The notes under the pieces were generated by a model. It did no database searches, was not told the origin of the DNA, and worked only from the letters and a program-made list of their open reading frames with translations. From a virus, in IMG/VR virus record IMGVR_UViG_3300010343_000004: a DNA stretch of 64,000 nucleotides. One strand, given 5' to 3'. The translations under genes were made by a program, and so were the position numbers. Of the stretch, positions 1 to 64,000 are shown in pieces (the stretch's first letter is position 1; each line of letters opens with the position of its first letter).

Positions 1-325
1 CGGCCTGGAGGCGATCGTACTCGCTCCGCGGCACGCCTTCGGCGAAGTTCTGCGTAACCTTCTCCCATAGGGCGTCTCTGCCACTTTGCGGGATGTTCGG
101 TTGTCCGAATATCTCGCCGAGCACTGTTTCGAGGTACTCGGGCCACTTGCTGGTCTTGGACGGTTTGCGCGCGGCGCGCGAGCACGCCTCGGCGAGTTCG
201 CGAGGTTCTACGCCTGCCTGGTCGAGCGCGGCGAGGGCGAGCGCGGTGAAGTCCTTCTTGTCCATCGTGCGCGCGGCGCTCGTGTCCAGCACTTCGTCGA
301 CCTTCTCTGTGTATGCGATGCTCAT
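1..325 (-). CDS. hypothetical protein, partial (runs off window start)
   Basis: Open frame MSIAYTEKVDEVLDTSAARTMDKKDF..., ATG coupled (ATGA) to the stop of the upstream GT25 gene; not in the ORF track. Confidence 0.7.
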   Translation of the reverse strand, partial: MSIAYTEKVDEVLDTSAARTMDKKDFTALALAALDQAGVEPRELAEACSRAARKPSKTSKWPEYLETVLGEIFGQPNIPQSGRDALWEKVTQNFAEGVPRSEYDRLQA

Positions 326-954
326 GGTTCGAGGTCCTCTATGTCGGCCTGCTCGACGATGCGCGGCAGGACGGTGTAGACGCGAAGCTTCTGCATGGCG
401 TGCTTCGTCGTGAGGTCGATGGGGTCGTGGATGCTGCGATCGTCGGCGTTGACGACCAAGCGCTCGAGGACCGCGCGGTTCCGGACGAAGTAGGCGTGGA
501 GGCACACCGGCCAGTGCACCTCGTAGACCGGGCCGGAGATGTGGGTCTTCGGCCACGTGCTCGTGCAGCACGAGCCGATGAAGAGCATCTGCCAGTCGTC
601 GGGCACGTGCTCGAACACCTCATCGACCTTGGTCTGCCAGTCCTCAGGGAAGCGCGCATCGTCTTCGAGGAGGAGCACCGGCTCGTCGGGCAAAAGCAGG
701 CACGCGGCCCACATGGCGCGCTGACCGATCCACACGCCGACCCGGTGCGGTTTCAGAATCCCCGCCGCGCCGAGGGTGCTCGGCTTCGTGGCCACGAGGC
801 CGAGCTTCGAGGCGCTGAGGCCCCAGAAGAAGACTGCGTCGATGCCGCGCTTGTCGAAGTGATCGCGGGCGTCCTGCACGTCCCGGCGAAAGCCCGGCTT
901 GCGTTGCGACTCGAAGGGGGCGTGCGTCGCTAGGCAGACGACTCGGGTCTTCAT
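322..954 (-). CDS. glycosyltransferase family 25
   Basis: LLLEDDARFP, MLFIGSCC, CLHAYFV, HDPID motifs; start MKTRVV coupled to previous stop. Confidence 0.85.
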   Translation of the reverse strand: MKTRVVCLATHAPFESQRKPGFRRDVQDARDHFDKRGIDAVFFWGLSASKLGLVATKPSTLGAAGILKPHRVGVWIGQRAMWAACLLLPDEPVLLLEDDARFPEDWQTKVDEVFEHVPDDWQMLFIGSCCTSTWPKTHISGPVYEVHWPVCLHAYFVRNRAVLERLVVNADDRSIHDPIDLTTKHAMQKLRVYTVLPRIVEQADIEDLEP

Positions 955-1601
955 GGTTCGAGGTCCTTTTGGTCGGCCTGATCGAGGATGCGCGGCAGGA
1001 TCGTGTAGACGCGCAGGGCGGAGAGCGAGTGCTCCAGTACGGCGATGTCGGCCGGCGCGTAGCACCCGCAAGCGTCCTGCGTCCGAACGAGGTGATCGAG
1101 CACCTTGTGGCCGCGGACGAAGTAGGCGTGCAAGCACAAGGGCCACTTCACCTCGTAGACCGGGCCGGACACGTGGCGCTTCGGGCGCGACCATGTGCAG
1201 CACGAACCGACGAAGAGCATCCCCCAGTCCTGCGGCGTGTGGTCGAACGCCTCCTCGAAACGGGGCTTCCAGTCCGGGGGAAAGACGGCATCGTCTTCGA
1301 GCAGCAGCATCGGCTCGTCGGCGAGCAGCATGCACGCCGCCCAGAGAGCACGGTGCGAGACCCACGTGCCCGCCTTGCGCGGTCCCATGATGGTCTTGGA
1401 GCCGTCGTAGTCCTCGAATGCCTTGGTGACAACGAGGCCCGAGCGCGGGATGTCGATGCCCCAGTAAAACTCGGCATCGACGCCCTGCTCGGTGAAGTGC
1501 GCGCGTGCGCGCGGCGCGCCACGCGAGATACCCGGAACGAGAGGGGAGTCGTACGGCTCGCGCGTCGCGATGCAGAACGTGCGGTAGCTCGGAAGGGTCA
1601 T
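951..1601 (-). CDS. glycosyltransferase family 25 (paralogue)
   Basis: FYWGID, GTWVSHRALW, LLLEDDAVF, CLHAYFV, APADI motifs; start MTLPSY. Confidence 0.85.
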   Translation of the reverse strand: MTLPSYRTFCIATREPYDSPLVPGISRGAPRARAHFTEQGVDAEFYWGIDIPRSGLVVTKAFEDYDGSKTIMGPRKAGTWVSHRALWAACMLLADEPMLLLEDDAVFPPDWKPRFEEAFDHTPQDWGMLFVGSCCTWSRPKRHVSGPVYEVKWPLCLHAYFVRGHKVLDHLVRTQDACGCYAPADIAVLEHSLSALRVYTILPRILDQADQKDLEP

Positions 1602-1939
1602 GGTGAGCCTCCCGCGTCCTTCGGGTCGCGTAAGGCGTGTAGCGCGTCGCTCTCGCGTTTGACTTCGAGGATCAGCTCCTTCGCCTCGCGCACGTTCTTC
1701 TCGATCTCGGTCACCCTGACCTTGAGCGATTCGAGCCACCTCTCGGTCTGCGCGTTCGCCCAGAGGACGGCGAGGTGCCTCTCGAGCATCGGGCGGTTGG
1801 CGAGCCACAAGGCGCGGCGAGCTCTGCCGTCAAAGACCAGATGGCCGGTCCTGAGGACGGAGATGCGGCCGACACCTCTCTTTGGTTGCCCGTGAGGAGG
1901 TCGTAGGGCGGCGGGTCTCTGGAGCGACCTCGGAGTCAT
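1598..1939 (-). CDS. hypothetical protein with C-terminal coiled coil
   Basis: Translationally coupled at both ends. Confidence 0.6.
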   Translation of the reverse strand: MTPRSLQRPAALRPPHGQPKRGVGRISVLRTGHLVFDGRARRALWLANRPMLERHLAVLWANAQTERWLESLKVRVTEIEKNVREAKELILEVKRESDALHALRDPKDAGGSP

Positions 1940-2118
1940 CGCGATGCCGTCTGCCTGTCTTGCGCGACCTTCAGGCCGGTGTGGAGGAGCCACGTGCTCA
2001 CACCGAGCCCTTCTCGCGAGGCGATCTCTTCTAGAGCTTTTTTCTGCTCCTCCGTGCAGCGCACGCTGATGCTGCACTCTTTGGACTTCTTCTCGCGTGT
2101 CGGTGTGCGTTTCGACAT
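1936..2118 (-). CDS. ribbon-helix-helix DNA-binding protein
   Basis: SISVRCTEEQKKALEEIASREGLGVSTWL is an RHH pattern. Confidence 0.75.
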   Translation of the reverse strand: MSKRTPTREKKSKECSISVRCTEEQKKALEEIASREGLGVSTWLLHTGLKVAQDRQTASR

Positions 2119-2131
2119 CAGAGTGAGTGCG

Positions 2132-2160
2132 AATATGACTACGTTTGACTCACATTGCAA
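2132..2160 (-). promoter_or_regulatory. sigma70-like promoter of the RHH gene
   Basis: TTGCAA-17 nt-CATATT on minus strand with two AATGTGA direct repeats in an AT-rich gap. Confidence 0.5.
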
Positions 2161-2242
2161 TCACATTCTGATGTTCCAAGCTCCCACAACTTTTCCACAG
2201 TCCTGCGGACGCGCGAAGCGAGTTCGCTCTCGGCTCACAGGC

Positions 2243-2773
2243 TCAGGGCTTATTCCGGCACCCGATGCACGTCATCACGAGACCCCTCTTGTAGGCGACG
2301 GGCTCGCCAGGCCTCCAGGGAGCGCGGCAGTAGGGGCACGCGCCGTTGTGCAGGGCCGGGATAGGAATCCTGCCCATGTCAGGCGCGCCGCCCGTGTGAC
2401 GGCGCGCGTGACGCCTCGGAACGTAGCCAGGGGGAGGACCGCTTGGCTGCGGCGGGGGAGCGGGTCTCGAGGCCGGCGGCCAGTTCTCGGGTGCTGGCGT
2501 GCCGCGCGGGTCGACCCGGGCGCCGTCCCAGGGGGAAGACCCGCGGCCCCACGGCGGAGGATGCGGAGCGCCGCCGGAAGGGTAGTGCGGGGAGCTGCCT
2601 GGCGCGCCGGCGGCCGCCTGCCCCGGCCCGACGATCTCGAGCTTGTGGGTAACGATGTGCTTGATCGCGATGAAGGCCGCGGAGCGGGCCTCGGGGTCCG
2701 TGTCGCCGTTCTTCGCGATCTTGTCCGCCGCGAGCGCGACGAGTTGCCTTGCGCGCTCGACGGGAATGCTCAC
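2243..2773 (-). CDS. Pro-rich protein with C-terminal Cys4 motif
   Basis: CPYC...CIGC; coupled GTGA start. Confidence 0.65.
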   Translation of the reverse strand: MSIPVERARQLVALAADKIAKNGDTDPEARSAAFIAIKHIVTHKLEIVGPGQAAAGAPGSSPHYPSGGAPHPPPWGRGSSPWDGARVDPRGTPAPENWPPASRPAPPPQPSGPPPGYVPRRHARRHTGGAPDMGRIPIPALHNGACPYCRAPWRPGEPVAYKRGLVMTCIGCRNKP

Positions 2774-4146
2774 GACACGTCGCCGTTCCCTTCGTCGCCG
2801 TCGCCACCATCTACGCCGTCGCCGCTATCTCCGTCGTCGCCAGGTTTGCTGTCGTCTCCGTCGGGGGGAGATGGCTCACCACCAGCCTCCCGGCGGGCTT
2901 TGTCGCCCTGTGCTCTGTACGCTTCCCGCTGGTCCTTCCACGGCGACTCTTGACCGCGCATGGCGGCCGCGCACGCTTCTTCAGCAACGATCGCCAGCTC
3001 TTCGACTTGTTCGGGCCTCGCAAGAAGCTGTTTCTGGCCGCCGCGCATGTGGCGCCCGAGGTTGCAGCAAGCGGTGACGGCCTTTTGCCAATCGAGGAGC
3101 TGGGCATCGACCCGCGGCAGGAGCCCCTCGCGGGTGAGCCGTCCGATTGTCCAACCAAGCTCTTTGGCCTGTCTCTTCGCCGATTCTTTCCAGGTGGGGT
3201 TCTTCGGGCGCTTTCCCGGCTTGGGCTTGGCCCCGATGATCGCCGCAGCGACCTCCGCCTGCCTCTCGAGTGGGACGTTCTTCCTGAGGATGTGAAAGAG
3301 GATCTCGTCCACCGAGAGTGGCAGACCCTCTTTGCGCCACCGGTCAAAGAGCCTCTTGTCGAACCGGAGGGAGTTCGCGATCTGGGCGAGGTTCGAGACG
3401 TAGGTCTTGTTCTTGCCGATCTGCCTCGAGACCTCGTCGAGGGTCTTGCCGAGGCGTAGAGCCTGGTCGATTCCGTACGCGAGGTCGGCGGGCTTGAGGT
3501 TGTCCCGGTTCGTACCCTTGGCGAGGTTGAGCATGCGTGCGTCGGCTTCGGAGAGGTCCTCGATCTTGCAGAGCAGGTGCCCTGGCGGGAGACCCTTGAT
3601 GCGACCGCCGCGCGCGGCAAGCATCCCCGCGGCGGAGAACCTGCGGAAACCGTCGACGACGGAGAACTTGCCCTTATTCCTCGGATGGGGGCGAACGATC
3701 GCGGCTTCGTCCTGGCCTCGCTCCTCCATGGAGTTGGCGATCCCGAGAGTGCCTAGTCCTTCGGACTCGTCACAGTCGCTCGTCCTGTAATCACCGCTCC
3801 GCGCGTTCCACTCGTAGTCCGCCTCGATGTCGACGAGCGGGATGGCGATCGGCAGGGCCATCTGCGTCGTCGCTTGGGTGCTCGGAGAGGCAGGCTTGTC
3901 GGCGCCGCTGCGCCGACGGTCCCACTCCTTCTGGAACGCCAACCCGAGCGCGTCGGTCTCTACCGAGCCGAGCCACATCGATCCGCACTTCTTGCAGGTC
4001 GGGACGACCATGTCGTCCGGCACGGCGTAGTCGGCTTCGCCGCGGTAGCTGCAAAGCCTTCCCGGACCCTTGGTGGGCGCCACCTCACCACCACACGAGC
4101 CGCACCTCTTCGTCGGCTCGAGAGCTTTTGCGGTTGCCGCCATCAT
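2770..4146 (-). CDS. ParB/Srx-family protein with N-terminal MqsA/YgiT-type zinc ribbon
   Basis: CGSCGG...VPTCKKCGS; VVDGFRRFSAA; NRDNLKPADLA; HTH LDEVSRQIGKNKTYVSN. Confidence 0.8.
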   Translation of the reverse strand: MMAATAKALEPTKRCGSCGGEVAPTKGPGRLCSYRGEADYAVPDDMVVPTCKKCGSMWLGSVETDALGLAFQKEWDRRRSGADKPASPSTQATTQMALPIAIPLVDIEADYEWNARSGDYRTSDCDESEGLGTLGIANSMEERGQDEAAIVRPHPRNKGKFSVVDGFRRFSAAGMLAARGGRIKGLPPGHLLCKIEDLSEADARMLNLAKGTNRDNLKPADLAYGIDQALRLGKTLDEVSRQIGKNKTYVSNLAQIANSLRFDKRLFDRWRKEGLPLSVDEILFHILRKNVPLERQAEVAAAIIGAKPKPGKRPKNPTWKESAKRQAKELGWTIGRLTREGLLPRVDAQLLDWQKAVTACCNLGRHMRGGQKQLLARPEQVEELAIVAEEACAAAMRGQESPWKDQREAYRAQGDKARREAGGEPSPPDGDDSKPGDDGDSGDGVDGGDGDEGNGDVS

Positions 4147-4763
4147 GACGCCTCCTTGGCGGGGCCGATCACTTCGTCGCAGTACCGCCTGAACATGACG
4201 CGCGCGTCCATCTCCTCGGCGTAAGGACCGTGCATCTCGGCCCACGTCTCGGTAAAGAACCACCATAGCCCGTTCGCGGTCTGGGCGACCGGGTCGTCCG
4301 ACGTCGGGGCCTTGAGGTATTGCTCCTCGCTGTCCGTCTCGGGTGGAGTCTTCTTCGGCGGAGGCGGGGCGCTTGTCCCTTCCGGCGCTGGTAGGCCGCA
4401 CGCGCGGCACTCGATCTTGTCTTCTTTCGCTTCCCCGTTGAAGCAGCCGCAGCGCTCGCACGTCCAGCTGGGGAGCATGAGGCCTCGCTGGCGGTATTCA
4501 CGTACCTGCTGGAAGAGGTCCGTACACCTCTTCTGCGTCTCGGTGAGGTTCGTCGTCATCTGCGCGAGGTCGGTGCGCGACGCCTCGAGCGCGAGCGATA
4601 GGCGGCTGATCTCTCGCAGGAGCTTGTGCTTGCTTTCACCCTCCGTCTCGAGCTCTTCGCCTGCCTCGATGAGCTTTTCCCTCGTGCGAATGAGCTCGAT
4701 GCGGAGATCCGCCGCCTCCGTGCGCAGCGTTGCGATGAGGGTATCCGAGTCGGCGGCGGTCAA
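4143..4763 (-). CDS. coiled-coil protein with Cys4 zinc finger
   Basis: WTCERCGCFN...CRACG; TTG start overlapping previous stop. Confidence 0.65.
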   Translation of the reverse strand: MTAADSDTLIATLRTEAADLRIELIRTREKLIEAGEELETEGESKHKLLREISRLSLALEASRTDLAQMTTNLTETQKRCTDLFQQVREYRQRGLMLPSWTCERCGCFNGEAKEDKIECRACGLPAPEGTSAPPPPKKTPPETDSEEQYLKAPTSDDPVAQTANGLWWFFTETWAEMHGPYAEEMDARVMFRRYCDEVIGPAKEAS

Positions 4764-4993
4764 TCGTCGTCTCCCTGGTACTGGATCGGGCAGCTCGGGC
4801 CGTGACCGATCCCGAACTCGTAGACGCAGTACGTGCACGGGTTCTGCTGGTGCCACTCGCGTGCCGCGAAGGCTTCGAGCTCGTGGTCGAAGCCGCACTC
4901 GTCGCAGTGGGCATCGCCTCCCCCGCCGCCTCCGCCCTCCGGTTCGCCGGGCTCGCCGAAGTCGAAGTCTCCGTCGTAGTAGCTACTCGTCAT
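4760..4993 (-). CDS. small acidic Cys/His protein
   Basis: CDECG, CTYC, HGPSC; coupled ends. Confidence 0.6.
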   Translation of the reverse strand: MTSSYYDGDFDFGEPGEPEGGGGGGGDAHCDECGFDHELEAFAAREWHQQNPCTYCVYEFGIGHGPSCPIQYQGDDD

Positions 4994-5262
4994 GGTTTCC
5001 TCGTGTGTGTCGTTGCAGGCGCAGAGACCGTGGTCACGCTGGCCGCCTGCAGGATGACGGAAAACGGCGGAGCCTTGCAGGGCTTACCACTCCTCGCCTT
5101 GTGCTTGTCATACGCCTGAAGCATCGATAGGTGCTCCCTTTCGGGGCGCACCTTCACGCGCTTCGCAGTCGTGCGGAAGACGACCACGTCGCAGGCCTCG
5201 CAGCCGCACTCGATGAGGTCACGGGGCCGAAGGTCCCTCTTCATGATCGACACCTTGGGCAT
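4990..5262 (-). CDS. small Cys-rich hypothetical protein
   Basis: Coupled ends. Confidence 0.55.
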   Translation of the reverse strand: MPKVSIMKRDLRPRDLIECGCEACDVVVFRTTAKRVKVRPEREHLSMLQAYDKHKARSGKPCKAPPFSVILQAASVTTVSAPATTHTRKP

Positions 5263-5612
5263 CAGGACTTCTCCGGCAAACCCGAGGCGGTCTCGTAGAG
5301 GACTCTCGCGGAGTGGACCGCCCCCTGCCTTTCGAGCTGCGCACCGACGGTCCTCATCTCCACGGGGTCGTCCGAGAGGAGGGCCAGCAAGAACATCTTG
5401 CGGAGTTCTTCTCTCGCTTCATCGGTCAGCTCTCGGAGCGTCGCGCGTCGCCGCAGGCCCTCCGCAAAGGCAGGGAGTCCGACTTGTTCGTAGGCGTTTG
5501 CAAGAAGACGGAGCTCTGCCGCCTCGTGAACGTTCTCGATGACCGCGGTGAAGACTACGTCCGGCGCGGCGCGCATCGCCCGGAGCGTATCCTCGTCGAA
5601 CCCTTGACTCAT
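5262..5612 (-). CDS. helical hypothetical protein
   Basis: Start MSQGFDE coupled to the upstream stop. Confidence 0.6.
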   Translation of the reverse strand: MSQGFDEDTLRAMRAAPDVVFTAVIENVHEAAELRLLANAYEQVGLPAFAEGLRRRATLRELTDEAREELRKMFLLALLSDDPVEMRTVGAQLERQGAVHSARVLYETASGLPEKS

Positions 5613-5977
5613 GGGGCCCTCGGTGGCTGCGGCGGGTGCGGCGGGTGGGAATAGTGACCGTTCGAGATGCCGAGGCGCGCGAGCTCGCCGCACTCCTCGC
5701 AGAGGCCAACGTAGTAGCCCCTTGCCAGTTTCATCTTGGGCCAAAGGATGCGGTGCATGTACCCGTGCGAGAAAGCGACCTCGCGGAGCCTCCCGCAGTT
5801 GCAGAAGAAGAGTTGGAGCGGGTTTACGGCCCGCGCCCACTCGACGAGCTTGTTCGGACGCCGGTAGACGCGCGGCGGCATGGCTCCCTTCGAAGCGTCG
5901 TTGTTCCACGGCGGGTCACGCCCGCGCGTGAGGCGGTAGACCAGGTCGCCGAGGGTCATGTCTATGGTTTGCATCAA
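5609..5977 (-). CDS. hypothetical protein with Cys4 motif
   Basis: CNCG...CEECG. Confidence 0.6.
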   Translation of the reverse strand: MMQTIDMTLGDLVYRLTRGRDPPWNNDASKGAMPPRVYRRPNKLVEWARAVNPLQLFFCNCGRLREVAFSHGYMHRILWPKMKLARGYYVGLCEECGELARLGISNGHYSHPPHPPQPPRAP

Positions 5978-7269
5978 TACTTGTTCTCCCGCGGGTACGG
6001 TGCGTCCGGGATGGGCTTACGAAGAAACCCACAGAGCTCGTACCAGCCAGCCCCTTTGCTCATGTCCATCACGAGCAAGTCCTTCGGTCGGTCCTTGAAG
6101 TGCTCGAGGACCTCGGCGTTGTGGCGGCGGTAGCGTTCGAGCATGACCTGTCTCTCGAACTTCACGCGCCCGTAGACTTCGCGGTGGATCTTGTGTGTGA
6201 ACGGGTCGTGGTCCCACTGCGAGCGCCACGGATTCTTGTCGCTCCAGTGCGCGCGGACGCTTTCGACCCACTGCTCCTCGTCGCGGATCGTGAGGACGAA
6301 CTTGGAGCCTGGGTACGCCGTGTCGAGCTCCCGGAAGAGGATCGGGATCGGCAGATCGCATAGCGCGTAGTTGCGTTCGAGAGTCCGCGAGCTCCCGCCC
6401 TCCTTCATCTCCTCCCAGATCGCCTTCGCCCAGTGCGCCGACTTCCAGTGCGCGCTGTCGTACCCGAGCTTGATGAGGGCGTGGTTCAGGCTGGTGGTCG
6501 CCGTCTTCTGCATTCCGAGCCCGAAGATCCTCGTGGGTACGGGCAAAAGCTCGATGGGCTGTCGCCCGAAGTTCTTGTAGAAGACTCCGAGACCGAACTT
6601 ACCGGCGTTGGCGATACGGACGTTCTCGCGGCCGGGCAGGACCCAGTCTTCGGCCGCGTTCTCGCCGTCGAGGTGCGGGTAGTCGCGGAAGCGCATCTTG
6701 TCGTTGTGGCTGATCGCGTTGAGAAAACGCGCGTCGATCTCCTGGGCCTCGAACCCGAGTTTTCGCAGGCGTGCGTTGAAGTCCTTGTCGTCCGGCGACC
6801 ACGTGGAGAAGACTTCGTCGTAGCCGCCCGCGGCAAGGAAGGCATGGCTCGTGACGGCAATGCGGCCGGAGATGCCGCGACGCATCTCGCCTCTCTTCAT
6901 GTGCGCCCATAGGAAGGACCCGCCGTCGTAAAGTTGCTCGGCGACGTACTCGTCGAAGTCTTGGCCAGCAAAGTTGTCCGCGTCCAAGTTCACGATGACG
7001 TCGGCGCCCTCCAGCATCGCAAGCCGGTGGGCGACGTTCTTCGCATGGGCCATGCGGAACGGCCCGGGCTCGGTGAACCGGTAAACCGAGAGTCTGCCGC
7101 TCTCGACGTCGGCCATGTGGTTTTTGCGGATGAACTCGTCGAGGTGGTCCGGGCTGTTGTAGTTCACAAGCACGTGCTTGGCCTTCGCGTTGTCGCGGAG
7201 GTTGGCCGGGAGCGTCTCTTCGACGTGCTGTACACGGCCTTTGCAAGTTGTAGAGAAAGCGATCTGCAT
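5974..7269 (-). CDS. GT-A glycosyltransferase fused to a sulfotransferase-family P-loop domain
   Basis: NLDAD DxD motif, GYDE/WSPDDKDF (GT2/GT7-like); C-terminal RIFGLGMQKTATTSL, KFVLTIRDEEQWVES, GWYELCGFL; RBS GAGGAG before MQIAF. Confidence 0.8.
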   Translation of the reverse strand: MQIAFSTTCKGRVQHVEETLPANLRDNAKAKHVLVNYNSPDHLDEFIRKNHMADVESGRLSVYRFTEPGPFRMAHAKNVAHRLAMLEGADVIVNLDADNFAGQDFDEYVAEQLYDGGSFLWAHMKRGEMRRGISGRIAVTSHAFLAAGGYDEVFSTWSPDDKDFNARLRKLGFEAQEIDARFLNAISHNDKMRFRDYPHLDGENAAEDWVLPGRENVRIANAGKFGLGVFYKNFGRQPIELLPVPTRIFGLGMQKTATTSLNHALIKLGYDSAHWKSAHWAKAIWEEMKEGGSSRTLERNYALCDLPIPILFRELDTAYPGSKFVLTIRDEEQWVESVRAHWSDKNPWRSQWDHDPFTHKIHREVYGRVKFERQVMLERYRRHNAEVLEHFKDRPKDLLVMDMSKGAGWYELCGFLRKPIPDAPYPRENKY

Positions 7270-7289
7270 AAGTCTCTCCTCGATCTCCT

Positions 7290-10200
7290 CTAGACGGCGC
7301 ACGCGCCGCCGACGCATGCTGCCTCGCCCGTCAGGTTCGTGCCGTCCGCCGTCTCGCGGAGCTCCGCGTAGTCGAGCGGCACGTAGTGCTGCACGAGGTG
7401 GTTCCACCGCGCCTCGTCGGCTTCCGTCAGCACTTCCTCGTTCGGAGCGAAGGCGTAGTCCTTGTCGCCTGAGCTCGCGATGAGAGAGACGCCAGAGAAG
7501 TGTTCCTGGTTCTGCCAGAGGTACTCGGCCACCGCCTCCCACTCGTGAGGTCTGACGGTCGCGGTGTTCGAGACGTTGTGCGATAGCTTGGGGGAGTGCG
7601 TCTCGCTCGCCGTGCCGGCCGCGACCCAGTTCTCCTGCGTCGAGCACACCATCTCGAGAAACTCGATCGCCGAGAGGTCCTTCTTTACGATCGCGCCGTC
7701 GGGCGCCTGGACGGGGAACTCGATGACCCACTTGCCGTCGGGCTTACGTACGCACATGTGCGGGTTCTTTTCGCGGAAGGCCTGGAAGACCGGCTCGAGT
7801 TCCACGGCGATGACGCGGCGGATGTAGCGCCGCGCGTGGTGCGGATGGTGGCCAGAGGCGACGCACCCGAGCTCGAGGCTCGTTGTCCCGCTCGGTTTCA
7901 CGCACGTCGTGCGGGCGGCCGGACGGATGCCGATGCGGGCGGCGTACTCCGCGTTCCACTCTTTGATCTTGCCGGCGACTTCGCGCTGTATAGTGGCGTT
8001 GCAGGCTACCTGTGGCGCGTCAAGCATGCCGGTCATCCCGACGCCGAGTAGGGCATCGCGCTTCGCGATCTCTTCACTCACCCAGCCGAGGTACGGCATG
8101 TCCGTGTATGCGGCCTGCAGTGTCCCGATGAGGGTCGCGGCTTGTGCGGCCTCGAGGAAGTCCTTGCGTGAGGTGAACTTCGCAGCGTTGATCTCGCAGA
8201 GGTTGCAGAAGGCCCACCCGGTAAGCACGTCGCCGATCGACACGTGGATGCTGCGTGCGGCCATGCGTCTCCGGATGCTGTCGTCGACCGTGAGCCGGGG
8301 GTAGAGGCCGATCTCGCAGCACTGCCCCGTGACGATTCCCTCGAACGTGCCGGTATGGTTGGACGGTTCGGTGAAGCAGTACACGGTGTCTGCCATGGGG
8401 AGCGGCTCGACGCGTAGCACCGTCACGAAGCGCCTCGCATCCCGCTGGGGGGCAAGCTTGGCCCCGGACAAGTCGAGGCGGTGCGTTTCCAGGCCGAGCC
8501 GCACCAACTTGTGTGCGTCGGTCGCGTTGATGAGCAAACGGTTCAGCTCCTGCGTCGGGTACTCAGCCATGCCGCCCTTCCCATCCGGCAGCAGGTTGGC
8601 GCCTTCGTCCTTCGCCTTGCCGATCTTCGCTTGGACGCCGAGCGTCGTCAGCATGAGCCGCACCTCGCGGAGGAAAGGCAGATTCACGCTTGGGAGCTGA
8701 ATGTTGATGCTCTTCGGGTTCTTGACGATGGACCCGTCCCCGTCGAACAAACCCGCCAACCATTCGATCTTGGATCGCGCGGAAGCGTCCAGCGGCACAC
8801 TGAACTTCTCCGGTATCTCCGGGAAAACGACCCTCGTGCGGTCGAGATCCTCGTTCGGCGCACCGACCCGGACGGTCTCGAGGTGTGGGATGAGGGTCTG
8901 CTTCGCGCCGTAGAGGTACGCGACACGCCGACCGGCGTCCTCTTCGGCGCCGTCGGCGCAGAAGAAACCGTGCGTGTAGGCGTGCGGCATATCTGCACCG
9001 CCCTCGACGACAGGCATGTCGTAGCGGAGGATCACGTCGCCCTCTTCGAGGTCACTCGCTTCGACGCGTTCCTCGATGTGGTCTCGGCTCCATCGACCCA
9101 TGGCGATGCACCACTCATGACGCTCCGTGCAATCGAGGGATGTCCCGTCCGAGAGATGCACGCGGACCATAGGCTGATCGCGGCCAGTCACAGACGGCGT
9201 CACGGTCTTCCAGCCGATACCGTTCCACACGACAGTGGGCTTGCCGACCCTTGTCTCGATGGGGACGTATCCCTCGCGAGTGAGGATGCGTGTCCCGGCG
9301 GGCACGCAGGGGTTCGTTCCGTAGTCGCGTCCCGCTGAGAAGAAGAAGCCGGGCTCTCCCCACTGCTTGGTCATCTCGAAGATGCGCGTGAACTGCTTCT
9401 TCTTCGCCTCGCCGCGCATGAGTGCGACAGAGTTATTCGCGTTTGCGAGCCACGGCTCTTCGGCGAACCAGTTGCCCGTCTTGCAGTTCATCATCTCGCT
9501 GTCCTCGAGAGAGAAGAGCGCGATCATGGCACTGCGGCGGACGCCTCCGGATAGGACCGCATCGGCCGCGTGGCACATGATGCGATGGGATTCAATGGGG
9601 CGGAGACGTCGACCTTGAGCTGCGTCGAGTACACGCCTCACCCTTTCGAGCGCAGTCTTCAGCGGCACATGTCCGGGGGCGACGCCTCCCGAGGTCTTGA
9701 GCGGCGTACCCGCAGGGCGGACAAGGTGGTAGGAGACCTCGAGGTATTCGCCCGTCGTGTAGCTTTGGACGAGAGCCTTCAATGTGTCGGCCCATCCTTC
9801 GATACTGTCGCCGACGACGTGATGACGGATTCTCCTCGCATCGATGAAGCCGAGCGGCGGCATCTTCTCGGTGTGGTCAAGATGCACGGAGTAGCCGACG
9901 CCGCTCCCCGAGAGGAGCAGAAACATGGCCTCGCCGAAGACGTTCAGGTGGTCCACCAAACCGAACGTACAGTTGTACATGCGCTGGTGGTTTGTGAGGA
10001 TCGCTGGCCCTGAAAACTGCATGCTCCGCATGCTCGGCAGAACGCGTTTGTCTCTCACGAAGTCGAATGCGCGGCGGATCTCCACCTCGAGGCCCGGGAA
10101 CTTGCCGAGGTGCATGGCTTCTACGCGGGCGACGGTCTCCTCGTACACCTCGCGGCGCCCAAGCTCGTCTCGGTGGCGGGCATACTTGCTCGCGTGGATG

Positions 10201-10592
10201 TATCCGCCGACAGCCTCCGGGTCTGGCCTTTTATCGCGGAGCGCGCGAGCCTCCGTGCGCTTCTGACGGTAAATGATGTACGCCTTCGCAACGTCGTAAG
10301 CCTTTGCGCGCATGAGCGCGACCTCGACGATATCTTGCACCGTCTCGACGTCGACGATCCCGAACGGCAGCGAGCGCAGGACGTCACGCGCAACGAGGTC
10401 GATGCTCTGGTCGTCCTTTTTTTCGTGGCACTCGGTCCACGCGGCCGCGATGGCCGCACGGATCTTGGCAGCGTCGAATTCCTGGACGGTTTCACCGTCG
10501 CGCTTACGGATCTCCCTCTTGCGCTCATCTATCGGCGACGGGGGAATGGATGCGAGCGCGGCGCCCATCGCGTCTGCCAAGGCAGCGCTCAC
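7290..10592 (-). CDS. nrdJ: class II (B12-dependent) ribonucleotide reductase with ATP cone and intein
   Basis: ATP cone IRKRDG...FDAAKIRAAI; VLPSMRSMQF, YNC, GSGVGYS, GGVRRSA, NP|CCEI, TTCVKPSGTTS, C-terminal CVGGAC. Confidence 0.95.
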   Translation of the reverse strand: MSAALADAMGAALASIPPSPIDERKREIRKRDGETVQEFDAAKIRAAIAAAWTECHEKKDDQSIDLVARDVLRSLPFGIVDVETVQDIVEVALMRAKAYDVAKAYIIYRQKRTEARALRDKRPDPEAVGGYIHASKYARHRDELGRREVYEETVARVEAMHLGKFPGLEVEIRRAFDFVRDKRVLPSMRSMQFSGPAILTNHQRMYNCTFGLVDHLNVFGEAMFLLLSGSGVGYSVHLDHTEKMPPLGFIDARRIRHHVVGDSIEGWADTLKALVQSYTTGEYLEVSYHLVRPAGTPLKTSGGVAPGHVPLKTALERVRRVLDAAQGRRLRPIESHRIMCHAADAVLSGGVRRSAMIALFSLEDSEMMNCKTGNWFAEEPWLANANNSVALMRGEAKKKQFTRIFEMTKQWGEPGFFFSAGRDYGTNPCVPAGTRILTREGYVPIETRVGKPTVVWNGIGWKTVTPSVTGRDQPMVRVHLSDGTSLDCTERHEWCIAMGRWSRDHIEERVEASDLEEGDVILRYDMPVVEGGADMPHAYTHGFFCADGAEEDAGRRVAYLYGAKQTLIPHLETVRVGAPNEDLDRTRVVFPEIPEKFSVPLDASARSKIEWLAGLFDGDGSIVKNPKSINIQLPSVNLPFLREVRLMLTTLGVQAKIGKAKDEGANLLPDGKGGMAEYPTQELNRLLINATDAHKLVRLGLETHRLDLSGAKLAPQRDARRFVTVLRVEPLPMADTVYCFTEPSNHTGTFEGIVTGQCCEIGLYPRLTVDDSIRRRMAARSIHVSIGDVLTGWAFCNLCEINAAKFTSRKDFLEAAQAATLIGTLQAAYTDMPYLGWVSEEIAKRDALLGVGMTGMLDAPQVACNATIQREVAGKIKEWNAEYAARIGIRPAARTTCVKPSGTTSLELGCVASGHHPHHARRYIRRVIAVELEPVFQAFREKNPHMCVRKPDGKWVIEFPVQAPDGAIVKKDLSAIEFLEMVCSTQENWVAAGTASETHSPKLSHNVSNTATVRPHEWEAVAEYLWQNQEHFSGVSLIASSGDKDYAFAPNEEVLTEADEARWNHLVQHYVPLDYAELRETADGTNLTGEAACVGGACAV
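8322..9308 (-). mobile_element. intein with LAGLIDADG homing endonuclease (329 aa), inserted at the catalytic NPC of NrdJ
   Basis: Block A CVPAGTRILT; block B CTERHEW; HGFFCADG and LAGLFDGDG; block F/G TVYCFT...GIVTGQ; +1 Cys; removal restores TNPCCEIG. Confidence 0.92.
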
Positions 10593-11065
10593 GATGCGCT
10601 CCCGCGCGTCGTGCGCAGTCTTGCGCTACGCTGCGAAGCGCACTGCACGAGTGCGGCGGCGTTCACTTTGGCCCTCGCGGGGCGGCCGACGACGTGGACG
10701 ACCAGGGTGAAGAAGCAGCCGCCGGCCATGCCAACATTGGGGGCGCACAAGCCGGTCGAGCGGACACGCAGCTCGACGCGCGTGACGGGGGCTGAGTGTT
10801 TGGCCTTCGGTGCAGAGGCGCCGGTCCACGGGCGGTGCAGCCACAGGTCATCTTTGTGCGGGCCCATGAGCTCCTCGCCGTTCTCCTTGAACGACTCGAG
10901 GAGGAACATGCCGAGGCCGGGCGCGTTCACGATGAGCTGGTAGATCTCCATGGGGACGGGAAGGTCGCGCACCATGAGGAGTTCCTCGCCGCAGACCCCG
11001 ATGGTGACGTCGTGGCTGAGCGGGAAGCTCAGCGCTTGGGTGACCTCGTTCTTCGCCTTATCCAT
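10589..11065 (-). CDS. hypothetical protein
   Basis: Start MDKAKNE; stop overlaps the nrdJ start. Confidence 0.6.
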   Translation of the reverse strand: MDKAKNEVTQALSFPLSHDVTIGVCGEELLMVRDLPVPMEIYQLIVNAPGLGMFLLESFKENGEELMGPHKDDLWLHRPWTGASAPKAKHSAPVTRVELRVRSTGLCAPNVGMAGGCFFTLVVHVVGRPARAKVNAAALVQCASQRSARLRTTRGSAS

Positions 11066-11118
11066 TATCGCCAGTCCTTTCTTGCCACACTCATTCGTAC
11101 GCCCGGTGCCGCGGGCGC

Positions 11119-11655
11119 TTACTTCCGTTCCAAGATCGTGAGGCCGTGACTGTTCTTCAGGTGGTCCTTCACCTTCCATCCGCCGTCCCGGGCGACGAAG
11201 TCGGAAGCTGCGCGCAAGAGTCCCGCGGCGGGGACGTCCGTGTCGTGCATGAGGATGTACTTCGTCACGTTCTTCGCGTGGCGGTTGAGCTCCGCCGTCA
11301 GGTGCTCGTAGGTGTGGGTCGTGTCGATGAAGAGCAGATCGGTCGGGTCGATGAGGACTTCGAGCGTATCGCCGATGATGTAGTCCGTGTCGATGCCGAC
11401 CAGGCGTCCGAGCTCGACGAGCCTTCTCATGCCGACTTGCCGGAGGTCATCGCCGATGTCGTAGTAGCGGAGGCACTTCGGCAGCGCGCGGAGGAGCGCC
11501 CAGCTCGACCAGCCGACCCCGAACTCGGTCACGTGGTCCACGCGCTCCGCGTAGCAGCGCAAGATGGGCATGTGCTCGTTGAAGTCCGATGGCGTGTCTC
11601 GTCGCGCAACGTACCTCGTCTCGATCTCATCCAGGTGTTCTTGCCGAAGGTTCAT
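11119..11655 (-). CDS. class I SAM-dependent methyltransferase (Methyltransf_24-like)
   Basis: VTEFGVGWSS, YYDI, DLLFIDTTHTYEHL, ILMHDT, NSHGLTILER. Confidence 0.85.
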   Translation of the reverse strand: MNLRQEHLDEIETRYVARRDTPSDFNEHMPILRCYAERVDHVTEFGVGWSSWALLRALPKCLRYYDIGDDLRQVGMRRLVELGRLVGIDTDYIIGDTLEVLIDPTDLLFIDTTHTYEHLTAELNRHAKNVTKYILMHDTDVPAAGLLRAASDFVARDGGWKVKDHLKNSHGLTILERK

Positions 11656-12266
11656 CGGTTCTTCGCCCATCCTCTCCTCGATCCGCCCTTCTGCGCCGGC
11701 GGCAGCATGGCGCGCACGTGCCCCTGCGGCGGGGTCGGGAGCTCGGTCACGCGCGGCGGAGGCGGGAGCAGGATGGGCTCCTCGGGAGCCTCGAGCTCGT
11801 TCGGCAGCGTGATGTACTCTGTCTCGGTCACGAACCCGCGCGAGTCGAGGTGTTCGATGACGGCGGCGCCGTTCATGTGGTCCGGGTCGCCGCACGAGAG
11901 CCACCACATCGGCAGGACCCTTCCGCCGTGCATCAGCCTGCACCGATACTTGACGGGGTTCTTGCAAGGCGTACGGAGCATCCCTGGACGGTTGCCCACG
12001 CGGCCAAAGACACCGGAGACGGCGATGACGGCGCCTTTGCGCGGAAAGAAGTGCGTACCGACCCAGAGGCCTGCGATGCAGACGCCTCTCCAAGGCGGTC
12101 CGCCGTGCTGGAAGCCGTTCCAGTAGATCCCGTTCGCGAAGGGGTTGATATGGACGACCGGAGGCAGGCCATTCTCCCCTGGCCTGGTCGGCGACCCCGC
12201 CGGCACGCCGTGCATGGACGGCGGAGGCTGCACGTCCTTGAAGAGCGATCGACGTCGACGGATCAT
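11652..12266 (-). CDS. hypothetical protein, paralogue of 13194-13610
   Basis: Shared PCK.PV..RC.L...G..LP.WWL.C...H.N.A.VIEHLD..G. Confidence 0.7.
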   Translation of the reverse strand: MIRRRRSLFKDVQPPPSMHGVPAGSPTRPGENGLPPVVHINPFANGIYWNGFQHGGPPWRGVCIAGLWVGTHFFPRKGAVIAVSGVFGRVGNRPGMLRTPCKNPVKYRCRLMHGGRVLPMWWLSCGDPDHMNGAAVIEHLDSRGFVTETEYITLPNELEAPEEPILLPPPPRVTELPTPPQGHVRAMLPPAQKGGSRRGWAKNR

Positions 12267-12640
12267 GTGGCCATCGCCTTGACGAGCTCGGTGAGCCGCT
12301 CGGCGGTTTCCTTGCTGTCGTCGTCAAGTTTCTCCCAGAGGTCTTCGAGTTCTGCGGTCCTCCGACCTTCCTCTTCTGTCGTGAGGTCGCCTTCGGCTCG
12401 CGCGCTATGGAGCAAGCCCAGCGACGAAGCGTACGCAGCGAGCGGACTGTTCTTTTTCAGGTAGATGCCCATGACGCGCGAGCCGGGCTTGCACATCTTC
12501 GTGACGGGGTAGAGCTCGTGGCCGCACTCGCACCTGTCCGATTGCGCGTTGACCGTGAAGCACCCGCACCAGAGGCACTCCGTGAGCTCGAAGTCGGCCT
12601 CGCGGCAGATACGCACGTCGTCGTGGGATCTGCGGGTCAT
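12263..12640 (-). CDS. Cys4 zinc-finger hypothetical protein
   Basis: CLWCG...CECG; coupled ends. Confidence 0.6.
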   Translation of the reverse strand: MTRRSHDDVRICREADFELTECLWCGCFTVNAQSDRCECGHELYPVTKMCKPGSRVMGIYLKKNSPLAAYASSLGLLHSARAEGDLTTEEEGRRTAELEDLWEKLDDDSKETAERLTELVKAMAT

Positions 12641-13197
12641 GTTGGCCCGGTGGGTCCGAGGATCGCGCCTGCCGCGTGATGAACGACCATCGCCAGGCCC
12701 GTCGGCCCGGTTGAACCGGTCGGTCCCGTCGGCCCGGTGAGCAGCTGGATGGGGCCAAACTTCGCTGAGATGAGCGCTGCCATCCGGTTGATCGCATCGT
12801 TCGTGTTGGCGGGAGGGGCGGTGGCCCACTGCTGGGGGAAGGGGGAATTGAACGGACCACCGGCGTTCATGAATGACACACCAACGCCTACGGCCCCCGT
12901 GTCCCCGGCCATTGCGGCCGCCACGATGGCGGAGGCTGCACTCGCCCAGCTCGCTACCGTGGAGGACAGGATGACGTTCGGATCGGTGTCCCTCATGAGC
13001 AGGGTCACGGCGATGCTCACGGACACCGAGTCCATGGGCGTATTCGGAGCGTTCCCCCAGGCTGTGTCGACGGCCTGGGCGACAGCGAGCGCTGCCTGCG
13101 TCGCCTGGGGGATGCCGAGGCGATAGCCGGCACCGCCGACCGTCCCGGCGAAGGCTGCCATGTAGATCTGTTGGTTATTCGGCGTGTAATTGCTCAT
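12637..13197 (-). CDS. Ala-rich helical protein with short GPT collagen-like tail
   Basis: TGPTGPTGSTGPTG...GPTGPT. Confidence 0.65.
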   Translation of the reverse strand: MSNYTPNNQQIYMAAFAGTVGGAGYRLGIPQATQAALAVAQAVDTAWGNAPNTPMDSVSVSIAVTLLMRDTDPNVILSSTVASWASAASAIVAAAMAGDTGAVGVGVSFMNAGGPFNSPFPQQWATAPPANTNDAINRMAALISAKFGPIQLLTGPTGPTGSTGPTGLAMVVHHAAGAILGPTGPT

Positions 13198-13610
13198 GGC
13201 GCGTCGACCGTCTCTCTCTTCGCTCGCTTCTTTTTGCCCCTCTTGCGCTTCTTTGGCGCCGGCAGCACCTCGACGGCGTCCGCGGGGACTTCGACCCGTT
13301 CGGGCGCAAGCTCGGCCCTCGGCGGCAGGAGCATCCGTGTCGTCCGGACGACACACCCATCCGCGTCGAGGTGCTCAATGACGCCCGCGTTCTGGCGGTG
13401 CTCCTGGTTGTCGCAAGCGAGCCACCAGAATGGCAGGAGCTTGCCGGCTTCAGCGAGCTGGCAGCGCACCGTGACGGGCTCCTTGCACGGGTCCTCGCCG
13501 TTGACGCCCTCCATACCGAAGGCGCCACGCACCGTGCGTCCCGAGCGCAGGAACGTGCGCGCGCCGAGGTAGATCCCCCCGATGCATCTGCCCGTCCAGC
13601 GCCAGCTCAT
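13194..13610 (-). CDS. hypothetical protein, paralogue of 11652-12266
   Basis: See paralogue; basic C-terminal tail. Confidence 0.7.
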   Translation of the reverse strand: MSWRWTGRCIGGIYLGARTFLRSGRTVRGAFGMEGVNGEDPCKEPVTVRCQLAEAGKLLPFWWLACDNQEHRQNAGVIEHLDADGCVVRTTRMLLPPRAELAPERVEVPADAVEVLPAPKKRKRGKKKRAKRETVDAP

Positions 13611-14032
13611 CGCGCGCTCCTCTGCGGCCCGCGGTCGAGCGCGTGGTACTCGCACCGAACGCGCTGCGCGCCGCAGGCGCAGTCCTTCGGCCAGGTCGCC
13701 ATCCATTCTGCGTGCTTCTCGAAAGGCAGGGGTTCGCCCGGCAGACCCAGGAAGACCTCGAGACCGCGCGCGAGGTCTTCCTCGTTTCGGAGAAACCAGA
13801 GCCCCACCATCCGCCCGAAGAATTGAGAGCGGCACTCGGGGGTGAGTGGAGTCCACGCGGCTCGCCCCTCGCGCGCTGTAGGCGGCAGTCCCCCGTCGGT
13901 CGCGCGGGTCACGCCACAGAACGTGACGCACGGGTCCCTCCCGTGGTCGCACGTCTCGCGCGCCTCGAGGTTGTACCGCCGCGCATTCTCCGCGGCGGGT
14001 GGGTCCCAAACGAACTGTGTGACGAAACTCAC
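13607..14032 (-). CDS. Cys/His-rich hypothetical protein
   Basis: CDH..DPCVTFC, CACG...C.YH. Confidence 0.6.
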   Translation of the reverse strand: MSFVTQFVWDPPAAENARRYNLEARETCDHGRDPCVTFCGVTRATDGGLPPTAREGRAAWTPLTPECRSQFFGRMVGLWFLRNEEDLARGLEVFLGLPGEPLPFEKHAEWMATWPKDCACGAQRVRCEYHALDRGPQRSAR

Positions 14033-14126
14033 GGCACGCTCCGCGTGCTGTGGAGGCCAAGGTCGCGAAGCGCCTTCATGCCACGTCGCCTGCAGTATTG
14101 CCTGGTGCTCCTCATCGTCCGCGTCC

Positions 14127-14537
14127 TCAGAACGGGATCGGCGGCTCTGCCGCCAGCTCCGCTGCTTTTCGCGTGTCAGCCAGCTTGGCTTTCTGGGCGG
14201 GCGAGAGCCGCACAGCCCATTCCCACGCAGCTTCGCCGCTATCGGACTTGGTGGGTTTGATGGATGCGATGCCTACGTTGCCGAGGCCCACGTAGTCGAA
14301 GAGCGGCAAAAAGAGTTGTGACCTCATCTTGAAGCGCTCGCCGGCCACGACCTTGACTTCCTCCCCTGTCTCTCCTCCGTGTCGGCAGACGATGTCGTGC
14401 GCCGCGACGAAGATGAATTCCGTGCGGCACTCACCGTCCTCGACCGAGTCTGGACAAGACTGCCCCGTCTCGATCACGGAGGCGATGAAAGCCCTTCCCT
14501 GCTCCGGGAACCAGATCGGCAGGTCTGCGTCATTCAT
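14127..14537 (-). CDS. putative ssDNA-binding protein, paralogue of 23460-24053
   Basis: Beta-rich; ends EPPIPF; aligns with 23460-24053. Confidence 0.5.
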   Translation of the reverse strand: MNDADLPIWFPEQGRAFIASVIETGQSCPDSVEDGECRTEFIFVAAHDIVCRHGGETGEEVKVVAGERFKMRSQLFLPLFDYVGLGNVGIASIKPTKSDSGEAAWEWAVRLSPAQKAKLADTRKAAELAAEPPIPF

Positions 14538-14542
14538 GTGTT

Positions 14543-14701
14543 TCACCTTTTCTTTCCTCTTCCACTGGAGCTCGATGCTGACGGAGTGCTTGCCGGGGAG
14601 AGGTCCCACCACGAGACGCGGAGGGGCCCAGCCTGGAACTTGTTGCCGGAGATACGTCCCCACCCAAGGCGGTTCAGAGAGAACTCGAGGTCGACGGTCA
14701 C
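14543..14701 (-). CDS. small hypothetical protein
   Basis: GTG start coupled to upstream stop. Confidence 0.4.
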   Translation of the reverse strand: MTVDLEFSLNRLGWGRISGNKFQAGPLRVSWWDLSPASTPSASSSSGRGKKR

Positions 14702-15009
14702 GCGTCTCCTCCCCCCACGCTTCGCAGGGCTACCTCCCTGTTCTTCTTGCCGTCCTTCTTGCCAGCCTCTTGCCGTTCTCTCGGGATGAGGCGGTAGTGG
14801 ACACCGTTCGCGAGGAGCAAGCGCACCTCTCCCTCCGCAGGGAGCGGCATGCAGTGGCCGCTCATCGAGCCGTGCATGGGGCATGGATAAGGCGCGGCGG
14901 ACGCAAGGAAGGCGGGCAGATGCGCCTCCGCGATGCGCTCGTCCATGCCCCACTCGAGTACGCACCCACACGGGTGTTCCAGAGGGAGCCAGTAAAGGGT
15001 GGCGGTCAT
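14698..15009 (-). CDS. Cys/His-rich hypothetical protein
   Basis: HPCGC...CPMH; start coupled to the polymerase stop. Confidence 0.6.
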   Translation of the reverse strand: MTATLYWLPLEHPCGCVLEWGMDERIAEAHLPAFLASAAPYPCPMHGSMSGHCMPLPAEGEVRLLLANGVHYRLIPRERQEAGKKDGKKNREVALRSVGGGDA

Positions 15010-17570
15010 CCGACTTCTTCCATCGGCCTCGGGAAACCCTCGCCGATCCAGTGGATGAGGCCGTCTTCGCCGAGGTAGTTGTTCGGGTCGGTCGTCGCCG
15101 TCATCTTCATGAGGCGCGTCTCGAAGCGGCCCGGCGTGCGGCCGCTTTTGATGGCGGTCTTCAGGCGCAGCGGCGCGGGCTTCGTCCAGTATTCGAAGCT
15201 CTGCTTCTCGTAGATCTCCCGCATCGCGCGATGGAGCTCTGAAGCGCGGACGAACGACGCCTTCCTCAGGCGCTCCTCGCGCGGCAGCGACATGTCCTTG
15301 AGGGCGGCTTCCACGGCCGGCGTGTGAAACTTCGCGAGCCCATGCTGCGCCTGTTTGTAGAGGGGCTCGTAGAGGCCGGTGTCCTTGTTCTTCTTGTCCG
15401 GGAAGTGGTGCGAGTAGAGCTTCGGCCGGACGAGCAGGCTCTCGATCGACGGCTCGGGACATTCCTCCTCCCAGCTGCCGAGGTTTGGCGATGCGTCGAG
15501 GATGGCGTCCCGCCAACCTTCCGCGACTTTGCGTGGGGCCTTGTACCCAGCCTCCGCCATGATCTCGAAGTAGCGGTTCCAGCCAGGCATCTGCGTGCCG
15601 CTCCTCATCCCCTCGGGGAGTTGGAAGTGCACGCTGTCGGTATCGCCCTGCCAGGCATCGAGCATCTCGGCCATGAGGCCTACGAGCGCGCTCGTCAGGC
15701 CCGTGACCTGCGAGGCGTAGAGCGGCATGAAGTATTGCCCGCACTTGTACTTCTTGAATCCGCTGACGAAGCGAGCGACCGAGAGCGTCGTCCCCTTGTG
15801 CGGCTCGCCCGCCTGATGGAGAGCCTCGACGTAGCAGTAGATGGCGTTCGCGGCGGCGTCGTCGTCCCCAGGCTTGACAAGGCGCTCGGCGGTGCGCCGG
15901 AACTCGTTCTGCGCGCGCCGCATGATGGCTTCGTCCTTGCCCCAGTACATGCGGTCGAAGATCGCGACGCCCGAGCAAGCGAAGAGGAGTGTGATACTCG
16001 CCGCGACCTCGCCGCGAGCCTCGAAGAACGGCATGAGGATCTCGCCCGCGACCATGTAGTCGGTCCCGGTCACCTCGATGAGCTTTCCGTAAAAGGAGTT
16101 CGCGAGGAGCTTGGCCATATCCCGGAGGGCCTTCTCGTTGTCCGGGTTCTCCTTGATGGCGAAGAAGTCGGCGATGCCAGCGCGGATGAAGGACTCCTCG
16201 GAGTCTCCGACCATGACGACGCCGTCGTGCACGCGCTCGATCTTGAGCGAACCGCGCAGGACGCCGATCACGCACTCGGGGATCGTCACCCACACCTTCT
16301 TGAACCGACCCGAGACGTACCGCAGGCGTCCGCCCTGCAGATCGTCGTGCACGCGCAGCGACGGCATCGTGTCGTTCTCTTCGACACCCGAGATGCAGAG
16401 CACGCCGAACCGCCCGCGGTACCACTCGAGCCGGAACGGGCTGTCCCGGTTGATTCGGCTCATCCTCACGGTGACCGGGTCAGGCAGCTGCGCCATCGCC
16501 GAGGGGTAAGCAGACTTGAGGTCGAAGCTCGCCATCCGCTTGTGGATGCCGGGGCGCCTGCAGAAAGCGCGGCCTCCGTAGTACGAATCACAGCCCATCT
16601 GGTCGGCCCAGGCCGGGTAACGCTTCCACTCATCGATGTCTTCGTGGCAGTCGAACGCCTTCGCGAAGACCATGCGCGCCGAGGCGCCAGGGGCTGACGG
16701 TGGGATGACGCCGGTCTTTCGCACCACCCTTGCATCGATCTTGACGAGCAGCTCGCACGTGCGGTGGTAGAGGTCGAGGGTCGTCCTCACGTCGCCGAGC
16801 GCATACTGCTTGAAGAGCGCCCACTCCTCGTCGGTGAGCGACTCGCGCGAGCGCTCGTAGATATTCTCGATCATCGTCTCGATGTCGATCTTTTCTTCGA
16901 CGCCGAGGGCCTTGGCTGCCTTAGCCAGGCTGGTCTTCCAATATCCTGTCAGATCAAGCCCTAGCAACCTCATGACCGTCCTCGTCGTCGGGTGACGGAT
17001 GCGCCAGTCGAAGCTCGGGGCGGTGCCGAGGATCATCTTGCGGACCTCCAGGTCCCACTCGCCCGCTACTTCGATGTGGTAGCTGTCCGCGCCGGCCGCA
17101 ACGGTGCGTAGCGTGTCGAGCCTGTCGGCCAAGAGACGGCCAAAGTCGTAGGGAAAGTTGAAGAGGACAGCGAGCTTGGGCGACAGCTTCTGGCGTTCGC
17201 CGTCGCGGTGCTGGCCTCCTCTGCCGCGCTTGGGGCGCTGGGTCGTCCGGCTCGGGCGCTCTTCTTCTTCGGGCCAGCCTTGCTGCTCCCACATGGCGGC
17301 GAACACCTTGCCGAGCATGCCCTTGCCATCGGGGGTCTCGATGAGCGCAGCCCGATCGTGAAACTGCATCGGAACGAGCAGGCTCGTGAGGTCTCCATTG
17401 GCCTTCAGCGACTCCGTGTCGATCGCGCAGATGTTCTCGATGCGGAGGAGCTCCGTCCCGGTCGCCCTCCTCACGACCGACGGTCCGCGAAAGTGGGCTT
17501 GCACGATGCCTCCCGCCTTGTGGACGTTGTAGTCGCAGACCCTCATCGGTGTTCGCTCTTCCTTGCCCAT
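15006..17570 (-). CDS. family B DNA polymerase, protein-primed (phi29/PRD1-like)
   Basis: Exo IDTES / NFPYDF / YALGDV; YYGGRA; FDLKSAYP; KLLANSFYGK; QGDTDSV; LGSWEEE then RPKLY, with long inserts at the TPR1/TPR2 positions. Confidence 0.9.
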   Translation of the reverse strand: MGKEERTPMRVCDYNVHKAGGIVQAHFRGPSVVRRATGTELLRIENICAIDTESLKANGDLTSLLVPMQFHDRAALIETPDGKGMLGKVFAAMWEQQGWPEEEERPSRTTQRPKRGRGGQHRDGERQKLSPKLAVLFNFPYDFGRLLADRLDTLRTVAAGADSYHIEVAGEWDLEVRKMILGTAPSFDWRIRHPTTRTVMRLLGLDLTGYWKTSLAKAAKALGVEEKIDIETMIENIYERSRESLTDEEWALFKQYALGDVRTTLDLYHRTCELLVKIDARVVRKTGVIPPSAPGASARMVFAKAFDCHEDIDEWKRYPAWADQMGCDSYYGGRAFCRRPGIHKRMASFDLKSAYPSAMAQLPDPVTVRMSRINRDSPFRLEWYRGRFGVLCISGVEENDTMPSLRVHDDLQGGRLRYVSGRFKKVWVTIPECVIGVLRGSLKIERVHDGVVMVGDSEESFIRAGIADFFAIKENPDNEKALRDMAKLLANSFYGKLIEVTGTDYMVAGEILMPFFEARGEVAASITLLFACSGVAIFDRMYWGKDEAIMRRAQNEFRRTAERLVKPGDDDAAANAIYCYVEALHQAGEPHKGTTLSVARFVSGFKKYKCGQYFMPLYASQVTGLTSALVGLMAEMLDAWQGDTDSVHFQLPEGMRSGTQMPGWNRYFEIMAEAGYKAPRKVAEGWRDAILDASPNLGSWEEECPEPSIESLLVRPKLYSHHFPDKKNKDTGLYEPLYKQAQHGLAKFHTPAVEAALKDMSLPREERLRKASFVRASELHRAMREIYEKQSFEYWTKPAPLRLKTAIKSGRTPGRFETRLMKMTATTDPNNYLGEDGLIHWIGEGFPRPMEEVG

Positions 17571-17594
17571 GCGCGTGCCAGCCTCCTCTCGAAA

Positions 17595-18371
17595 CTAGAA
17601 AACCAAGCCACCCTTTGCTCGCTCCTCGTCAGTCATCAGATCGCCGAACCAGAGCTCGACCTCGTACTCGTTCGGATCGATGTCGTAGAACTCGATAAAC
17701 TCCTGCACCTCGTCGTACCCGGCGAGGTATTCCGCAGGGGTCCAGAACCACCGGCGTTCGCCCGTCGACACGCTCGTCACGGCGTAGAGCCGCATCAGCA
17801 CGCCGCCGGGTGCCCAACCGAGGACCATGCCCTCGACGTTGAGCCGCACGCCGACGATCTGCTTGGCCTCCGTGACGTCGGAGTCCCTCTGCGCCAAGAG
17901 CTCCTCGCGCCTCTGCTCCCATTCTTCGCTCTGCTTCTCCTTCTGAATCGTGACCCTGCGCTTGGCTGCCAGGCGTCTCTCGAGCGCTTGGACTACCCCC
18001 GCTGCGGACCTGCCCGGGACGCCGTGGCGACCCCATCCTTCGATCGTCCTCTCCGACTTCTTCAGCCGCTTGGCTGCGCCCTTGCTTCCCAGCTCTCGGA
18101 CGAGGTCCCGAAGGGCCTTGTCGGACTTCCTGCGGACAGCGCGCCTGCGGACAGCGCGCTTTGGCGCTGTTCGCTTCTTCGCTTGCTTCTTCGCTTGCTT
18201 CTTCGGCTGCTTCTTCGGCTGCTTCTTCGGCTGCTTCTTCGGGCGTCTCTCGCGTGTGCGCGCTTTCGGCGCTTTCTTCTTGCGCCTGAGCCGGTCGTCT
18301 ACGGCGCGGCTCTTCCTCGCTCCTTTCCTTTTTGCCCGAGACGTCGAGCCTGACTTTTTGGGTCGCGCCAT
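17595..18371 (-). CDS. very basic protein, candidate terminal protein or DNA-binding protein
   Basis: K/R-rich N-terminal half with KKQP repeats, HTH-like middle, acidic C-terminus; directly upstream of pPolB. Confidence 0.55.
   Translation of the reverse strand: MARPKKSGSTSRAKRKGARKSRAVDDRLRRKKKAPKARTRERRPKKQPKKQPKKQPKKQAKKQAKKRTAPKRAVRRRAVRRKSDKALRDLVRELGSKGAAKRLKKSERTIEGWGRHGVPGRSAAGVVQALERRLAAKRRVTIQKEKQSEEWEQRREELLAQRDSDVTEAKQIVGVRLNVEGMVLGWAPGGVLMRLYAVTSVSTGERRWFWTPAEYLAGYDEVQEFIEFYDIDPNEYEVELWFGDLMTDEERAKGGLVF
18174..18242. repeat. 12-bp coding tandem repeat (about 5.75 units; KKQP/KKQA)
   Basis: CTTCTTCGGCTG / CTTCTTCGCTTG units. Confidence 0.9.
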
Positions 18372-18418
18372 GAGGGATCAAGCCGGCCTCTCTCTGGCGT
18401 TCTTGCTCGCCTGCGCGG

Positions 18419-18637
18419 TCATCGCGTGTCCGCCTCTTTGTCGAAGAGGTGCCTCAGGTACTCGTCGAGGTGCAGCTCCAGCGACTGTACGAGTCCCTTG
18501 ACCTGCTCGCGCGTCAGTCGGTCGTCGCGCTTGGCCGCCAGGTCGAGGACGAAAAAGAGGCGCGTGATGAAGGCATCGCGCGCGATGTCGAGCGGGCTCG
18601 TGCTCGGGTTGGAAGCTCCCGTGGCGGGCGGGGTCAT
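18419..18637 (-). CDS. small hypothetical protein
   Basis: Coupled start MTPPAT. Confidence 0.55.
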   Translation of the reverse strand: MTPPATGASNPSTSPLDIARDAFITRLFFVLDLAAKRDDRLTREQVKGLVQSLELHLDEYLRHLFDKEADTR

Positions 18638-18918
18638 GGACCGAGCCTCCTCGAAGACGGGAGGGCACCGAAGATAGAAGCCGCATCGAGAACGGGGTCC
18701 GTCGCAGGCGCGGGCCGCTCCGCCGGCGCAAGAAGGCTGCCCACGATGGCTGCACCGACGCTCACGACGGTCGACGCCGTCCGGTAGGCACCGGCCTCCG
18801 CAGAGAGGCGGACCACCACCTCGTCCGTGGTCATCCCCCAGCGCGAAGCGAGACGGAGTAGCTCCGCCGCCGCCGGACCGCTCACCGTGACGCGCGGGTA
18901 GGGCTTCCTGCGGGTCAT
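18634..18918 (-). CDS. small RHH-like protein
   Basis: RVTVSGPAAAELLRLASRWGMTTDEVVVRL. Confidence 0.5.
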   Translation of the reverse strand: MTRRKPYPRVTVSGPAAAELLRLASRWGMTTDEVVVRLSAEAGAYRTASTVVSVGAAIVGSLLAPAERPAPATDPVLDAASIFGALPSSRRLGP

Positions 18919-19649
18919 CGGTTGAGCGCCTGGAGGGCGGTGGGTCCGAGGATGACGCGACCATGGTGCGAGAACTCGTCGACGAACCGATGCGTGGCCT
19001 CCTTGTCGTCCGAGACGAGGACGACGCCGGAGGCGTGCGGCGGCTGGTCACCGATCTCGCCGCCCGGCTTTCTGTACTTCAGGCGCGTCCTCGGGACGCA
19101 GATCGCGAAGTCGAGCGGGATGGGGAGCGTCCCCGAGTCGCCGTTCTCCCCCACGGTCGGCGTGTCCGTCTGCGTATTCTGCAGAAGCTCCACGGAGAAC
19201 ATGACGAAGACGGCCGCCGAGGTCCGGCCTGCCCACCACTCCCTCGCGAGCTTGAACCACCACTTCTTTTGGTTGCTCTCCGTACCCTCGTGCTTGTGCG
19301 CCGGGTTCTTCTTGTCGCCACCAGGGAGACCACAGCTGCCGGTGAGCCAGCACTTGGGTTTGACGACGCGCTCGAGGTTGTCGGACAGCCCACCCGGCGG
19401 GTTCAAGAGGATGCGCCCCACCCACTCGCGGCGGTAGCCGTTGTCTTCCCGCGCGAAGTACCTCTCCGCTTTGACGACCCTGTTGGCTTCTTCGCAGCTC
19501 GCCGGATCGAGCTCGATGGTTCCGAGCGTGAGGCGTGCGCTTTCGATAATGTCTTCGGGCGTGTAGTGCTCGCCCGTCTCGGAAGAGTGGCGCGAGGTCA
19601 TCGCGCTCGGTAGCCCCACGGGAAGTGTCTTTGCAGCCACTGTGTTCAT
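18915..19649 (-). CDS. phage-type DNA N6-adenine methyltransferase
   Basis: EHYTPEDII, IELDPASCEEAN, W.GRILLNPPGG. Confidence 0.8.
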   Translation of the reverse strand: MNTVAAKTLPVGLPSAMTSRHSSETGEHYTPEDIIESARLTLGTIELDPASCEEANRVVKAERYFAREDNGYRREWVGRILLNPPGGLSDNLERVVKPKCWLTGSCGLPGGDKKNPAHKHEGTESNQKKWWFKLAREWWAGRTSAAVFVMFSVELLQNTQTDTPTVGENGDSGTLPIPLDFAICVPRTRLKYRKPGGEIGDQPPHASGVVLVSDDKEATHRFVDEFSHHGRVILGPTALQALNR

Positions 19650-20212
19650 ACGAGCTCGACCTCCATCCGCGCGAGCGCCGCACACGCGAGCGCGGTCTCG
19701 CCGAGCGGGGTGACGAAGTAGAATTGCCCTCTGCTTGCACGTTGCAGCGGATGCTCGAGGGTGACGACGCTCGCGAGCCCGGCCGCGACCATCTGGTCGA
19801 GGAGCTGTTCTTCTTGCTCTGAGAGGCACTCCTCCCAGTTTGGTGGAGTCTTCTGCTCGGCGAGAATTCTCTCGCGCATGCGGGACAGGCATCTCATGGG
19901 GCGCTCGCGACCTCGAGCCCGCGCTCGTCGAGAAAGAGGACGCGCGCCGCCCTCGCACGTACGGCGATGGCCTGGGCGGGGCTGATGAAGGTCCCCTCGC
20001 TGAGGGCACCATTCGCATCTTTTTTCGACGCGGTAGCTGACACCTGCCGCGCGCACCAGGACGACGTCCGCGATGCGCATCTTCTCCTCGGTGGAGAGGG
20101 CTTGCCACTCGTGCGCGCACTTCGGGCAGGCGCGGCTCGTGGCGTCCACGCCCTCGGGCGGGAGCCATGGGTTGCGACACGAGACGCAGAGCGGGCGAGG
20201 ATCGATGCTCAT
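19646..20212 (-). CDS. hypothetical protein (may be two genes; second start at 19897)
   Basis: N-terminal CVSC...CPKC; C-terminal wHTH-like YFVTPLG. Confidence 0.5.
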   Translation of the reverse strand: MSIDPRPLCVSCRNPWLPPEGVDATSRACPKCAHEWQALSTEEKMRIADVVLVRAAGVSYRVEKRCEWCPQRGDLHQPRPGHRRTCEGGARPLSRRARARGRERPMRCLSRMRERILAEQKTPPNWEECLSEQEEQLLDQMVAAGLASVVTLEHPLQRASRGQFYFVTPLGETALACAALARMEVELV

Positions 20213-20218
20213 GGGGCC

Positions 20219-20503
20219 TCAGAACGTGCGAGCGACGACGCGGTCCACCGCGTCGAGGATGACGATGCGCCGGCGGCCGCGAAGGAGCGCGACACCGATC
20301 GGCGAAAGCTCTACGCCGGTCTCGCCGTACCTGTCCTTGACGACCTGGAAGGAGAAGAGACCGTGGCGCACGAGCACTGCGTCGGCCACATGAGCGATGG
20401 CGCGACTCGCGGGCGGGGAGATGTCTTCGCCGCCCCCGGACATGGCCGTGAGGGCAGCGCCGAACCTGCGGAGAGCGCTCTTCGCGTGGGTGAGCGCCTG
20501 CAT
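20219..20503 (-). CDS. hypothetical protein
   Basis: Coupled start MQALTH. Confidence 0.55.
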   Translation of the reverse strand: MQALTHAKSALRRFGAALTAMSGGGEDISPPASRAIAHVADAVLVRHGLFSFQVVKDRYGETGVELSPIGVALLRGRRRIVILDAVDRVVARTF

Positions 20504-20796
20504 CACGTCATGCTCTCTCTGCCTCTTGCGGGCAGTACGATGCGGTCTGGCTGGATGACACCGCGGCAGCACTTGTAGAGGTGCTCGATGGCGCCAGCGA
20601 TCTGCAGGCGCCGGGGCTCGTCGAGTGGTGTCGTATGGCTGACGTCGATCGCCATCAAGAGCAGACACTCTCCGTCTGTGTCGACGAGGCCGACCGCCGT
20701 CCCGAGGTGGGGCTTGGTCGGGTCGGTGACGAAGTCGATGTGGAGCTGGCCGTCCGCTTCGCGGGACGCCATGCGCGGGGGAAAGTTTTTGCTCAT
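20503..20796 (-). CDS. hypothetical protein
   Basis: Coupled ends. Confidence 0.55.
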   Translation of the reverse strand: MSKNFPPRMASREADGQLHIDFVTDPTKPHLGTAVGLVDTDGECLLLMAIDVSHTTPLDEPRRLQIAGAIEHLYKCCRGVIQPDRIVLPARGRESMT

Positions 20797-21236
20797 GACT
20801 TGCCGCCGTGGTGGCGAACGAAAAAAGCCTGCGCCTCCTCGTGGGTCGGGAAGTGGAAGTCGGCGAGCTCACCGAAGATGCATCGGGAGACGTCGCCGCT
20901 GACGACGAGAGTCTTGCCCGCGTGCATGGCGGCCCCGAGCTCGACCCACGCGCCGATGGACGAACCATGGGGTGCGACCAGCCAGAAGAAGCGCGCTTCG
21001 AGGACGCCGTTCAAGTCGTCCCACGCGAGCGTCTTCCGATAAGAAGACGGGTAGTCCTTGTCGCTCTTCTGCTCGGCGCGAGCCTTGCGGACCTGCTGCG
21101 TCCAGTCATGCGTGACGTGGAGACCCGCGGCTTTGAGCGCCTCGACGTGTTTCGAGACGATCTCCCACTCGGAACTCGAGCCCGCGACGTAGACCGTCTT
21201 TCTCCCCAGCCTGTCGCCGTAGAGTTGCGTGAGCAT
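20793..21236 (-). CDS. nucleoside 2-deoxyribosyltransferase-like protein
   Basis: VYVAGSS, VTHDW, DLNGV, SIGAWVELGAA, KTLVVSG. Confidence 0.7.
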   Translation of the reverse strand: MLTQLYGDRLGRKTVYVAGSSSEWEIVSKHVEALKAAGLHVTHDWTQQVRKARAEQKSDKDYPSSYRKTLAWDDLNGVLEARFFWLVAPHGSSIGAWVELGAAMHAGKTLVVSGDVSRCIFGELADFHFPTHEEAQAFFVRHHGGKS

Positions 21237-21238
21237 GG

Positions 21239-21562
21239 CTAGGTGGTCTCCGGCGTGCAGAGCGCGCGGACGAGGTCGACCTTGTCGCCGACCTTGAACG
21301 TGCCGAAGAGGCGCGGGTCGACGAGCGCGATCGTGAATTCGCCCTCCCTCGGCTCGGCGACGAACGCCGGACCCGCCTGAAGGATCCCATGCATGTAGCC
21401 CGGATATTGCGGGATGTACCGGAAGTCTTTCTTCTCCTGGTCGGAAGCCTCCGCCATGATGAACGTGACTTCCTCGGTCTCCATCCGGTAATCGAGCTCA
21501 GACACTTTAGAAACTTGCCTTCGCACGACCATCCTGACCTCGAGCATCACTTTCCCCTTCAT
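21239..21562 (-). CDS. beta-rich hypothetical protein
   Basis: Coupled start MKGKVM. Confidence 0.6.
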   Translation of the reverse strand: MKGKVMLEVRMVVRRQVSKVSELDYRMETEEVTFIMAEASDQEKKDFRYIPQYPGYMHGILQAGPAFVAEPREGEFTIALVDPRLFGTFKVGDKVDLVRALCTPETT

Positions 21563-21876
21563 TGAGTTCTCCCTGCAGCCTCGCTGCGCGTATCCGCTCC
21601 TGTCAGTACCGCGTGGATCTTCTTGAGGAGCTCGCGCCCTTCGTCGGGCTTGCCGTCGCGCGAGAAGACGAGCATCACGGCCTGAGCAAACTTGTCGGCC
21701 GCGTCGCGCATCACGGCGCCGTTCTCGTCGAGCAGGACCTTTGCTAGCGCGTCGACTGTGCCCTGTTCGGTCGCTCCCCGCGGCAAGCTCTCGAAGAAGG
21801 TGCGGGCCTTCTTCCTCGCGTCGGCCACGGCCTCGTCGGCGGTCATCATCATCTTCGAAGGTGCTTGGCTGCTCAT
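21559..21876 (-). CDS. helical hypothetical protein
   Basis: Coupled ends. Confidence 0.6.
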   Translation of the reverse strand: MSSQAPSKMMMTADEAVADARKKARTFFESLPRGATEQGTVDALAKVLLDENGAVMRDAADKFAQAVMLVFSRDGKPDEGRELLKKIHAVLTGADTRSEAAGRTQ

Positions 21877-22256
21877 GTCCTGTATTCCTTGTGCGTGGGG
21901 CGCAGGTGTCTACGCCCGCCCTCCGTGCGCTCTGCACGCAGAAACCCGCTTCCCTCGAGCCAGTAGACGTGGCCCTGTGCGAGGAAACCCTCTCTACCGA
22001 GGTGGACTTCGATCTCGACAAGCGTCGGCCCTTGGCCCGTCGCGATCGTGATCCGGCGTATGTACTCCATGATCTGGGCGCGTAGGCCCATGAGCCGCGG
22101 CTCCTCCAAGAGAGAACGCTCTACGTACGGAATGATGGCGCGCGGGGCTTCTCTCTCATGAACCTCTTCACCTCTCGGCGGAACCTTCGCGCCCGCGCCG
22201 GCCGAGCCCGGCGTCGGTGGTAAGTGCGGGAAGTGGCCGGCGATGATTCCGCTCAT
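21873..22256 (-). CDS. LexA-type winged-helix DNA-binding protein (no peptidase domain)
   Basis: QIMEYIRRITIATGQGPTLVEIEVHLG...LEGSGFLRA. Confidence 0.65.
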   Translation of the reverse strand: MSGIIAGHFPHLPPTPGSAGAGAKVPPRGEEVHEREAPRAIIPYVERSLLEEPRLMGLRAQIMEYIRRITIATGQGPTLVEIEVHLGREGFLAQGHVYWLEGSGFLRAERTEGGRRHLRPTHKEYRT

Positions 22257-22468
22257 GGCGTCCCCACGTACGGTTTGCCACAGCCGGAGCAGAAGGCGCC
22301 GTCGCCGGCAATTCTCACGCGCTTGCAACCCCTGCAGAGAACGTCGACCGTGACCTTCTCCGGTGCGGCCGGTCGGCCCTCGAGAGCGCCGTCGATCTTG
22401 TTGAGCGCCTCTTTCACGCCCGCTTGGGCGGCCTTCAGGCCAACATCGTGCAAGATCTTCCGCCACAT
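22253..22468 (-). CDS. small zinc-ribbon protein
   Basis: CRGC...FCSGCG. Confidence 0.6.
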   Translation of the reverse strand: MWRKILHDVGLKAAQAGVKEALNKIDGALEGRPAAPEKVTVDVLCRGCKRVRIAGDGAFCSGCGKPYVGTP

Positions 22469-22512
22469 TCGCGCCGATCCTCCGTCTGCCGAACTCGGGT
22501 CAGGTCAAGTCA

Positions 22513-22842
22513 CTACTTCCTTCGGTATCTCTCGTACCTCAGCTGCCGCGCCCTCGCGGCGCGCGTCCTCACGGGGTTTCTAACGCGCCACTCGTCCTGC
22601 TTGCCGTGCCAGAAGTCCCACGCCGCCCCGAGGTCCTTCGCGCCCCACCCAGTCGGGGTTCTACGTACGCCGAAGCCAGGGCCGTAGCCGAAGAGCTCGT
22701 TTTTCTCGAGGTGCAGGGCGTAGTCCCCGCACCCAGACCAGTTGACGACGATGATGGGCCTCGACTCGAGGGTTGACATGACGCGAACCACCCTCTCCTC
22801 GCCCGTCACCTTGTGGACGATGACGATGGTGGCTCCGTCCAC
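22513..22842 (-). CDS. hypothetical protein
   Basis: Coupled start. Confidence 0.55.
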   Translation of the reverse strand: MDGATIVIVHKVTGEERVVRVMSTLESRPIIVVNWSGCGDYALHLEKNELFGYGPGFGVRRTPTGWGAKDLGAAWDFWHGKQDEWRVRNPVRTRAARARQLRYERYRRK

Positions 22843-23099
22843 TAGGCAACCTCCGGATCTTGCCGCTCTCCCTTTCTCTGCGCGGCCCGCGCGGTGCCGC
22901 CCAGGTGGCCAAGACGGCTCATGTGCTCTTTGTTTCGGCTCGTCGCCTCGCCGCCCTTCTTGCCAGCGATGCGCGCTTCCTCGCTCGTGAAGGCGTGGCC
23001 TTTGCCCTTCGCGTGGACAGCTTTGCCTCCCTTGCTAGCGAGTTCGCGATGCTTCTCGGGGTCCAGCAAAGCGAACCCTCTCGCAACTTTCTCGGCCAT
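22842..23099 (-). CDS. KGG-repeat stress-protein-like (YciG/GsiB/con-10 type)
   Basis: RGFA..DPEKHRELASKGGKA; EEARIAGKKGGE. Confidence 0.85.
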   Translation of the reverse strand: MAEKVARGFALLDPEKHRELASKGGKAVHAKGKGHAFTSEEARIAGKKGGEATSRNKEHMSRLGHLGGTARAAQRKGERQDPEVA

Positions 23100-23113
23100 G
23101 GGTGAAGTTTCCT

Positions 23114-23362
23114 CTACGCCGCACGTGTCTCGCGGCTCCGGAGGAGTGACGCGAGTTCGTGCATCAGGTGCTCGATCATCTTGTCGAAACGCTTCTGCGT
23201 GCCGGCATCGATGTCGAGATCGATGAGCAGGGCGCTTCGCAGACGCGACAGCGACTGGATCTCCCTGCGGAGGGCGCCCGGGTCGCGGACCTGCACGGGT
23301 CGTCCGCTCCTTGGGGCGGGCCCGCCCAGTCTTTTCCTACTGACCGTCTTGCTCGTGTTCAT
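23114..23362 (-). CDS. hypothetical protein
   Basis: Start MNTSKT with GGAG RBS. Confidence 0.55.
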   Translation of the reverse strand: MNTSKTVSRKRLGGPAPRSGRPVQVRDPGALRREIQSLSRLRSALLIDLDIDAGTQKRFDKMIEHLMHELASLLRSRETRAA

Positions 23363-23406
23363 GCTCCGTACCCATCGAGAGGCCGTGGGGGGGGACTCGT
23401 GAAGAG

Positions 23407-23434
23407 GGGCGCCCCGCACCAGCGCGGGGCGCCC
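23407..23434 (-). terminator. GC-rich hairpin, candidate terminator
   Basis: 11-bp stem GGGCGCCCCGC/GCGGGGCGCCC, 6-nt loop, intergenic. Confidence 0.5.
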
Positions 23435-23459
23435 TCCTTGCCTCGTCGCTACCGGGGCC

Positions 23460-24053
23460 TCAGGAGGCCGGTGACGCCGCGGGGGCCTGTTGAGTGAACA
23501 TCTTGTCTTCGAGGGCTTTGGTCGCACCCTTGGCGGCGAGGGCAGCCCGGTGCTTCTCTGCGCGGAGGCCAGCGAGCTGCGCCTTCTGCGTGGGGCTGCA
23601 CTTGACCTTCCACGTCCACATCGTGTTGCCCGACTTGAGCTTGATCTTGTCGGTGACCATGATGCCGATGTTGCCGAGACCCATGTACTCGTCGAGGGGG
23701 AGCGAGAAGTACGCGCTCACGCTGAAGCGCTCTCCCGCCATGACCTTGACCTCCTCCTGGTTGTCCACCTCACCGCGGTGGCAGACCACTTCGTGCGCCG
23801 CGATGAAGGTGTAGCGGACGAACTCGGGGTTGCGCGCGTCGACGTCGACGACCGACGCGACGAACGCCCTATTCATATCGGGAGTCCAATATGGAGGGAA
23901 TGTGGAGCCTGCTGCGGTGTCTTCCTCGGTGAGCCCCGCGAGGAGCTCCGCGGGGATATTGCCCATCGCGTCGCCCCACGGGTCGGGGCCGCCCGCGGCA
24001 GCGTGCGTTGTCTCGGTGGGGCCGTCGTTGTGCTTCTTGTCGTTCTTTGCCAT
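23460..24053 (-). CDS. putative ssDNA-binding protein
   Basis: Beta-rich core aligns with 14127-14537 (RAF.ASV, AAH..VC, EEVKV.AGERF, LPL..Y.GLGN.GI, SP.QKA.LA). Confidence 0.55.
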   Translation of the reverse strand: MAKNDKKHNDGPTETTHAAAGGPDPWGDAMGNIPAELLAGLTEEDTAAGSTFPPYWTPDMNRAFVASVVDVDARNPEFVRYTFIAAHEVVCHRGEVDNQEEVKVMAGERFSVSAYFSLPLDEYMGLGNIGIMVTDKIKLKSGNTMWTWKVKCSPTQKAQLAGLRAEKHRAALAAKGATKALEDKMFTQQAPAASPAS

Positions 24054-24182
24054 GTGCCTTTTCCTCTTTTCCTTCTTTTCCGTTGTTGCCACGTCCGTGT
24101 GGACGAGTCTGCGAATCCCCTAGCCCTTCTGGCAGGGGTTGGTGTGGACTGCTACCCGCGGGCGACTCAGCGGGCCAAGTTT

Positions 24183-25049
24183 TTATTGGGGTGGTTGTGG
24201 CGTTCCATTGGGGTACTGCGGTGGTATCGGTTCTGCAGGCGCCTCTTCCATCGGCGGTGGAGGAGGCGGCGCAGGCGGGTAAGCGATGGGCTGCCCGGCG
24301 GCCGCCGCTGCTGCTGCGCCGGCCGACCCAGGCGGATGCAGCGACGCGCGGCGCGTGTCGGCGTCCGCGAGGACCCTCCGCAGGTGCTCGGCCCCTTCCG
24401 GCGACGAGGCAAAGCGATCGATGAGCGCCGTGGCCTCCGCGAGCTTGCGCTTGTTCTCGACGCGCGCCCGCGCAACCTCTGCTTCTCCGGCGAGTTGCTG
24501 TGGACTGACCGCGGGCGCATTCGGGTGCGGCCGGTGGCGGACTTGCGGTTGTCCGGGCTGCGGTGAAGGCGGAACGAACCCTGGCTGTGGTTGAGGTTGT
24601 GGAAACTGCGCGCTCGGCTGCGGGGGGACGAACGGCGTGGAACTCGGCGGCACACGACGCGGGCGGTGCGGCGGTAGCTGCTGGGGATGCTGCGCGGCGC
24701 GCTCGGCGGCCTTCTGCACCGAGCGGGCGCGGATGCGGCGCTGGATGTAGATGACGCCCTTCACGTAGGCCGTGATGCCGTCGGCCCACGCGAGGAGTTC
24801 CTCCTCCTTCTCGGCATGGTAGACGAGGTAGAGGCTGGGAAAGGAACCCATGCCTGGTGTCATGGTACCGCCATCGCCGTGCGCCCAGAACGTGAACGAC
24901 CCACCAGGGGGCGGCGTGAGGGGGACGGCGTTCAGGCCGGCGCGGGGAGGCGGACCTCCCACGACTTGCGCCTCGCTCATTCCCGGAGGTAGCTGCGGCT
25001 CAAACGCAGCTTCTTCCCCCTGAACCTCTGGGTTCTCAGCGTCGGACAT
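24183..25049 (-). CDS. Pro/Gln-rich hypothetical protein
   Basis: Start MSDAEN; first gene of the left arm. Confidence 0.65.
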   Translation of the reverse strand: MSDAENPEVQGEEAAFEPQLPPGMSEAQVVGGPPPRAGLNAVPLTPPPGGSFTFWAHGDGGTMTPGMGSFPSLYLVYHAEKEEELLAWADGITAYVKGVIYIQRRIRARSVQKAAERAAQHPQQLPPHRPRRVPPSSTPFVPPQPSAQFPQPQPQPGFVPPSPQPGQPQVRHRPHPNAPAVSPQQLAGEAEVARARVENKRKLAEATALIDRFASSPEGAEHLRRVLADADTRRASLHPPGSAGAAAAAAAGQPIAYPPAPPPPPPMEEAPAEPIPPQYPNGTPQPPQ

Positions 25050-25263
25050 GGTGGTCCTATCTCTCCTATGCTGCCCCGAGCTATGCTCTAGCCCGCCTGG
25101 CAGCGCAATCCAGTCTCCGCCGTCGAAGCTCTGAGGCTTAGATCGGACTTTTTGAGAAGTCGAGCGAAAAACCCACGAGCCCGTCACCTCCTAGTTTCTT
25201 TCACCAACTGTCCACAAGTTGTCCGAGCTTCTGACAACTTCCCCACAACCAGGCCGAGGGTAG

Positions 25264-26124
25264 ATGGGCAACGCAGCCAAGAAGACGCTTGCAGACTTCA
25301 AGAAAACTCGGTGCGGCCGGTGCAGTGACCCGCTCATCGCTGGCGGCTGCATGTGCCGCGGGTGCGGCTACTACAACTTCGGCGTCGGCGGCGCGTACAA
25401 CAAACCCCTCATCCGCCTTGGCGACGCGATCAGCGCGGACCTGAAACGAGTAAGGACCGGCCCGTGGGATCCGGTCTTCGGCAACGGGAAGGTCGGCGGC
25501 GACGGCCTCGTCGAGACTTCGGTCGTGCTCATCGGTGCGGTCCCGGGGTGCGGCAAGTCGACGCTGGCTTTGCAGGCCTGCGACCGTGTGATCGAGGACA
25601 CCGGCAAGGAGGCGCTCTTCATCTCGAGCGAGCAGCTCGTCTCGGAGGTCAAGACCTACGCAGATCGCCTTCAGCTCAAGCACACGAAGAAGATCGTGAT
25701 GATCGACACGGTCGGCGGTTACGACGAGCTCGGCAACCTCGAGGACATCGCCAAGCACGTCATGCCGGGGATCATCATCCTCGATTCGCTCCCCGGTCTC
25801 TGCGGCGACAACCACGACGTGGCTGTCGAGATGTGCGAGGTCCTGAAAAAGGAGGTCAGCGCGAAGGTCAAGGCTCCCTCCATCGTCGTCGACCACGTGA
25901 CCAAGGCCCACGAGATGGCGGGCCTGATGGGTCTGCAGCACTCGGTCGATGTGCTTGCAATCATGGACCGCAACGACGATACGCAGGTCCGGTCGATCTA
26001 CACGCGCAAGAACCGCTTCGGCAAAGCCGGTGAGAAGATCTACCTGCAGATGGTGGAGCGCGGACTCATCCTCGCCAACCACAACCCGGACGAAGACGAC
26101 GAGGACGAGGACGAAGACGACTGA
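25264..26124 (+). CDS. radA: RadA/Sms-family ATPase lacking the Lon-like C-terminal domain
   Basis: C4 Zn finger, Walker A PGCGKST, IILDS, HVTK..EMAG...LQHSVD, KNRFG signature; acidic tail. Confidence 0.85.
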   Translation: MGNAAKKTLADFKKTRCGRCSDPLIAGGCMCRGCGYYNFGVGGAYNKPLIRLGDAISADLKRVRTGPWDPVFGNGKVGGDGLVETSVVLIGAVPGCGKSTLALQACDRVIEDTGKEALFISSEQLVSEVKTYADRLQLKHTKKIVMIDTVGGYDELGNLEDIAKHVMPGIIILDSLPGLCGDNHDVAVEMCEVLKKEVSAKVKAPSIVVDHVTKAHEMAGLMGLQHSVDVLAIMDRNDDTQVRSIYTRKNRFGKAGEKIYLQMVERGLILANHNPDEDDEDEDEDD

Positions 26125-26140
26125 GAAGGAGAGACGCGCG

Positions 26141-26815
26141 ATGGAGACGAGCCCGATCGCTGGCGGCACCGAAGGAGCTGCTCTTTCTGAGAGGAACGTG
26201 AAGAACCCTTGCTCGGTCTGCGGAGTCGAGTCGGTCGAGGGGATGCCGAACTTCTGCGCGCAGCACCGGCACGAGTACCGCTACGAGAACCTCGCGAACC
26301 CCGAAGCGAAGCACGTGCGGATCGCAGAGGAGGACGAGGTCGTCCTCGGCAAGGTCGGCAAGAAGTTCGAGCTCGTGCTCGTGATGGATGGCCTCGTCAG
26401 TGGCGAAGAAACCGTTGAGACGTTCTATCCGTACCGCGTTCTCTTGAACGTCCCTGCGCCAGGCTTCATGATCCTCCACGGCATCTACGTGGGGGGCGAG
26501 ATCGAGGGCCTGCAGAACGAGTCGGCGTCGTTCGTCGAGGAGCTCCGCAAAGTCGGCGTCGCCGTCGGCGGCAAGAACATCCTCACCAGGCAAGCAGAAG
26601 ACGCCTACAACTACTTCCTCCACGAGGTGCAGCGCCAAGAGCTCGAGTGGCACCTGCGCGGACGAAGGCGCCACAAGAGGCTCGGGATGCCGGTCATGAA
26701 ACGCGGAGACCACGTCCGCGTGACGGGCGAGATGACAGGGCTCGTGCCGCAGGGCTACGAATTCGGCACGCCGTTTCGGATCTGCGCCTATGTCGAGGGG
26801 ACCGACAGGCTTTGA
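26141..26815 (+). CDS. hypothetical protein
   Basis: AGGAG RBS; CSVC...CAQH. Confidence 0.65.
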   Translation: METSPIAGGTEGAALSERNVKNPCSVCGVESVEGMPNFCAQHRHEYRYENLANPEAKHVRIAEEDEVVLGKVGKKFELVLVMDGLVSGEETVETFYPYRVLLNVPAPGFMILHGIYVGGEIEGLQNESASFVEELRKVGVAVGGKNILTRQAEDAYNYFLHEVQRQELEWHLRGRRRHKRLGMPVMKRGDHVRVTGEMTGLVPQGYEFGTPFRICAYVEGTDRL

Positions 26816-27168
26816 GCAAGCGTAAATGCGGCGGCGTCAGCATAGGCCGGCTCGAGGAACTCGTCCGGTGCGGCCCTGCGCATCTGCCGGAAGGGGCGCC
26901 GAAGGACATCCTCGCATGGCCGAGCGGCGAACCCGTGGTCGTCATGAGGCCCCTCAGGCCCGAGGTTACCGTTCACGTAGCGTCACTCGCGTTGCAACAC
27001 CAGGACGTGAACATGCTCGCAGAGGCGCACGAGGGCAAGGGCGCGTTCATGGGCTTTCTCGCGAAGCGAGGCGGCAAGAATGTGATCGTCTTCGAGGGAG
27101 AAGAACCCATCTCACTTGAGCCCGGAGATCTTCTCACCGAGCTCGGGGCGATCTACAAGCCGGACTGA
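26812..27168 (+). CDS. hypothetical protein
   Basis: TTG start overlapping previous stop. Confidence 0.55.
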   Translation: MSKRKCGGVSIGRLEELVRCGPAHLPEGAPKDILAWPSGEPVVVMRPLRPEVTVHVASLALQHQDVNMLAEAHEGKGAFMGFLAKRGGKNVIVFEGEEPISLEPGDLLTELGAIYKPD

Positions 27169-27288
27169 GCTCGGCGCACATCCTTGGCATCCGATGAAGA
27201 GAAGGCAGCAGCGCGGCCCACGCTCGCGTCATGGTCCCGAGAGTGTAGCCCTTGGCGGCCCCCTCGCCCGGCTCTAACTTCTTGCCCC

Positions 27289-27747
27289 ATGCCGAGCGAC
27301 AGGGCCCTTGACTATGCTCTCCGCAAGTCGATCGAGGTCGAGCAGTACACGTGGATGCGCCGCATCCGCCACGAGCTCGGACGCGCGTTAGGTTCCTTCT
27401 TTCCGCGGCGGCGCGAAGAGGACGTGGAGCGGCCCGCCGCTATCGATCAGTCCAAGCTCGAGTTCCTCCATTCGCTCGACCTGGGCGACTTCGTCGACTC
27501 GATCGCTTATCCCGATGGGAGGCACTGGCTCTTCGACAGGACGGACGTGGAAGGCATGCGCGTCGTCATCGTGGGAAGACGCATCGTGGAGGTCCGTGCT
27601 GCTTTCCGCGAGCGCGGCGGCGGCTGTCAGCTTGTCTTCCGACGCCTGCCGTCCGCCCCGCCCGAGGAAACGATTCGTACGCTGCCCCTTTACACGAAGA
27701 GGGACAGGGAGCGCCTCATTCGTTTGACAGGTTCACGAAGAACGTGA
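27289..27747 (+). CDS. hypothetical protein
   Basis: Start MPSDRAL. Confidence 0.55.
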   Translation: MPSDRALDYALRKSIEVEQYTWMRRIRHELGRALGSFFPRRREEDVERPAAIDQSKLEFLHSLDLGDFVDSIAYPDGRHWLFDRTDVEGMRVVIVGRRIVEVRAAFRERGGGCQLVFRRLPSAPPEETIRTLPLYTKRDRERLIRLTGSRRT

Positions 27748-28267
27748 GCCGCGCGAGACGTCGAGAGGGGTACCCGCCAAGAAACCCCATCTCCGCGTGC
27801 GCTGCGGGGACGTCTCTCTTCTCCGGGAAGACCGCAGCAAGGAGGGCCCCGTGCCACGGACACGACTCGATCTCTGCGAGCAGTCTGCGGGCGATCTTCG
27901 CGCGTCGCGCGGCGCGCTTCGGATCGGAGTCCACCGACGCAAGGCCCGCGGCCCGTTCGTTACCCATCCACCAGCGCGCCTGCGCCTCGTCGTCGTGGTC
28001 CTTCACGTACCAGCACGGCTCCTGGAGGTAGCCGCACGACACGCCGCCCCTTGCGTCCCACGACCATGCGCGAGGATGGTCTTTGAAGCGGCTCTCGAGA
28101 GCGCCGTAAACGACTTCGTCCGCGAGCTCTTCCCGCGTCATCTTGAACTCGGGATCCTCCGCCGCACGGGCGAGGCCCACGACGGCGGTTCTGTCTGCGG
28201 CCTTCGCCATCCCGGGCGAGAGGTGTGTGAGCAGCGCGTAGACGAGAGCGATGGTCTGTTCGAGCAT
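27716..28267 (-). CDS. lysozyme-like / lytic transglycosylase with hydrophobic N-terminus
   Basis: YGALESRF (catalytic ES) and GVSCGYLQ (GxxQ) motifs; signal-like N-terminus. Confidence 0.5.
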   Translation of the reverse strand: MLEQTIALVYALLTHLSPGMAKAADRTAVVGLARAAEDPEFKMTREELADEVVYGALESRFKDHPRAWSWDARGGVSCGYLQEPCWYVKDHDDEAQARWWMGNERAAGLASVDSDPKRAARRAKIARRLLAEIESCPWHGALLAAVFPEKRDVPAAHAEMGFLGGYPSRRLARLTFFVNLSNE

Positions 28268-28352
28268 CGAGCCGCCGTACTAGGACGAGCTCTACGGGTC
28301 AACCTTTCCGTGTCACGCGCGCGGGTCTGCGCGTGCTTTGCCGTCCGGCGGT

Positions 28353-28371
28353 TGAGTTACATTGTCACTCA
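28353..28371. promoter_or_regulatory. operator-like palindrome
   Basis: TGAGTTACA-T-TGTCACTCA, 8/9 arm match, in an AT-rich divergent gap. Confidence 0.5.
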
Positions 28372-28627
28372 TGGCTAACTTGACCGAGATGATCCACGTG
28401 CGCCTCAGCAAAGAGATCATGAGCGAGGCCTTGTCCTGATGCCCGGTATGCCCTTGCGACTCGAAGGATTCCAGCTCGCCCCGAGTCATCTCTGTCGTTT
28501 GGCCTTCGCGCGAGGCGCGTGCGGTTCACGGCGCGCTGGCGATGGCGTCCGCGACCTCACACATTCTCGCCCTAGGCAAAACCTCGGACTGTGGCACGAC
28601 ATCGGTGTCCGTGCGGCTGCGGCGGGT

Positions 28628-28996
28628 ATGTCGAATGATGAACGGGCTGTCTGTCGTCAGATCATGAACATGGGGGATCCTTCCAGTTCTGCGAGCAAAC
28701 GTTTGACGCAGATGGATCTCTGGAGCCGCTTCGTGCGTTCGTGGGAGGCCCGTCATCCGGGCGCCCAAGCGGCAAACCTGAAGCCCGTCGCCATTCTGGC
28801 GCCGCCTAAGTCCCCGGCTGGAGCAGCAGATCTTCTGCGCGAGGCATGTCTCGAGCTAATCGAGCCGATGATGCTCAGCCACTTGACCGTGTCCGCGCCC
28901 GAGTGGCGCGAGCACGCGAAAGACGTACTCATGCGCGCGAAGAAGGAAGGAGTTTTCGCAGATGGCGAGACCCTCTTCGGTCTGGAAAAGATGTGA
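28628..28996 (+). CDS. hypothetical protein
   Basis: Start MSNDERA. Confidence 0.55.
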   Translation: MSNDERAVCRQIMNMGDPSSSASKRLTQMDLWSRFVRSWEARHPGAQAANLKPVAILAPPKSPAGAADLLREACLELIEPMMLSHLTVSAPEWREHAKDVLMRAKKEGVFADGETLFGLEKM

Positions 28997-29008
28997 GACA
29001 CCAAGGTT

Positions 29009-29191
29009 ATGGCCAGCGCCAAGCACGTCGTGCACAAGCTCGAGGAGCCCGAGGTTGATCGAACCCGGACGAGTGGTCTATCGTCCTTCGACGCTCGGCC
29101 TCGAGGTTCCCGGAGGGTAGCCTCGGCGTCGTTCATGGAGAGAGCCGGAGAGGGGGCTGCGACTTCAACCAGTCGCGGACGGCGATGGTGA
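29009..29191 (+). CDS. small ORF with SAKxVxxKL leader
   Basis: MASAKHVVHKL; overlaps the convergent RHH gene. Confidence 0.4.
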   Translation: MASAKHVVHKLEEPEVDRTRTSGLSSFDARPRGSRRVASASFMERAGEGAATSTSRGRRW

Positions 29192-29354
29192 CGGCTTCGC
29201 CGACGTCGACGCCAGAGTAGCCGCAGTGGGCGCGGAGCGCGCGGCACGTCTCCTCGTCCATCGTGAGCTGCAGGCGGAGCTTCTTCGTCTTGCCCGCAGG
29301 GGCCGGAGAGCGTTCCGCGGAGCCCTCCGAAGGGGTGCGCTTGGCCATGGCCAA
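29133..29354 (-). CDS. ribbon-helix-helix protein
   Basis: LQLTMDEETCRALRAHC...VGEAVTIAVRDWL. Confidence 0.65.
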   Translation of the reverse strand: MAMAKRTPSEGSAERSPAPAGKTKKLRLQLTMDEETCRALRAHCGYSGVDVGEAVTIAVRDWLKSQPPLRLSP

Positions 29355-29682
29355 TCGTTACCTAGTGGTGCCCCTGCGTCAATGATGAGAGTGCAATGCT
29401 CGGAGCGCTTTTTCAGTTGGGACCGTGACGAGCTCTGGTGTGCGTAACCGCATAGGAGTGAAACACTCTCAGTAGTCTTTCACTCATATGAGCTTATCAC
29501 TTCTACGATTGATTCAGTGACTACACTGATTGACTTATGTGATTGAGTTACGCTGACTTGGCCGCAGAATGGGGCTTGTGCCTAAGGGCCCTTCTGCTAG
29601 CGTCAAGGGGCAAAGATGGCTGGCTGCGATCTGCCGAAGAAGCGATTGAGCCCGGCTTCACTCTCTCGAAAGGGATAGCAAG

Positions 29683-30246
29683 ATGGCTACCGGTCTCGTC
29701 GCCTATCATCCGCTCCACCGCTCAGCAGCGCTCGGGCACGCCCACGTGGGCGGTCACCACAACTCGATCACCGAGTTCCTTACCCACAACCCGATCCTCT
29801 CGCGCGTCCGCGCACCCTTCTCGGGTCCCGTGGATGTACGGGCTCGCGCAGTCGAGAGCGGTCACATGCTCCGGCAGAGCGCCGAGACGGTCGTCACCGC
29901 GGGCCTCCTCGGTCTCCTCCATGTGGAGATGCCGAGGGGTGGTCTCGACCAGATGAAGGGAAGGCTCCCCGTCGACGGCGCTGTCGCCGTCGCAGGGTTC
30001 GGTCTCTCGTGGCTTGCCGCAGGCCACGACTCGAACGTCTCCTCGGATCTCCGCAACGTCGGCGCGACGGCCCTCGGCATCCTCACCTTCCGCAAGGCCT
30101 TCGCCTTCGCTGCCGAGAAGAAGCTCCACTCGGGAGGCGCGGTCGGCGGCAGCTTCGGCCCCGCGGCGACCGGCGCCCCTCGCCCCCTCGGCGCGCACGG
30201 CGACATTCACGCGGACCCGATCGTTCGGGCGGCGCGCGCGCTGTGA
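29683..30246 (+). CDS. membrane protein, candidate virion protein
   Basis: Three hydrophobic segments; first gene after the AT-rich gap. Confidence 0.7.
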   Translation: MATGLVAYHPLHRSAALGHAHVGGHHNSITEFLTHNPILSRVRAPFSGPVDVRARAVESGHMLRQSAETVVTAGLLGLLHVEMPRGGLDQMKGRLPVDGAVAVAGFGLSWLAAGHDSNVSSDLRNVGATALGILTFRKAFAFAAEKKLHSGGAVGGSFGPAATGAPRPLGAHGDIHADPIVRAARAL

Positions 30247-30264
30247 CCTCGCTTGCGAGGTCAC
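30243..30264 (+). terminator. perfect hairpin overlapping the stop codon
   Basis: GTGACCTCGC-TT-GCGAGGTCAC. Confidence 0.55.
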
Positions 30265-30294
30265 CCGCAAGGCCGTGAGGCCGCGCGGATCTTT

Positions 30295-30435
30295 ACTTCT
30301 GACAGACTGACTCGCTTCGCTTCACTGGCAAGACTTCTGACAGACTGACTCGCTTCGCTTCACTGGCAAGACTTCTACCGCTTTCTGGCGACTCGCTTCG
30401 CTCGTCACCTCGCTTCGCTTCATCGGCAAAACTTA
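30295..30435. repeat. non-coding 38-bp tandem repeat (2 exact copies plus degenerate copies)
   Basis: ACTTCTGACAGACTGACTCGCTTCGCTTCACTGGCAAG at 30295 and 30333; CTCGCTTCGCT core recurs four times. Confidence 0.9.
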
Positions 30436-30637
30436 CTTCGCCTTCTGATTGTCGTTCGACAATTCGCCCCGCCGCGCTGGCCGCTCGCAGCCTGCGCGCC
30501 CTCAGGGCCGCCCCGAGAGCTCACTTTCCTCCCCCGGACGGGTTCCTTGCCTCCTCGAGCTCCCACGGTGATCGGCCCAGATGGCGCGCAGGCTGCGGGC
30601 CGCGAGCGAGCGGCACCGTAATCAAGGAGATACACGA

Positions 30638-31366
30638 ATGCGTCCTAACTCGAGCAACCTCAGCCAGCGCGACCCCGGCCTGGCTGCTTTCATGGGTGCC
30701 ATCGGCGCCCCGGGAAGCGACTTCGGGGCACCCGTCCAGTTCTCGTGGGAACCGAACTTCCAGCCGGAGTTCTGGGAATCGCAGAGCTGGCAGCCGCAGT
30801 ACGAGTTCGGTGTGGAGGCCCCTGCGCCTCCGATGGCGCATCCCATGATGCACCACCGACCGGCGCCCCCGCATCCGGCGCAGCACCCGGACTTCCACCA
30901 GATGCTCGCCCTGTGGCATCGTCACCACGCGATGAGGGCCCACACGGGTCGTCGCGAGATGCTGCTCGAGCCGAACAAGGGCTCGGCGGTGAAGATCGAG
31001 CGCTACTCGTTCGGCATCAACACGACCATCACGCTCGGCGTGGTCGGCGCGCCGTTGACGCTGACCGGGCAGCCGGACGTCAACATCCGGCCCCAGCGCG
31101 TGATCATGAACGCTCCGTCCCCCGGTTTCGCCATCATCGACGAGATCAAGGTCGCGAACGTCTCGGTCACCGTCGGTGTTCAGGAGGACGCGTTCAACTA
31201 CAGCGCGCTCGCCCAGAACTCCCACCTCGACATGCCCACCCTCTCGCCCGCGAACCGCGCAACGGTTCTCGGTGAGATGACGGGCTTTGTCCCCCCGGGC
31301 TTCACGGGCGGCACGTCGTACCTCTTCACGACGTCCTTCCAGGGCCCCGCGTCCGTCATCGCGTAA
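30638..31366 (+). CDS. candidate major capsid protein (His/Pro-rich N-terminus plus ~120-aa beta-rich domain)
   Basis: AAGGAG RBS; alternating beta pattern IRPQRVIM, IIDEIKVANV; two paralogues downstream. Confidence 0.55.
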   Translation: MRPNSSNLSQRDPGLAAFMGAIGAPGSDFGAPVQFSWEPNFQPEFWESQSWQPQYEFGVEAPAPPMAHPMMHHRPAPPHPAQHPDFHQMLALWHRHHAMRAHTGRREMLLEPNKGSAVKIERYSFGINTTITLGVVGAPLTLTGQPDVNIRPQRVIMNAPSPGFAIIDEIKVANVSVTVGVQEDAFNYSALAQNSHLDMPTLSPANRATVLGEMTGFVPPGFTGGTSYLFTTSFQGPASVIA

Positions 31367-31396
31367 GGACGAGCGCAAGCGAGTCCTTTCTCTTCT
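31364..31396 (+). terminator. hairpin plus pyrimidine tract
   Basis: AGGAC-GA-GC-GCAA-GC-GA-GTCCT then TTCTCTTCT; near-identical copy at 41104. Confidence 0.6.
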
Positions 31397-31509
31397 TCAC
31401 CGACCCGTCGCAGGGAGAGGTTGCAAGAGACAAGCTCGCGAGCGCCCCACGCTGACGGGCAGAGGGAAAGACTCCAGGACAAGAGGGAACGCGCGAGGAC
31501 GAGGACTGC

Positions 31510-32016
31510 ATGCGGCTCGATTACGACATGCCCCACGTCTTCCACCCGCAGTCGCATGCGGAGGACAACGCGCGAGCTCTCGATGCTTCCCTGGAATACC
31601 TGATCTCGCTCGACCAGATATTCCTCGACCGGTACCCCCAGACGCCTCCCCTCTACCGTCTGGGGGTACGCTACGGTCGAACGAAGGTCTGGGACACGAT
31701 CCCCGCCCTGATACTCCGCGGTTACGGCGATTGCAAAACGCTGACGGCCGCACGCATTGCGGAGCTCCGCAGGCAAGGGTTCGACGCGCGGCCGGTCCAT
31801 CGCTGGATCATGCCGCAGGGACCGGACGGTCCGACCGACTTCCACATCCTCGTCCTCACGAACGCTCGCGGGCCGACGATCAACGCCGAGGGGTGGGAAG
31901 ACCCGAGCAAGGTGCTCGGGATGGAGGCGGACGAGAATACGTACATGCGCGACATGCCTGGAGGGCCGCCAGGCGGAGAAGGGTTGCTGACGAGGGTGTT
32001 CGGGTGGATGCGATGA
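31510..32016 (+). CDS. transglutaminase-like cysteine protease
   Basis: GYGDCKT (Cys), FHIL (His), WEDPS (Asp) triad in order. Confidence 0.75.
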   Translation: MRLDYDMPHVFHPQSHAEDNARALDASLEYLISLDQIFLDRYPQTPPLYRLGVRYGRTKVWDTIPALILRGYGDCKTLTAARIAELRRQGFDARPVHRWIMPQGPDGPTDFHILVLTNARGPTINAEGWEDPSKVLGMEADENTYMRDMPGGPPGGEGLLTRVFGWMR

Positions 32017-32558
32017 ACGAGAGACGTGTAGACCAGACCAGGAGAGGGCTCATCGCTCTTCTCCTCGCGTGGCCTGCGCTTCTCTTTGCGCGCATCACCG
32101 GTGTGCTCGAAGGCCTCGGGCGGCGCCTGCCGCGCCTCGCCTCGAAGCCTCTCCGCAAAGAGGACGAGCCGACGCTCGTCCGAATCGAGCGTTACTCGTA
32201 CACGGTCAGTAGTCCAGCGAAGCTCGGCGAGCCGAAAGCGGTCGCCATGCAAGGCGCGCCCGACATCTCGATCGCAGCAGACCGCATCGTCGCGAACACG
32301 CCCTGCCCAGGCTTTCTCATCCTCGAGGAGCTCTCGATTGACGGGCGCGACGTGCTCATCGGCGAGGCGACAGACGCCTTCGTCTTCAGCTCGCTCGCGA
32401 TGGGCGGACAGATGCTGCTGCCGCCTATGGGTCCCAAGTCACGCGTCGTGGTGAGAGGCCACTACACGGGCTTCGTTCCGCCGGGCTACGTGGCAGGCGC
32501 CGCGTACTTGCTCTGCCTCACCTTCATGGGGCGCGCTGCCTTCCTCGAGGTAGCCTGA
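32013..32558 (+). CDS. divergent paralogue of the capsid-like beta domain with hydrophobic N-terminus
   Basis: IERYSY...PDISI...PGF...DAF...TGFVPPGY...YL...F.G.A; TRRGLI plus hydrophobic stretch. Confidence 0.65.
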   Translation: MNERRVDQTRRGLIALLLAWPALLFARITGVLEGLGRRLPRLASKPLRKEDEPTLVRIERYSYTVSSPAKLGEPKAVAMQGAPDISIAADRIVANTPCPGFLILEELSIDGRDVLIGEATDAFVFSSLAMGGQMLLPPMGPKSRVVVRGHYTGFVPPGYVAGAAYLLCLTFMGRAAFLEVA

Positions 32559-32559
32559 C

Positions 32560-33294
32560 ATGTCCCTCTTCTCGCGTTTGTGCGGCGGCAAAGAAACGAG
32601 CGAATCCGCGCCGGCGCATCGCAGGCCTCTCGGCGAGGAGTACTGGGCCGAGTCGCCAGTGCGTCCGCAGGCGGGGGTTCTCCGCGAGCTCCTCTCGGCC
32701 TGGGTCGACCGTGAAGTATCGAGGAGGCTTACGAACCTGCGCGAGATGCTCCTCGAACCGAACAGGGGCTCATCAATAAAGATCGAGCGTTACTCGTTCG
32801 GCATCCATACGACGATCACGCTCGGTGTGGCCAAGGCGCCGCTCACGTTGACCGGTCAGCCCGACGTCAAGATCCGGCCGCAAAGGGTCATCATGAACGC
32901 ACCCTCGCCCGGGTTCGCGATCATCGACGAGATCAAGGTCGCGAACGTGAGCGTCACCGCCGGCGTGCAGGAAGACGCCTTCAACTATTCGTCTCTCGCG
33001 CACGGCGTGCACCTCGACATGCCGACGCTCTCGCCCGCAAACCGCGCGACCGTCCTCGGCGAGATGACGGGCCGCGTGCCTGAGGGTTTCGGGTTCAAAA
33101 ACCCCACGGGACCAGGATGGGTGGACGAGGGAGCGGACGAAGTCAGTCCCCCGGCGACGCCGGAGGCGACGCCGGAAGGTGGAGAAGTCGGTGCTTTCCT
33201 CGAGGCGCAGAAACCGAAGGTCAATAAGAGGAACCTCGGCGAGAGCTACCTCTTCACGTGCGCGTTCCAGGGACCCGCGACGGTCATCGCCTGA
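32560..33294 (+). CDS. close paralogue of 30638-31366 with an inserted loop of about 50 aa
   Basis: Most of the domain is identical by eye, e.g. IRPQRVIMNAPSPGFAIIDEIKVANVSVT. Confidence 0.75.
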   Translation: MSLFSRLCGGKETSESAPAHRRPLGEEYWAESPVRPQAGVLRELLSAWVDREVSRRLTNLREMLLEPNRGSSIKIERYSFGIHTTITLGVAKAPLTLTGQPDVKIRPQRVIMNAPSPGFAIIDEIKVANVSVTAGVQEDAFNYSSLAHGVHLDMPTLSPANRATVLGEMTGRVPEGFGFKNPTGPGWVDEGADEVSPPATPEATPEGGEVGAFLEAQKPKVNKRNLGESYLFTCAFQGPATVIA

Positions 33295-33317
33295 CGGAGA
33301 AGAAGGAGAACGAAACC

Positions 33318-34790
33318 ATGGGACTCGGTGACTGGTTCAAGAAGTGGTTCGGCGGAGCAGAGCACTTCGCCGTGGAGCCCTGGCACCACATGGAGGACCG
33401 CTTCCGGGGTCTCCGCCACACGCATCACCAAGCGAGCCCGTTCTTTCACGGCGCGGGGCAGAGCCCGTTCGGTGTGATCGAGGCTCCTGGCATGCCCATG
33501 GCCCATCCCTTGATGGGTCACCCTGGCGTGATGCCTGTTCACCCTGGTGTGATGCCTGGTCACCCTGGCGCAATGCCCGGTCATCCAGGCGCAATGCCTG
33601 GTCACCCTGGCTTCCCCGGCCACCCGACGCAGACACACCCGACTCCAGGCAGGTTCGCGCCGAGGATGATGCCGCATCCGGGTCTCGGCACGCATCCAGG
33701 CTTCGCGCCGAGGATGATGCCGCATCCCGGCTTCGGTCCGCGCCCCGGCTTCGCCCCGACCATGATGCCGCATCCAGGTATGCCGCACGCACCCGGATCG
33801 CCTTTCGGTCCGCGCCCCGGCATGCCTGGCGCACCGTTCGGTCCGGGTCCAGGTGCACCCTTCGCACGTCCGCTCCCCCCGCTCCCCCCGGGCTGGGCGC
33901 ACGGAGCTCCTCCGCCTCCGAACTGGAGGCCCGGCGCGCCGTTCCCGCAAGACTGGCAACCACCTCCGCAGAGATTCGATGCGCCGCCTGAGCCGTGGCG
34001 CGGAGACTGGGATCGCCACGAACATGAGCATCGCGACCGCGACCGCGACCACGACCGCGATCGAGACCGGGACGATGACCGGGGAGGCTACGGCCCACCC
34101 CAGGGGTACGGCCCGCCCCAGGGGTACGGCCCGCCTCCTCCACCGTACGGCGGAGGCTTCGGCCCACCGGCGGGAGCAGGCGACACAGGCGAGGCAGGCT
34201 TCCAGATGCTCCAGGGGCTGCCTTCGACGGCGGAAAAGGACGCGGGCCTCGCGCCCGGCCCCGCCGACCCGAACGCGCAGGATGCGGGCGATACGGTCAT
34301 CCCGGACACGGGGTCGACCGACTCGAACGGGCAGGCCGTCGTGCCGCCCGACACGAGCAACGACTCGTCGGACATGGCCGGCGAGCTTCTCTACGGCGAG
34401 GCGGGCGACGTGCTCGGCAAGTCGTACGAGGGAGAGGTGGATCTGCCGATGCCAATGGAACAAGAGGGACTCGACATGGCGACCGCGATGATGGGCTTCG
34501 AGGGGCTCGTTCCTCTCAGCACCTTCGGCGGACCGCCGCACGCGCACTACCACGAGGGCATGGACGAGTTCCCGACGACGCTCGACTCGTTCGCCGCCAT
34601 CAGCGACTCGCCGGCCTCGCCCATCACGAGCTTCTCCGGCGCCGACGTCGAGGACCTCGACTGGGGCGCCGCACATGTGATGGCGACGGAGTGGGATGAC
34701 GTCACGCCCCCGACGCCCGACTTCGCCGGAGACGACTTCTCCGGCGAGATGTACCCGAACCTCTACAGGGAGACGACCATCAAGCTGTAA
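33318..34790 (+). CDS. low-complexity P/G/H/M-rich protein with acidic C-terminus
   Basis: AGGAG RBS; repeats PGVMPGH, PGFAPRMMPH, GYGPPQ, DRDRDH. Confidence 0.7.
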   Translation: MGLGDWFKKWFGGAEHFAVEPWHHMEDRFRGLRHTHHQASPFFHGAGQSPFGVIEAPGMPMAHPLMGHPGVMPVHPGVMPGHPGAMPGHPGAMPGHPGFPGHPTQTHPTPGRFAPRMMPHPGLGTHPGFAPRMMPHPGFGPRPGFAPTMMPHPGMPHAPGSPFGPRPGMPGAPFGPGPGAPFARPLPPLPPGWAHGAPPPPNWRPGAPFPQDWQPPPQRFDAPPEPWRGDWDRHEHEHRDRDRDHDRDRDRDDDRGGYGPPQGYGPPQGYGPPPPPYGGGFGPPAGAGDTGEAGFQMLQGLPSTAEKDAGLAPGPADPNAQDAGDTVIPDTGSTDSNGQAVVPPDTSNDSSDMAGELLYGEAGDVLGKSYEGEVDLPMPMEQEGLDMATAMMGFEGLVPLSTFGGPPHAHYHEGMDEFPTTLDSFAAISDSPASPITSFSGADVEDLDWGAAHVMATEWDDVTPPTPDFAGDDFSGEMYPNLYRETTIKL

Positions 34791-34810
34791 GGCCTCGTAC
34801 GGCGAGGCCT
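34790..34810 (+). terminator. hairpin after stop codon
   Basis: AGGCCTCG-TACGG-CGAGGCCT. Confidence 0.45.
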
Positions 34811-34925
34811 CACCGAACAGTGCCGCTCCTGAGCGTCCCCCGCGGGGCTCTTCGGAGGCAACGAGAAGAAGCAGTCCAACCGAACACAAGAGCCCCGCGA
34901 GAGGGCAAGACACGGAGAAAAGAAC

Positions 34926-35318
34926 ATGTCCTTCCACAACAACCTCCTCTACAACGCCGCAGTGATCGGCTTCGTCGAAGGCGCGCTCCAGGGCCGCGTC
35001 TCGGTCGACGACACCCCCGCCGACTACGGTGCGCTCTTTGTCGCGGCGCAGAGCTACGCGCTCTCGCTCGACACGCTCATCCTGAACGATGTGATGATCT
35101 CGGGCGCGCTCGGCGTGACGCTGCCTCCGTCGACGGCCGCCATCGCCGCCAACCAGACCGCGAAGGTGAACCTCGTCCTCGGTCTGTCGGCCGCGATCTT
35201 CGACGGGCGTTTCAACGTGACCGCAACCCCCGACTTCTACGCCGAGCAGGCTGCGGCCGTCTACGCGCAGTACACCGAGGGCGTCGCCACCTTCGCCGCG
35301 GCGAGCACGCTCGACTGA
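34926..35318 (+). CDS. Ala-rich hydrophobic helical protein
   Basis: GGAG RBS; GC-third-position codon use. Confidence 0.7.
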   Translation: MSFHNNLLYNAAVIGFVEGALQGRVSVDDTPADYGALFVAAQSYALSLDTLILNDVMISGALGVTLPPSTAAIAANQTAKVNLVLGLSAAIFDGRFNVTATPDFYAEQAAAVYAQYTEGVATFAAASTLD

Positions 35319-35385
35319 CCCGCCCCGGCCGGGAAAGTCCGGCCGGAGCAAGGGGTCTCGCGTTGGTTCGGGAGGCCCTCCCGGC

Positions 35386-35407
35386 GCCCTCCTCGATCGA
35401 GGAGGGC
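35386..35407. repeat. perfect 22-bp palindrome
   Basis: GCCCTCCTCGA-TCGAGGAGGGC, intergenic. Confidence 0.8.
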
Positions 35408-35448
35408 TTCCCGGCCAACACCACCTCTGAGACGGAAAAGAGAAGAAG

Positions 35449-36144
35449 ATGATCCTCGAAGCAGCCATCGCAGCAGCGCTCCTCCTCGCCTGGTTCCGCG
35501 CCGGCAAGGCGAAGAAGGGCGAGCTCACCGCAGAACGAAAGGCCATCTTCCAGGCGGCCCTCGAGACCCTGGAGGACAGCGGCAAGCTCCGCGAGCTCGC
35601 CGACGTGTTCGCGGCCGAAGGCCTTACCGTGCAGGCCGACCTCCTGAAGAAACGCGCCAACCTCCGCGAGCTCCCCGACGCCATCAAGCGGGCTCGTCAC
35701 GAGGCCTTCCTCAAGGCCATGAGCGCGAGCGACCCGGCCAAGGTCGAGGAGATTGCTTTGCTCTTCGAAAACGAGGGTGCCATCGGCGCAAGCAATGCCC
35801 TCCGCGGCTATGCGGCGGGCCTCCGCGCGGGTACGGCAGCCCCGTACGTCGCGCCTCCCGCGCCTCCCGCACCACCAGTGGCTGTGGCGCCGCCCGGCGG
35901 CGCGTCGCACATCCAAGCGCCCGCCGTCCCATCCGCACCCTCGGCCCCGACGGGCACTTCGCCTGCCTCAGCGGTCGCCGCCACAGGAGCCCCTGCGCAC
36001 GAGGTTGCGGCCTCGGCCTCGTCGACGGGGCAGGCCATCGTCCCGTCCATGTCGCCGAGCGGCCAGGTGGCGCAGACGCCCGACAACCCGTCAGGTCTCC
36101 CCATGACGGGACCGGCCGGAAACCCGATGACAGCGCACGTATAG
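35449..36144 (+). CDS. N-terminally anchored helical protein with Pro/Ala tail
   Basis: MILEAAIAAALLLAWF transmembrane segment. Confidence 0.7.
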   Translation: MILEAAIAAALLLAWFRAGKAKKGELTAERKAIFQAALETLEDSGKLRELADVFAAEGLTVQADLLKKRANLRELPDAIKRARHEAFLKAMSASDPAKVEEIALLFENEGAIGASNALRGYAAGLRAGTAAPYVAPPAPPAPPVAVAPPGGASHIQAPAVPSAPSAPTGTSPASAVAATGAPAHEVAASASSTGQAIVPSMSPSGQVAQTPDNPSGLPMTGPAGNPMTAHV

Positions 36145-36178
36145 GCAGCGTTCAACGCCTGGAGGGCGGACTAACCCC

Positions 36179-36784
36179 ATGCCCGTGCAACCCAAAACGA
36201 TGGAAGAAGGCGCGCGGTCTCTCGTCGAGCGGTCGCGCGCCGGCGACCAGAACGCGATGGCCCTCATCGCGCAGATCCGGCAGCGCGCCCTCTTTGGGCG
36301 CGACCGGATCCCGGCTGGCGAACGGATGATCGCGATGACGAGCTACAAGCTCATCGGCGACTACCTCGACAACCACCCGGTGGATAGCATCGGCGTGGAG
36401 AACGCCACGCCGCCTCCTTCCCCGCGCATCCTCTCGTACGTCCATCCCGACGTACCCGAGTGGCTGCCGATCGCCCTGCCCGAGTGCCTGCCGAAGAAGA
36501 AAGGCTTCATGGCGGTCGTCGTTCGGCTCGCGAACGGGCGTGAGCTCACTTCGGACGACCTTGAGCGAGTGTCCCAGGTGATGGGACCAGAGAACGCCGG
36601 ACACGTCGTCGCGGGCGCGTTCAAGCAGGCTGCCCCGCCGGGCCTCGACCACCTCGCGAGAACGGCGTTTGTCATCGGCGTCTGTCTCGGCACCGCGATG
36701 ACGCTGCAAGCCGTCCGCGAGGGGCGTGCACCGGTCTGGATGCTAAGCCCCGAGGCTTCGTGGGAGCTCGGAGAAGGGGAATAG
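36179..36784 (+). CDS. hypothetical protein
   Basis: GGAGG RBS. Confidence 0.7.
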   Translation: MPVQPKTMEEGARSLVERSRAGDQNAMALIAQIRQRALFGRDRIPAGERMIAMTSYKLIGDYLDNHPVDSIGVENATPPPSPRILSYVHPDVPEWLPIALPECLPKKKGFMAVVVRLANGRELTSDDLERVSQVMGPENAGHVVAGAFKQAAPPGLDHLARTAFVIGVCLGTAMTLQAVREGRAPVWMLSPEASWELGEGE

Positions 36785-36791
36785 GTGCGCC

Positions 36792-37967
36792 TTGCTCCGC
36801 ACTCTGAGCTTGATGGGCTTGCTCGTCCTCTTGGTGAGCTGCATCGGATGCACATACAATACAACGAATCAAGAGATCATCGCTGTCGAAGGGGCGGATG
36901 GGGGTAGCGACACAGAACCCTCTTTCACCTGTGAGACGGTCCTCGAGCTGCCCGACGGTGGCGAAACAGTTCTCGCGACGACGACGTTGAGCGGGAACGG
37001 TGAAGATGATGGAGATGGTGGAATGCGCGATTCGGCAAATAACCCTACGGAGCAAGTCAAGGGCGGCTGGTCTCAGTCCGGTCCGCTCCAGCAGTTCTTC
37101 CCCAACCAGCGCGTCAAGTGTCAGGCGAATCTGCCGTACTCGCAGTATTACACCGTCCAATTCAACGTTACGCCACAAGACTTGCCTAACGTCACCGACG
37201 GGTCGGGGCCTCCTCCCCTCATCGTCCCGTACGTTTTCGCGTACCGCGCCGTCGCCACGATACGTTGGTCGGTCGAGGGCAACTTCGTCTCGCGGATGGT
37301 CGACGTGGGCAACGGCAACGCGATCTCAGGTCCCGGCCAGGGTTTCGCGATCAGCGTCCAGGATCTTTCCGACGCAATCACGGCCGCCGCGCTAGCTGGA
37401 GGTGTCATCGTCACGAGCGGCTCGCCGGACATCGTCTTCGCAGACGAGCAGGTATTCTCTGCAGGACAACTACTCTTCTTCTCGTCCGATTCAAACGTCT
37501 ACACCGTCGAAGGAGAGACCTTGGGTTTCGTCGACGACAAGCACTGGACGCTCACGACGCCGTTTCTGGGGCCTACCGGCGTGGCCGAAGCTTTCTTGTT
37601 TCTCATGTACACAGTGACGATCCAGGTGACGGAAGGCACGCGCCCGAACCCGGAAGTTCCGCCCACGCTCTTCGCAGCCTCGGTGTTGCTCCCCACATTC
37701 GGAATCGGTGACTCCATCACTGTTCCGGTGCCTCCTGGCTCTGGGGCGAACTCGGTCGAGGTGGTCGCGTTTTCTGCGAATCCTCTCACAAAGCCCAATG
37801 TGATGGTGACTCAGAACAACGGTGGAGGCGCCATCATCAAGGAGTACGACCCTGACATCAACATCGGGTTTGTCTCGCTCATGGCGAACGCGAGCAGCGT
37901 GACCGTTACGAATCAGGATCCGGCCAACGATGTCCGGATCACAATCACTTTCGGGATCGACGGGTAG
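36792..37967 (+). CDS. beta-rich virion-like protein with lipoprotein-like N-terminal extension (internal ATG at 37023)
   Basis: LLVLLVSCIGC lipobox-like; from 37023 it aligns with 38238-39173. Confidence 0.7.
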   Translation: MLRTLSLMGLLVLLVSCIGCTYNTTNQEIIAVEGADGGSDTEPSFTCETVLELPDGGETVLATTTLSGNGEDDGDGGMRDSANNPTEQVKGGWSQSGPLQQFFPNQRVKCQANLPYSQYYTVQFNVTPQDLPNVTDGSGPPPLIVPYVFAYRAVATIRWSVEGNFVSRMVDVGNGNAISGPGQGFAISVQDLSDAITAAALAGGVIVTSGSPDIVFADEQVFSAGQLLFFSSDSNVYTVEGETLGFVDDKHWTLTTPFLGPTGVAEAFLFLMYTVTIQVTEGTRPNPEVPPTLFAASVLLPTFGIGDSITVPVPPGSGANSVEVVAFSANPLTKPNVMVTQNNGGGAIIKEYDPDINIGFVSLMANASSVTVTNQDPANDVRITITFGIDG

Positions 37968-37971
37968 TGCC

Positions 37972-38241
37972 ATGAAGCGCGTGGTGCACAAACTCGCATC
38001 GCGCCGGAGGCGTAACCTCTGGAGCCGCAAGATCCAGACGCGCTGGCATCCGCACGCTGGCCTCTTCAAGCTGCCCGCGGACAAGCTCGCGAAGAGGCTT
38101 CTCCACGAGTCGGTCAATCCCGGGCAGGCCGTCAAGCGTCTCAGCTTCTTCATCAACCGAGCGGGCAAGAATCTCCATCCCGACGAGCTCGCACGACTCC
38201 ACCACGCGATGCGCATCCTCGAGTCAAAGAGGGGACCATGA
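37972..38241 (+). CDS. DUF3175-like basic protein with leader
   Basis: LSFFINRAGKNL motif; starts MKRVVHKL. Confidence 0.6.
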   Translation: MKRVVHKLASRRRRNLWSRKIQTRWHPHAGLFKLPADKLAKRLLHESVNPGQAVKRLSFFINRAGKNLHPDELARLHHAMRILESKRGP

Positions 38242-39173
38242 GGCAAGCACCGAACGATCCCACGCGCCCCGTGAGAGACGGCTGGTCGCAGTCCGGGACC
38301 CTCACGACGGGTGTGCCGGGCCAGGTGACCATGCAGGTCGACTTCCCAGTGTCCGAAGTGCACACCATCATGTTTGGGATCATCAACCCGGGCCTCGGTA
38401 TCCCGATCAACCCCATCGCGGTCGTGAGGTGGTCGGTAGAGGGAAACTTCGTCAGCCGGCGTTTCAACGTCGGAAACGGCGTTGCGCTCTCCGCACCCTC
38501 GCAGGCGGTCCGCATCATCATCGACGACGAGACGCCCTTTTTATTCATCAATGTGATTGGCACGGTCGCCGTCACCGAAGGCTCTATGGCCGTTGTCTTT
38601 AGCTCGGCCCAATTCTTCGGCAAGGGAATTCCTCTGGCCTTCAGCTCGCAATCAAACATCATTTACGTCCTGAGCTCGGACATCGACGGTGTCGGGAACG
38701 CGACCCTCTTGACCCCCTACACTGGGCCCACCGATCCAGCGGCGAGCGCCATCATCGAGGCGGCCTACACGGTCGGGGTGCAGATCGCTCCCGGCGTCCG
38801 GGCAAACGACGAGATCCCGGTCACACTGAACGCCGTCATCCCTGAGCAGCCTGGGTTCATACCGGCTCCGGCTTTGAACTTCGTGACGCTGCAGCCCAAG
38901 GGAAGCGTTGGGGCGAACGTCACGATACCCATCCCCATGGATGCCGGGGTGCGTTCGGTCGAGATCACCGCCGATGCCACCTTCCCTCCGGGACCCCAGC
39001 TCAGCGTGATTCAGAGCGTCGCTGGTTTTGTCGTGAAGATATACAGCATCATCACCCCGACGTCCGGGTTCATCGCGATTGCCGCCAACGCGACGCAGAT
39101 CGAGATCCTCAACGAGGACCCGACGCCAGGGATCACAGTCGCGGTGACCATCACCTGGGGCATCGACGGGTAG
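38238..39173 (+). CDS. beta-rich virion-like protein (spike/penton candidate)
   Basis: GWSQSG, RWSVEGNFVSR, ends ITWGIDG like its paralogue. Confidence 0.7.
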   Translation: MRQAPNDPTRPVRDGWSQSGTLTTGVPGQVTMQVDFPVSEVHTIMFGIINPGLGIPINPIAVVRWSVEGNFVSRRFNVGNGVALSAPSQAVRIIIDDETPFLFINVIGTVAVTEGSMAVVFSSAQFFGKGIPLAFSSQSNIIYVLSSDIDGVGNATLLTPYTGPTDPAASAIIEAAYTVGVQIAPGVRANDEIPVTLNAVIPEQPGFIPAPALNFVTLQPKGSVGANVTIPIPMDAGVRSVEITADATFPPGPQLSVIQSVAGFVVKIYSIITPTSGFIAIAANATQIEILNEDPTPGITVAVTITWGIDG

Positions 39174-39177
39174 CGTT

Positions 39178-39300
39178 ATGCCGCGCGAGCTAAACGATAA
39201 GGAAGAGAGCATCGCCTGCATGGCCGCTCGGCGCTCCGCCATCCTTGCTTTGCCGTGCGCCGTACCGACGAAGGAGGTTAGCACGTGCCCCGTGAGCTGA
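39178..39300 (+). CDS. small ORF whose start mimics the next gene (MPREL)
   Basis: MPRELNDKEE vs MPRELTEAE. Confidence 0.3.
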   Translation: MPRELNDKEESIACMAARRSAILALPCAVPTKEVSTCPVS

Positions 39301-40571
39301 CCGAAGCAGAGTGGCGTCTGCGTATGGGGAGCGACTCCGTCCCTGACTATGCGCGCGCACTCGCTGCGGCTGTGGACGCGCGTGGCTTCATGGATGAGGA
39401 CACGTGGGCCACATGCAAGAACTTCCAGAGGGCCTTTGGCCGAGGCCTGAGGAGCGACGGCGTCTACGACGAGGTGACGGCGACAGCTGTCGCGGCAGCC
39501 GGAAAGATCTCCGCCCCATGCGCGTTCTCTCACGGCGCTACGTTCGGCGCGGAAGTCAACATCGCCGCGGTCCAGCAGCGTCTGAACGACCTCGGCTACA
39601 AGCCTGTGCTCCTTGTCGACGGCGTAGCCGGTCAAAAGACCCAGGCCGCCGTCAAGTGGTTCCAGTCGCAGAAAGGCCTCCAGGCGACAGGCGTACTCGA
39701 CGCAGTGACGGTGAGCGCGCTCGCCATCCCGCCTGGCTCCGTGAGGAAGTCGCCCATCGTTCCGGTCGCAGCTCCATCGGTTGCCGGCCTCTGGCAGTCA
39801 GTCGTCGACGCTTTCTTCAACTTCACGCGGCCGCTCGAGGGCTACACGCCCTACCTCTACACAGACTCCAAGGGATTCGTGACAACGGGGATGGGCAACC
39901 TCGTGGAGTCGAAGGGTCAGCCCACGGCCGATGTCTTTGCGCTGCCATGGAAAAAACCCGACGGTTCGCTCGCCTCGCGCGCAGAGATCGCCGCCGCATG
40001 GCAGACCGTAAAGAGCGCATGGCCGAAGGTGCAGTCCTCAGCGAGCCAGAGCCTAACGACGCTGCGTCTCTCCGAAGCGGACGTCGCCAAGCTCGTCTCG
40101 CAGAAGATGGCCCAGAACCAGGCCTACCTCGCGAGCAAGTACCCTGGGATGAGCCAATGGCCTGCCGATGCGCAGATGGCCATCCACGCGCTCTCGTGGG
40201 CGTGGGGAGCCGGCTTCGCGAGCGTGTGGGGCACGTTGGGGCAAAACTTCGCCGCAGCGGTGAACGCTTCGCCGCCGGACTTCGCACGTGCGGCATCGAT
40301 CATGCAGCAGGCGTCCGCACACGAGGAGTCCATCAACCCAGGCCTAGTCCCCCGCGACAAGGCCGTCGCGCTCATGCTGGAGAACGCGGCCGAGGCGCTC
40401 ACGCGCGGCAGCGACCTCGGATCTCTGCTCTATCCCAACACTTTCGAGGCAGGGATGCGCGCGGCGATTGCGCTCGAACGTGCCATCCCATTCTGGGTCA
40501 AGGTCACTGCGTTCGTGGTCACAATCTCCGGCCTCGGTCTCCTCACGCACTCACTCCTGAAGAAGTCATGA
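39285..40571 (+). CDS. lysozyme (GH24-like) with peptidoglycan-binding domains and C-terminal TM helix
   Basis: QQRLNDLGY...VDGVAGQKTQAAVKWFQ; LEGYTPYLYTDSKGFVTTGMGNL; FWVKVTAFVVTISGLGLL. Confidence 0.85.
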   Translation: MPRELTEAEWRLRMGSDSVPDYARALAAAVDARGFMDEDTWATCKNFQRAFGRGLRSDGVYDEVTATAVAAAGKISAPCAFSHGATFGAEVNIAAVQQRLNDLGYKPVLLVDGVAGQKTQAAVKWFQSQKGLQATGVLDAVTVSALAIPPGSVRKSPIVPVAAPSVAGLWQSVVDAFFNFTRPLEGYTPYLYTDSKGFVTTGMGNLVESKGQPTADVFALPWKKPDGSLASRAEIAAAWQTVKSAWPKVQSSASQSLTTLRLSEADVAKLVSQKMAQNQAYLASKYPGMSQWPADAQMAIHALSWAWGAGFASVWGTLGQNFAAAVNASPPDFARAASIMQQASAHEESINPGLVPRDKAVALMLENAAEALTRGSDLGSLLYPNTFEAGMRAAIALERAIPFWVKVTAFVVTISGLGLLTHSLLKKS

Positions 40572-40695
40572 CCGGCCGCTTGCCCGCCCGAAGAGGACAA
40601 TGTCCGCACCTCAGCCCGCTTTGGGCTAAGATAGGTGCGTCTCGCTTGACAATCCCTGGCGCAAGCCCTTCGGCTAGCGCATCCCAGCTCTCCCC

Positions 40696-41106
40696 ATGAG
40701 GCCGCGCATGACGACCGAACGCCACCTCGCGAAGCTCGCCAACAGCGTCATGGCGTACGACTACGGGTTTGGCATGGCACCTGCGCTTGTCCCCACGCCC
40801 GTGTCCATGCCCGCGCCCATGCCTGCCACCTACCGGCGCGACCCCTTCGAGGCCGACTTCGGTCAGGACCCCGGGTTCTACGCGCCGCAGGCGCCGCAGG
40901 CACCGCCCACCACCGCGTACGCCCACCAGACGATCCCGCTTCACCCAGGCGTCCCCCATCAGACCATCACCGTGAGGACGCCCCCGCAGAAGTCGATGCT
41001 CCTCGAGTTCGTCTTCCAGACGCTCGCCGTCGTCGTGGGCGGCTACGCCGTCCAGCGCTTCATCGTCCCGCGCATGCCGCATCACCGCAGCGCGCTCGCG
41101 GACTAA
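40696..41106 (+). CDS. Pro-rich protein with C-terminal TM helix
   Basis: LLEFVFQTLAVVVGGYAV. Confidence 0.65.
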   Translation: MRPRMTTERHLAKLANSVMAYDYGFGMAPALVPTPVSMPAPMPATYRRDPFEADFGQDPGFYAPQAPQAPPTTAYAHQTIPLHPGVPHQTITVRTPPQKSMLLEFVFQTLAVVVGGYAVQRFIVPRMPHHRSALAD

Positions 41107-41135
41107 GGACGAGCAAAGCGAGTCCTCTCTCTTCT
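41104..41135 (+). terminator. hairpin plus pyrimidine tract (copy of the 31364 element)
   Basis: TAAGGACGAGC-AAA-GCGAGTCCT-CTCTCTTCT. Confidence 0.6.
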
Positions 41136-41193
41136 CCGATCTTTCTCCCACCCCCCGCCAAACCCGAACCCGAACAAGAGCAAGGAAACCGCC

Positions 41194-41754
41194 ATGGCCT
41201 TCACCGTCACCGACTTCGCAGACGCCGTCATCCGGCACGAGTACGGGCCGTTCGCCCCCGGCCCGAGCATGCACGGGCCGCCTCGGTTCGGGTGGGACCG
41301 GGAGGGCCGCCTCCACCACGGCGGACTCGGCATGCGCCGCCACGTCGACGCATCGGACCAGCAGTGGGAGCGCGAGCCTTGGCACCACGAGCACGACGAG
41401 ACGATGATGCAGTTCGCCCCGCCGGCTCCTCCGGGCGGCTTCGGTCACGAGATGCCCGGCGCTGGTCGCAGCTGGCGTCAGCAGCACCACGCAGGCCATG
41501 GGTTCTTCCCGGCAGGGTTTGACGCGGGCGTTTTCATGCCGCCCGGTTACTGCATGGCGCCGTGGGAGTGCGAAGACGACGCGCTCATTGGCTGCGAAGA
41601 GGACCCCTCGAGGCCGCTCCGCTACCCGGGCTACGTCCCGTTCATGGCGGGTGACCCGCAGTGCGCGACGGGCGACCCGCTCTGCGACGTCACGACCGGC
41701 TCGATGCTCGGCAGCGGCCCGGCCGGAACCCACCACGGCACGCTCCGGGTCTAA
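41194..41754 (+). CDS. His/Gly/Pro-rich protein with Cys-containing C-terminus
   Basis: AAGGA RBS. Confidence 0.65.
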   Translation: MAFTVTDFADAVIRHEYGPFAPGPSMHGPPRFGWDREGRLHHGGLGMRRHVDASDQQWEREPWHHEHDETMMQFAPPAPPGGFGHEMPGAGRSWRQQHHAGHGFFPAGFDAGVFMPPGYCMAPWECEDDALIGCEEDPSRPLRYPGYVPFMAGDPQCATGDPLCDVTTGSMLGSGPAGTHHGTLRV

Positions 41755-41784
41755 GGTTCTCGCTCTCTACTCAAGAAGTTGCGT

Positions 41785-42051
41785 ATGTCCCACGGAGCAT
41801 CATTCGGTCACGGAGGAGGCGGCGGCCATGGCGGAGCAGGCCATGGTGGCGGCCGTGGCTTCGGCCGTGGCGGCTGGGGCGGCGGAGGCTGGGGGTGGGG
41901 CTGGGGTCCGTTCTCGGACGACTACTTCCCCTACGCCTATCCCCCTCCGTGGTCGGACCCTTCTCCCCTTGCGTGGGCGGACCCCTACCTGACAGACCCC
42001 GATTCGGGACCGTTCCATACGAGACGATCTCCTTTCACGATGAGGTTCTGA
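41785..42051 (+). CDS. Gly-rich low-complexity protein
   Basis: GHGGGGGHGG...GWGWGW...PYAYPPP. Confidence 0.6.
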   Translation: MSHGASFGHGGGGGHGGAGHGGGRGFGRGGWGGGGWGWGWGPFSDDYFPYAYPPPWSDPSPLAWADPYLTDPDSGPFHTRRSPFTMRF

Positions 42052-42073
42052 GGACTTGCCCCTGCAAGTCCTC
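42050..42073 (+). terminator. perfect 10-bp hairpin plus pyrimidine tract
   Basis: GAGGACTTGC-CCCT-GCAAGTCCTC. Confidence 0.6.
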
Positions 42074-42102
42074 CTCTCTCCTTTCTCCTATCCGAGGCTC
42101 CC

Positions 42103-43428
42103 ATGTCCATCAGCAAAGACGACCTGAAGAACGCCCTGCAGAGCTCGGAGACGGGCCACGCGCGACTGCAATCGATGGTCGAACCGGCCTTGAGTAACCC
42201 GAACGTGCCAGCCGAGGTCCGCGCGAAGCTCCAGGCGGACTACAACGACTACGCGACCCAGTACGCGAAGGTTCGCTACGACATCAGCGTTCTCACCGGA
42301 CAGTGGTGGCCATCCTCGGACGACCTCGAAAGCGCCGAAGCGATCCTGCGCGCCGCCGAGAGGCGTCGGCCTGGGATCACGCAGCAAGCCTCCGGCATCC
42401 TCTCTGCACTCGGAACGCCCGTGCCGGCGCCGGTCGCTGAGGTGGCCGCTGCGCCGTCTGGCACCGTGGCGAAGGTCCAGCAGGCCCTCAACTCCATGCG
42501 TGTCCCTCCCCCGAACGCGCCGCTCCTCGTCGACAACAGGCTCGGTACCCAGACGCGCAAGGCGCTGCAGTGGTTTCAGTCGGGCCACGGCCTGCAGCAG
42601 ACGGGCATGGCCGATGCGGCAACGCTCTCGGCGCTCTCGGTCCACGGCGAGGGCCATATGGGCTTCGACTTCGTGACCTACGGCGCAGCCGTTGCGACGG
42701 TGCCGGCGCTCCAAGCAGCCTTGCATGCCTGGAAGCGTTACCGCGGTACGCACGCCCCGACGGTGGCAGCTGTCCCGGGCGTACCGTCATCGGCAGCTGC
42801 GGCGGCGGCCGTGCACGGCGCCTTTGGGATCGATGTCTTCTCCGACCTCTCGCACGACCCGTCGTCAGTCGCGCGGACGCAGCAGCAGCTGAACATGCTC
42901 GGCTGGCGCCTGTCGATCGACGGCGGCCTCGGACCGAAGACAGGCCAGGCCATCGCAAGTTTCCAGCAAACGCACGGCATGAAGCCGACGGGCAGACTCG
43001 ACGTCGTCACCTCGTCGCTCATCGACATGGCGGCGACGACGGGTCAGGCGCCGACCTTCAGCTTCGAGTGGCTGCCGTACGCGCTTGGCGTCGCCACGCT
43101 GCCCGCGCTCAGCGTGGTCCGCCAGACGGTGCACAACTACACGGGCGGGGGAGCGCATATGCGCGGCGAAGAAGATGACGTGGGGTTCGAGTGGATACCG
43201 TACATGCTCGGCGTGGCGACGCTCCCCGCGGCGAGCGCCATCCGCCAGTACGTGCACAGCGCAACTGGTGGGGCTCCTTCGAGAATGTACGGCGAAGACA
43301 ACGTACTCGAACCATGGGAGATGACTCCCCAGCCGTGGGAGCTCGAGTCGACGGAGGCTCAAGACATCCTCTACGGCGACACGATGATGTCCCTGCCGGC
43401 GGATAACCTCGGCAGGGTGAGATTCTAG
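42103..43428 (+). CDS. protein with two peptidoglycan-binding domains and three hydrophobic repeats
   Basis: VQQALNSM...VDNRLGTQTRKALQWFQ; QQQLNMLG...IDGGLGPKTGQAIASFQ. Confidence 0.8.
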   Translation: MSISKDDLKNALQSSETGHARLQSMVEPALSNPNVPAEVRAKLQADYNDYATQYAKVRYDISVLTGQWWPSSDDLESAEAILRAAERRRPGITQQASGILSALGTPVPAPVAEVAAAPSGTVAKVQQALNSMRVPPPNAPLLVDNRLGTQTRKALQWFQSGHGLQQTGMADAATLSALSVHGEGHMGFDFVTYGAAVATVPALQAALHAWKRYRGTHAPTVAAVPGVPSSAAAAAAVHGAFGIDVFSDLSHDPSSVARTQQQLNMLGWRLSIDGGLGPKTGQAIASFQQTHGMKPTGRLDVVTSSLIDMAATTGQAPTFSFEWLPYALGVATLPALSVVRQTVHNYTGGGAHMRGEEDDVGFEWIPYMLGVATLPAASAIRQYVHSATGGAPSRMYGEDNVLEPWEMTPQPWELESTEAQDILYGDTMMSLPADNLGRVRF

Positions 43429-43445
43429 ACCAAGCGAGAACGACC

Positions 43446-44228
43446 ATGAGCATTCAAAACCCCACGGCGAGCGACCTCACGTCGTTCGTCTCCGACCAGG
43501 ACCAGAAAAACTCGTCGCTCGCCGCGCAGGCGCGCGGCATCCCATGGCTCCCGCAGGTTGACCCGACGTGGGTGCGCGACTGGAACGGGTACATGACCCG
43601 GTACGTCCAGGCGCGCGAGACCGCGAACAGGAAAGTCACCGCCTCGGCGGGCCTCTCGCTCGATGACGTGCCGGCGCAAGCCGAGTACGGCGCCCTCTCG
43701 CGGGCAGTCAAGCCCTACGAGGCTGCGCAGTCGACGGGCGACTTCGGCGACCTTTCCGACCGACTCCGGAGCGCGGCTGCACGCGGCGCACCAACAGCGA
43801 GTCCGGGTCGGCTCACCTGGTCACAGGTTCGCCAGAAGCTGAATAGCGCCGGGGCTGTGCCGGCCCTCCCCATCGTCGAGCAAAGCGGCGACGACGTCAT
43901 CCGGGCCATCCAGGGCTTCCAGGCGATGAACAATCTCCCCACGTCGGGCAAGCTCACGCATCAGACGATGTCGTATCTCGCGGCGCACGGGGATGCGGAA
44001 AAACGCCCGGACACGTGGCGTGCGAGGTTCGGGGTAGCGAGCTTCGCCGGTTCTCCGGTGACCGACATCCTCAAGAGCGATGTTCCGAAGTACATCGGAG
44101 CCGGTGCAGTCGTCGGCCTCCTCGCGAAGTCGCTCGGCGCGGGTCTCCTCGGCACAGCGGCCGCAGCCGTCGGCGGCGTCGCGCTCGCAGCCTACGTCAT
44201 CACGCATCCGAGGGCGCAGGCAGCGTAA
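43446..44228 (+). CDS. peptidoglycan-binding-domain protein with C-terminal TM segments
   Basis: VRQKLNSAG...AIQGFQAMNNLPTSGKL; hydrophobic C-terminus. Confidence 0.75.
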   Translation: MSIQNPTASDLTSFVSDQDQKNSSLAAQARGIPWLPQVDPTWVRDWNGYMTRYVQARETANRKVTASAGLSLDDVPAQAEYGALSRAVKPYEAAQSTGDFGDLSDRLRSAAARGAPTASPGRLTWSQVRQKLNSAGAVPALPIVEQSGDDVIRAIQGFQAMNNLPTSGKLTHQTMSYLAAHGDAEKRPDTWRARFGVASFAGSPVTDILKSDVPKYIGAGAVVGLLAKSLGAGLLGTAAAAVGGVALAAYVITHPRAQAA

Positions 44229-44256
44229 AAGGCGAGCGAGGAGGAAGGTCGAAACG

Positions 44257-45147
44257 ATGGGGTCCACATCAGGCAACGCGCTCTGCCGGCGTGCCGACGC
44301 GATCATGGGTGCCCAGTACGGCAAGACCATCTTCGGGACCGATCCGATCACCGGCAGCTACTCCATCGCCGAGGGCAAGGATCTCCTCGCTGCGAAGGAC
44401 AAGGACATGGCCGAGCTCGCGCGTCAGTCGCCGCCCATGCTCGCGGCTTGGCGGCAGAAGGACGCCGCCGGCGCCGGCGCCTGGGACAGGGACTACGCTT
44501 CGCTCAAGAGCCGATACGCCAAGGCGCGCGACACTCTCTCTTCGGCCATCTCGAAGGCGAAGTTCATCCCCGTTCCGGACAACCTGATCACGGCAGACTG
44601 GGCGGACTCGGCTTACAAGGGGCTCCTCACCGCTATCAACCCGTCCTGGACCGCGCACAAGAACGCTCCAGGGTCGATCGGCGACCTCATGGTCCGCCTG
44701 GGCCAGGGCTCGAAGATGGTGATGGAGAAGTACGACGTCCCGCAGCCCAGCGCGAGCAGTGACGCTTCGTTGCAGGTCTTGCAACACACCCCTGCGGTGG
44801 AGAAAGTCATCGACCCAGGCATCGATGCTGCAAGGCGAGCCGCCCAAGCCATCCAGGACGAACTCAAGCGAGAAAAAGAGAGGGCGGAGCATGCCTTCGA
44901 CCTGATGAAGTGGTTTTACGATCATCCGATGCTCACTACCGCCATAGCAGCGAGCTTGGGTGTAGTAGGAATCTACGTCCTCTATCGGATCACCGCCGCT
45001 GCGGCTCCTGTCGCTCTCCGCATCGCAGAAGTGGCTACGCCTCAAGGCAAAGCGCTGACGGCCATCCGCGCGGTGAATGCAGGCCTCGGGTCTTCGCAAC
45101 CCTCTGCGTTCCAGAGCCGCGTGAAAGAGCTTCAGGGAGCTACCTGA
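44257..45147 (+). CDS. helical protein with TM segment near the C-terminus
   Basis: IAASLGVVGIYVLY. Confidence 0.7.
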   Translation: MGSTSGNALCRRADAIMGAQYGKTIFGTDPITGSYSIAEGKDLLAAKDKDMAELARQSPPMLAAWRQKDAAGAGAWDRDYASLKSRYAKARDTLSSAISKAKFIPVPDNLITADWADSAYKGLLTAINPSWTAHKNAPGSIGDLMVRLGQGSKMVMEKYDVPQPSASSDASLQVLQHTPAVEKVIDPGIDAARRAAQAIQDELKREKERAEHAFDLMKWFYDHPMLTTAIAASLGVVGIYVLYRITAAAAPVALRIAEVATPQGKALTAIRAVNAGLGSSQPSAFQSRVKELQGAT

Positions 45148-45539
45148 TGGAGAAAGGACCGCCTCCGCCCCCGAAGTCGCTCGACAGCCTCCTCGGGAAG
45201 GCGCCGACCGATCTGCTCGTCGCCGCGCTCGCCCTCGGCGAGACGGCCAAGGCGAGGGGTTGTCACTTCCGCTCCCCCGAGCAGGACGGAGCGCTCCTCG
45301 CCCTCTGCACGACGTGCCCTGGCCTCATGCAGAACGCGCTGAAGAAAGCGTGGCTCCTCGGCTACGGCGGCGCACCCCCAACCGTCCCGGTTCGGGCCGT
45401 GCAGCGGAAACCTACGTGGCAGGACCTGCTCAAGGCCGGCCAAGACTCACGGAGAATCGCCGCGACGCAGCCCAAGCCGATTCTCGCGCTCCCCCCGGCC
45501 ACGGAGAAAACCGCCTCTTCGGGCCGTCTGGTAAGATGA
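45147..45539 (+). CDS. hypothetical protein
   Basis: TGATG coupled start. Confidence 0.6.
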   Translation: MEKGPPPPPKSLDSLLGKAPTDLLVAALALGETAKARGCHFRSPEQDGALLALCTTCPGLMQNALKKAWLLGYGGAPPTVPVRAVQRKPTWQDLLKAGQDSRRIAATQPKPILALPPATEKTASSGRLVR

Positions 45540-45542
45540 GCC

Positions 45543-46547
45543 ATGGCGCATAAAGTTCTGCTCGGCGACTGGTTGGCTCACGCAGTCTCCGACCCCGACA
45601 AGGAGGGCGGCTGCAACGCGTTCGTGATGCACCACACCATCGCGGGCGGCAAGAAGGGCGACTTCGTCCACAAGATGGCCCGCGGCTCGAGCGAGTGGGA
45701 CCTGAAAAAGGTCGAAGAGGTGCTCGAGGCGAAGGCCGCCATGTTCGTGCAAGAGAAGCCTGGCCGACAGGTCTTCCGCGTTTACCCTTTCTACGGCGGT
45801 CGCGGGGAAGCCGAGGGGTACTTCGAGTTCAGCAAGGAGCGCCAAGAGGAGGGCGTGGGCTCGCTCACCGAGGAGCCGGACATCCGCGGGCAGACCAGCC
45901 AGCAGATGCGCCACAACGAGGCGCTTGGCGGGCTGTACGTGAGCGGCATCAACCAGCTCATGGGCCACATGCTGGAGCACAACCGTCAACTCGCGCAGGA
46001 GGCCTCGGATCTCCGCCGCGACAACTCGCAGAACTTCGAGACCATGAAGGGCATGGTCCTGCAGATGGAGAGCCACGCGCACGAGATGAAGATGCGCGAG
46101 ATGGAGTTCGAGCGGACGAGTGTCTTTTTCCGCAAGGCCTCCGAGCTTGCGGCGCCGCTCCTCAATACGCTCACCGGCCGTGAGATCGTCCCGCAGAGCT
46201 TCGCAGACTCGCAACTGCTCGAGGCGATCGTCGTGCACATGGCCGCGCAAGAGGACGGAACGGGCAGCGGCGATGCGCTCTACAAGATGATGGAGACCTT
46301 CCCGCAGCACATCCAAGTCTCGATCATGGCCCGCGCGTCCGAGATCATGAAGAAGAAGCGCCTCGAGAGAGAGGAGATCGCGCGGATGAACCCCTTCCGC
46401 GACCCTGCCGCCGACGCCGCCGGCGAGGTGGCTGGCAAAGTCTTCGAGCAACAGAATGGCAGCACTCCCGGCGCCCCCGGCGCCCCCCTTGGCGACGTCT
46501 GGGCGAGCCTTGCGCACGGCGTGAACGGGTCTGGCGCAGCAGTCTGA
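45543..46547 (+). CDS. coiled-coil hypothetical protein
   Basis: Central heptad-rich helix. Confidence 0.7.
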   Translation: MAHKVLLGDWLAHAVSDPDKEGGCNAFVMHHTIAGGKKGDFVHKMARGSSEWDLKKVEEVLEAKAAMFVQEKPGRQVFRVYPFYGGRGEAEGYFEFSKERQEEGVGSLTEEPDIRGQTSQQMRHNEALGGLYVSGINQLMGHMLEHNRQLAQEASDLRRDNSQNFETMKGMVLQMESHAHEMKMREMEFERTSVFFRKASELAAPLLNTLTGREIVPQSFADSQLLEAIVVHMAAQEDGTGSGDALYKMMETFPQHIQVSIMARASEIMKKKRLEREEIARMNPFRDPAADAAGEVAGKVFEQQNGSTPGAPGAPLGDVWASLAHGVNGSGAAV

Positions 46548-46567
46548 GCTGCTAGAATTGCCCTGCC

Positions 46568-46741
46568 ATGCCCACCCCCCAAGAACAAGACAAGGCCGAT
46601 GCGGAACTCTTCCGCGCCGTGCTCAAGGCGCTGACCAACGAGAGGAACCGAAACCTTCTCGTGCAGATGGGAGCCGCGCTCCCCCCGAACCTCATCCCCC
46701 CGCTCATGCAGCGTGGTCGGGAGATCGCCGAAGGAAGGTAA
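46568..46741 (+). CDS. small helical protein (57 aa, not in track)
   Basis: MPTPQEQDKADAELFRAVLKAL...; fills the gap. Confidence 0.55.
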   Translation: MPTPQEQDKADAELFRAVLKALTNERNRNLLVQMGAALPPNLIPPLMQRGREIAEGR

Positions 46742-46749
46742 AGAGGCCG

Positions 46750-47001
46750 ATGAAGAGGGCACCCCGGAGCGGCCGGCGTATCGTCAAGCGCTTGCAAGAG
46801 CGTACCTACGAGGGCGTGCCTTACAGGCGCTACTCGGTGCGTTTCAAGACCGTGAGCGGCAAGCGTGTGCGCGTGTACTTCTGGTCGCCAGGTCCCCCGT
46901 GGATCGGTGAAGAGGTCACCCGCATGTTGAACGACCGCGGCGACGTGCCTGCGGGCAGCGACATCATCGTCGAGGAGGCGATGGAGCCAAGCGTGTCATG
47001 A
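46750..47001 (+). CDS. leader-bearing small protein
   Basis: MKRAPRSGRRIVKRL. Confidence 0.65.
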   Translation: MKRAPRSGRRIVKRLQERTYEGVPYRRYSVRFKTVSGKRVRVYFWSPGPPWIGEEVTRMLNDRGDVPAGSDIIVEEAMEPSVS

Positions 47002-47264
47002 GAAAAACTACCTTTGACGTCGTCACCCGGCTGCAAACGGCCGCTCGCCGGCGCGCACCGACCGACGCCGAGCTCAGCGAGAGAGGCCTCGCGGCCCTCG
47101 CGGCTGCCAGAAAGGGTGCCGACCTCTACATCTTCCGCGGGGGAGGCTGGCAGCTTGCCACCCCGGCCGAGCGGGCCCACGCCGAAGAGCTGGCTTTGCA
47201 TAACCCCATAAGTCTCGTAATCTATGCAGCAATGCCAGCGAAAAGGCGCCGCCGCCGGAGATAA
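46998..47264 (+). CDS. leader-bearing small protein
   Basis: MRKTTFDVVTRL. Confidence 0.6.
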   Translation: MRKTTFDVVTRLQTAARRRAPTDAELSERGLAALAAARKGADLYIFRGGGWQLATPAERAHAEELALHNPISLVIYAAMPAKRRRRRR

Positions 47265-47268
47265 GCCC

Positions 47269-47616
47269 ATGCTCGACAACCCCAGTGCCACCGTCGTGGC
47301 AACCCCTGCAGAAGCGGACTCACCACGCTTGTCCGCTTCCACCGTGACCGGTGGAGAAGTCCGCGCGAGGCTGCGTTCACCCGCCGCGGACGCGCCGAAG
47401 CGCGAGCTCTACGCCGTCGCCGTCGAGGTCTTGCTCAAGGCGACCGGCGAGTGGATCCCGGACATCCGCTACACGCACGCCGTCGACCCGCAGGCGGCGA
47501 AGTACGAGATCCTCCGCTGCATCCGGTGGCGCACCGAGAGCTGCCGCGTCGTCGGTGTCTCGCGCGTCATCGGGTACAAGGTGATGGACAAGAAGGGTCT
47601 CATCCTCGCGGTGTGA
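47269..47616 (+). CDS. hypothetical protein
   Basis: Start MLDNPS. Confidence 0.6.
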   Translation: MLDNPSATVVATPAEADSPRLSASTVTGGEVRARLRSPAADAPKRELYAVAVEVLLKATGEWIPDIRYTHAVDPQAAKYEILRCIRWRTESCRVVGVSRVIGYKVMDKKGLILAV

Positions 47617-47618
47617 TG

Positions 47619-48790
47619 GTAATCAACCCCGGCCTAAAGGCCGGAGCTTTGCAGATCAAGTCCATGGCTCACAACCACTTCAACCATGTCCGCGTACGGC
47701 CGGATTACTTCGGCCCGGCTCGCAATTACGCGAGCCGCGTTGACGTCGGCGTCCGCAGTGTGGCCGCACGAGAGGCACGCGAACACATCGCGAGTCTTGC
47801 GGTTGGCCTTCTCGGTGTGACCGCAGACGCGGCACTCTCGAGAAGTGTTTCGCGGGTCGACGTAGCAGATGGGGAGCCCTGCACGCGCGGCCTTGTAGAC
47901 AATCTTCGCCTGAAGGTCGCCGAAGGCCCACGAGTGAAGGACGCGTCGCTGAGACCTGGAAGCCCTTATCCGCGAGCGGATGCCGTCGAGGTTTTCGAGG
48001 GCGATGCCGCGCGAGGTGCGTTCGGCCGTAGCGACAATCTGCTTGCTGATGCAGTGATTCACGTGTGTCGAGAAGCGGCTCTCCTTGATACGCCGTTTGC
48101 GAAGCAGTCGCTTCGCGCTCTTGGTGCCCTTGGACTGGAGTCGTTGTCGGAGCTTGACGGCACGACGCCGGAGAGCGTTCAGGCTCGAGCCACTGAAGTT
48201 GTCACCGTCACTCGTCGTGGCGATGTTGACGATGCCCACGTCGACACCAAGCCAACCGAGGGTCTTCTTCTCCTCGGTGTCCAGCACCTCGACAGAGACG
48301 AAGAGGTAGAAATTCGAGTCTCGGAGAACCAGATCGGTCTCGCCCCGGTCGTAGCCGAGAAGTGTGCGTTGATGCTCGCCGCAGACGAATGGAATCACCT
48401 GACGGCCCGAAAGCGTCCAGAGATTCGCAGTGTCATCCTTCCAGGACAGGATGCGGGCGTCGTACGCGATCGAACCCAGCGGTCGAAAGCTCCGCTTCCT
48501 CTTCTTGTCGAGCTTGTAGGCGTCGGCCACCTTCGCCGTCGCGCGGACGATCATCTGCGAGGACAGATCGGGAAAAGCTGCTCGTGCAGCCACGTAGACG
48601 ATCTTGTGCAAGGCAAACTGCCGGAAGATCTGTTCGTCCCACGCTTTGGTGGAGATCCAGTCGCACGCCTCATTCGCGCGCCGCATCGTCACCGTGAGGG
48701 ACGCCGCCTGCTCGGCGGTCGGCTGAAGCTTCACTTGCACGACAAGCTTCACCACGGTGGTGTATCACACTCAAGACTTGAAGCAACACC
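47619..48790 (-). mobile_element. TnpB-only IS200/IS605-family (IS1341-like) element; ends approximate
   Basis: Right-end hairpin CCGGCCT-AA-AGGCCGG (47629-47644) overlapping the tnpB stop; no tnpA; inserted intergenically on the opposite strand. Confidence 0.75.
47634..48755 (-). CDS. tnpB: RNA-guided endonuclease TnpB
   Basis: RuvC GVDVG / IALENL / ADVNAA; Zn ribbon CRVCG...CLSCG; N-terminal HTH. Confidence 0.95.
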   Translation of the reverse strand: MVKLVVQVKLQPTAEQAASLTVTMRRANEACDWISTKAWDEQIFRQFALHKIVYVAARAAFPDLSSQMIVRATAKVADAYKLDKKRKRSFRPLGSIAYDARILSWKDDTANLWTLSGRQVIPFVCGEHQRTLLGYDRGETDLVLRDSNFYLFVSVEVLDTEEKKTLGWLGVDVGIVNIATTSDGDNFSGSSLNALRRRAVKLRQRLQSKGTKSAKRLLRKRRIKESRFSTHVNHCISKQIVATAERTSRGIALENLDGIRSRIRASRSQRRVLHSWAFGDLQAKIVYKAARAGLPICYVDPRNTSRECRVCGHTEKANRKTRDVFACLSCGHTADADVNAARVIASRAEVIRPYADMVEVVVSHGLDLQSSGL

Positions 48791-48800
48791 CAGAGGTTAG

Positions 48801-49097
48801 ATGAGCTCCGCCCGCCACATCGCGAAGAGGCTCGAGAGCCGCGGGAAGCCGCTGCCGGACGACCTTCGGTCAGTCCTTGGCAGCCTCGCGCACAATCGTG
48901 GATTCTCGAGCAAGGAGCTTGGCGAGTACATCCGCTTTCGAGGCCCCAGCATGGGCATCAGCCTCTCCTTCGAGGGATGGAGCAGCGCTAGCCTGATCCG
49001 CCACCTCGTCGCGGAGGGGCTCATCCAATCGACAACCAAAGGTCACTACTACCCGACCGAAAAGGGGTGGCGCTGGATTGAAGGAGGCACGCGATGA
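48801..49097 (+). CDS. leader-bearing winged-helix-like protein
   Basis: MSSARHIAKRL; LVAEGLIQ...YYPTEKG. Confidence 0.7.
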   Translation: MSSARHIAKRLESRGKPLPDDLRSVLGSLAHNRGFSSKELGEYIRFRGPSMGISLSFEGWSSASLIRHLVAEGLIQSTTKGHYYPTEKGWRWIEGGTR

Positions 49098-49789
49098 TCT
49101 GGTATTGGGTCGGCGGCACAGCCGCAGCAGGGACGCTCGCGTGGTGGATGTGGCCGAGCGAGAAGCCGAGGTCGTCGGTGCAGCACCTCGTGCCGAAGGC
49201 GGACGAGCATCTCTTGCCGACGACGCCGCAGCACAAGCCGGCGCTGCTCACTCGGTTGAAGACCGAGGGAGCCGCCGTGGAGGCCGCGAAGGTTCTTTAC
49301 CGGTCGCTCCGGGCAGGGAGCGCCCCACCGGTGCTCGTCGCTGCGTTCCAGCGCGCGACGGATACCGACCCCGCGAGCCGTGAGCTCATCGGACCGATCC
49401 CGGTCACCGGGATCTACGACCCGAGAACGTCCGCCGCGTTGACGATGTACACGGAAGACCCCGTCCCGGCACATCCGTCGGTCCCCGACACCCCGCACCC
49501 CACGACACCGGCTGCGATCCTGTCGATGGAGATCCCCGGCACTGCGACCTTCGCGGGTTCGAACCTCTACGTGTACCTGCTCGCGCGTGGCAGGGACGGA
49601 AGCAAGGCCCTCGGCGACCTGACGAGGCGCTTCCAGCAGGCCGTCAACTCCGACCCGAAGTTCCCCGGCCCCGCGAACAAGAACGGTCTGCCCGTCCTCA
49701 TCCCCGACCCGCTCAAGGTCGACGGCGACCCCGGTCCGAAGACGATGCGGGCGCTAGGCATCGTCACCCCCACGCAGCTGAGGGTCTGA
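49094..49789 (+). CDS. membrane-anchored protein with degenerate peptidoglycan-binding motifs
   Basis: N-terminal TM; RRFQQAVN...LKVDGDPGPKTMRAL. Confidence 0.7.
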   Translation: MIWYWVGGTAAAGTLAWWMWPSEKPRSSVQHLVPKADEHLLPTTPQHKPALLTRLKTEGAAVEAAKVLYRSLRAGSAPPVLVAAFQRATDTDPASRELIGPIPVTGIYDPRTSAALTMYTEDPVPAHPSVPDTPHPTTPAAILSMEIPGTATFAGSNLYVYLLARGRDGSKALGDLTRRFQQAVNSDPKFPGPANKNGLPVLIPDPLKVDGDPGPKTMRALGIVTPTQLRV

Positions 49790-49796
49790 GATCGCC

Positions 49797-50072
49797 ATGA
49801 AGCGTGCACCGAAGAGCGGGGTCAACGTCGCCAGGCGCCTCCAGAAGCGCGCCAGACGACAGCCGACCGGTGTGGAGGCCCTCGGCATCATCCGGTGGAT
49901 GCGGCGGTGGCACCGCGAATTCGCGCGACCCGCGGACCGGCGAGTTGAACGCGGGCGGCGATGGTCGAGGCGTGGGACCGAGAGAACGCGGGCGGCGCGG
50001 CGACCCTCCGCCCGGACCCGCGTCGCGTGGGATCTCGCTGTGAAGGTCGCCGAGCAAGTCCGAGGAAGGTAG
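49797..50072 (+). CDS. leader-bearing small protein
   Basis: MKRAPKSGVNVARRL. Confidence 0.65.
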   Translation: MKRAPKSGVNVARRLQKRARRQPTGVEALGIIRWMRRWHREFARPADRRVERGRRWSRRGTERTRAARRPSARTRVAWDLAVKVAEQVRGR

Positions 50073-50081
50073 GTGAGAGTC

Positions 50082-50204
50082 ATGGCAAAGAAGAGCGCGA
50101 AGTCCGTCACGAAGAAGCTCTCGGAGAAGAGCAGCAGCAAGAAGTTCATGAAGGGGGGCAAGCAGTACGAGCATGTCTCTTCCTACGTGAGGAGATCGAG
50201 GTAG
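50082..50204 (+). CDS. leader-bearing 40-aa basic peptide (not in track)
   Basis: MAKKSAKSVTKKL. Confidence 0.6.
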   Translation: MAKKSAKSVTKKLSEKSSSKKFMKGGKQYEHVSSYVRRSR

Positions 50205-50206
50205 CG

Positions 50207-50341
50207 ATGAGCCCGCGGACCGTCACCATCCCGGCGAGCGTCGCCCTCTTCGGCTTAGGCTGGATGTGGGTCGGCTTCTGGCCGACGTTGGTGCTCACGG
50301 TCATCGCGCCAGCCCTCATCGAAGAGTGGGGCAATCCATGA
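50207..50341 (+). CDS. small membrane protein, paralogue of 51342-51551
   Basis: LFGLGWMWVGFWPTLVLTV. Confidence 0.65.
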   Translation: MSPRTVTIPASVALFGLGWMWVGFWPTLVLTVIAPALIEEWGNP

Positions 50342-50649
50342 GCAGTGCACACAGTGTTGTCAGCAAGCTCGCCTCGAAGGCCGCGAGCTTCTTCACCCGC
50401 CACGGCGACACTTGGCTGGCCCGCGTCACGTACGCTAACGGCAAGAACTACGACTGGGGCATCAAGCAGATCGGCGAGAGGTTCATCGTGGAGGCCAAGA
50501 GCGGCACGAGCATCCTCCAGGTGAAGGAGAGATTCTATACGCTCTCGAAGGCGCAGAAGTTCGCCGCGAGGTTCATCGAGAGGGCAGATGGTGAGCACCT
50601 CTTGAAGGCCGCCGTCGACAAGAACAAGTTCAGCTTCGTCAAGGGCTGA
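50338..50649 (+). CDS. leader-bearing small protein
   Basis: MSSAHSVVSKL. Confidence 0.7.
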   Translation: MSSAHSVVSKLASKAASFFTRHGDTWLARVTYANGKNYDWGIKQIGERFIVEAKSGTSILQVKERFYTLSKAQKFAARFIERADGEHLLKAAVDKNKFSFVKG

Positions 50650-50663
50650 GGGGGCAAGACGAG

Positions 50664-50864
50664 ATGGCATCCGCAAAGACCGTCGCACACCACCTCACCT
50701 ACGGGGGCAAGCGGGACTACCCGAAGATCGACATCTTCCACGACGGACAGTACGCCGGGACCACGACCTGGGCGCGCACATGCAAGGAAGCCAGAAAGCA
50801 GTGGCTGAAGGCTCACCCGGACGCGTACGCGAGCAAGACCACCGCCAGGTTCCAGCGGCGATAG
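50664..50864 (+). CDS. leader-bearing small protein
   Basis: MASAKTVAHHL. Confidence 0.7.
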   Translation: MASAKTVAHHLTYGGKRDYPKIDIFHDGQYAGTTTWARTCKEARKQWLKAHPDAYASKTTARFQRR

Positions 50865-50972
50865 AAGAAAGAGAGAAGAAACCATGAACCTTATCCAAGA
50901 CCCCCAACTCTCATTCGAGGATGCGCTTCGCGGCTCTGGTATCCGCGGCCACCTCGCAGGAACGAGGTAGCC

Positions 50973-51320
50973 GTGGCATCCGGAAAGAACGTCGCAGACC
51001 GCCTGAAGAACGCACGCAGCAAGAGCGCCAAGCTCCTCGCGCGCGGTGCGAAGATCGAGGCGCGGCTCGTCGCCCCGAAGACGAAGCTTGACCTCGTCGT
51101 CGCGCAGATGAACGACATCGCGCTCCGCAAGGAGAAGCTCCGGCAGAAGGGCGGCCCGGGCACGCGCGAGAAGATCGCGAAGCTCTCCACCCGCGAGGCT
51201 CGGCTCTCCACGCGCCGCGCGAAGCTCGAGAAGCGGGTGGCACCGTACCTCGCCCGCCTCGAGAAGATTCGCGGGGGGCTCGAGAAGCACACCGCTACCA
51301 TCCAGCGTAACGGAGGCTAG
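50973..51320 (+). CDS. leader-bearing basic coiled-coil protein
   Basis: MASGKNVADRL. Confidence 0.7.
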   Translation: MASGKNVADRLKNARSKSAKLLARGAKIEARLVAPKTKLDLVVAQMNDIALRKEKLRQKGGPGTREKIAKLSTREARLSTRRAKLEKRVAPYLARLEKIRGGLEKHTATIQRNGG

Positions 51321-51341
51321 GCGGCGAAGGCTTCGGTCATC

Positions 51342-51551
51342 ATGGACATTCCGACGACAGAAGCGACGTGGGAACTCGACCCCACGACCCGTACCGTGGT
51401 CCTCTTCGGCCTTGGCTGGGCGTGGATCGGCTTCTGGCCGTCGCTCTTTTTGACCGTCGTCGGCCCCGGGATCACCGCGAGGTACTGGAAAGGGAGCGAG
51501 TCCTCCCCCGCGTTCCAGCAGCGTGTACTCGAACTCTCGAGGGCGGCGTGA
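51342..51551 (+). CDS. small membrane protein, paralogue of 50207-50341
   Basis: LFGLGWAWIGFWPSLFLTV. Confidence 0.65.
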   Translation: MDIPTTEATWELDPTTRTVVLFGLGWAWIGFWPSLFLTVVGPGITARYWKGSESSPAFQQRVLELSRAA

Positions 51552-51627
51552 ATAACTCCGGCTCCCTGCGCGTCCTATGGAGTGGCCCGAACCAGTCGGG
51601 TCGCCACGTCCACTCCAGGAGTCTCCC

Positions 51628-52101
51628 ATGAGCAGTTCTCGCGACGTCGCGGCGCGTCTCGCCGCGCGGACAAGCAAGGACCCGATGAGCGCTCAGGCCT
51701 TCGCTACGCTCCTTTCCTCTCTCGCTCCGAAGGAGCGTCAGACGATCGTCAAGATCGAGGAGCCATGGTCCGGCCAGAGTTCCACCATCGTCCGCGTCTA
51801 CTTCATCAACCTGCCTGCCGGCATCGGCGGCGCGGGCGGTGGCGCAGAAGAGTTCAACAACCGTGCGCTCTTCTCGGTCAGTGGATTCCCGCGTGACCCG
51901 TCTCTGGCGGCCGCGAAGGTGAAGATCGAGCAGTCGCAGAGCGTCTTTCAACGGAGTCACCGAACAGGTGTCCCATCGGTCCCTTTCCGCGCGAAGAGCG
52001 GACCGCCTGGCGTTATCGCGCGCTACCTCGCCGAATACATGGCCGATGTCGTGGTGCACGTCCCGCCGCACTTTACCCACACCGGCAAGCTGGAGGTCTG
52101 A
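51628..52101 (+). CDS. leader-bearing protein
   Basis: MSSSRDVAARL. Confidence 0.7.
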   Translation: MSSSRDVAARLAARTSKDPMSAQAFATLLSSLAPKERQTIVKIEEPWSGQSSTIVRVYFINLPAGIGGAGGGAEEFNNRALFSVSGFPRDPSLAAAKVKIEQSQSVFQRSHRTGVPSVPFRAKSGPPGVIARYLAEYMADVVVHVPPHFTHTGKLEV

Positions 52102-52102
52102 G

Positions 52103-52375
52103 ATGATGCGTCGAAGCGCGAAGAGAATTGCCCATTCACTCGCTCGCCGTCCGGGCGTGGGCATCGGCAAGCTCCGGAGCATGCGAGGTGGAGCCTATTA
52201 CACGGTCGTCATCCCGTACGTGACGGTGGGCCGAACCGCATGGCATCCCACGGATCCCAGCTTTGCACCCATCACCCGGGGCGCGTTCAAGACGGCGAAG
52301 CTCGCCCGCGCGTGGGCCGTCAAGCATCTCGGACAGCACGCGCAGTTTGGCCTCCGAAAGTTCGAAGGAAGCTGA
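52103..52375 (+). CDS. leader-bearing small protein
   Basis: MMRRSAKRIAHSL. Confidence 0.7.
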   Translation: MMRRSAKRIAHSLARRPGVGIGKLRSMRGGAYYTVVIPYVTVGRTAWHPTDPSFAPITRGAFKTAKLARAWAVKHLGQHAQFGLRKFEGS

Positions 52376-52384
52376 GAAAAGACC

Positions 52385-52687
52385 ATGAGCGCGAATAGAG
52401 TCACGAACAAGCTCGCGCGCCGAAGGCGGGGCGCGTCCGAGCGGCTTTTCATCGGCGTCTACCCGACCGGGATCGTCTACGCTGACCGCTCGCGCGAGAA
52501 GCACGGTGACTACGCCCGCTGCGGGTTTCTTCCGTTCAGCACGCTCGTGCTGGAACTCAAGTCCGACTGTCCGAAGGCGCTCCGGGCGCTCATCGAGAAG
52601 GATGCCGCGCGCCTGCAGGCCCGACGCGGCGAGCAGTACCAGGTCTCGGCGAGCGGCCAGACCATCACCCTCGGACACGGACGATGA
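52385..52687 (+). CDS. leader-bearing small protein
   Basis: MSANRVTNKL; FIGVYPTGIVYADR...HGDY. Confidence 0.75.
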   Translation: MSANRVTNKLARRRRGASERLFIGVYPTGIVYADRSREKHGDYARCGFLPFSTLVLELKSDCPKALRALIEKDAARLQARRGEQYQVSASGQTITLGHGR

Positions 52688-53016
52688 CTGCGCGCGTCGT
52701 CGCAAAGAAGCTCGAGGACCGCCTCTTCCGCTACGCAGACGGAGTGATGACGGAGCGGCAATGGATCGAGCGGTACGCCGATCGACTCGAAGAGGCGCGC
52801 ACCATCGTGGAGGACTTCTACAACCGGCGGAAGTTTAGCAGCCTCGAAGGACGAGCACAGGACGAATACATGAAGAGGCTCCACGCGAAAGCGGGCAAGC
52901 CTGTCTACCGTGCGCATCGCCGTGGTGGGAGCTCCTTCCAGGAAGTCAGCAAGAAGAGCTTCGACTGGGCCGCCCACACCCTCGGCCTCCCGGTAACGTT
53001 CAAGGAGAGGTCATGA
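52684..53016 (+). CDS. leader-bearing small protein
   Basis: MTARVVAKKL. Confidence 0.75.
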   Translation: MTARVVAKKLEDRLFRYADGVMTERQWIERYADRLEEARTIVEDFYNRRKFSSLEGRAQDEYMKRLHAKAGKPVYRAHRRGGSSFQEVSKKSFDWAAHTLGLPVTFKERS

Positions 53017-53381
53017 GCGCGAAGAGAGTCACGAGCAAGCTCGCGAGTCGGTCACGCCACGTTGCGGGTCGGTCACCACGCCACGCGAAGACGAGGGCGG
53101 TCACCATCGTCGGCCGGAGGTGGTTCGACCGCGCCAACGGCAACACGTACTACTCGTCCGAGATCTACGTGAACGGCAAGTTTGTCCACAAGATCCCTTT
53201 CGCCTACGGCTACGGCTCGATGTACGAGCAGGACGCCGCGGAGTGGCTGATCGATCACGGGTACATCAAGGCCGAGAAGTACGCGAGCGGCGGGTACCCT
53301 CCGCTCTGGCAGCTCGCCGAGAAGCTGGGCTTTCACAAGGAGACGCCGGTCAGCGACGTCGCCCGGAAGAAGGACCTCTGA
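53013..53381 (+). CDS. leader-bearing small protein
   Basis: MSAKRVTSKL; GRRWFD..NGNTY...YGYG. Confidence 0.75.
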   Translation: MSAKRVTSKLASRSRHVAGRSPRHAKTRAVTIVGRRWFDRANGNTYYSSEIYVNGKFVHKIPFAYGYGSMYEQDAAEWLIDHGYIKAEKYASGGYPPLWQLAEKLGFHKETPVSDVARKKDL

Positions 53382-53656
53382 TGGCGTCTTCCAAGCGAGT
53401 CACGAAGAAGCTCTCTGCGCGCAAGAAGCATGCAGCTTCTGAGCGCGCTTGGAACGAGCGAGCTGTCAGGATCCACGACGCGGGGGCGGAACTCGTCGCG
53501 GACGCGATGGAGCTTCAGCACGGACGCGAGAATCTCCAGGTCGACCGTGAGCACGGGCGGGAGTGGGTCACGTGCAAGCGATGCGGCAGACAGTTCGCGA
53601 TCCACGGCAACCAGGCCGAGGTCGTGTCCGAGGGAGACGGCTACTGCGGGCGATAA
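53381..53656 (+). CDS. leader-bearing zinc-ribbon protein
   Basis: MASSKRVTKKL; CKRCG. Confidence 0.7.
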   Translation: MASSKRVTKKLSARKKHAASERAWNERAVRIHDAGAELVADAMELQHGRENLQVDREHGREWVTCKRCGRQFAIHGNQAEVVSEGDGYCGR

Positions 53657-53672
53657 CCCAGAGGAGTAGACG

Positions 53673-54143
53673 ATGTTCGAGTTCTTCACAAGGCAACCGC
53701 TCTGGGCGAAGGCCGCGATCGCCCTCGGCACCGGTGCGGTGGGCTATTACGGCTACCAATACTTCGCCGGTCCCTCGGAGAGCCGCCGTGTGCCGAGGGG
53801 CGGCATGGGACCCGTCGATGCGGCGGCGTCGCTGCCGGGGCCCGGTGCTGCCTCCCCAGCACCAGAGCTCGGCCCGACGTACGGCCCGCAGACGATCCAG
53901 GGAACGCTGCAGGTCGCTCCCGACTTCGTCGAGTACGACCAGGTCTCGAGCGCGTGGGTCCCGCTGCCCGAGCACGAGTGGCACCGCCGCTTCGGCGAGT
54001 TCGTCTCGCGAAACGGGTACGCACCGCCGCACATGGCCCGGCCTGCGCCGTTCATGGCCAGACCGGCGCCGCCCATGATGCGGAGCGCGCCGCCCATGGC
54101 CCGGCCGGCGCCACCCTCCGGCCATCACCAGATCCGTCCGTAG
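53673..54143 (+). CDS. membrane-anchored Pro-rich protein (no leader)
   Basis: AAIALGTGAVGYYGY; MARPAP repeats. Confidence 0.7.
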   Translation: MFEFFTRQPLWAKAAIALGTGAVGYYGYQYFAGPSESRRVPRGGMGPVDAAASLPGPGAASPAPELGPTYGPQTIQGTLQVAPDFVEYDQVSSAWVPLPEHEWHRRFGEFVSRNGYAPPHMARPAPFMARPAPPMMRSAPPMARPAPPSGHHQIRP

Positions 54144-54153
54144 GAGGCAAGCC

Positions 54154-54630
54154 ATGCCGAGCTCCAGCGACATCGTCGACCGGCTGTCCTACGCCCGCGC
54201 TCACGCGAGCGCGTACGTCGCCGTCGAGTTCGACCTCGCGCTCGGCGAACGGACGGGCCGGCAGATGGTCTTCGACGCGGGCAGCATGAGCGAGGCCGCG
54301 CGAAAGCTCGCGTACACGCTGAACCTCTCCTCCTCCGGCTGGCGCGTCTCGCGGTCGGGCCGCACCGTCAGCAAGATGGAGGGAGACATCGGCTGGAACC
54401 TCGTCAAGGCAGAGTCCCCCGTCGCCAAAAACCTCGGCGAAGAGCACCGCGAGGAAGTGGCCAAGCAAGAGCGCGAGCAGCTCGAGGAGGTCCTCGGGGC
54501 GGAGGAGGCCGAGCCGCTCGAAGGCGAGGCCCACGAAGAGGACGAGCTCGAGGACGAGGACGAGGGCGAGGGCGAGGACGAGAGCGACGAAGAAGAGGAC
54601 GACGAAGACGAAGAAGAGGAGCGGACGTGA
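54154..54630 (+). CDS. leader-bearing protein with long acidic tail
   Basis: MPSSSDIVDRL; D/E-rich tail of about 45 aa. Confidence 0.75.
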   Translation: MPSSSDIVDRLSYARAHASAYVAVEFDLALGERTGRQMVFDAGSMSEAARKLAYTLNLSSSGWRVSRSGRTVSKMEGDIGWNLVKAESPVAKNLGEEHREEVAKQEREQLEEVLGAEEAEPLEGEAHEEDELEDEDEGEGEDESDEEEDDEDEEEERT

Positions 54631-55172
54631 TGGTGAGAAGCGCGAAGAAGGTCAGCCATCGCCTCGAACGCCGCTCGAAGATGACCGGCGTCGGCTCCTG
54701 GCGGACGTTTGCCGGCGGCGGCCGCGAGACGGCGTTCGAGGGGCGCGTCTACTCGATCAACCCACGCTTCGAGCCGCCCGGCCGGAGCGGAGGGTGGGCG
54801 CTCCGCGTGTCGCCCGGTCAAAGAGGCCTCCACGAGTGGATCGGCAAAGACGGTGGCCCCGAGACGGCCGGCTCCTTCCCGTTCACGACGCCCGCCCACG
54901 CAGCCCGTATGGCGGCGGCCTTCGCGAAGAGAGTCGGGCCAGAGCCGCACGGCATCATGGCCGGCTGGACCAAGACCGAGGACAAGATCACGGCCACCAT
55001 GCGCGAGCCTGACTTCTGGCACCGCGTCGAGAAGCTGAAAGACGAGGCGCAAGCGCAGGGTGACGCCGACATGGCGCGCATCTGCCGCGTCGCCATCTCC
55101 GAGCGTCCCGTCCGCCCGGAGGGGCACGACGCCCGCGAGTGCGCGCGGGCGCTCCTCCACGGTCAAGAGTAG
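54627..55172 (+). CDS. leader-bearing protein
   Basis: MMVRSAKKVSHRL. Confidence 0.75.
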   Translation: MMVRSAKKVSHRLERRSKMTGVGSWRTFAGGGRETAFEGRVYSINPRFEPPGRSGGWALRVSPGQRGLHEWIGKDGGPETAGSFPFTTPAHAARMAAAFAKRVGPEPHGIMAGWTKTEDKITATMREPDFWHRVEKLKDEAQAQGDADMARICRVAISERPVRPEGHDARECARALLHGQE

Positions 55173-55180
55173 GGGCTCTG

Positions 55181-55867
55181 ATGCCGACGACGTTCAAGCG
55201 CATCCAGCACGTCCTCGAGTCTCGCGCAGCCAACGCGCCCGGCGCGCCCGGACCGGAGGTCCTCGTCGGCGGCCTCGAAGTCGGGCGGACAGTCATTACC
55301 CGAGCGGGCCTCAAGATCCATCGCTACGCGGAGTCGCTCAAGGTCATCGACCTCACGAACGCTGGCAAGCGCGGCAAGAAGGTTCAAGAGATGCACGTCA
55401 CGGTCGGAACGTTCAACCGCGACAAGGTGAACGAAGTCTTGAAGGCCTTCACGATCGACATCCTGCCGCTCACGTTCGCGCAGGCCAAAAGGCATCTTGA
55501 AGAGGTCGTTGCCGGGCAGAAAGCCGCCGGTGATCTCGACGGCGTCCGGGCGAGCTACTTCACCCACCGCGGCATCGACGTAGAACCGCCCGAGACGCGT
55601 ATCGAAGTCGAAAGCAGCTTCGAGGGCGGCAACTCGGTCCGCGTAGAGGCTGGCCCGCACGACTTCCACGTCCGGAGCAGCTACGTCTTTCAGCCCGAAG
55701 GCAAGGCGCCGTTTGCTCAGGACACGAGCTACTGGTCCGCCAAGAAGGCGGACGGGGCCAAGTTTTTCGCGTGGGCGAAGAAGAACCTGTCCAAGCTCGA
55801 CGGCATGCGGATGGGCGACCTCATCGACGTGTGGCGACGTCTCGGCGTCCACTACGACTCGCACTAG
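55181..55867 (+). CDS. leader-bearing protein
   Basis: MPTTFKRIQHVL. Confidence 0.75.
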   Translation: MPTTFKRIQHVLESRAANAPGAPGPEVLVGGLEVGRTVITRAGLKIHRYAESLKVIDLTNAGKRGKKVQEMHVTVGTFNRDKVNEVLKAFTIDILPLTFAQAKRHLEEVVAGQKAAGDLDGVRASYFTHRGIDVEPPETRIEVESSFEGGNSVRVEAGPHDFHVRSSYVFQPEGKAPFAQDTSYWSAKKADGAKFFAWAKKNLSKLDGMRMGDLIDVWRRLGVHYDSH

Positions 55868-55980
55868 CTCGAGGGGTGCGAAGGGCTGAACCGCTCGAAG
55901 GCGAGGTCCTGAGCGAAGAGGCGACGAAAGACGAAGACGAAGAAGAGAGCGACGAAGACGAAGAAAAAGGAGTTGGCGTG

Positions 55981-56319
55981 ATGGCGAAAAGCGCGAAGAA
56001 GATCTCGGAGAAGCTGTCCACCCGCGGCACGAAGCGGTTCTCGGCCTACTGGCCAACCCTCGGCTCGGACAGGCTGCCCGAGGTAGACGACGCGGTCTTC
56101 GTCTCGAGGACGCTCGACACGTCGAGCGGCCGCGAGTTCTACGAGGCGAGGCTCACCCCCTGGAAGACCAACGTCTCGCACGAACCCAAGGTCCACGGCT
56201 GGCTCGGGGAGACGAACAACAAGAGCCGCACCGCGGTGGGCAAGGGCGTCGTCACGGCCATCGATCCGGACCGCGACGACGTGATCCGGTTCCGGTTCGT
56301 GAAGGGAGCAGCGTCGTGA
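55981..56319 (+). CDS. leader-bearing protein
   Basis: MAKSAKKISEKL. Confidence 0.75.
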   Translation: MAKSAKKISEKLSTRGTKRFSAYWPTLGSDRLPEVDDAVFVSRTLDTSSGREFYEARLTPWKTNVSHEPKVHGWLGETNNKSRTAVGKGVVTAIDPDRDDVIRFRFVKGAAS

Positions 56320-56383
56320 GGCGCATTCCGCAGGACGAAACCGCCTGCCGCACCCGTCGCATGTGAACGCCATCGTCCTCCTT

Positions 56384-56517
56384 CGCGCGCATGTCCACTA
56401 ATCCGTCTCTCGCTTGGCATACCCCGTGCGAGGTCGGGGCATCTCGGCCTCACGCACCAGCCGTTCGACCATGCCACTGCGGGTCTCGCCGCAACGCGTC
56501 GCCATCTCGTCGAGGCG
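56384..56517. repeat. 134-bp direct repeat, copy 1
   Basis: Matches 57579-57712 with 3 mismatches. Confidence 0.9.
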
Positions 56518-56613
56518 GGCAATCGCGTCGGGGGAGAGCGAGACGTGTACGAGGGGGCGCTTGCGCTTGACCAAGCCGGCGGACCGTCTGCGGCTGGCAT
56601 CGTCAATAATCAT
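56398..56613 (-). CDS. CopG/RHH regulator
   Basis: VHVSLSPDAIARLDEMA...ETRSGMVERLVRE. Confidence 0.75.
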   Translation of the reverse strand: MIIDDASRRRSAGLVKRKRPLVHVSLSPDAIARLDEMATRCGETRSGMVERLVREAEMPRPRTGYAKRETD

Positions 56614-56978
56614 AGCTGCCTCCAACCGTGCCCCATAGTGCGCTGCCAGCCAGCAGCCAACGCTGCAGCCTCGATCTTGTCGGCAAGAGTCTGCGCCGAC
56701 CTAGGGTATCGCTCGCCTGCTCCGTCGGCCATATCACGCAGTTGCTCGGTGAGCCGGTAAAGCATATCGTCGACCACCATCGACGCCTTGGGGAAGACCA
56801 TTCGACCGGCCTCGAGCCTGGGTAGGTCTGTCTCAAAATACCAACGCTCGCCGTCCCACGGCTCCGGGTCGCTCGCCTGCTCGCTGACAAGTTCCGCCAT
56901 TGGAACGAGCGCCCATTCAGCGTGGGCCTTTTCGCCCCGAGTCAGTGTGATCGAAAACATTCGACCACCTTGCTCCAT
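56610..56978 (-). CDS. hypothetical protein (alternative start 56960)
   Basis: Coupled to the RHH start. Confidence 0.6.
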   Translation of the reverse strand: MEQGGRMFSITLTRGEKAHAEWALVPMAELVSEQASDPEPWDGERWYFETDLPRLEAGRMVFPKASMVVDDMLYRLTEQLRDMADGAGERYPRSAQTLADKIEAAALAAGWQRTMGHGWRQL

Positions 56979-57070
56979 CCGGCCCTATTTGCATCGTCCA
57001 CATGGGTTGACGAATGCCCCCCATCATTCCAGAGCACGCCAACCCTCAAGGTGTCGATGGTCGTCCTCAT
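56942..57070 (-). CDS. small protein, probably translated from a leaderless mRNA
   Basis: ATG lies 7 nt after TACAAT. Confidence 0.5.
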   Translation of the reverse strand: MRTTIDTLRVGVLWNDGGHSSTHVDDANRAGWSKVVECFRSH

Positions 57071-57077
57071 GCCCATC

Positions 57078-57105
57078 ATTGTAGCCACACTGCGGCTACA
57101 GTCAA
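57078..57105 (-). promoter_or_regulatory. sigma70 promoter with operator palindrome, copy 1
   Basis: TTGACT-16 nt-TACAAT; TGTAGCC-N7-GGCTACA. Confidence 0.8.
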
Positions 57106-57284
57106 GAGGTAGCCGAAACTTTTTTCTCGAGCGCCACACGCACAGCCTCGCGCCCTGGACATTCACCCGCGCGCATGGTGACACGACCATCCGGCCAATG
57201 GTAGGTCAGCGACCCGGTAACGCGAGCCCCGGAGCGCATCAGGCCGCAGGTCTTACACGTCTCGTGGTACCAAGAATGTTTCAT
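57102..57284 (-). CDS. small Cys/His protein
   Basis: Coupled start; CKTCG. Confidence 0.55.
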   Translation of the reverse strand: MKHSWYHETCKTCGLMRSGARVTGSLTYHWPDGRVTMRAGECPGREAVRVALEKKVSATS

Positions 57285-57502
57285 ATGAACGAGCCGATAC
57301 GGACGAGTTGCGACTTCTGGAAGCGTCCGACTTCAGGGTCGCCGACCTCAGGTCTTGTAAGCCGAACATGCACCCATTCATGGCCTACGTGCCACACAAG
57401 TCCGAGTCCAACACCCAACACGCGGACATGGTCGAGGGGGCGAAAGCCGCGGGCATTGGGCGCACACGAGAGCGGCGCCTCGGCTCGGTTGTTTTTGCTC
57501 AT
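57281..57502 (-). CDS. small protein, probably translated from a leaderless mRNA
   Basis: ATG lies 7 nt after TACAAT. Confidence 0.55.
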   Translation of the reverse strand: MSKNNRAEAPLSCAPNARGFRPLDHVRVLGVGLGLVWHVGHEWVHVRLTRPEVGDPEVGRFQKSQLVRIGSFI

Positions 57503-57509
57503 GTCCGTC

Positions 57510-57537
57510 ATTGTAGCCGCAGTGTGGCTACAGTCAA
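57510..57537 (-). promoter_or_regulatory. sigma70 promoter with operator palindrome, copy 2
   Basis: TTGACT-16 nt-TACAAT; 7-nt core is the reverse complement of copy 1. Confidence 0.8.
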
Positions 57538-57578
57538 GTGGTAGCCGAAACTTTTTCTCGACCGCTGCACTTCTCTGG

Positions 57579-57712
57579 CGCGCGCATGTCCACTAATCCG
57601 TCTCTCGCTTGGCATACCCCGTGCGAGGTCGGGGCATCTCGGCCTCACGCACCAGCCGTTCGACCATGCCACTGCGGGTCTCGTCGCAACGCGTCGCCAT
57701 GTGGTCGAGGCG
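57579..57712. repeat. 134-bp direct repeat, copy 2
   Basis: Matches 56384-56517. Confidence 0.9.
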
Positions 57713-57739
57713 AGCAGTTGAGGCTACGGCGTTGCGCAT
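57593..57739 (-). pseudogene. truncated copy of the RHH regulator lacking its beta-strand
   Basis: MRNAVASTARLDHMATRCDETRSGMVERLVRE... Confidence 0.5.
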
Positions 57740-57756
57740 GTACCGAGTAAAGGAAT

Positions 57757-57984
57757 TCACGACTCGCTCCCCTGCCCCAAAAGCGCACGCGAAATAGCCC
57801 GCTCCTCGTCCGTCGGCGGCTCGCCAGATTGCTCCCGATGCCGCTCGCACATGGTGTCTCCGTACTCGCCGTTCGGATCGACGCCAACCGCGAAGCCGAA
57901 CAGGTGGGCCATCATCGCAACCCTGTCGGGGCTTGGCCCGTACGCGATCGCCGCACAGATGGGGCACGCTTCGGCTTCCTTCAT
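57757..57984 (-). CDS. small Cys/His protein
   Basis: CPIC...CERH; coupled start. Confidence 0.55.
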   Translation of the reverse strand: MKEAEACPICAAIAYGPSPDRVAMMAHLFGFAVGVDPNGEYGDTMCERHREQSGEPPTDEERAISRALLGQGSES

Positions 57985-58148
57985 TTTGCGAGATCCTCCC
58001 GCTTCATCTTCTTCAAGGCACTTCTCAGCCTCGCCTTGGAGTGGTCGCTCTGCAAGGAGTCGATCCCGCACTCGAGCGCGCGCTTGACCGTGCGCGGGTC
58101 TAGCTGCGCCTCGAGTGCGATGCGCATGATTGTCGGTCGGTCTACCAT
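57981..58148 (-). CDS. small HTH protein
   Basis: IMRIALEAQLDPRTVKRALE. Confidence 0.65.
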   Translation of the reverse strand: MVDRPTIMRIALEAQLDPRTVKRALECGIDSLQSDHSKARLRSALKKMKREDLAK

Positions 58149-58171
58149 TCGTTGAGCTACGAGGGAAAATA

Positions 58172-58195
58172 ACAACTTGCTGCAAGTTGTGTCAA
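58172..58195 (-). promoter_or_regulatory. promoter -35 box with perfect operator palindrome
   Basis: TTGACA (58190-58195, minus) followed by ACAACTTGC-T-GCAAGTTGT, then TATTTT. Confidence 0.7.
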
Positions 58196-58453
58196 ACTGT
58201 CGGGCCTCGGCCCATCAAAAATAATCCGATCCCCACACACTCAGAAAGGAGGCGGAAGGTAGCTCCCCCCCCGCTGCCGCTGCCGCCCTGCCCCGCCCCC
58301 CCATGGCCTCGAACATCTTCGGCAGAACGGCAGAACGGCTTGAGCACGCAGCCTGCAAGCGTGGTAGCCTTCCCCTTGACAATCCCCGTGCAACGCGCCC
58401 TCCTCGGAGAAAGCATTGCAACCCCCCCGACCCCACGAGGCGTGATCTACCCC

Positions 58454-58786
58454 ATGAGCAGCGCGAAGAAGGTGAAGAGGAAGCTCGAGACGCGCTCGGA
58501 CACGGCGTCGGTCGACTTCGCCGCCAGGCAGATGGGGGTCCCGCGCATCATGGCCGAGGTGCTCATGGACCTCCGCCGCTCGCCTGAGCGTAGGCGTCTG
58601 CCGCCTCCCGGACACTCCCTCGTGTACGACGGCGAAGGCTACGTGCCGCTCCGCAAGACCGGCTACATCGCCTGGCACCAAACCGAGCCGGGGATGTCCT
58701 CTTTCTCCGACCACTACGTACTCACCGACCAGGGCCGCGTGCTCCTAGCGAAGCTCGGGACGGCGGGCCTCACGGGAAAGACCTGA
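58454..58786 (+). CDS. leader-bearing protein
   Basis: MSSAKKVKRKL. Confidence 0.75.
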   Translation: MSSAKKVKRKLETRSDTASVDFAARQMGVPRIMAEVLMDLRRSPERRRLPPPGHSLVYDGEGYVPLRKTGYIAWHQTEPGMSSFSDHYVLTDQGRVLLAKLGTAGLTGKT

Positions 58787-59163
58787 TGCGCTCCTCCGGA
58801 CGGCGCACCGCGAAGACGGTGGCGAAGAAGCTCGCGACACGCGGGACGAAGAAGACGAAGGCCGCTGCGAAGAAGCGTGGTCTCAAGATGGTCTACTGCG
58901 CGCCCGAGAGCTTCGCGATGACGGGTCTGCCGCGCGGCGAGAAGATCTCGCTCGACTGGGACGAGCCCGCGCAAGAGTGGAAGGCGACGGTCGGCGGCAT
59001 CATCCACCGCATGCCGACGTTCTTTCTGTCGCCGAAGACCGCCAAGAAAGAACCGAAACGCTTCGCCATGGAGGCGCTCTCGCACCTCGAACGAGTCATG
59101 ATGGCGGGACCTCGCCCCGCGCACGAGCAGAAGGGACCTCTCGCCATCGGAGTGCGGACATGA
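58786..59163 (+). CDS. leader-bearing protein
   Basis: MRSSGRRTAKTVAKKL. Confidence 0.75.
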   Translation: MRSSGRRTAKTVAKKLATRGTKKTKAAAKKRGLKMVYCAPESFAMTGLPRGEKISLDWDEPAQEWKATVGGIIHRMPTFFLSPKTAKKEPKRFAMEALSHLERVMMAGPRPAHEQKGPLAIGVRT

Positions 59164-59420
59164 GCAGGTCGGCCAAGAAGATCTCGAAGAAGCTCTCCTC
59201 AAGAAAGAGGGGCAAGCGTGGCTCGCGGCGGACCATCCTCCCGCCAGCGATGCACATGACGTTCGAGCCGGTACCCTCCACGCAGGTTGAGCTCGGCGCG
59301 CCGCCCACTTTGCGGAGCGCGGGGCATCCGCTCGCGTCGTGGGATCCAGCGGCGCCCACGCTCCGCCACCCCTTCGCGAACTGGCAACCCAGCGCGCCGA
59401 CGCTCCGACCGAGCCAGTAG
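59160..59420 (+). CDS. leader-bearing protein with PTLR repeats
   Basis: MSRSAKKISKKL; APPTLRS / AAPTLRH / SAPTLRP. Confidence 0.7.
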   Translation: MSRSAKKISKKLSSRKRGKRGSRRTILPPAMHMTFEPVPSTQVELGAPPTLRSAGHPLASWDPAAPTLRHPFANWQPSAPTLRPSQ

Positions 59421-59423
59421 ACG

Positions 59424-59573
59424 ATGCCCACGAGCCGCCATCTCGCGAAGAAGCTCGCCGCGCGCCGCCGTTACGCAGCCATCGGCGTCACCGCTTCCGA
59501 GCTCCGCCGACGTCTGCGTCAGGGCGAGAGCGTCCTCGACGTCGCGCAATACCCTGGAGACAAACCACGATGA
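59424..59573 (+). CDS. leader-bearing 49-aa protein (not in track)
   Basis: MPTSRHLAKKL. Confidence 0.65.
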   Translation: MPTSRHLAKKLAARRRYAAIGVTASELRRRLRQGESVLDVAQYPGDKPR

Positions 59574-60067
59574 AGAAGTCCTGGGCACGCAGGATCGCCG
59601 ACGACCTCGAGAGGGGCCGCCACTCCGCCGGCAAGCACGCCATCGCGCGTAAGCTCGAGAAGCGGAGCGGCAAGAAGCCTGCTGGATCGAAGGGGCTCAT
59701 CTTTCTCAACCCGGCGAGCAAGGACTACGCGAAGCACCGCTACATCCTCTGGTTCGACGCGCATGCGCCGACGTACTTCGTCGTGTGGGCGGACAGCCTC
59801 CAAGACGCCATCGACGAAGTGGCCGACGAGTGGATGGAGAAGAACGCGCCCGGCTGGTTCATGGACGAGCCGATCGAGGAGAACTACAAGGAGGCGCTCG
59901 AAGAGGGGATGGACGAGGGGCAAGCGCAGGAGCACGCCACCGTCGACATGACCCCCGTCGGCGGCTACGGCCGCTACATCTCCTCGGAGGACTGGGGCAT
60001 CGAGGCCGAGGACCCGTCAAGGGAACGGATCCTCGAGCTCCAAGAAAGCCTCAAGGGGAGATACTGA
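59570..60067 (+). CDS. acidic protein with two tandem leaders
   Basis: WARRIADDL...GKHAIARKL. Confidence 0.75.
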   Translation: MKKSWARRIADDLERGRHSAGKHAIARKLEKRSGKKPAGSKGLIFLNPASKDYAKHRYILWFDAHAPTYFVVWADSLQDAIDEVADEWMEKNAPGWFMDEPIEENYKEALEEGMDEGQAQEHATVDMTPVGGYGRYISSEDWGIEAEDPSRERILELQESLKGRY

Positions 60068-60312
60068 TGGCGAGCGCGAGACAAGTCGCAGGCCGGCTGG
60101 GCAAGACGCGAGTGGCGAGCGCGCGCCGCGAGGCCGTGAAGGATCTCCTCACGAGGCCGTCCCCGCCAGAAGGAGCGTTCATCGCTGGGCCATGGGGGTT
60201 CGGGCTGACGAGCGAGCACGCCGAGCGCTTGCTCCGCAAGTGGAAGAAGCTCCTCACCATCGCGGGCCTGACGAGCCGCGAGATCGCCGCCGACATGGCG
60301 GGATGGGGCTGA
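60067..60312 (+). CDS. leader-bearing protein
   Basis: MASARQVAGRL. Confidence 0.75.
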   Translation: MASARQVAGRLGKTRVASARREAVKDLLTRPSPPEGAFIAGPWGFGLTSEHAERLLRKWKKLLTIAGLTSREIAADMAGWG

Positions 60313-60315
60313 TCC

Positions 60316-60582
60316 ATGAGCGCGAAACATGTGGCAGAGCGGCTTGAAAGCAGCGCGTCTCGCGAAGGGTTCGGCTCGATGGCCGAAGTGATCGCGCACC
60401 TGCGCGCCGGGCGGCCGCTCTACTACAAGGCGCCGCTGTCCTATCGCGCTGTCCGCATCGACAACGTTGCGCGTCCGTTCGGCAAGAACCGCATCTACAT
60501 CCGCGCGGACCGCCTTGATCGAGACAGCGACCCGTTTACGGCGGACGCCGGGCACCTCGACCGATTCCGTCGTGCCCCATGA
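60316..60582 (+). CDS. leader-bearing protein
   Basis: MSAKHVAERL. Confidence 0.75.
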   Translation: MSAKHVAERLESSASREGFGSMAEVIAHLRAGRPLYYKAPLSYRAVRIDNVARPFGKNRIYIRADRLDRDSDPFTADAGHLDRFRRAP

Positions 60583-60989
60583 AGACTGCACGCATCGTCC
60601 TGAAGAAGCTGGCGCGTCGCCACGAAGACGCAGTCGTGCGCGATCCGGCGCTCCTGCCCGCGAAGCTTTCCGCTCGCCTAGCGCGGGACCTCGGGAGGGA
60701 GCTCGGAGGTGGATGGACCGTCGAGGTGACAGCCAGCAGCACCTCCATGCCGAGGAGCTGGGACTTCGCGAACCTGACGGACCTCCTCGTGACCGCGCCT
60801 GGCGGGAGACCGTCGCGCGTGTCCATCCGCGTCAACGTCGTCGTCGGCACCGCGTACCCGCCAACGCTCTCCGAGGCCTCTGCGAACGCCGCCCTTGACG
60901 GCATGACCTTGACCACGAGGGGCGCCGCGCCGGACGAGGCGATCCGGACGCTGATCGGCGAAGTCGCCGAGCAGCTCGGCGGGAGATGA
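60579..60989 (+). CDS. leader-bearing protein
   Basis: MKTARIVLKKL. Confidence 0.75.
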   Translation: MKTARIVLKKLARRHEDAVVRDPALLPAKLSARLARDLGRELGGGWTVEVTASSTSMPRSWDFANLTDLLVTAPGGRPSRVSIRVNVVVGTAYPPTLSEASANAALDGMTLTTRGAAPDEAIRTLIGEVAEQLGGR

Positions 60990-61004
60990 CGGAGAGGGAG
61001 AACC

Positions 61005-61346
61005 ATGAGGACCGCACGCGCCATCGCATCGAAGCTCGAGAGACGGCCCTGGCAAGGCACCGACTGGATCGAGAAGCAGGCCAACTTGCTTCACAACCGG
61101 CTCGCTTCCGTCATCCTGTACGGCGTCGAGGGAGGCGCCGGTAACTCCCGCGGCAACGCGCCCGTGCCGCGCAGCAAGGCAGACGAGTACATCGCGGAGG
61201 CGGGGGCCGTTCTCCGCAACTGGGAGGCGCAGCACGCTCCGACCGCGAGCGCCCGCCGATGGTTCGAATACAAGGTGAAGGACCTGCGGCGTAAGCTCGA
61301 GGAAGCCGAAGCCGTACGCGCGGGCCATCAAGCTCCGAAGCTCTGA
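61005..61346 (+). CDS. leader-bearing protein
   Basis: MRTARAIASKL. Confidence 0.75.
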   Translation: MRTARAIASKLERRPWQGTDWIEKQANLLHNRLASVILYGVEGGAGNSRGNAPVPRSKADEYIAEAGAVLRNWEAQHAPTASARRWFEYKVKDLRRKLEEAEAVRAGHQAPKL

Positions 61347-61356
61347 CTGAGGAGAG

Positions 61357-61707
61357 ATGAGCATGTCCGCGAAGAGCGTCACCGAAAGGCTTCAAAGGGC
61401 GAACAGACCCGAGTCGTGGGACACGACGCCGCGCTACGCGCCCGCGGAGGTTATGACCCTGCGGGGCGTGCGCCCAGTGCTCCGCTCGGCCTTCCACCCG
61501 CCGGAGAGCGAGGAAGCTCGCCGTAAGAGCGGGATCCCCATCGTGGCTAGCTACGGTGTCCTCGAGCTCGTGACGGACGCCGGCTCCCGCTACTACGGTG
61601 TGGACCGCGCCTACATCAACTCGGAGCTCCGCATGGTCGTCATCGGTGTCAACAAGCGCGACGAGGTCGTCTCAAAGTGGCCGGTCGTGCCGAGGCGGAT
61701 GCGGTAG
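61357..61707 (+). CDS. leader-bearing protein
   Basis: MSMSAKSVTERL. Confidence 0.75.
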   Translation: MSMSAKSVTERLQRANRPESWDTTPRYAPAEVMTLRGVRPVLRSAFHPPESEEARRKSGIPIVASYGVLELVTDAGSRYYGVDRAYINSELRMVVIGVNKRDEVVSKWPVVPRRMR

Positions 61708-61758
61708 GACACGCGGGGTCGCACGAGCGCGAGGGACTGAGAAGAAGGAGAGAAGACC

Positions 61759-62088
61759 ATGTCATCGGCGGGCAGCGTTGCGAGCAAGTTGGAGAAGCGT
61801 CATGTCGGGCGGAGGTTCGTCCCACGCAAGCGTCTCGGCTTGATGATGTCTTCGTGGGGCGGCGACTTCTCCTACGGGCGCGGCACCGGCGCCGTCGGCG
61901 CCGTCGCGAGCTTCTACCATTCAGACAAGCCGTACCCCGACAAGGGCATCGTTCGGGAAGCTCTCCAAGAGGTGGAGCGCCTCGAACCGCTCGCCATGCA
62001 CGGCGCGCACGGCTGGACTCCGAAAGACGCACGCGAGCTTCGGAACATCGCCGGCGGCCTCAAGTATTACCTCAAGGCCGACTACTGA
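61759..62088 (+). CDS. leader-bearing protein
   Basis: MSSAGSVASKL. Confidence 0.75.
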   Translation: MSSAGSVASKLEKRHVGRRFVPRKRLGLMMSSWGGDFSYGRGTGAVGAVASFYHSDKPYPDKGIVREALQEVERLEPLAMHGAHGWTPKDARELRNIAGGLKYYLKADY

Positions 62089-62114
62089 GGCTCAAAAGAC
62101 CGAGGAGAAAGACC

Positions 62115-62357
62115 ATGTCTGCGAAGAGCGTCACGAAGAAACTCGCGAAGAAACGCGCCAAGAAGAAGCACAAGCCCGGAGCGGCAGTCGGGAGAGCGAT
62201 TGACAAGAAGTTCGCCCAGGCCCGAAAGATCAAAAAGCAGATCGAGACGCTCGAGAAGCGGCACACGAAGCTCATCGATCAGGCGTACAAGCTCTCCGAG
62301 AAGCACAAGCGAAGCCGGCCATCCGCTCCTTTCATCGGACCTCTCCTTCCTGAATGA
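62115..62357 (+). CDS. leader-bearing Lys-rich protein
   Basis: MSAKSVTKKL. Confidence 0.75.
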   Translation: MSAKSVTKKLAKKRAKKKHKPGAAVGRAIDKKFAQARKIKKQIETLEKRHTKLIDQAYKLSEKHKRSRPSAPFIGPLLPE

Positions 62358-62370
62358 AGTAGGTCTACGC

Positions 62371-62766
62371 GTGTTCGAGCTCCATTACCGCTCTTTCGTC
62401 CCCGTCGAGGACCTCCTCGAGGACGAGTGCTCCGTGCACCGCGCGAGTGCCGGAGTAGGCAAGCGATTCTGGCTGCTCTGGTGGAACTCGAAACGCGAAA
62501 CCGACGGTGTGCTCGAGGTCTTCTGCGTGCCGATCATCCCGAGCGGCTCTTACTCGGAGAACGGGCCTGGCGGACGGAGCTGGGGATGCAACCGCGCCGG
62601 CGTCGGACGCTGGATGATTGGCCCATCGGTCAACGTGCTGGACGACGAGGGCGCGCATCAAGTCGTCGCGGGACATGCGCCGACGAGCATCTCGCTCTGG
62701 CACAAGACACCGCTCCTCACCGGAGTCCCGGAAGACGAACCTTGGGCGAGAGGACAGCAGCCGTGA
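62371..62766 (+). CDS. hypothetical protein (no leader)
   Basis: GTG start MFELHY; stop overlaps the next start. Confidence 0.55.
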   Translation: MFELHYRSFVPVEDLLEDECSVHRASAGVGKRFWLLWWNSKRETDGVLEVFCVPIIPSGSYSENGPGGRSWGCNRAGVGRWMIGPSVNVLDDEGAHQVVAGHAPTSISLWHKTPLLTGVPEDEPWARGQQP

Positions 62767-62999
62767 GCGCACGAAACATCGCAGGCAGGCTCGAGGGTCA
62801 GAAGAAAGCCGGCAAGCAGAAGTACGACGTCTTCCGCACGTCCTGGGGAGAGAAGAGGCTCGTGTCCGGACCCCACGCTTGGCCAGTTGCATGGCGAGAA
62901 GCGGCGAAGCTCAACAAGCAAGCGCGCGAGGACTTCAAGGAAGGTCGGATCATGTACGACGTGCCCGAGTACGTCATCGAGGCGAGGAGCGGACGGTGA
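62763..62999 (+). CDS. leader-bearing protein
   Basis: GTG start MSARNIAGRL. Confidence 0.7.
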   Translation: MSARNIAGRLEGQKKAGKQKYDVFRTSWGEKRLVSGPHAWPVAWREAAKLNKQAREDFKEGRIMYDVPEYVIEARSGR

Positions 63000-64000
63000 G
63001 TTTCAGCTGGCAGACGGAGAGCCTTTACGACGCCTCCTTCGGGGGCTTCGATCTCGGCAACTTCGTGGGCAACGCCGTCAAGTCGGCGGGCAAGGCCATC
63101 GGCGACGTGACGAAGAGCATCGGCGACGCGACGGGCAAGATCGGCGACGAGCTGAAGAAGGTCCCCTTCGTCGGACCGCTGCTCCACGGCGTGTGGGGCG
63201 CGATGGGCGCGCCGTTCGATCTCACCTACCGCATCGCGAAGGGCGAGAGACTCGACCACGCGCTCATCGACCACTTCAAGAACGACATCGCGGACATAAA
63301 AGAGGTCGCGCCCTACGCGAAGATGGTGATTAGCTTCATCCCTGGCGTAGGAACGGCGGTGTCCGCGGCCATCGGAGCCGCGACCGCCATCATCAGCGGT
63401 CAGCCGATCACCAGCATCGTGATGGAAGCCGTGAAGGGTGCGATTCCTGGCGGAGACCTTGCCGGAGGCGCCTTCGACGCGGCCAAGGCCGTCGTCAGCG
63501 GCAAGGACATTGGCGAGGTAGCGGTCGCCGCGCTACCCATTCCCGAGGAGGCCAAAGGTCCCATCAATGGAGCCTTGAAACTCGCCGAATCGGTCGCGTC
63601 CGGCAAACCGCCCGGCGACGCGCTCGTCCAGGCCACGATGGCCGTACTCCCCGCGGACGTCCAGAACACGATGAAGTCTATCGGCGCCGACAAGCTGACG
63701 GGCGCGCTCGCCGATGCCGCGTTCAACGCCGCGACGAAGAAGGGCGTCAAGCCCGAACAAGCCAAGGCGCTACAGATCGGCGTCGCGATGGCGCACGCGC
63801 AGCGCTTGCAGAATGTGACGACGCAGGCGTCGCAGCACCCCCAAACCCTCGCGCAGCTCGCGAAGGACGGCCAGACCGTCGCCGCGCACACGCCGGTCGC
63901 CATAACCGCCAGACGCCTTCTCAACGGCCGAGGTACGGACGGCTTCGACATCGGCCTCGGCCTCATGCAGTACACGGGCGTCAACCAGCACTCCTTTCAG
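62996..64000 (+). CDS. Ala/Gly-rich helical protein, partial (runs off window end; not in track)
   Basis: Open frame MSFSWQTESLYDASFGGFDLG... for 335 codons; hydrophobic FIPGVGTAVSAAIGAATAII. Confidence 0.8.
   Translation, partial: MSFSWQTESLYDASFGGFDLGNFVGNAVKSAGKAIGDVTKSIGDATGKIGDELKKVPFVGPLLHGVWGAMGAPFDLTYRIAKGERLDHALIDHFKNDIADIKEVAPYAKMVISFIPGVGTAVSAAIGAATAIISGQPITSIVMEAVKGAIPGGDLAGGAFDAAKAVVSGKDIGEVAVAALPIPEEAKGPINGALKLAESVASGKPPGDALVQATMAVLPADVQNTMKSIGADKLTGALADAAFNAATKKGVKPEQAKALQIGVAMAHAQRLQNVTTQASQHPQTLAQLAKDGQTVAAHTPVAITARRLLNGRGTDGFDIGLGLMQYTGVNQHSFQ

Follow-up and report, generated by a model that had tools for sequence, protein, structure and literature searches.

The DNA analysed here is a stretch of 64,000 nucleotides from a virus (IMG/VR record IMGVR_UViG_3300010343_000004), called the window in what follows. 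Its G+C content is 65%, and among its genes are those for a protein-primed family-B polymerase, for a ribonucleotide reductase with an intein and for several proteins that bind peptidoglycan. About 30 small genes form an array on the + strand at about 46.7-63.0 kb, each with a basic leader peptide at its N-terminus that follows the pattern [ST]-A-[KR]-x-[VI]-x-x-[KR]-L-x-x-R. Once the first 22 residues are cut, the bodies of these proteins are pairwise dissimilar (BLASTP, best E = 0.06). The spacing is tight, with spacers from -4 to 26 nt and frequent ATGA or TGATG overlaps. The leader bears a resemblance to the N-terminus of lambda O and might conceivably act as an N-terminal degradation tag of the ClpX type. 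Two further small genes with a leader, at 52103-52375 and 59424-59573, escape the simple pattern and occupy apparent long spacers. The second of them encodes 49 aa and is ATGA-coupled to the next gene, and its local leader is followed by A-R-R-R-Y-A-A, which resembles the leader variant of related viruses. Two small membrane-peptide genes without a leader (50207-50341 and 51342-51551) lie 1.15 kb apart in the array; they are paralogues with the core LFGLGW.W.GFWP. The position of each after a leader gene suggests that two genes were duplicated together within the array at an earlier time.

The present study concerns four consecutive genes of this array, named A to D, and the two junctions A/B and C/D (Table 1). 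The spacer between C and D is 113 nt long and is among the few long ones in the array. A near-identical strain variant of B, P0023, reads through B's TAG and stops three codons further on, at a TGA that overlaps the ATG of C (TGATG; 55170-55183), and the B of the window thus stops slightly earlier than that of the P0023 strain. No match to A, B, C or D was found in Pfam or PHROGs. Scans of IMG/VR with A, B and D and with the alignments of A and B gave no match, nor did scans of GTDB genomes with the alignments of C and B, and a metagenome scan for the A alignment yielded just two short contigs. For D no homologue except itself was obtained. Relatives of C are encoded at 18 IMG/VR loci, and the viral contigs in which the family occurs are very large (up to 529 kb); in INPHARED there is a single weak match to C, in an unannotated 485-kb uncultured phage.

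Table 1. Genes A to D and the two copies of the repeated junction (positions in the window).
Feature	Position	Strand	Description
Gene A	54154-54630	+	158 aa; leader degenerate, body small and conserved, acidic (D/E) tail of about 45 residues; GC3 of the ORF 0.89
Copy 1	54479-54653	+	last 150 nt of A (acidic tail), junction, first 7-8 codons of B
SD of copy 1	54616-54621	+	GAGGAG; part of copy 1
Stop/start overlap of copy 1	54628-54632	+	TGATG; part of copy 1
Gene B	54630-55172	+	180 aa, leader-bearing; ATG overlaps the TGA of A
Gene C	55181-55867	+	228 aa; C-terminus ..YDSH, the conserved end of the family
Copy 2	55866-56004	+	between C and D; A-type acidic tail and junction (putative relic), SD of D, first codons of D
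Upstream part of copy 2	55866-55980	+	putative relic
SD of D	55967-55972	+	AAGGAG, 8 nt before the ATG at 55981
Gene D	55981-56319	+	112 aa, leader-bearing; first 7-8 codons (55981-56004) within copy 2; GC3 of the body 0.93

A comparison of the two junctions shows that the end of A, together with the start of B, recurs between C and D. In a global alignment 119 of the 137 aligned bases are identical (87%), with six indels, and the junction block is the third strongest internal repeat in a self-blastn of the region 44-64 kb (E = 2.6e-15). The blocks follow each other in the same order in both copies, namely the EPLEGE codons, the acidic run, the SD (8 nt ahead of the start codon), GTGATGG and the opening codons of the leader. 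In the whole 64 kb, the 19-mer that codes for EPLEGE is present at these two sites only, even if three mismatches are allowed. When the 140-nt stretches that precede leaders are compared in 276 pairs, the A/B-C/D pair scores 25 and the next best 13.5 (mean 8.4, sd 1.7), so that it stands about 10 sd above the 275 other junction pairs. None of 2000 codon shuffles of copy 2 matched the observed score. The unique 19-mer, the shuffles and the outlying pair score argue that the similarity is neither a chance product of low-complexity GAN repeats nor an effect of the shared leader alone, and they support a common ancestry of the two junctions at the DNA level. The first-pass annotation, made by a model from the sequence without database searches, had reported that 54511-54650 is mirrored at 55888-56000; this repeat is confirmed, with homology that reaches slightly further at both sites (Table 1).

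The right edge of the homology lies inside the leader. As far as codon 8 the leaders of B and D agree in 22 of 24 nt, after which the agreement falls to 9 of 24, and their DNA begins to diverge after codon 7 (...SAKK), in mid-leader and not right after the leader as first annotated. The second halves of the two leaders are alike at the protein level only. The right breakpoint is held by AGCGCGAAGAAG, the longest run of identity within the leader DNA. To be noted, the second half of the D leader is unlike that of B and finds its best match in the leader at 59160 (24 of 27 nt). D therefore had a leader of its own beforehand, and the crossover lies between two leaders, in their longest shared run. 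The position of this edge supports the view that leader-coding DNA served as a crossover site at least once. At the left edge, a 9-nt microhomology, AGCTCGAGG, is found in both copies and overlaps the TAG of C in copy 2. This edge is less certain, with a poor alignment just inside it and a microhomology that contains CTCGAG, a common motif in this genome.

Copy 1 is the working copy and lies in an intact and conserved frame. The tail of A is retained in P0025, a protein 71% identical to A, including EPLEG and the terminal ..ERT, and its GC3 is 0.82. In contrast, P0024, from a near-identical strain, carries an in-frame deletion of 33 residues in the tail, and the tail is absent from the more distant homologues P0026, P0027 and P0039. 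Judged from this distribution, the tail is a genuine part of A, though one prone to indels, and it predates the split from P0025.

Copy 2 presents a different picture. All 17 proteins of the C family that were found terminate at ..YDSH, the position of C's stop, so that the acidic stretch has no gene of its own, as the earlier annotation had stated, and the possibility that it is the lost tail of C itself was ruled out by the same conserved C-terminus. The GC3 of the stretch is 0.57 in the frame of D, compared with 0.82 in the A tail and 0.93 in the D body, and its overall G+C is 0.55 versus 0.66. The differences between the copies comprise 13 changes from GC to AT and 4 from AT to GC. One of the six indels is an insertion of 1 nt near the end of the stretch, which puts the former stop codon in another frame. 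In 55866-55980 neither a promoter nor a terminator was detected, Rfam gave no match and the predicted fold was not stable (z = +1.0), and a role of this part as RNA element, promoter or terminator was rejected. Nearly identical strains on record carry the same stretch. By these features the upstream part of copy 2 is a non-coding, decaying relic of an A-type tail and junction. With homology at the DNA level, an intact copy 1 and a decayed copy 2, it has all three marks of a pseudogenised fragment left by a segmental DNA copy.

We propose that 55866-56004 is probably a recombination scar, in which about 175 nt of the A/B junction was copied to the C/D junction. The copied DNA would comprise the acidic 3' end of A, the SD site, the overlapping stop and start codons and the first seven codons of the B leader. 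On the right, the exchange would be anchored by the short identity of two pre-existing leaders (AGCGCGAAGAAG), and on the left it would be joined by the microhomology AGCTCGAGG at the stop of C. The data show the homology with its edges, whether each copy is coding, and the selection on the leader as a peptide; that copying ran from A/B to C/D, how many events took place and how the DNA was repaired are inferred from the present arrangement. The most economical course would be ectopic gene conversion or template switching in a single event. It would begin with a break or a stalled end in the leader of D that pairs with the leader of B on a sister genome, and copying would then run leftward via the junction into the tail of A and end with rejoining beside C. 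An equivalent route would be a tandem duplication of the block tail-B-C followed by a leader-to-leader deletion. In either case the tail part would now be untranslated and decaying, while the last approximately 40 nt would serve as the ribosome-binding site, the start codon and the first half of the leader of D. Because the bodies of B and D are unrelated, every scenario requires a breakpoint inside the leader. For the same reason B and D themselves were ruled out as diverged duplicates, their bodies showing no similarity.

This result bears on two further claims of the first-pass annotation, that recombination at leader DNA swaps cargo bodies and that the duplication is a trace of how the leader array grows. 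The former stands in so far as a crossover or template switch at the leader would have joined the junction to a different body. It is not supported in so far as one patch suffices without any cargo being added or swapped. Since a single gene-conversion-like patch explains the scar without gene gain, growth of the array is not demonstrated by it.

Growth of the array would be recorded if the relic were what is left of a whole second A gene. In this case an older duplication would have given the order A1-B-C-A2-D, with the body of A2 deleted later. The membrane-peptide paralogues are another local duplication in the array, leader similarity is slightly higher between neighbours than between distant genes (p about 0.03), and the tail of A is indel-prone, with the 33 residues missing in P0024 as an example. 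However, this course would take at least two events, and the unrelated bodies of B and D would still call for the leader breakpoint. In addition, there is no trace of an A body upstream of the relic, and the deletion must finish exactly at the stop of C. We regard a second A gene as possible but unlikely.

The donor may also have been a related virus rather than the same genome. D together with its upstream junction could have been imported from a virus in which an A-like gene directly preceded D, so that the relic would be the tail of the donor's A with an illegitimate joint on the left. Gene order around A varies among relatives, D is without a homologue on record, and the 13% divergence between the copies would be compatible with a diverged donor. 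Against this, the codon usage of D is fully native (GC3 0.93) and a donor is not known. The relic also shares ESDE with the A of the window and not with P0025, the one diverged A tail on record, which weakly favours an event within this genome after the split from P0025. An import of D is thus quite improbable in our judgement.

Automatic gene calls read the locus differently. Three public sources agree in fusing the relic to D as a protein of 147 aa that starts at the GTG at 55876, and the relic does keep an open frame from this position into D, which is a counterpoint to its reading as a scar. The acidic stretch would then be a genuine N-terminal extension of D, that is, an acidic pro-segment in front of an internal leader. 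But GC3 falls from 0.93 in D to 0.57 in the extension, and an open frame is weak evidence in T-poor GAN repeats. The GTG has no SD at a usable distance while a strong SD lies 8 nt before the ATG at 55981, and the leader is N-terminal in all other genes of the array. A genuine extension therefore seems very improbable; we read the 147-aa protein as an over-extension, and the public mis-annotation would be corrected to a D of 112 aa. Finally, GAN-rich repeats align readily and the leaders all resemble each other, yet with a non-repetitive 19-mer confined to both sites, no codon shuffle out of 2000 at the observed score, a pair score about 10 sd above the 275 others and an identical block order, chance or convergence of two acidic low-complexity stretches beside a shared leader can practically be dismissed.

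If the scar results from copying of leader DNA, the question is how widely leaders exchange DNA. In our codon test 25 leaders were aligned, giving 1529 cell pairs with the same residue, and the expectation was taken from the codon usage of the window. Identical codons were found in 767 pairs versus 684 expected, and the choice between AGY and TCN codons for serine was near random (73 versus 70.5). The mean identity over the 30-nt leader core is 54%, with exact runs of about 12 nt, which is below the conservation that frequent homologous exchange would need. The near-random synonymous codons argue that DNA exchange from leader to leader is rare and is not a running shuffling system, and a general homogenisation of the leaders at the DNA level was rejected on the same grounds. 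Selection thus maintains the leader as a peptide, and the majority of the copies are old. Exceptions to the near-random codons are the B/D pair and the pair of leaders at 52385 and 53013. In the latter (52380-52417 and 53008-53045), 36 of 38 nt are identical, including a rare AGA codon, while the flanks are unrelated. It is possible that these two leaders represent a second DNA-level copy or a conversion patch. With such short exact runs, infrequent events that depend on microhomology are a better fit than a linker system that works efficiently.

Among relatives, the readable context is limited to the surroundings of A in two short and distant contigs, L019 and L020. L019, a metagenome contig of 1249 bp, encodes a tail-less A that is ATGA-coupled to an unrelated gene, and the neighbours of A in L019 have no match in the window. 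Five of the six tiny genes in these 1.25 kb begin with M-K-x-x-x-L-R-R-R-Y-G-R-A, which differs from the leader of the window, and the A homologue itself carries this RRRYG-type variant instead of the window leader. In L020, the gene after A begins with MVR and contains W-R-..-T-F-A; it is faintly B-like and too short to judge. Two proteins related to B carry the RRRYG variant as well. P0028 is 56% identical to B from residue 15 on, and in P0030 the variant is followed by an unrelated segment and then by the last 44 residues of B at 68% identity. The homologues of C in very large IMG/VR contigs begin with L-A-x-R-V-A-x-R-[FY]. In a 78-kb IMG/VR contig (L001, 8527-10591), the C homologue and the gene two upstream both begin with x-[IL]-A-[EQ]-[KR]-V-A-[KR]-R-F. 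The first-pass annotation had named a fixed gene order and congruent leader and body trees in relatives as the finding that would speak against cassette shuffling. What is observed differs from this, as the gene order around A is another one in L019 and L020, and different leader variants stand on the homologues of A, B and C in other viruses.

On orthologous bodies, each virus lineage thus appears to use a leader variant of its own. Common to the variants is the core hydrophobic-x-x-[KR]-[LFY], whose spacing to the body is almost constant, and in the window both the local motif and an RRRY-like motif are present in A and in the gene at 59424. Given the shared core and the near-constant spacing, tag swapping would explain the variants no better than co-evolution in place with a common partner. 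The other tag variants on the homologues of A, B and C would fit a tag that co-evolves with a partner encoded by the virus or by the host.

The arrangement can be compared with known systems in which small genes are exchanged. In T4-type phages, the PeSLs are conserved motifs that flank small accessory genes and act as preferred recombination sites (Arbiol et al. 2010, PMC2839356). They are non-coding cassettes of a promoter and a stem-loop, about 100 bp long and conserved as DNA (PMC2839356). The array resembles the PeSL case and Botstein's 'linker' model in that a short motif occurs at many small non-essential genes, a breakpoint falls in the motif and the joined cassette gains expression signals. 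Here the short N-terminal peptide is common to about 30 genes for unrelated small proteins, and the breakpoint in the repeated motif is the right edge after codon 7, with 52385/53013 as a weaker second case. Unlike the PeSL, the motif is a coding leader of 9-12 residues whose conservation is at the peptide level; its DNA is only about 54% identical, exact runs measure about 12 nt, and a single firm event is seen here.

A second comparison is offered by the T-even phages, whose diverse internal proteins have only the capsid targeting sequence (CTS) in common, as reviewed in PMC3012670 and PMC12373910, which both cite Repoila et al. 1994. The array and the CTS genes are alike in having unrelated small proteins with one short N-terminal signal and a gene set that is variable between related phages. 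The leader sequence is unrelated to the CTS, however, and the present virus encodes a protein-primed polymerase. In the T-even phages, the CTS-coding DNA mediates recombination. For orphan Rhs/CDI toxin cassettes it was shown experimentally that duplication, followed by homologous recombination in a shared coding stretch, yields chimeras (Koskiniemi et al. 2014, PMC3967940). Like the Rhs orphans, the scar places an upstream conserved coding fragment before a different body, and the two-step logic is that of the duplication-plus-deletion route given above. The shared region in Rhs is 522 bp at 95% identity on the C-terminal side of a huge gene, with cassettes that are toxin/immunity pairs (PMC3967940), whereas in the present case the shared run measures about 12-24 nt and lies at the N-terminal end of small genes.

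Ectopic gene conversion and homology-facilitated illegitimate recombination place one end on a short homology and the other at a microhomology, and leave a patch of 100-200 nt. Nothing specific separates the scar from this class, to which we assign it. Taken alone, the scar would be ordinary ectopic recombination, and its value lies in the evidence that it gives on an unusual array of about 30 unrelated genes with one tag. The difference from the known events lies in the recombination site, a coding tag whose conservation is that of a peptide and whose exact runs measure only about 12 nt. The scar suggests that the tag and its translation signals can be copied as DNA between gene junctions with a crossover inside the tag. 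The codon test shows such copying to be the exception, the tag being otherwise kept as a peptide. A broader proposal is that the leader DNA and the coupled stop/start junction form a built-in linker for exchanging, capturing and re-tagging small cargo genes in this lineage of large protein-primed soil viruses, similar to integrons or PeSLs but with a coding tag as the site. We offer this only as a speculation that is rather unlikely to hold. If it were true, the scar at 55.9 kb would be the first caught intermediate, and the leader variants on orthologues would derive in part from re-tagging.

The array is broken up by a block of minus-strand genes at 56.3-58.4 kb, which contains two repeats of its own. 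The longer one (56384-56521 and 57579-57716) is 138 nt at 97% identity and takes in the 3' ends of two ORFs with a common C-terminus, one of which is a ribbon-helix-helix gene (Pfam RHH_1). The shorter one (57066-57134 and 57498-57565) is 69 nt at 88% identity and holds twin sigma-70-like promoters. Within the leader array, a TnpB-type gene with the Pfam domain OrfB_IS605 and a Cas12f1-like TNB domain lies antisense at 47634-48755 on the minus strand.
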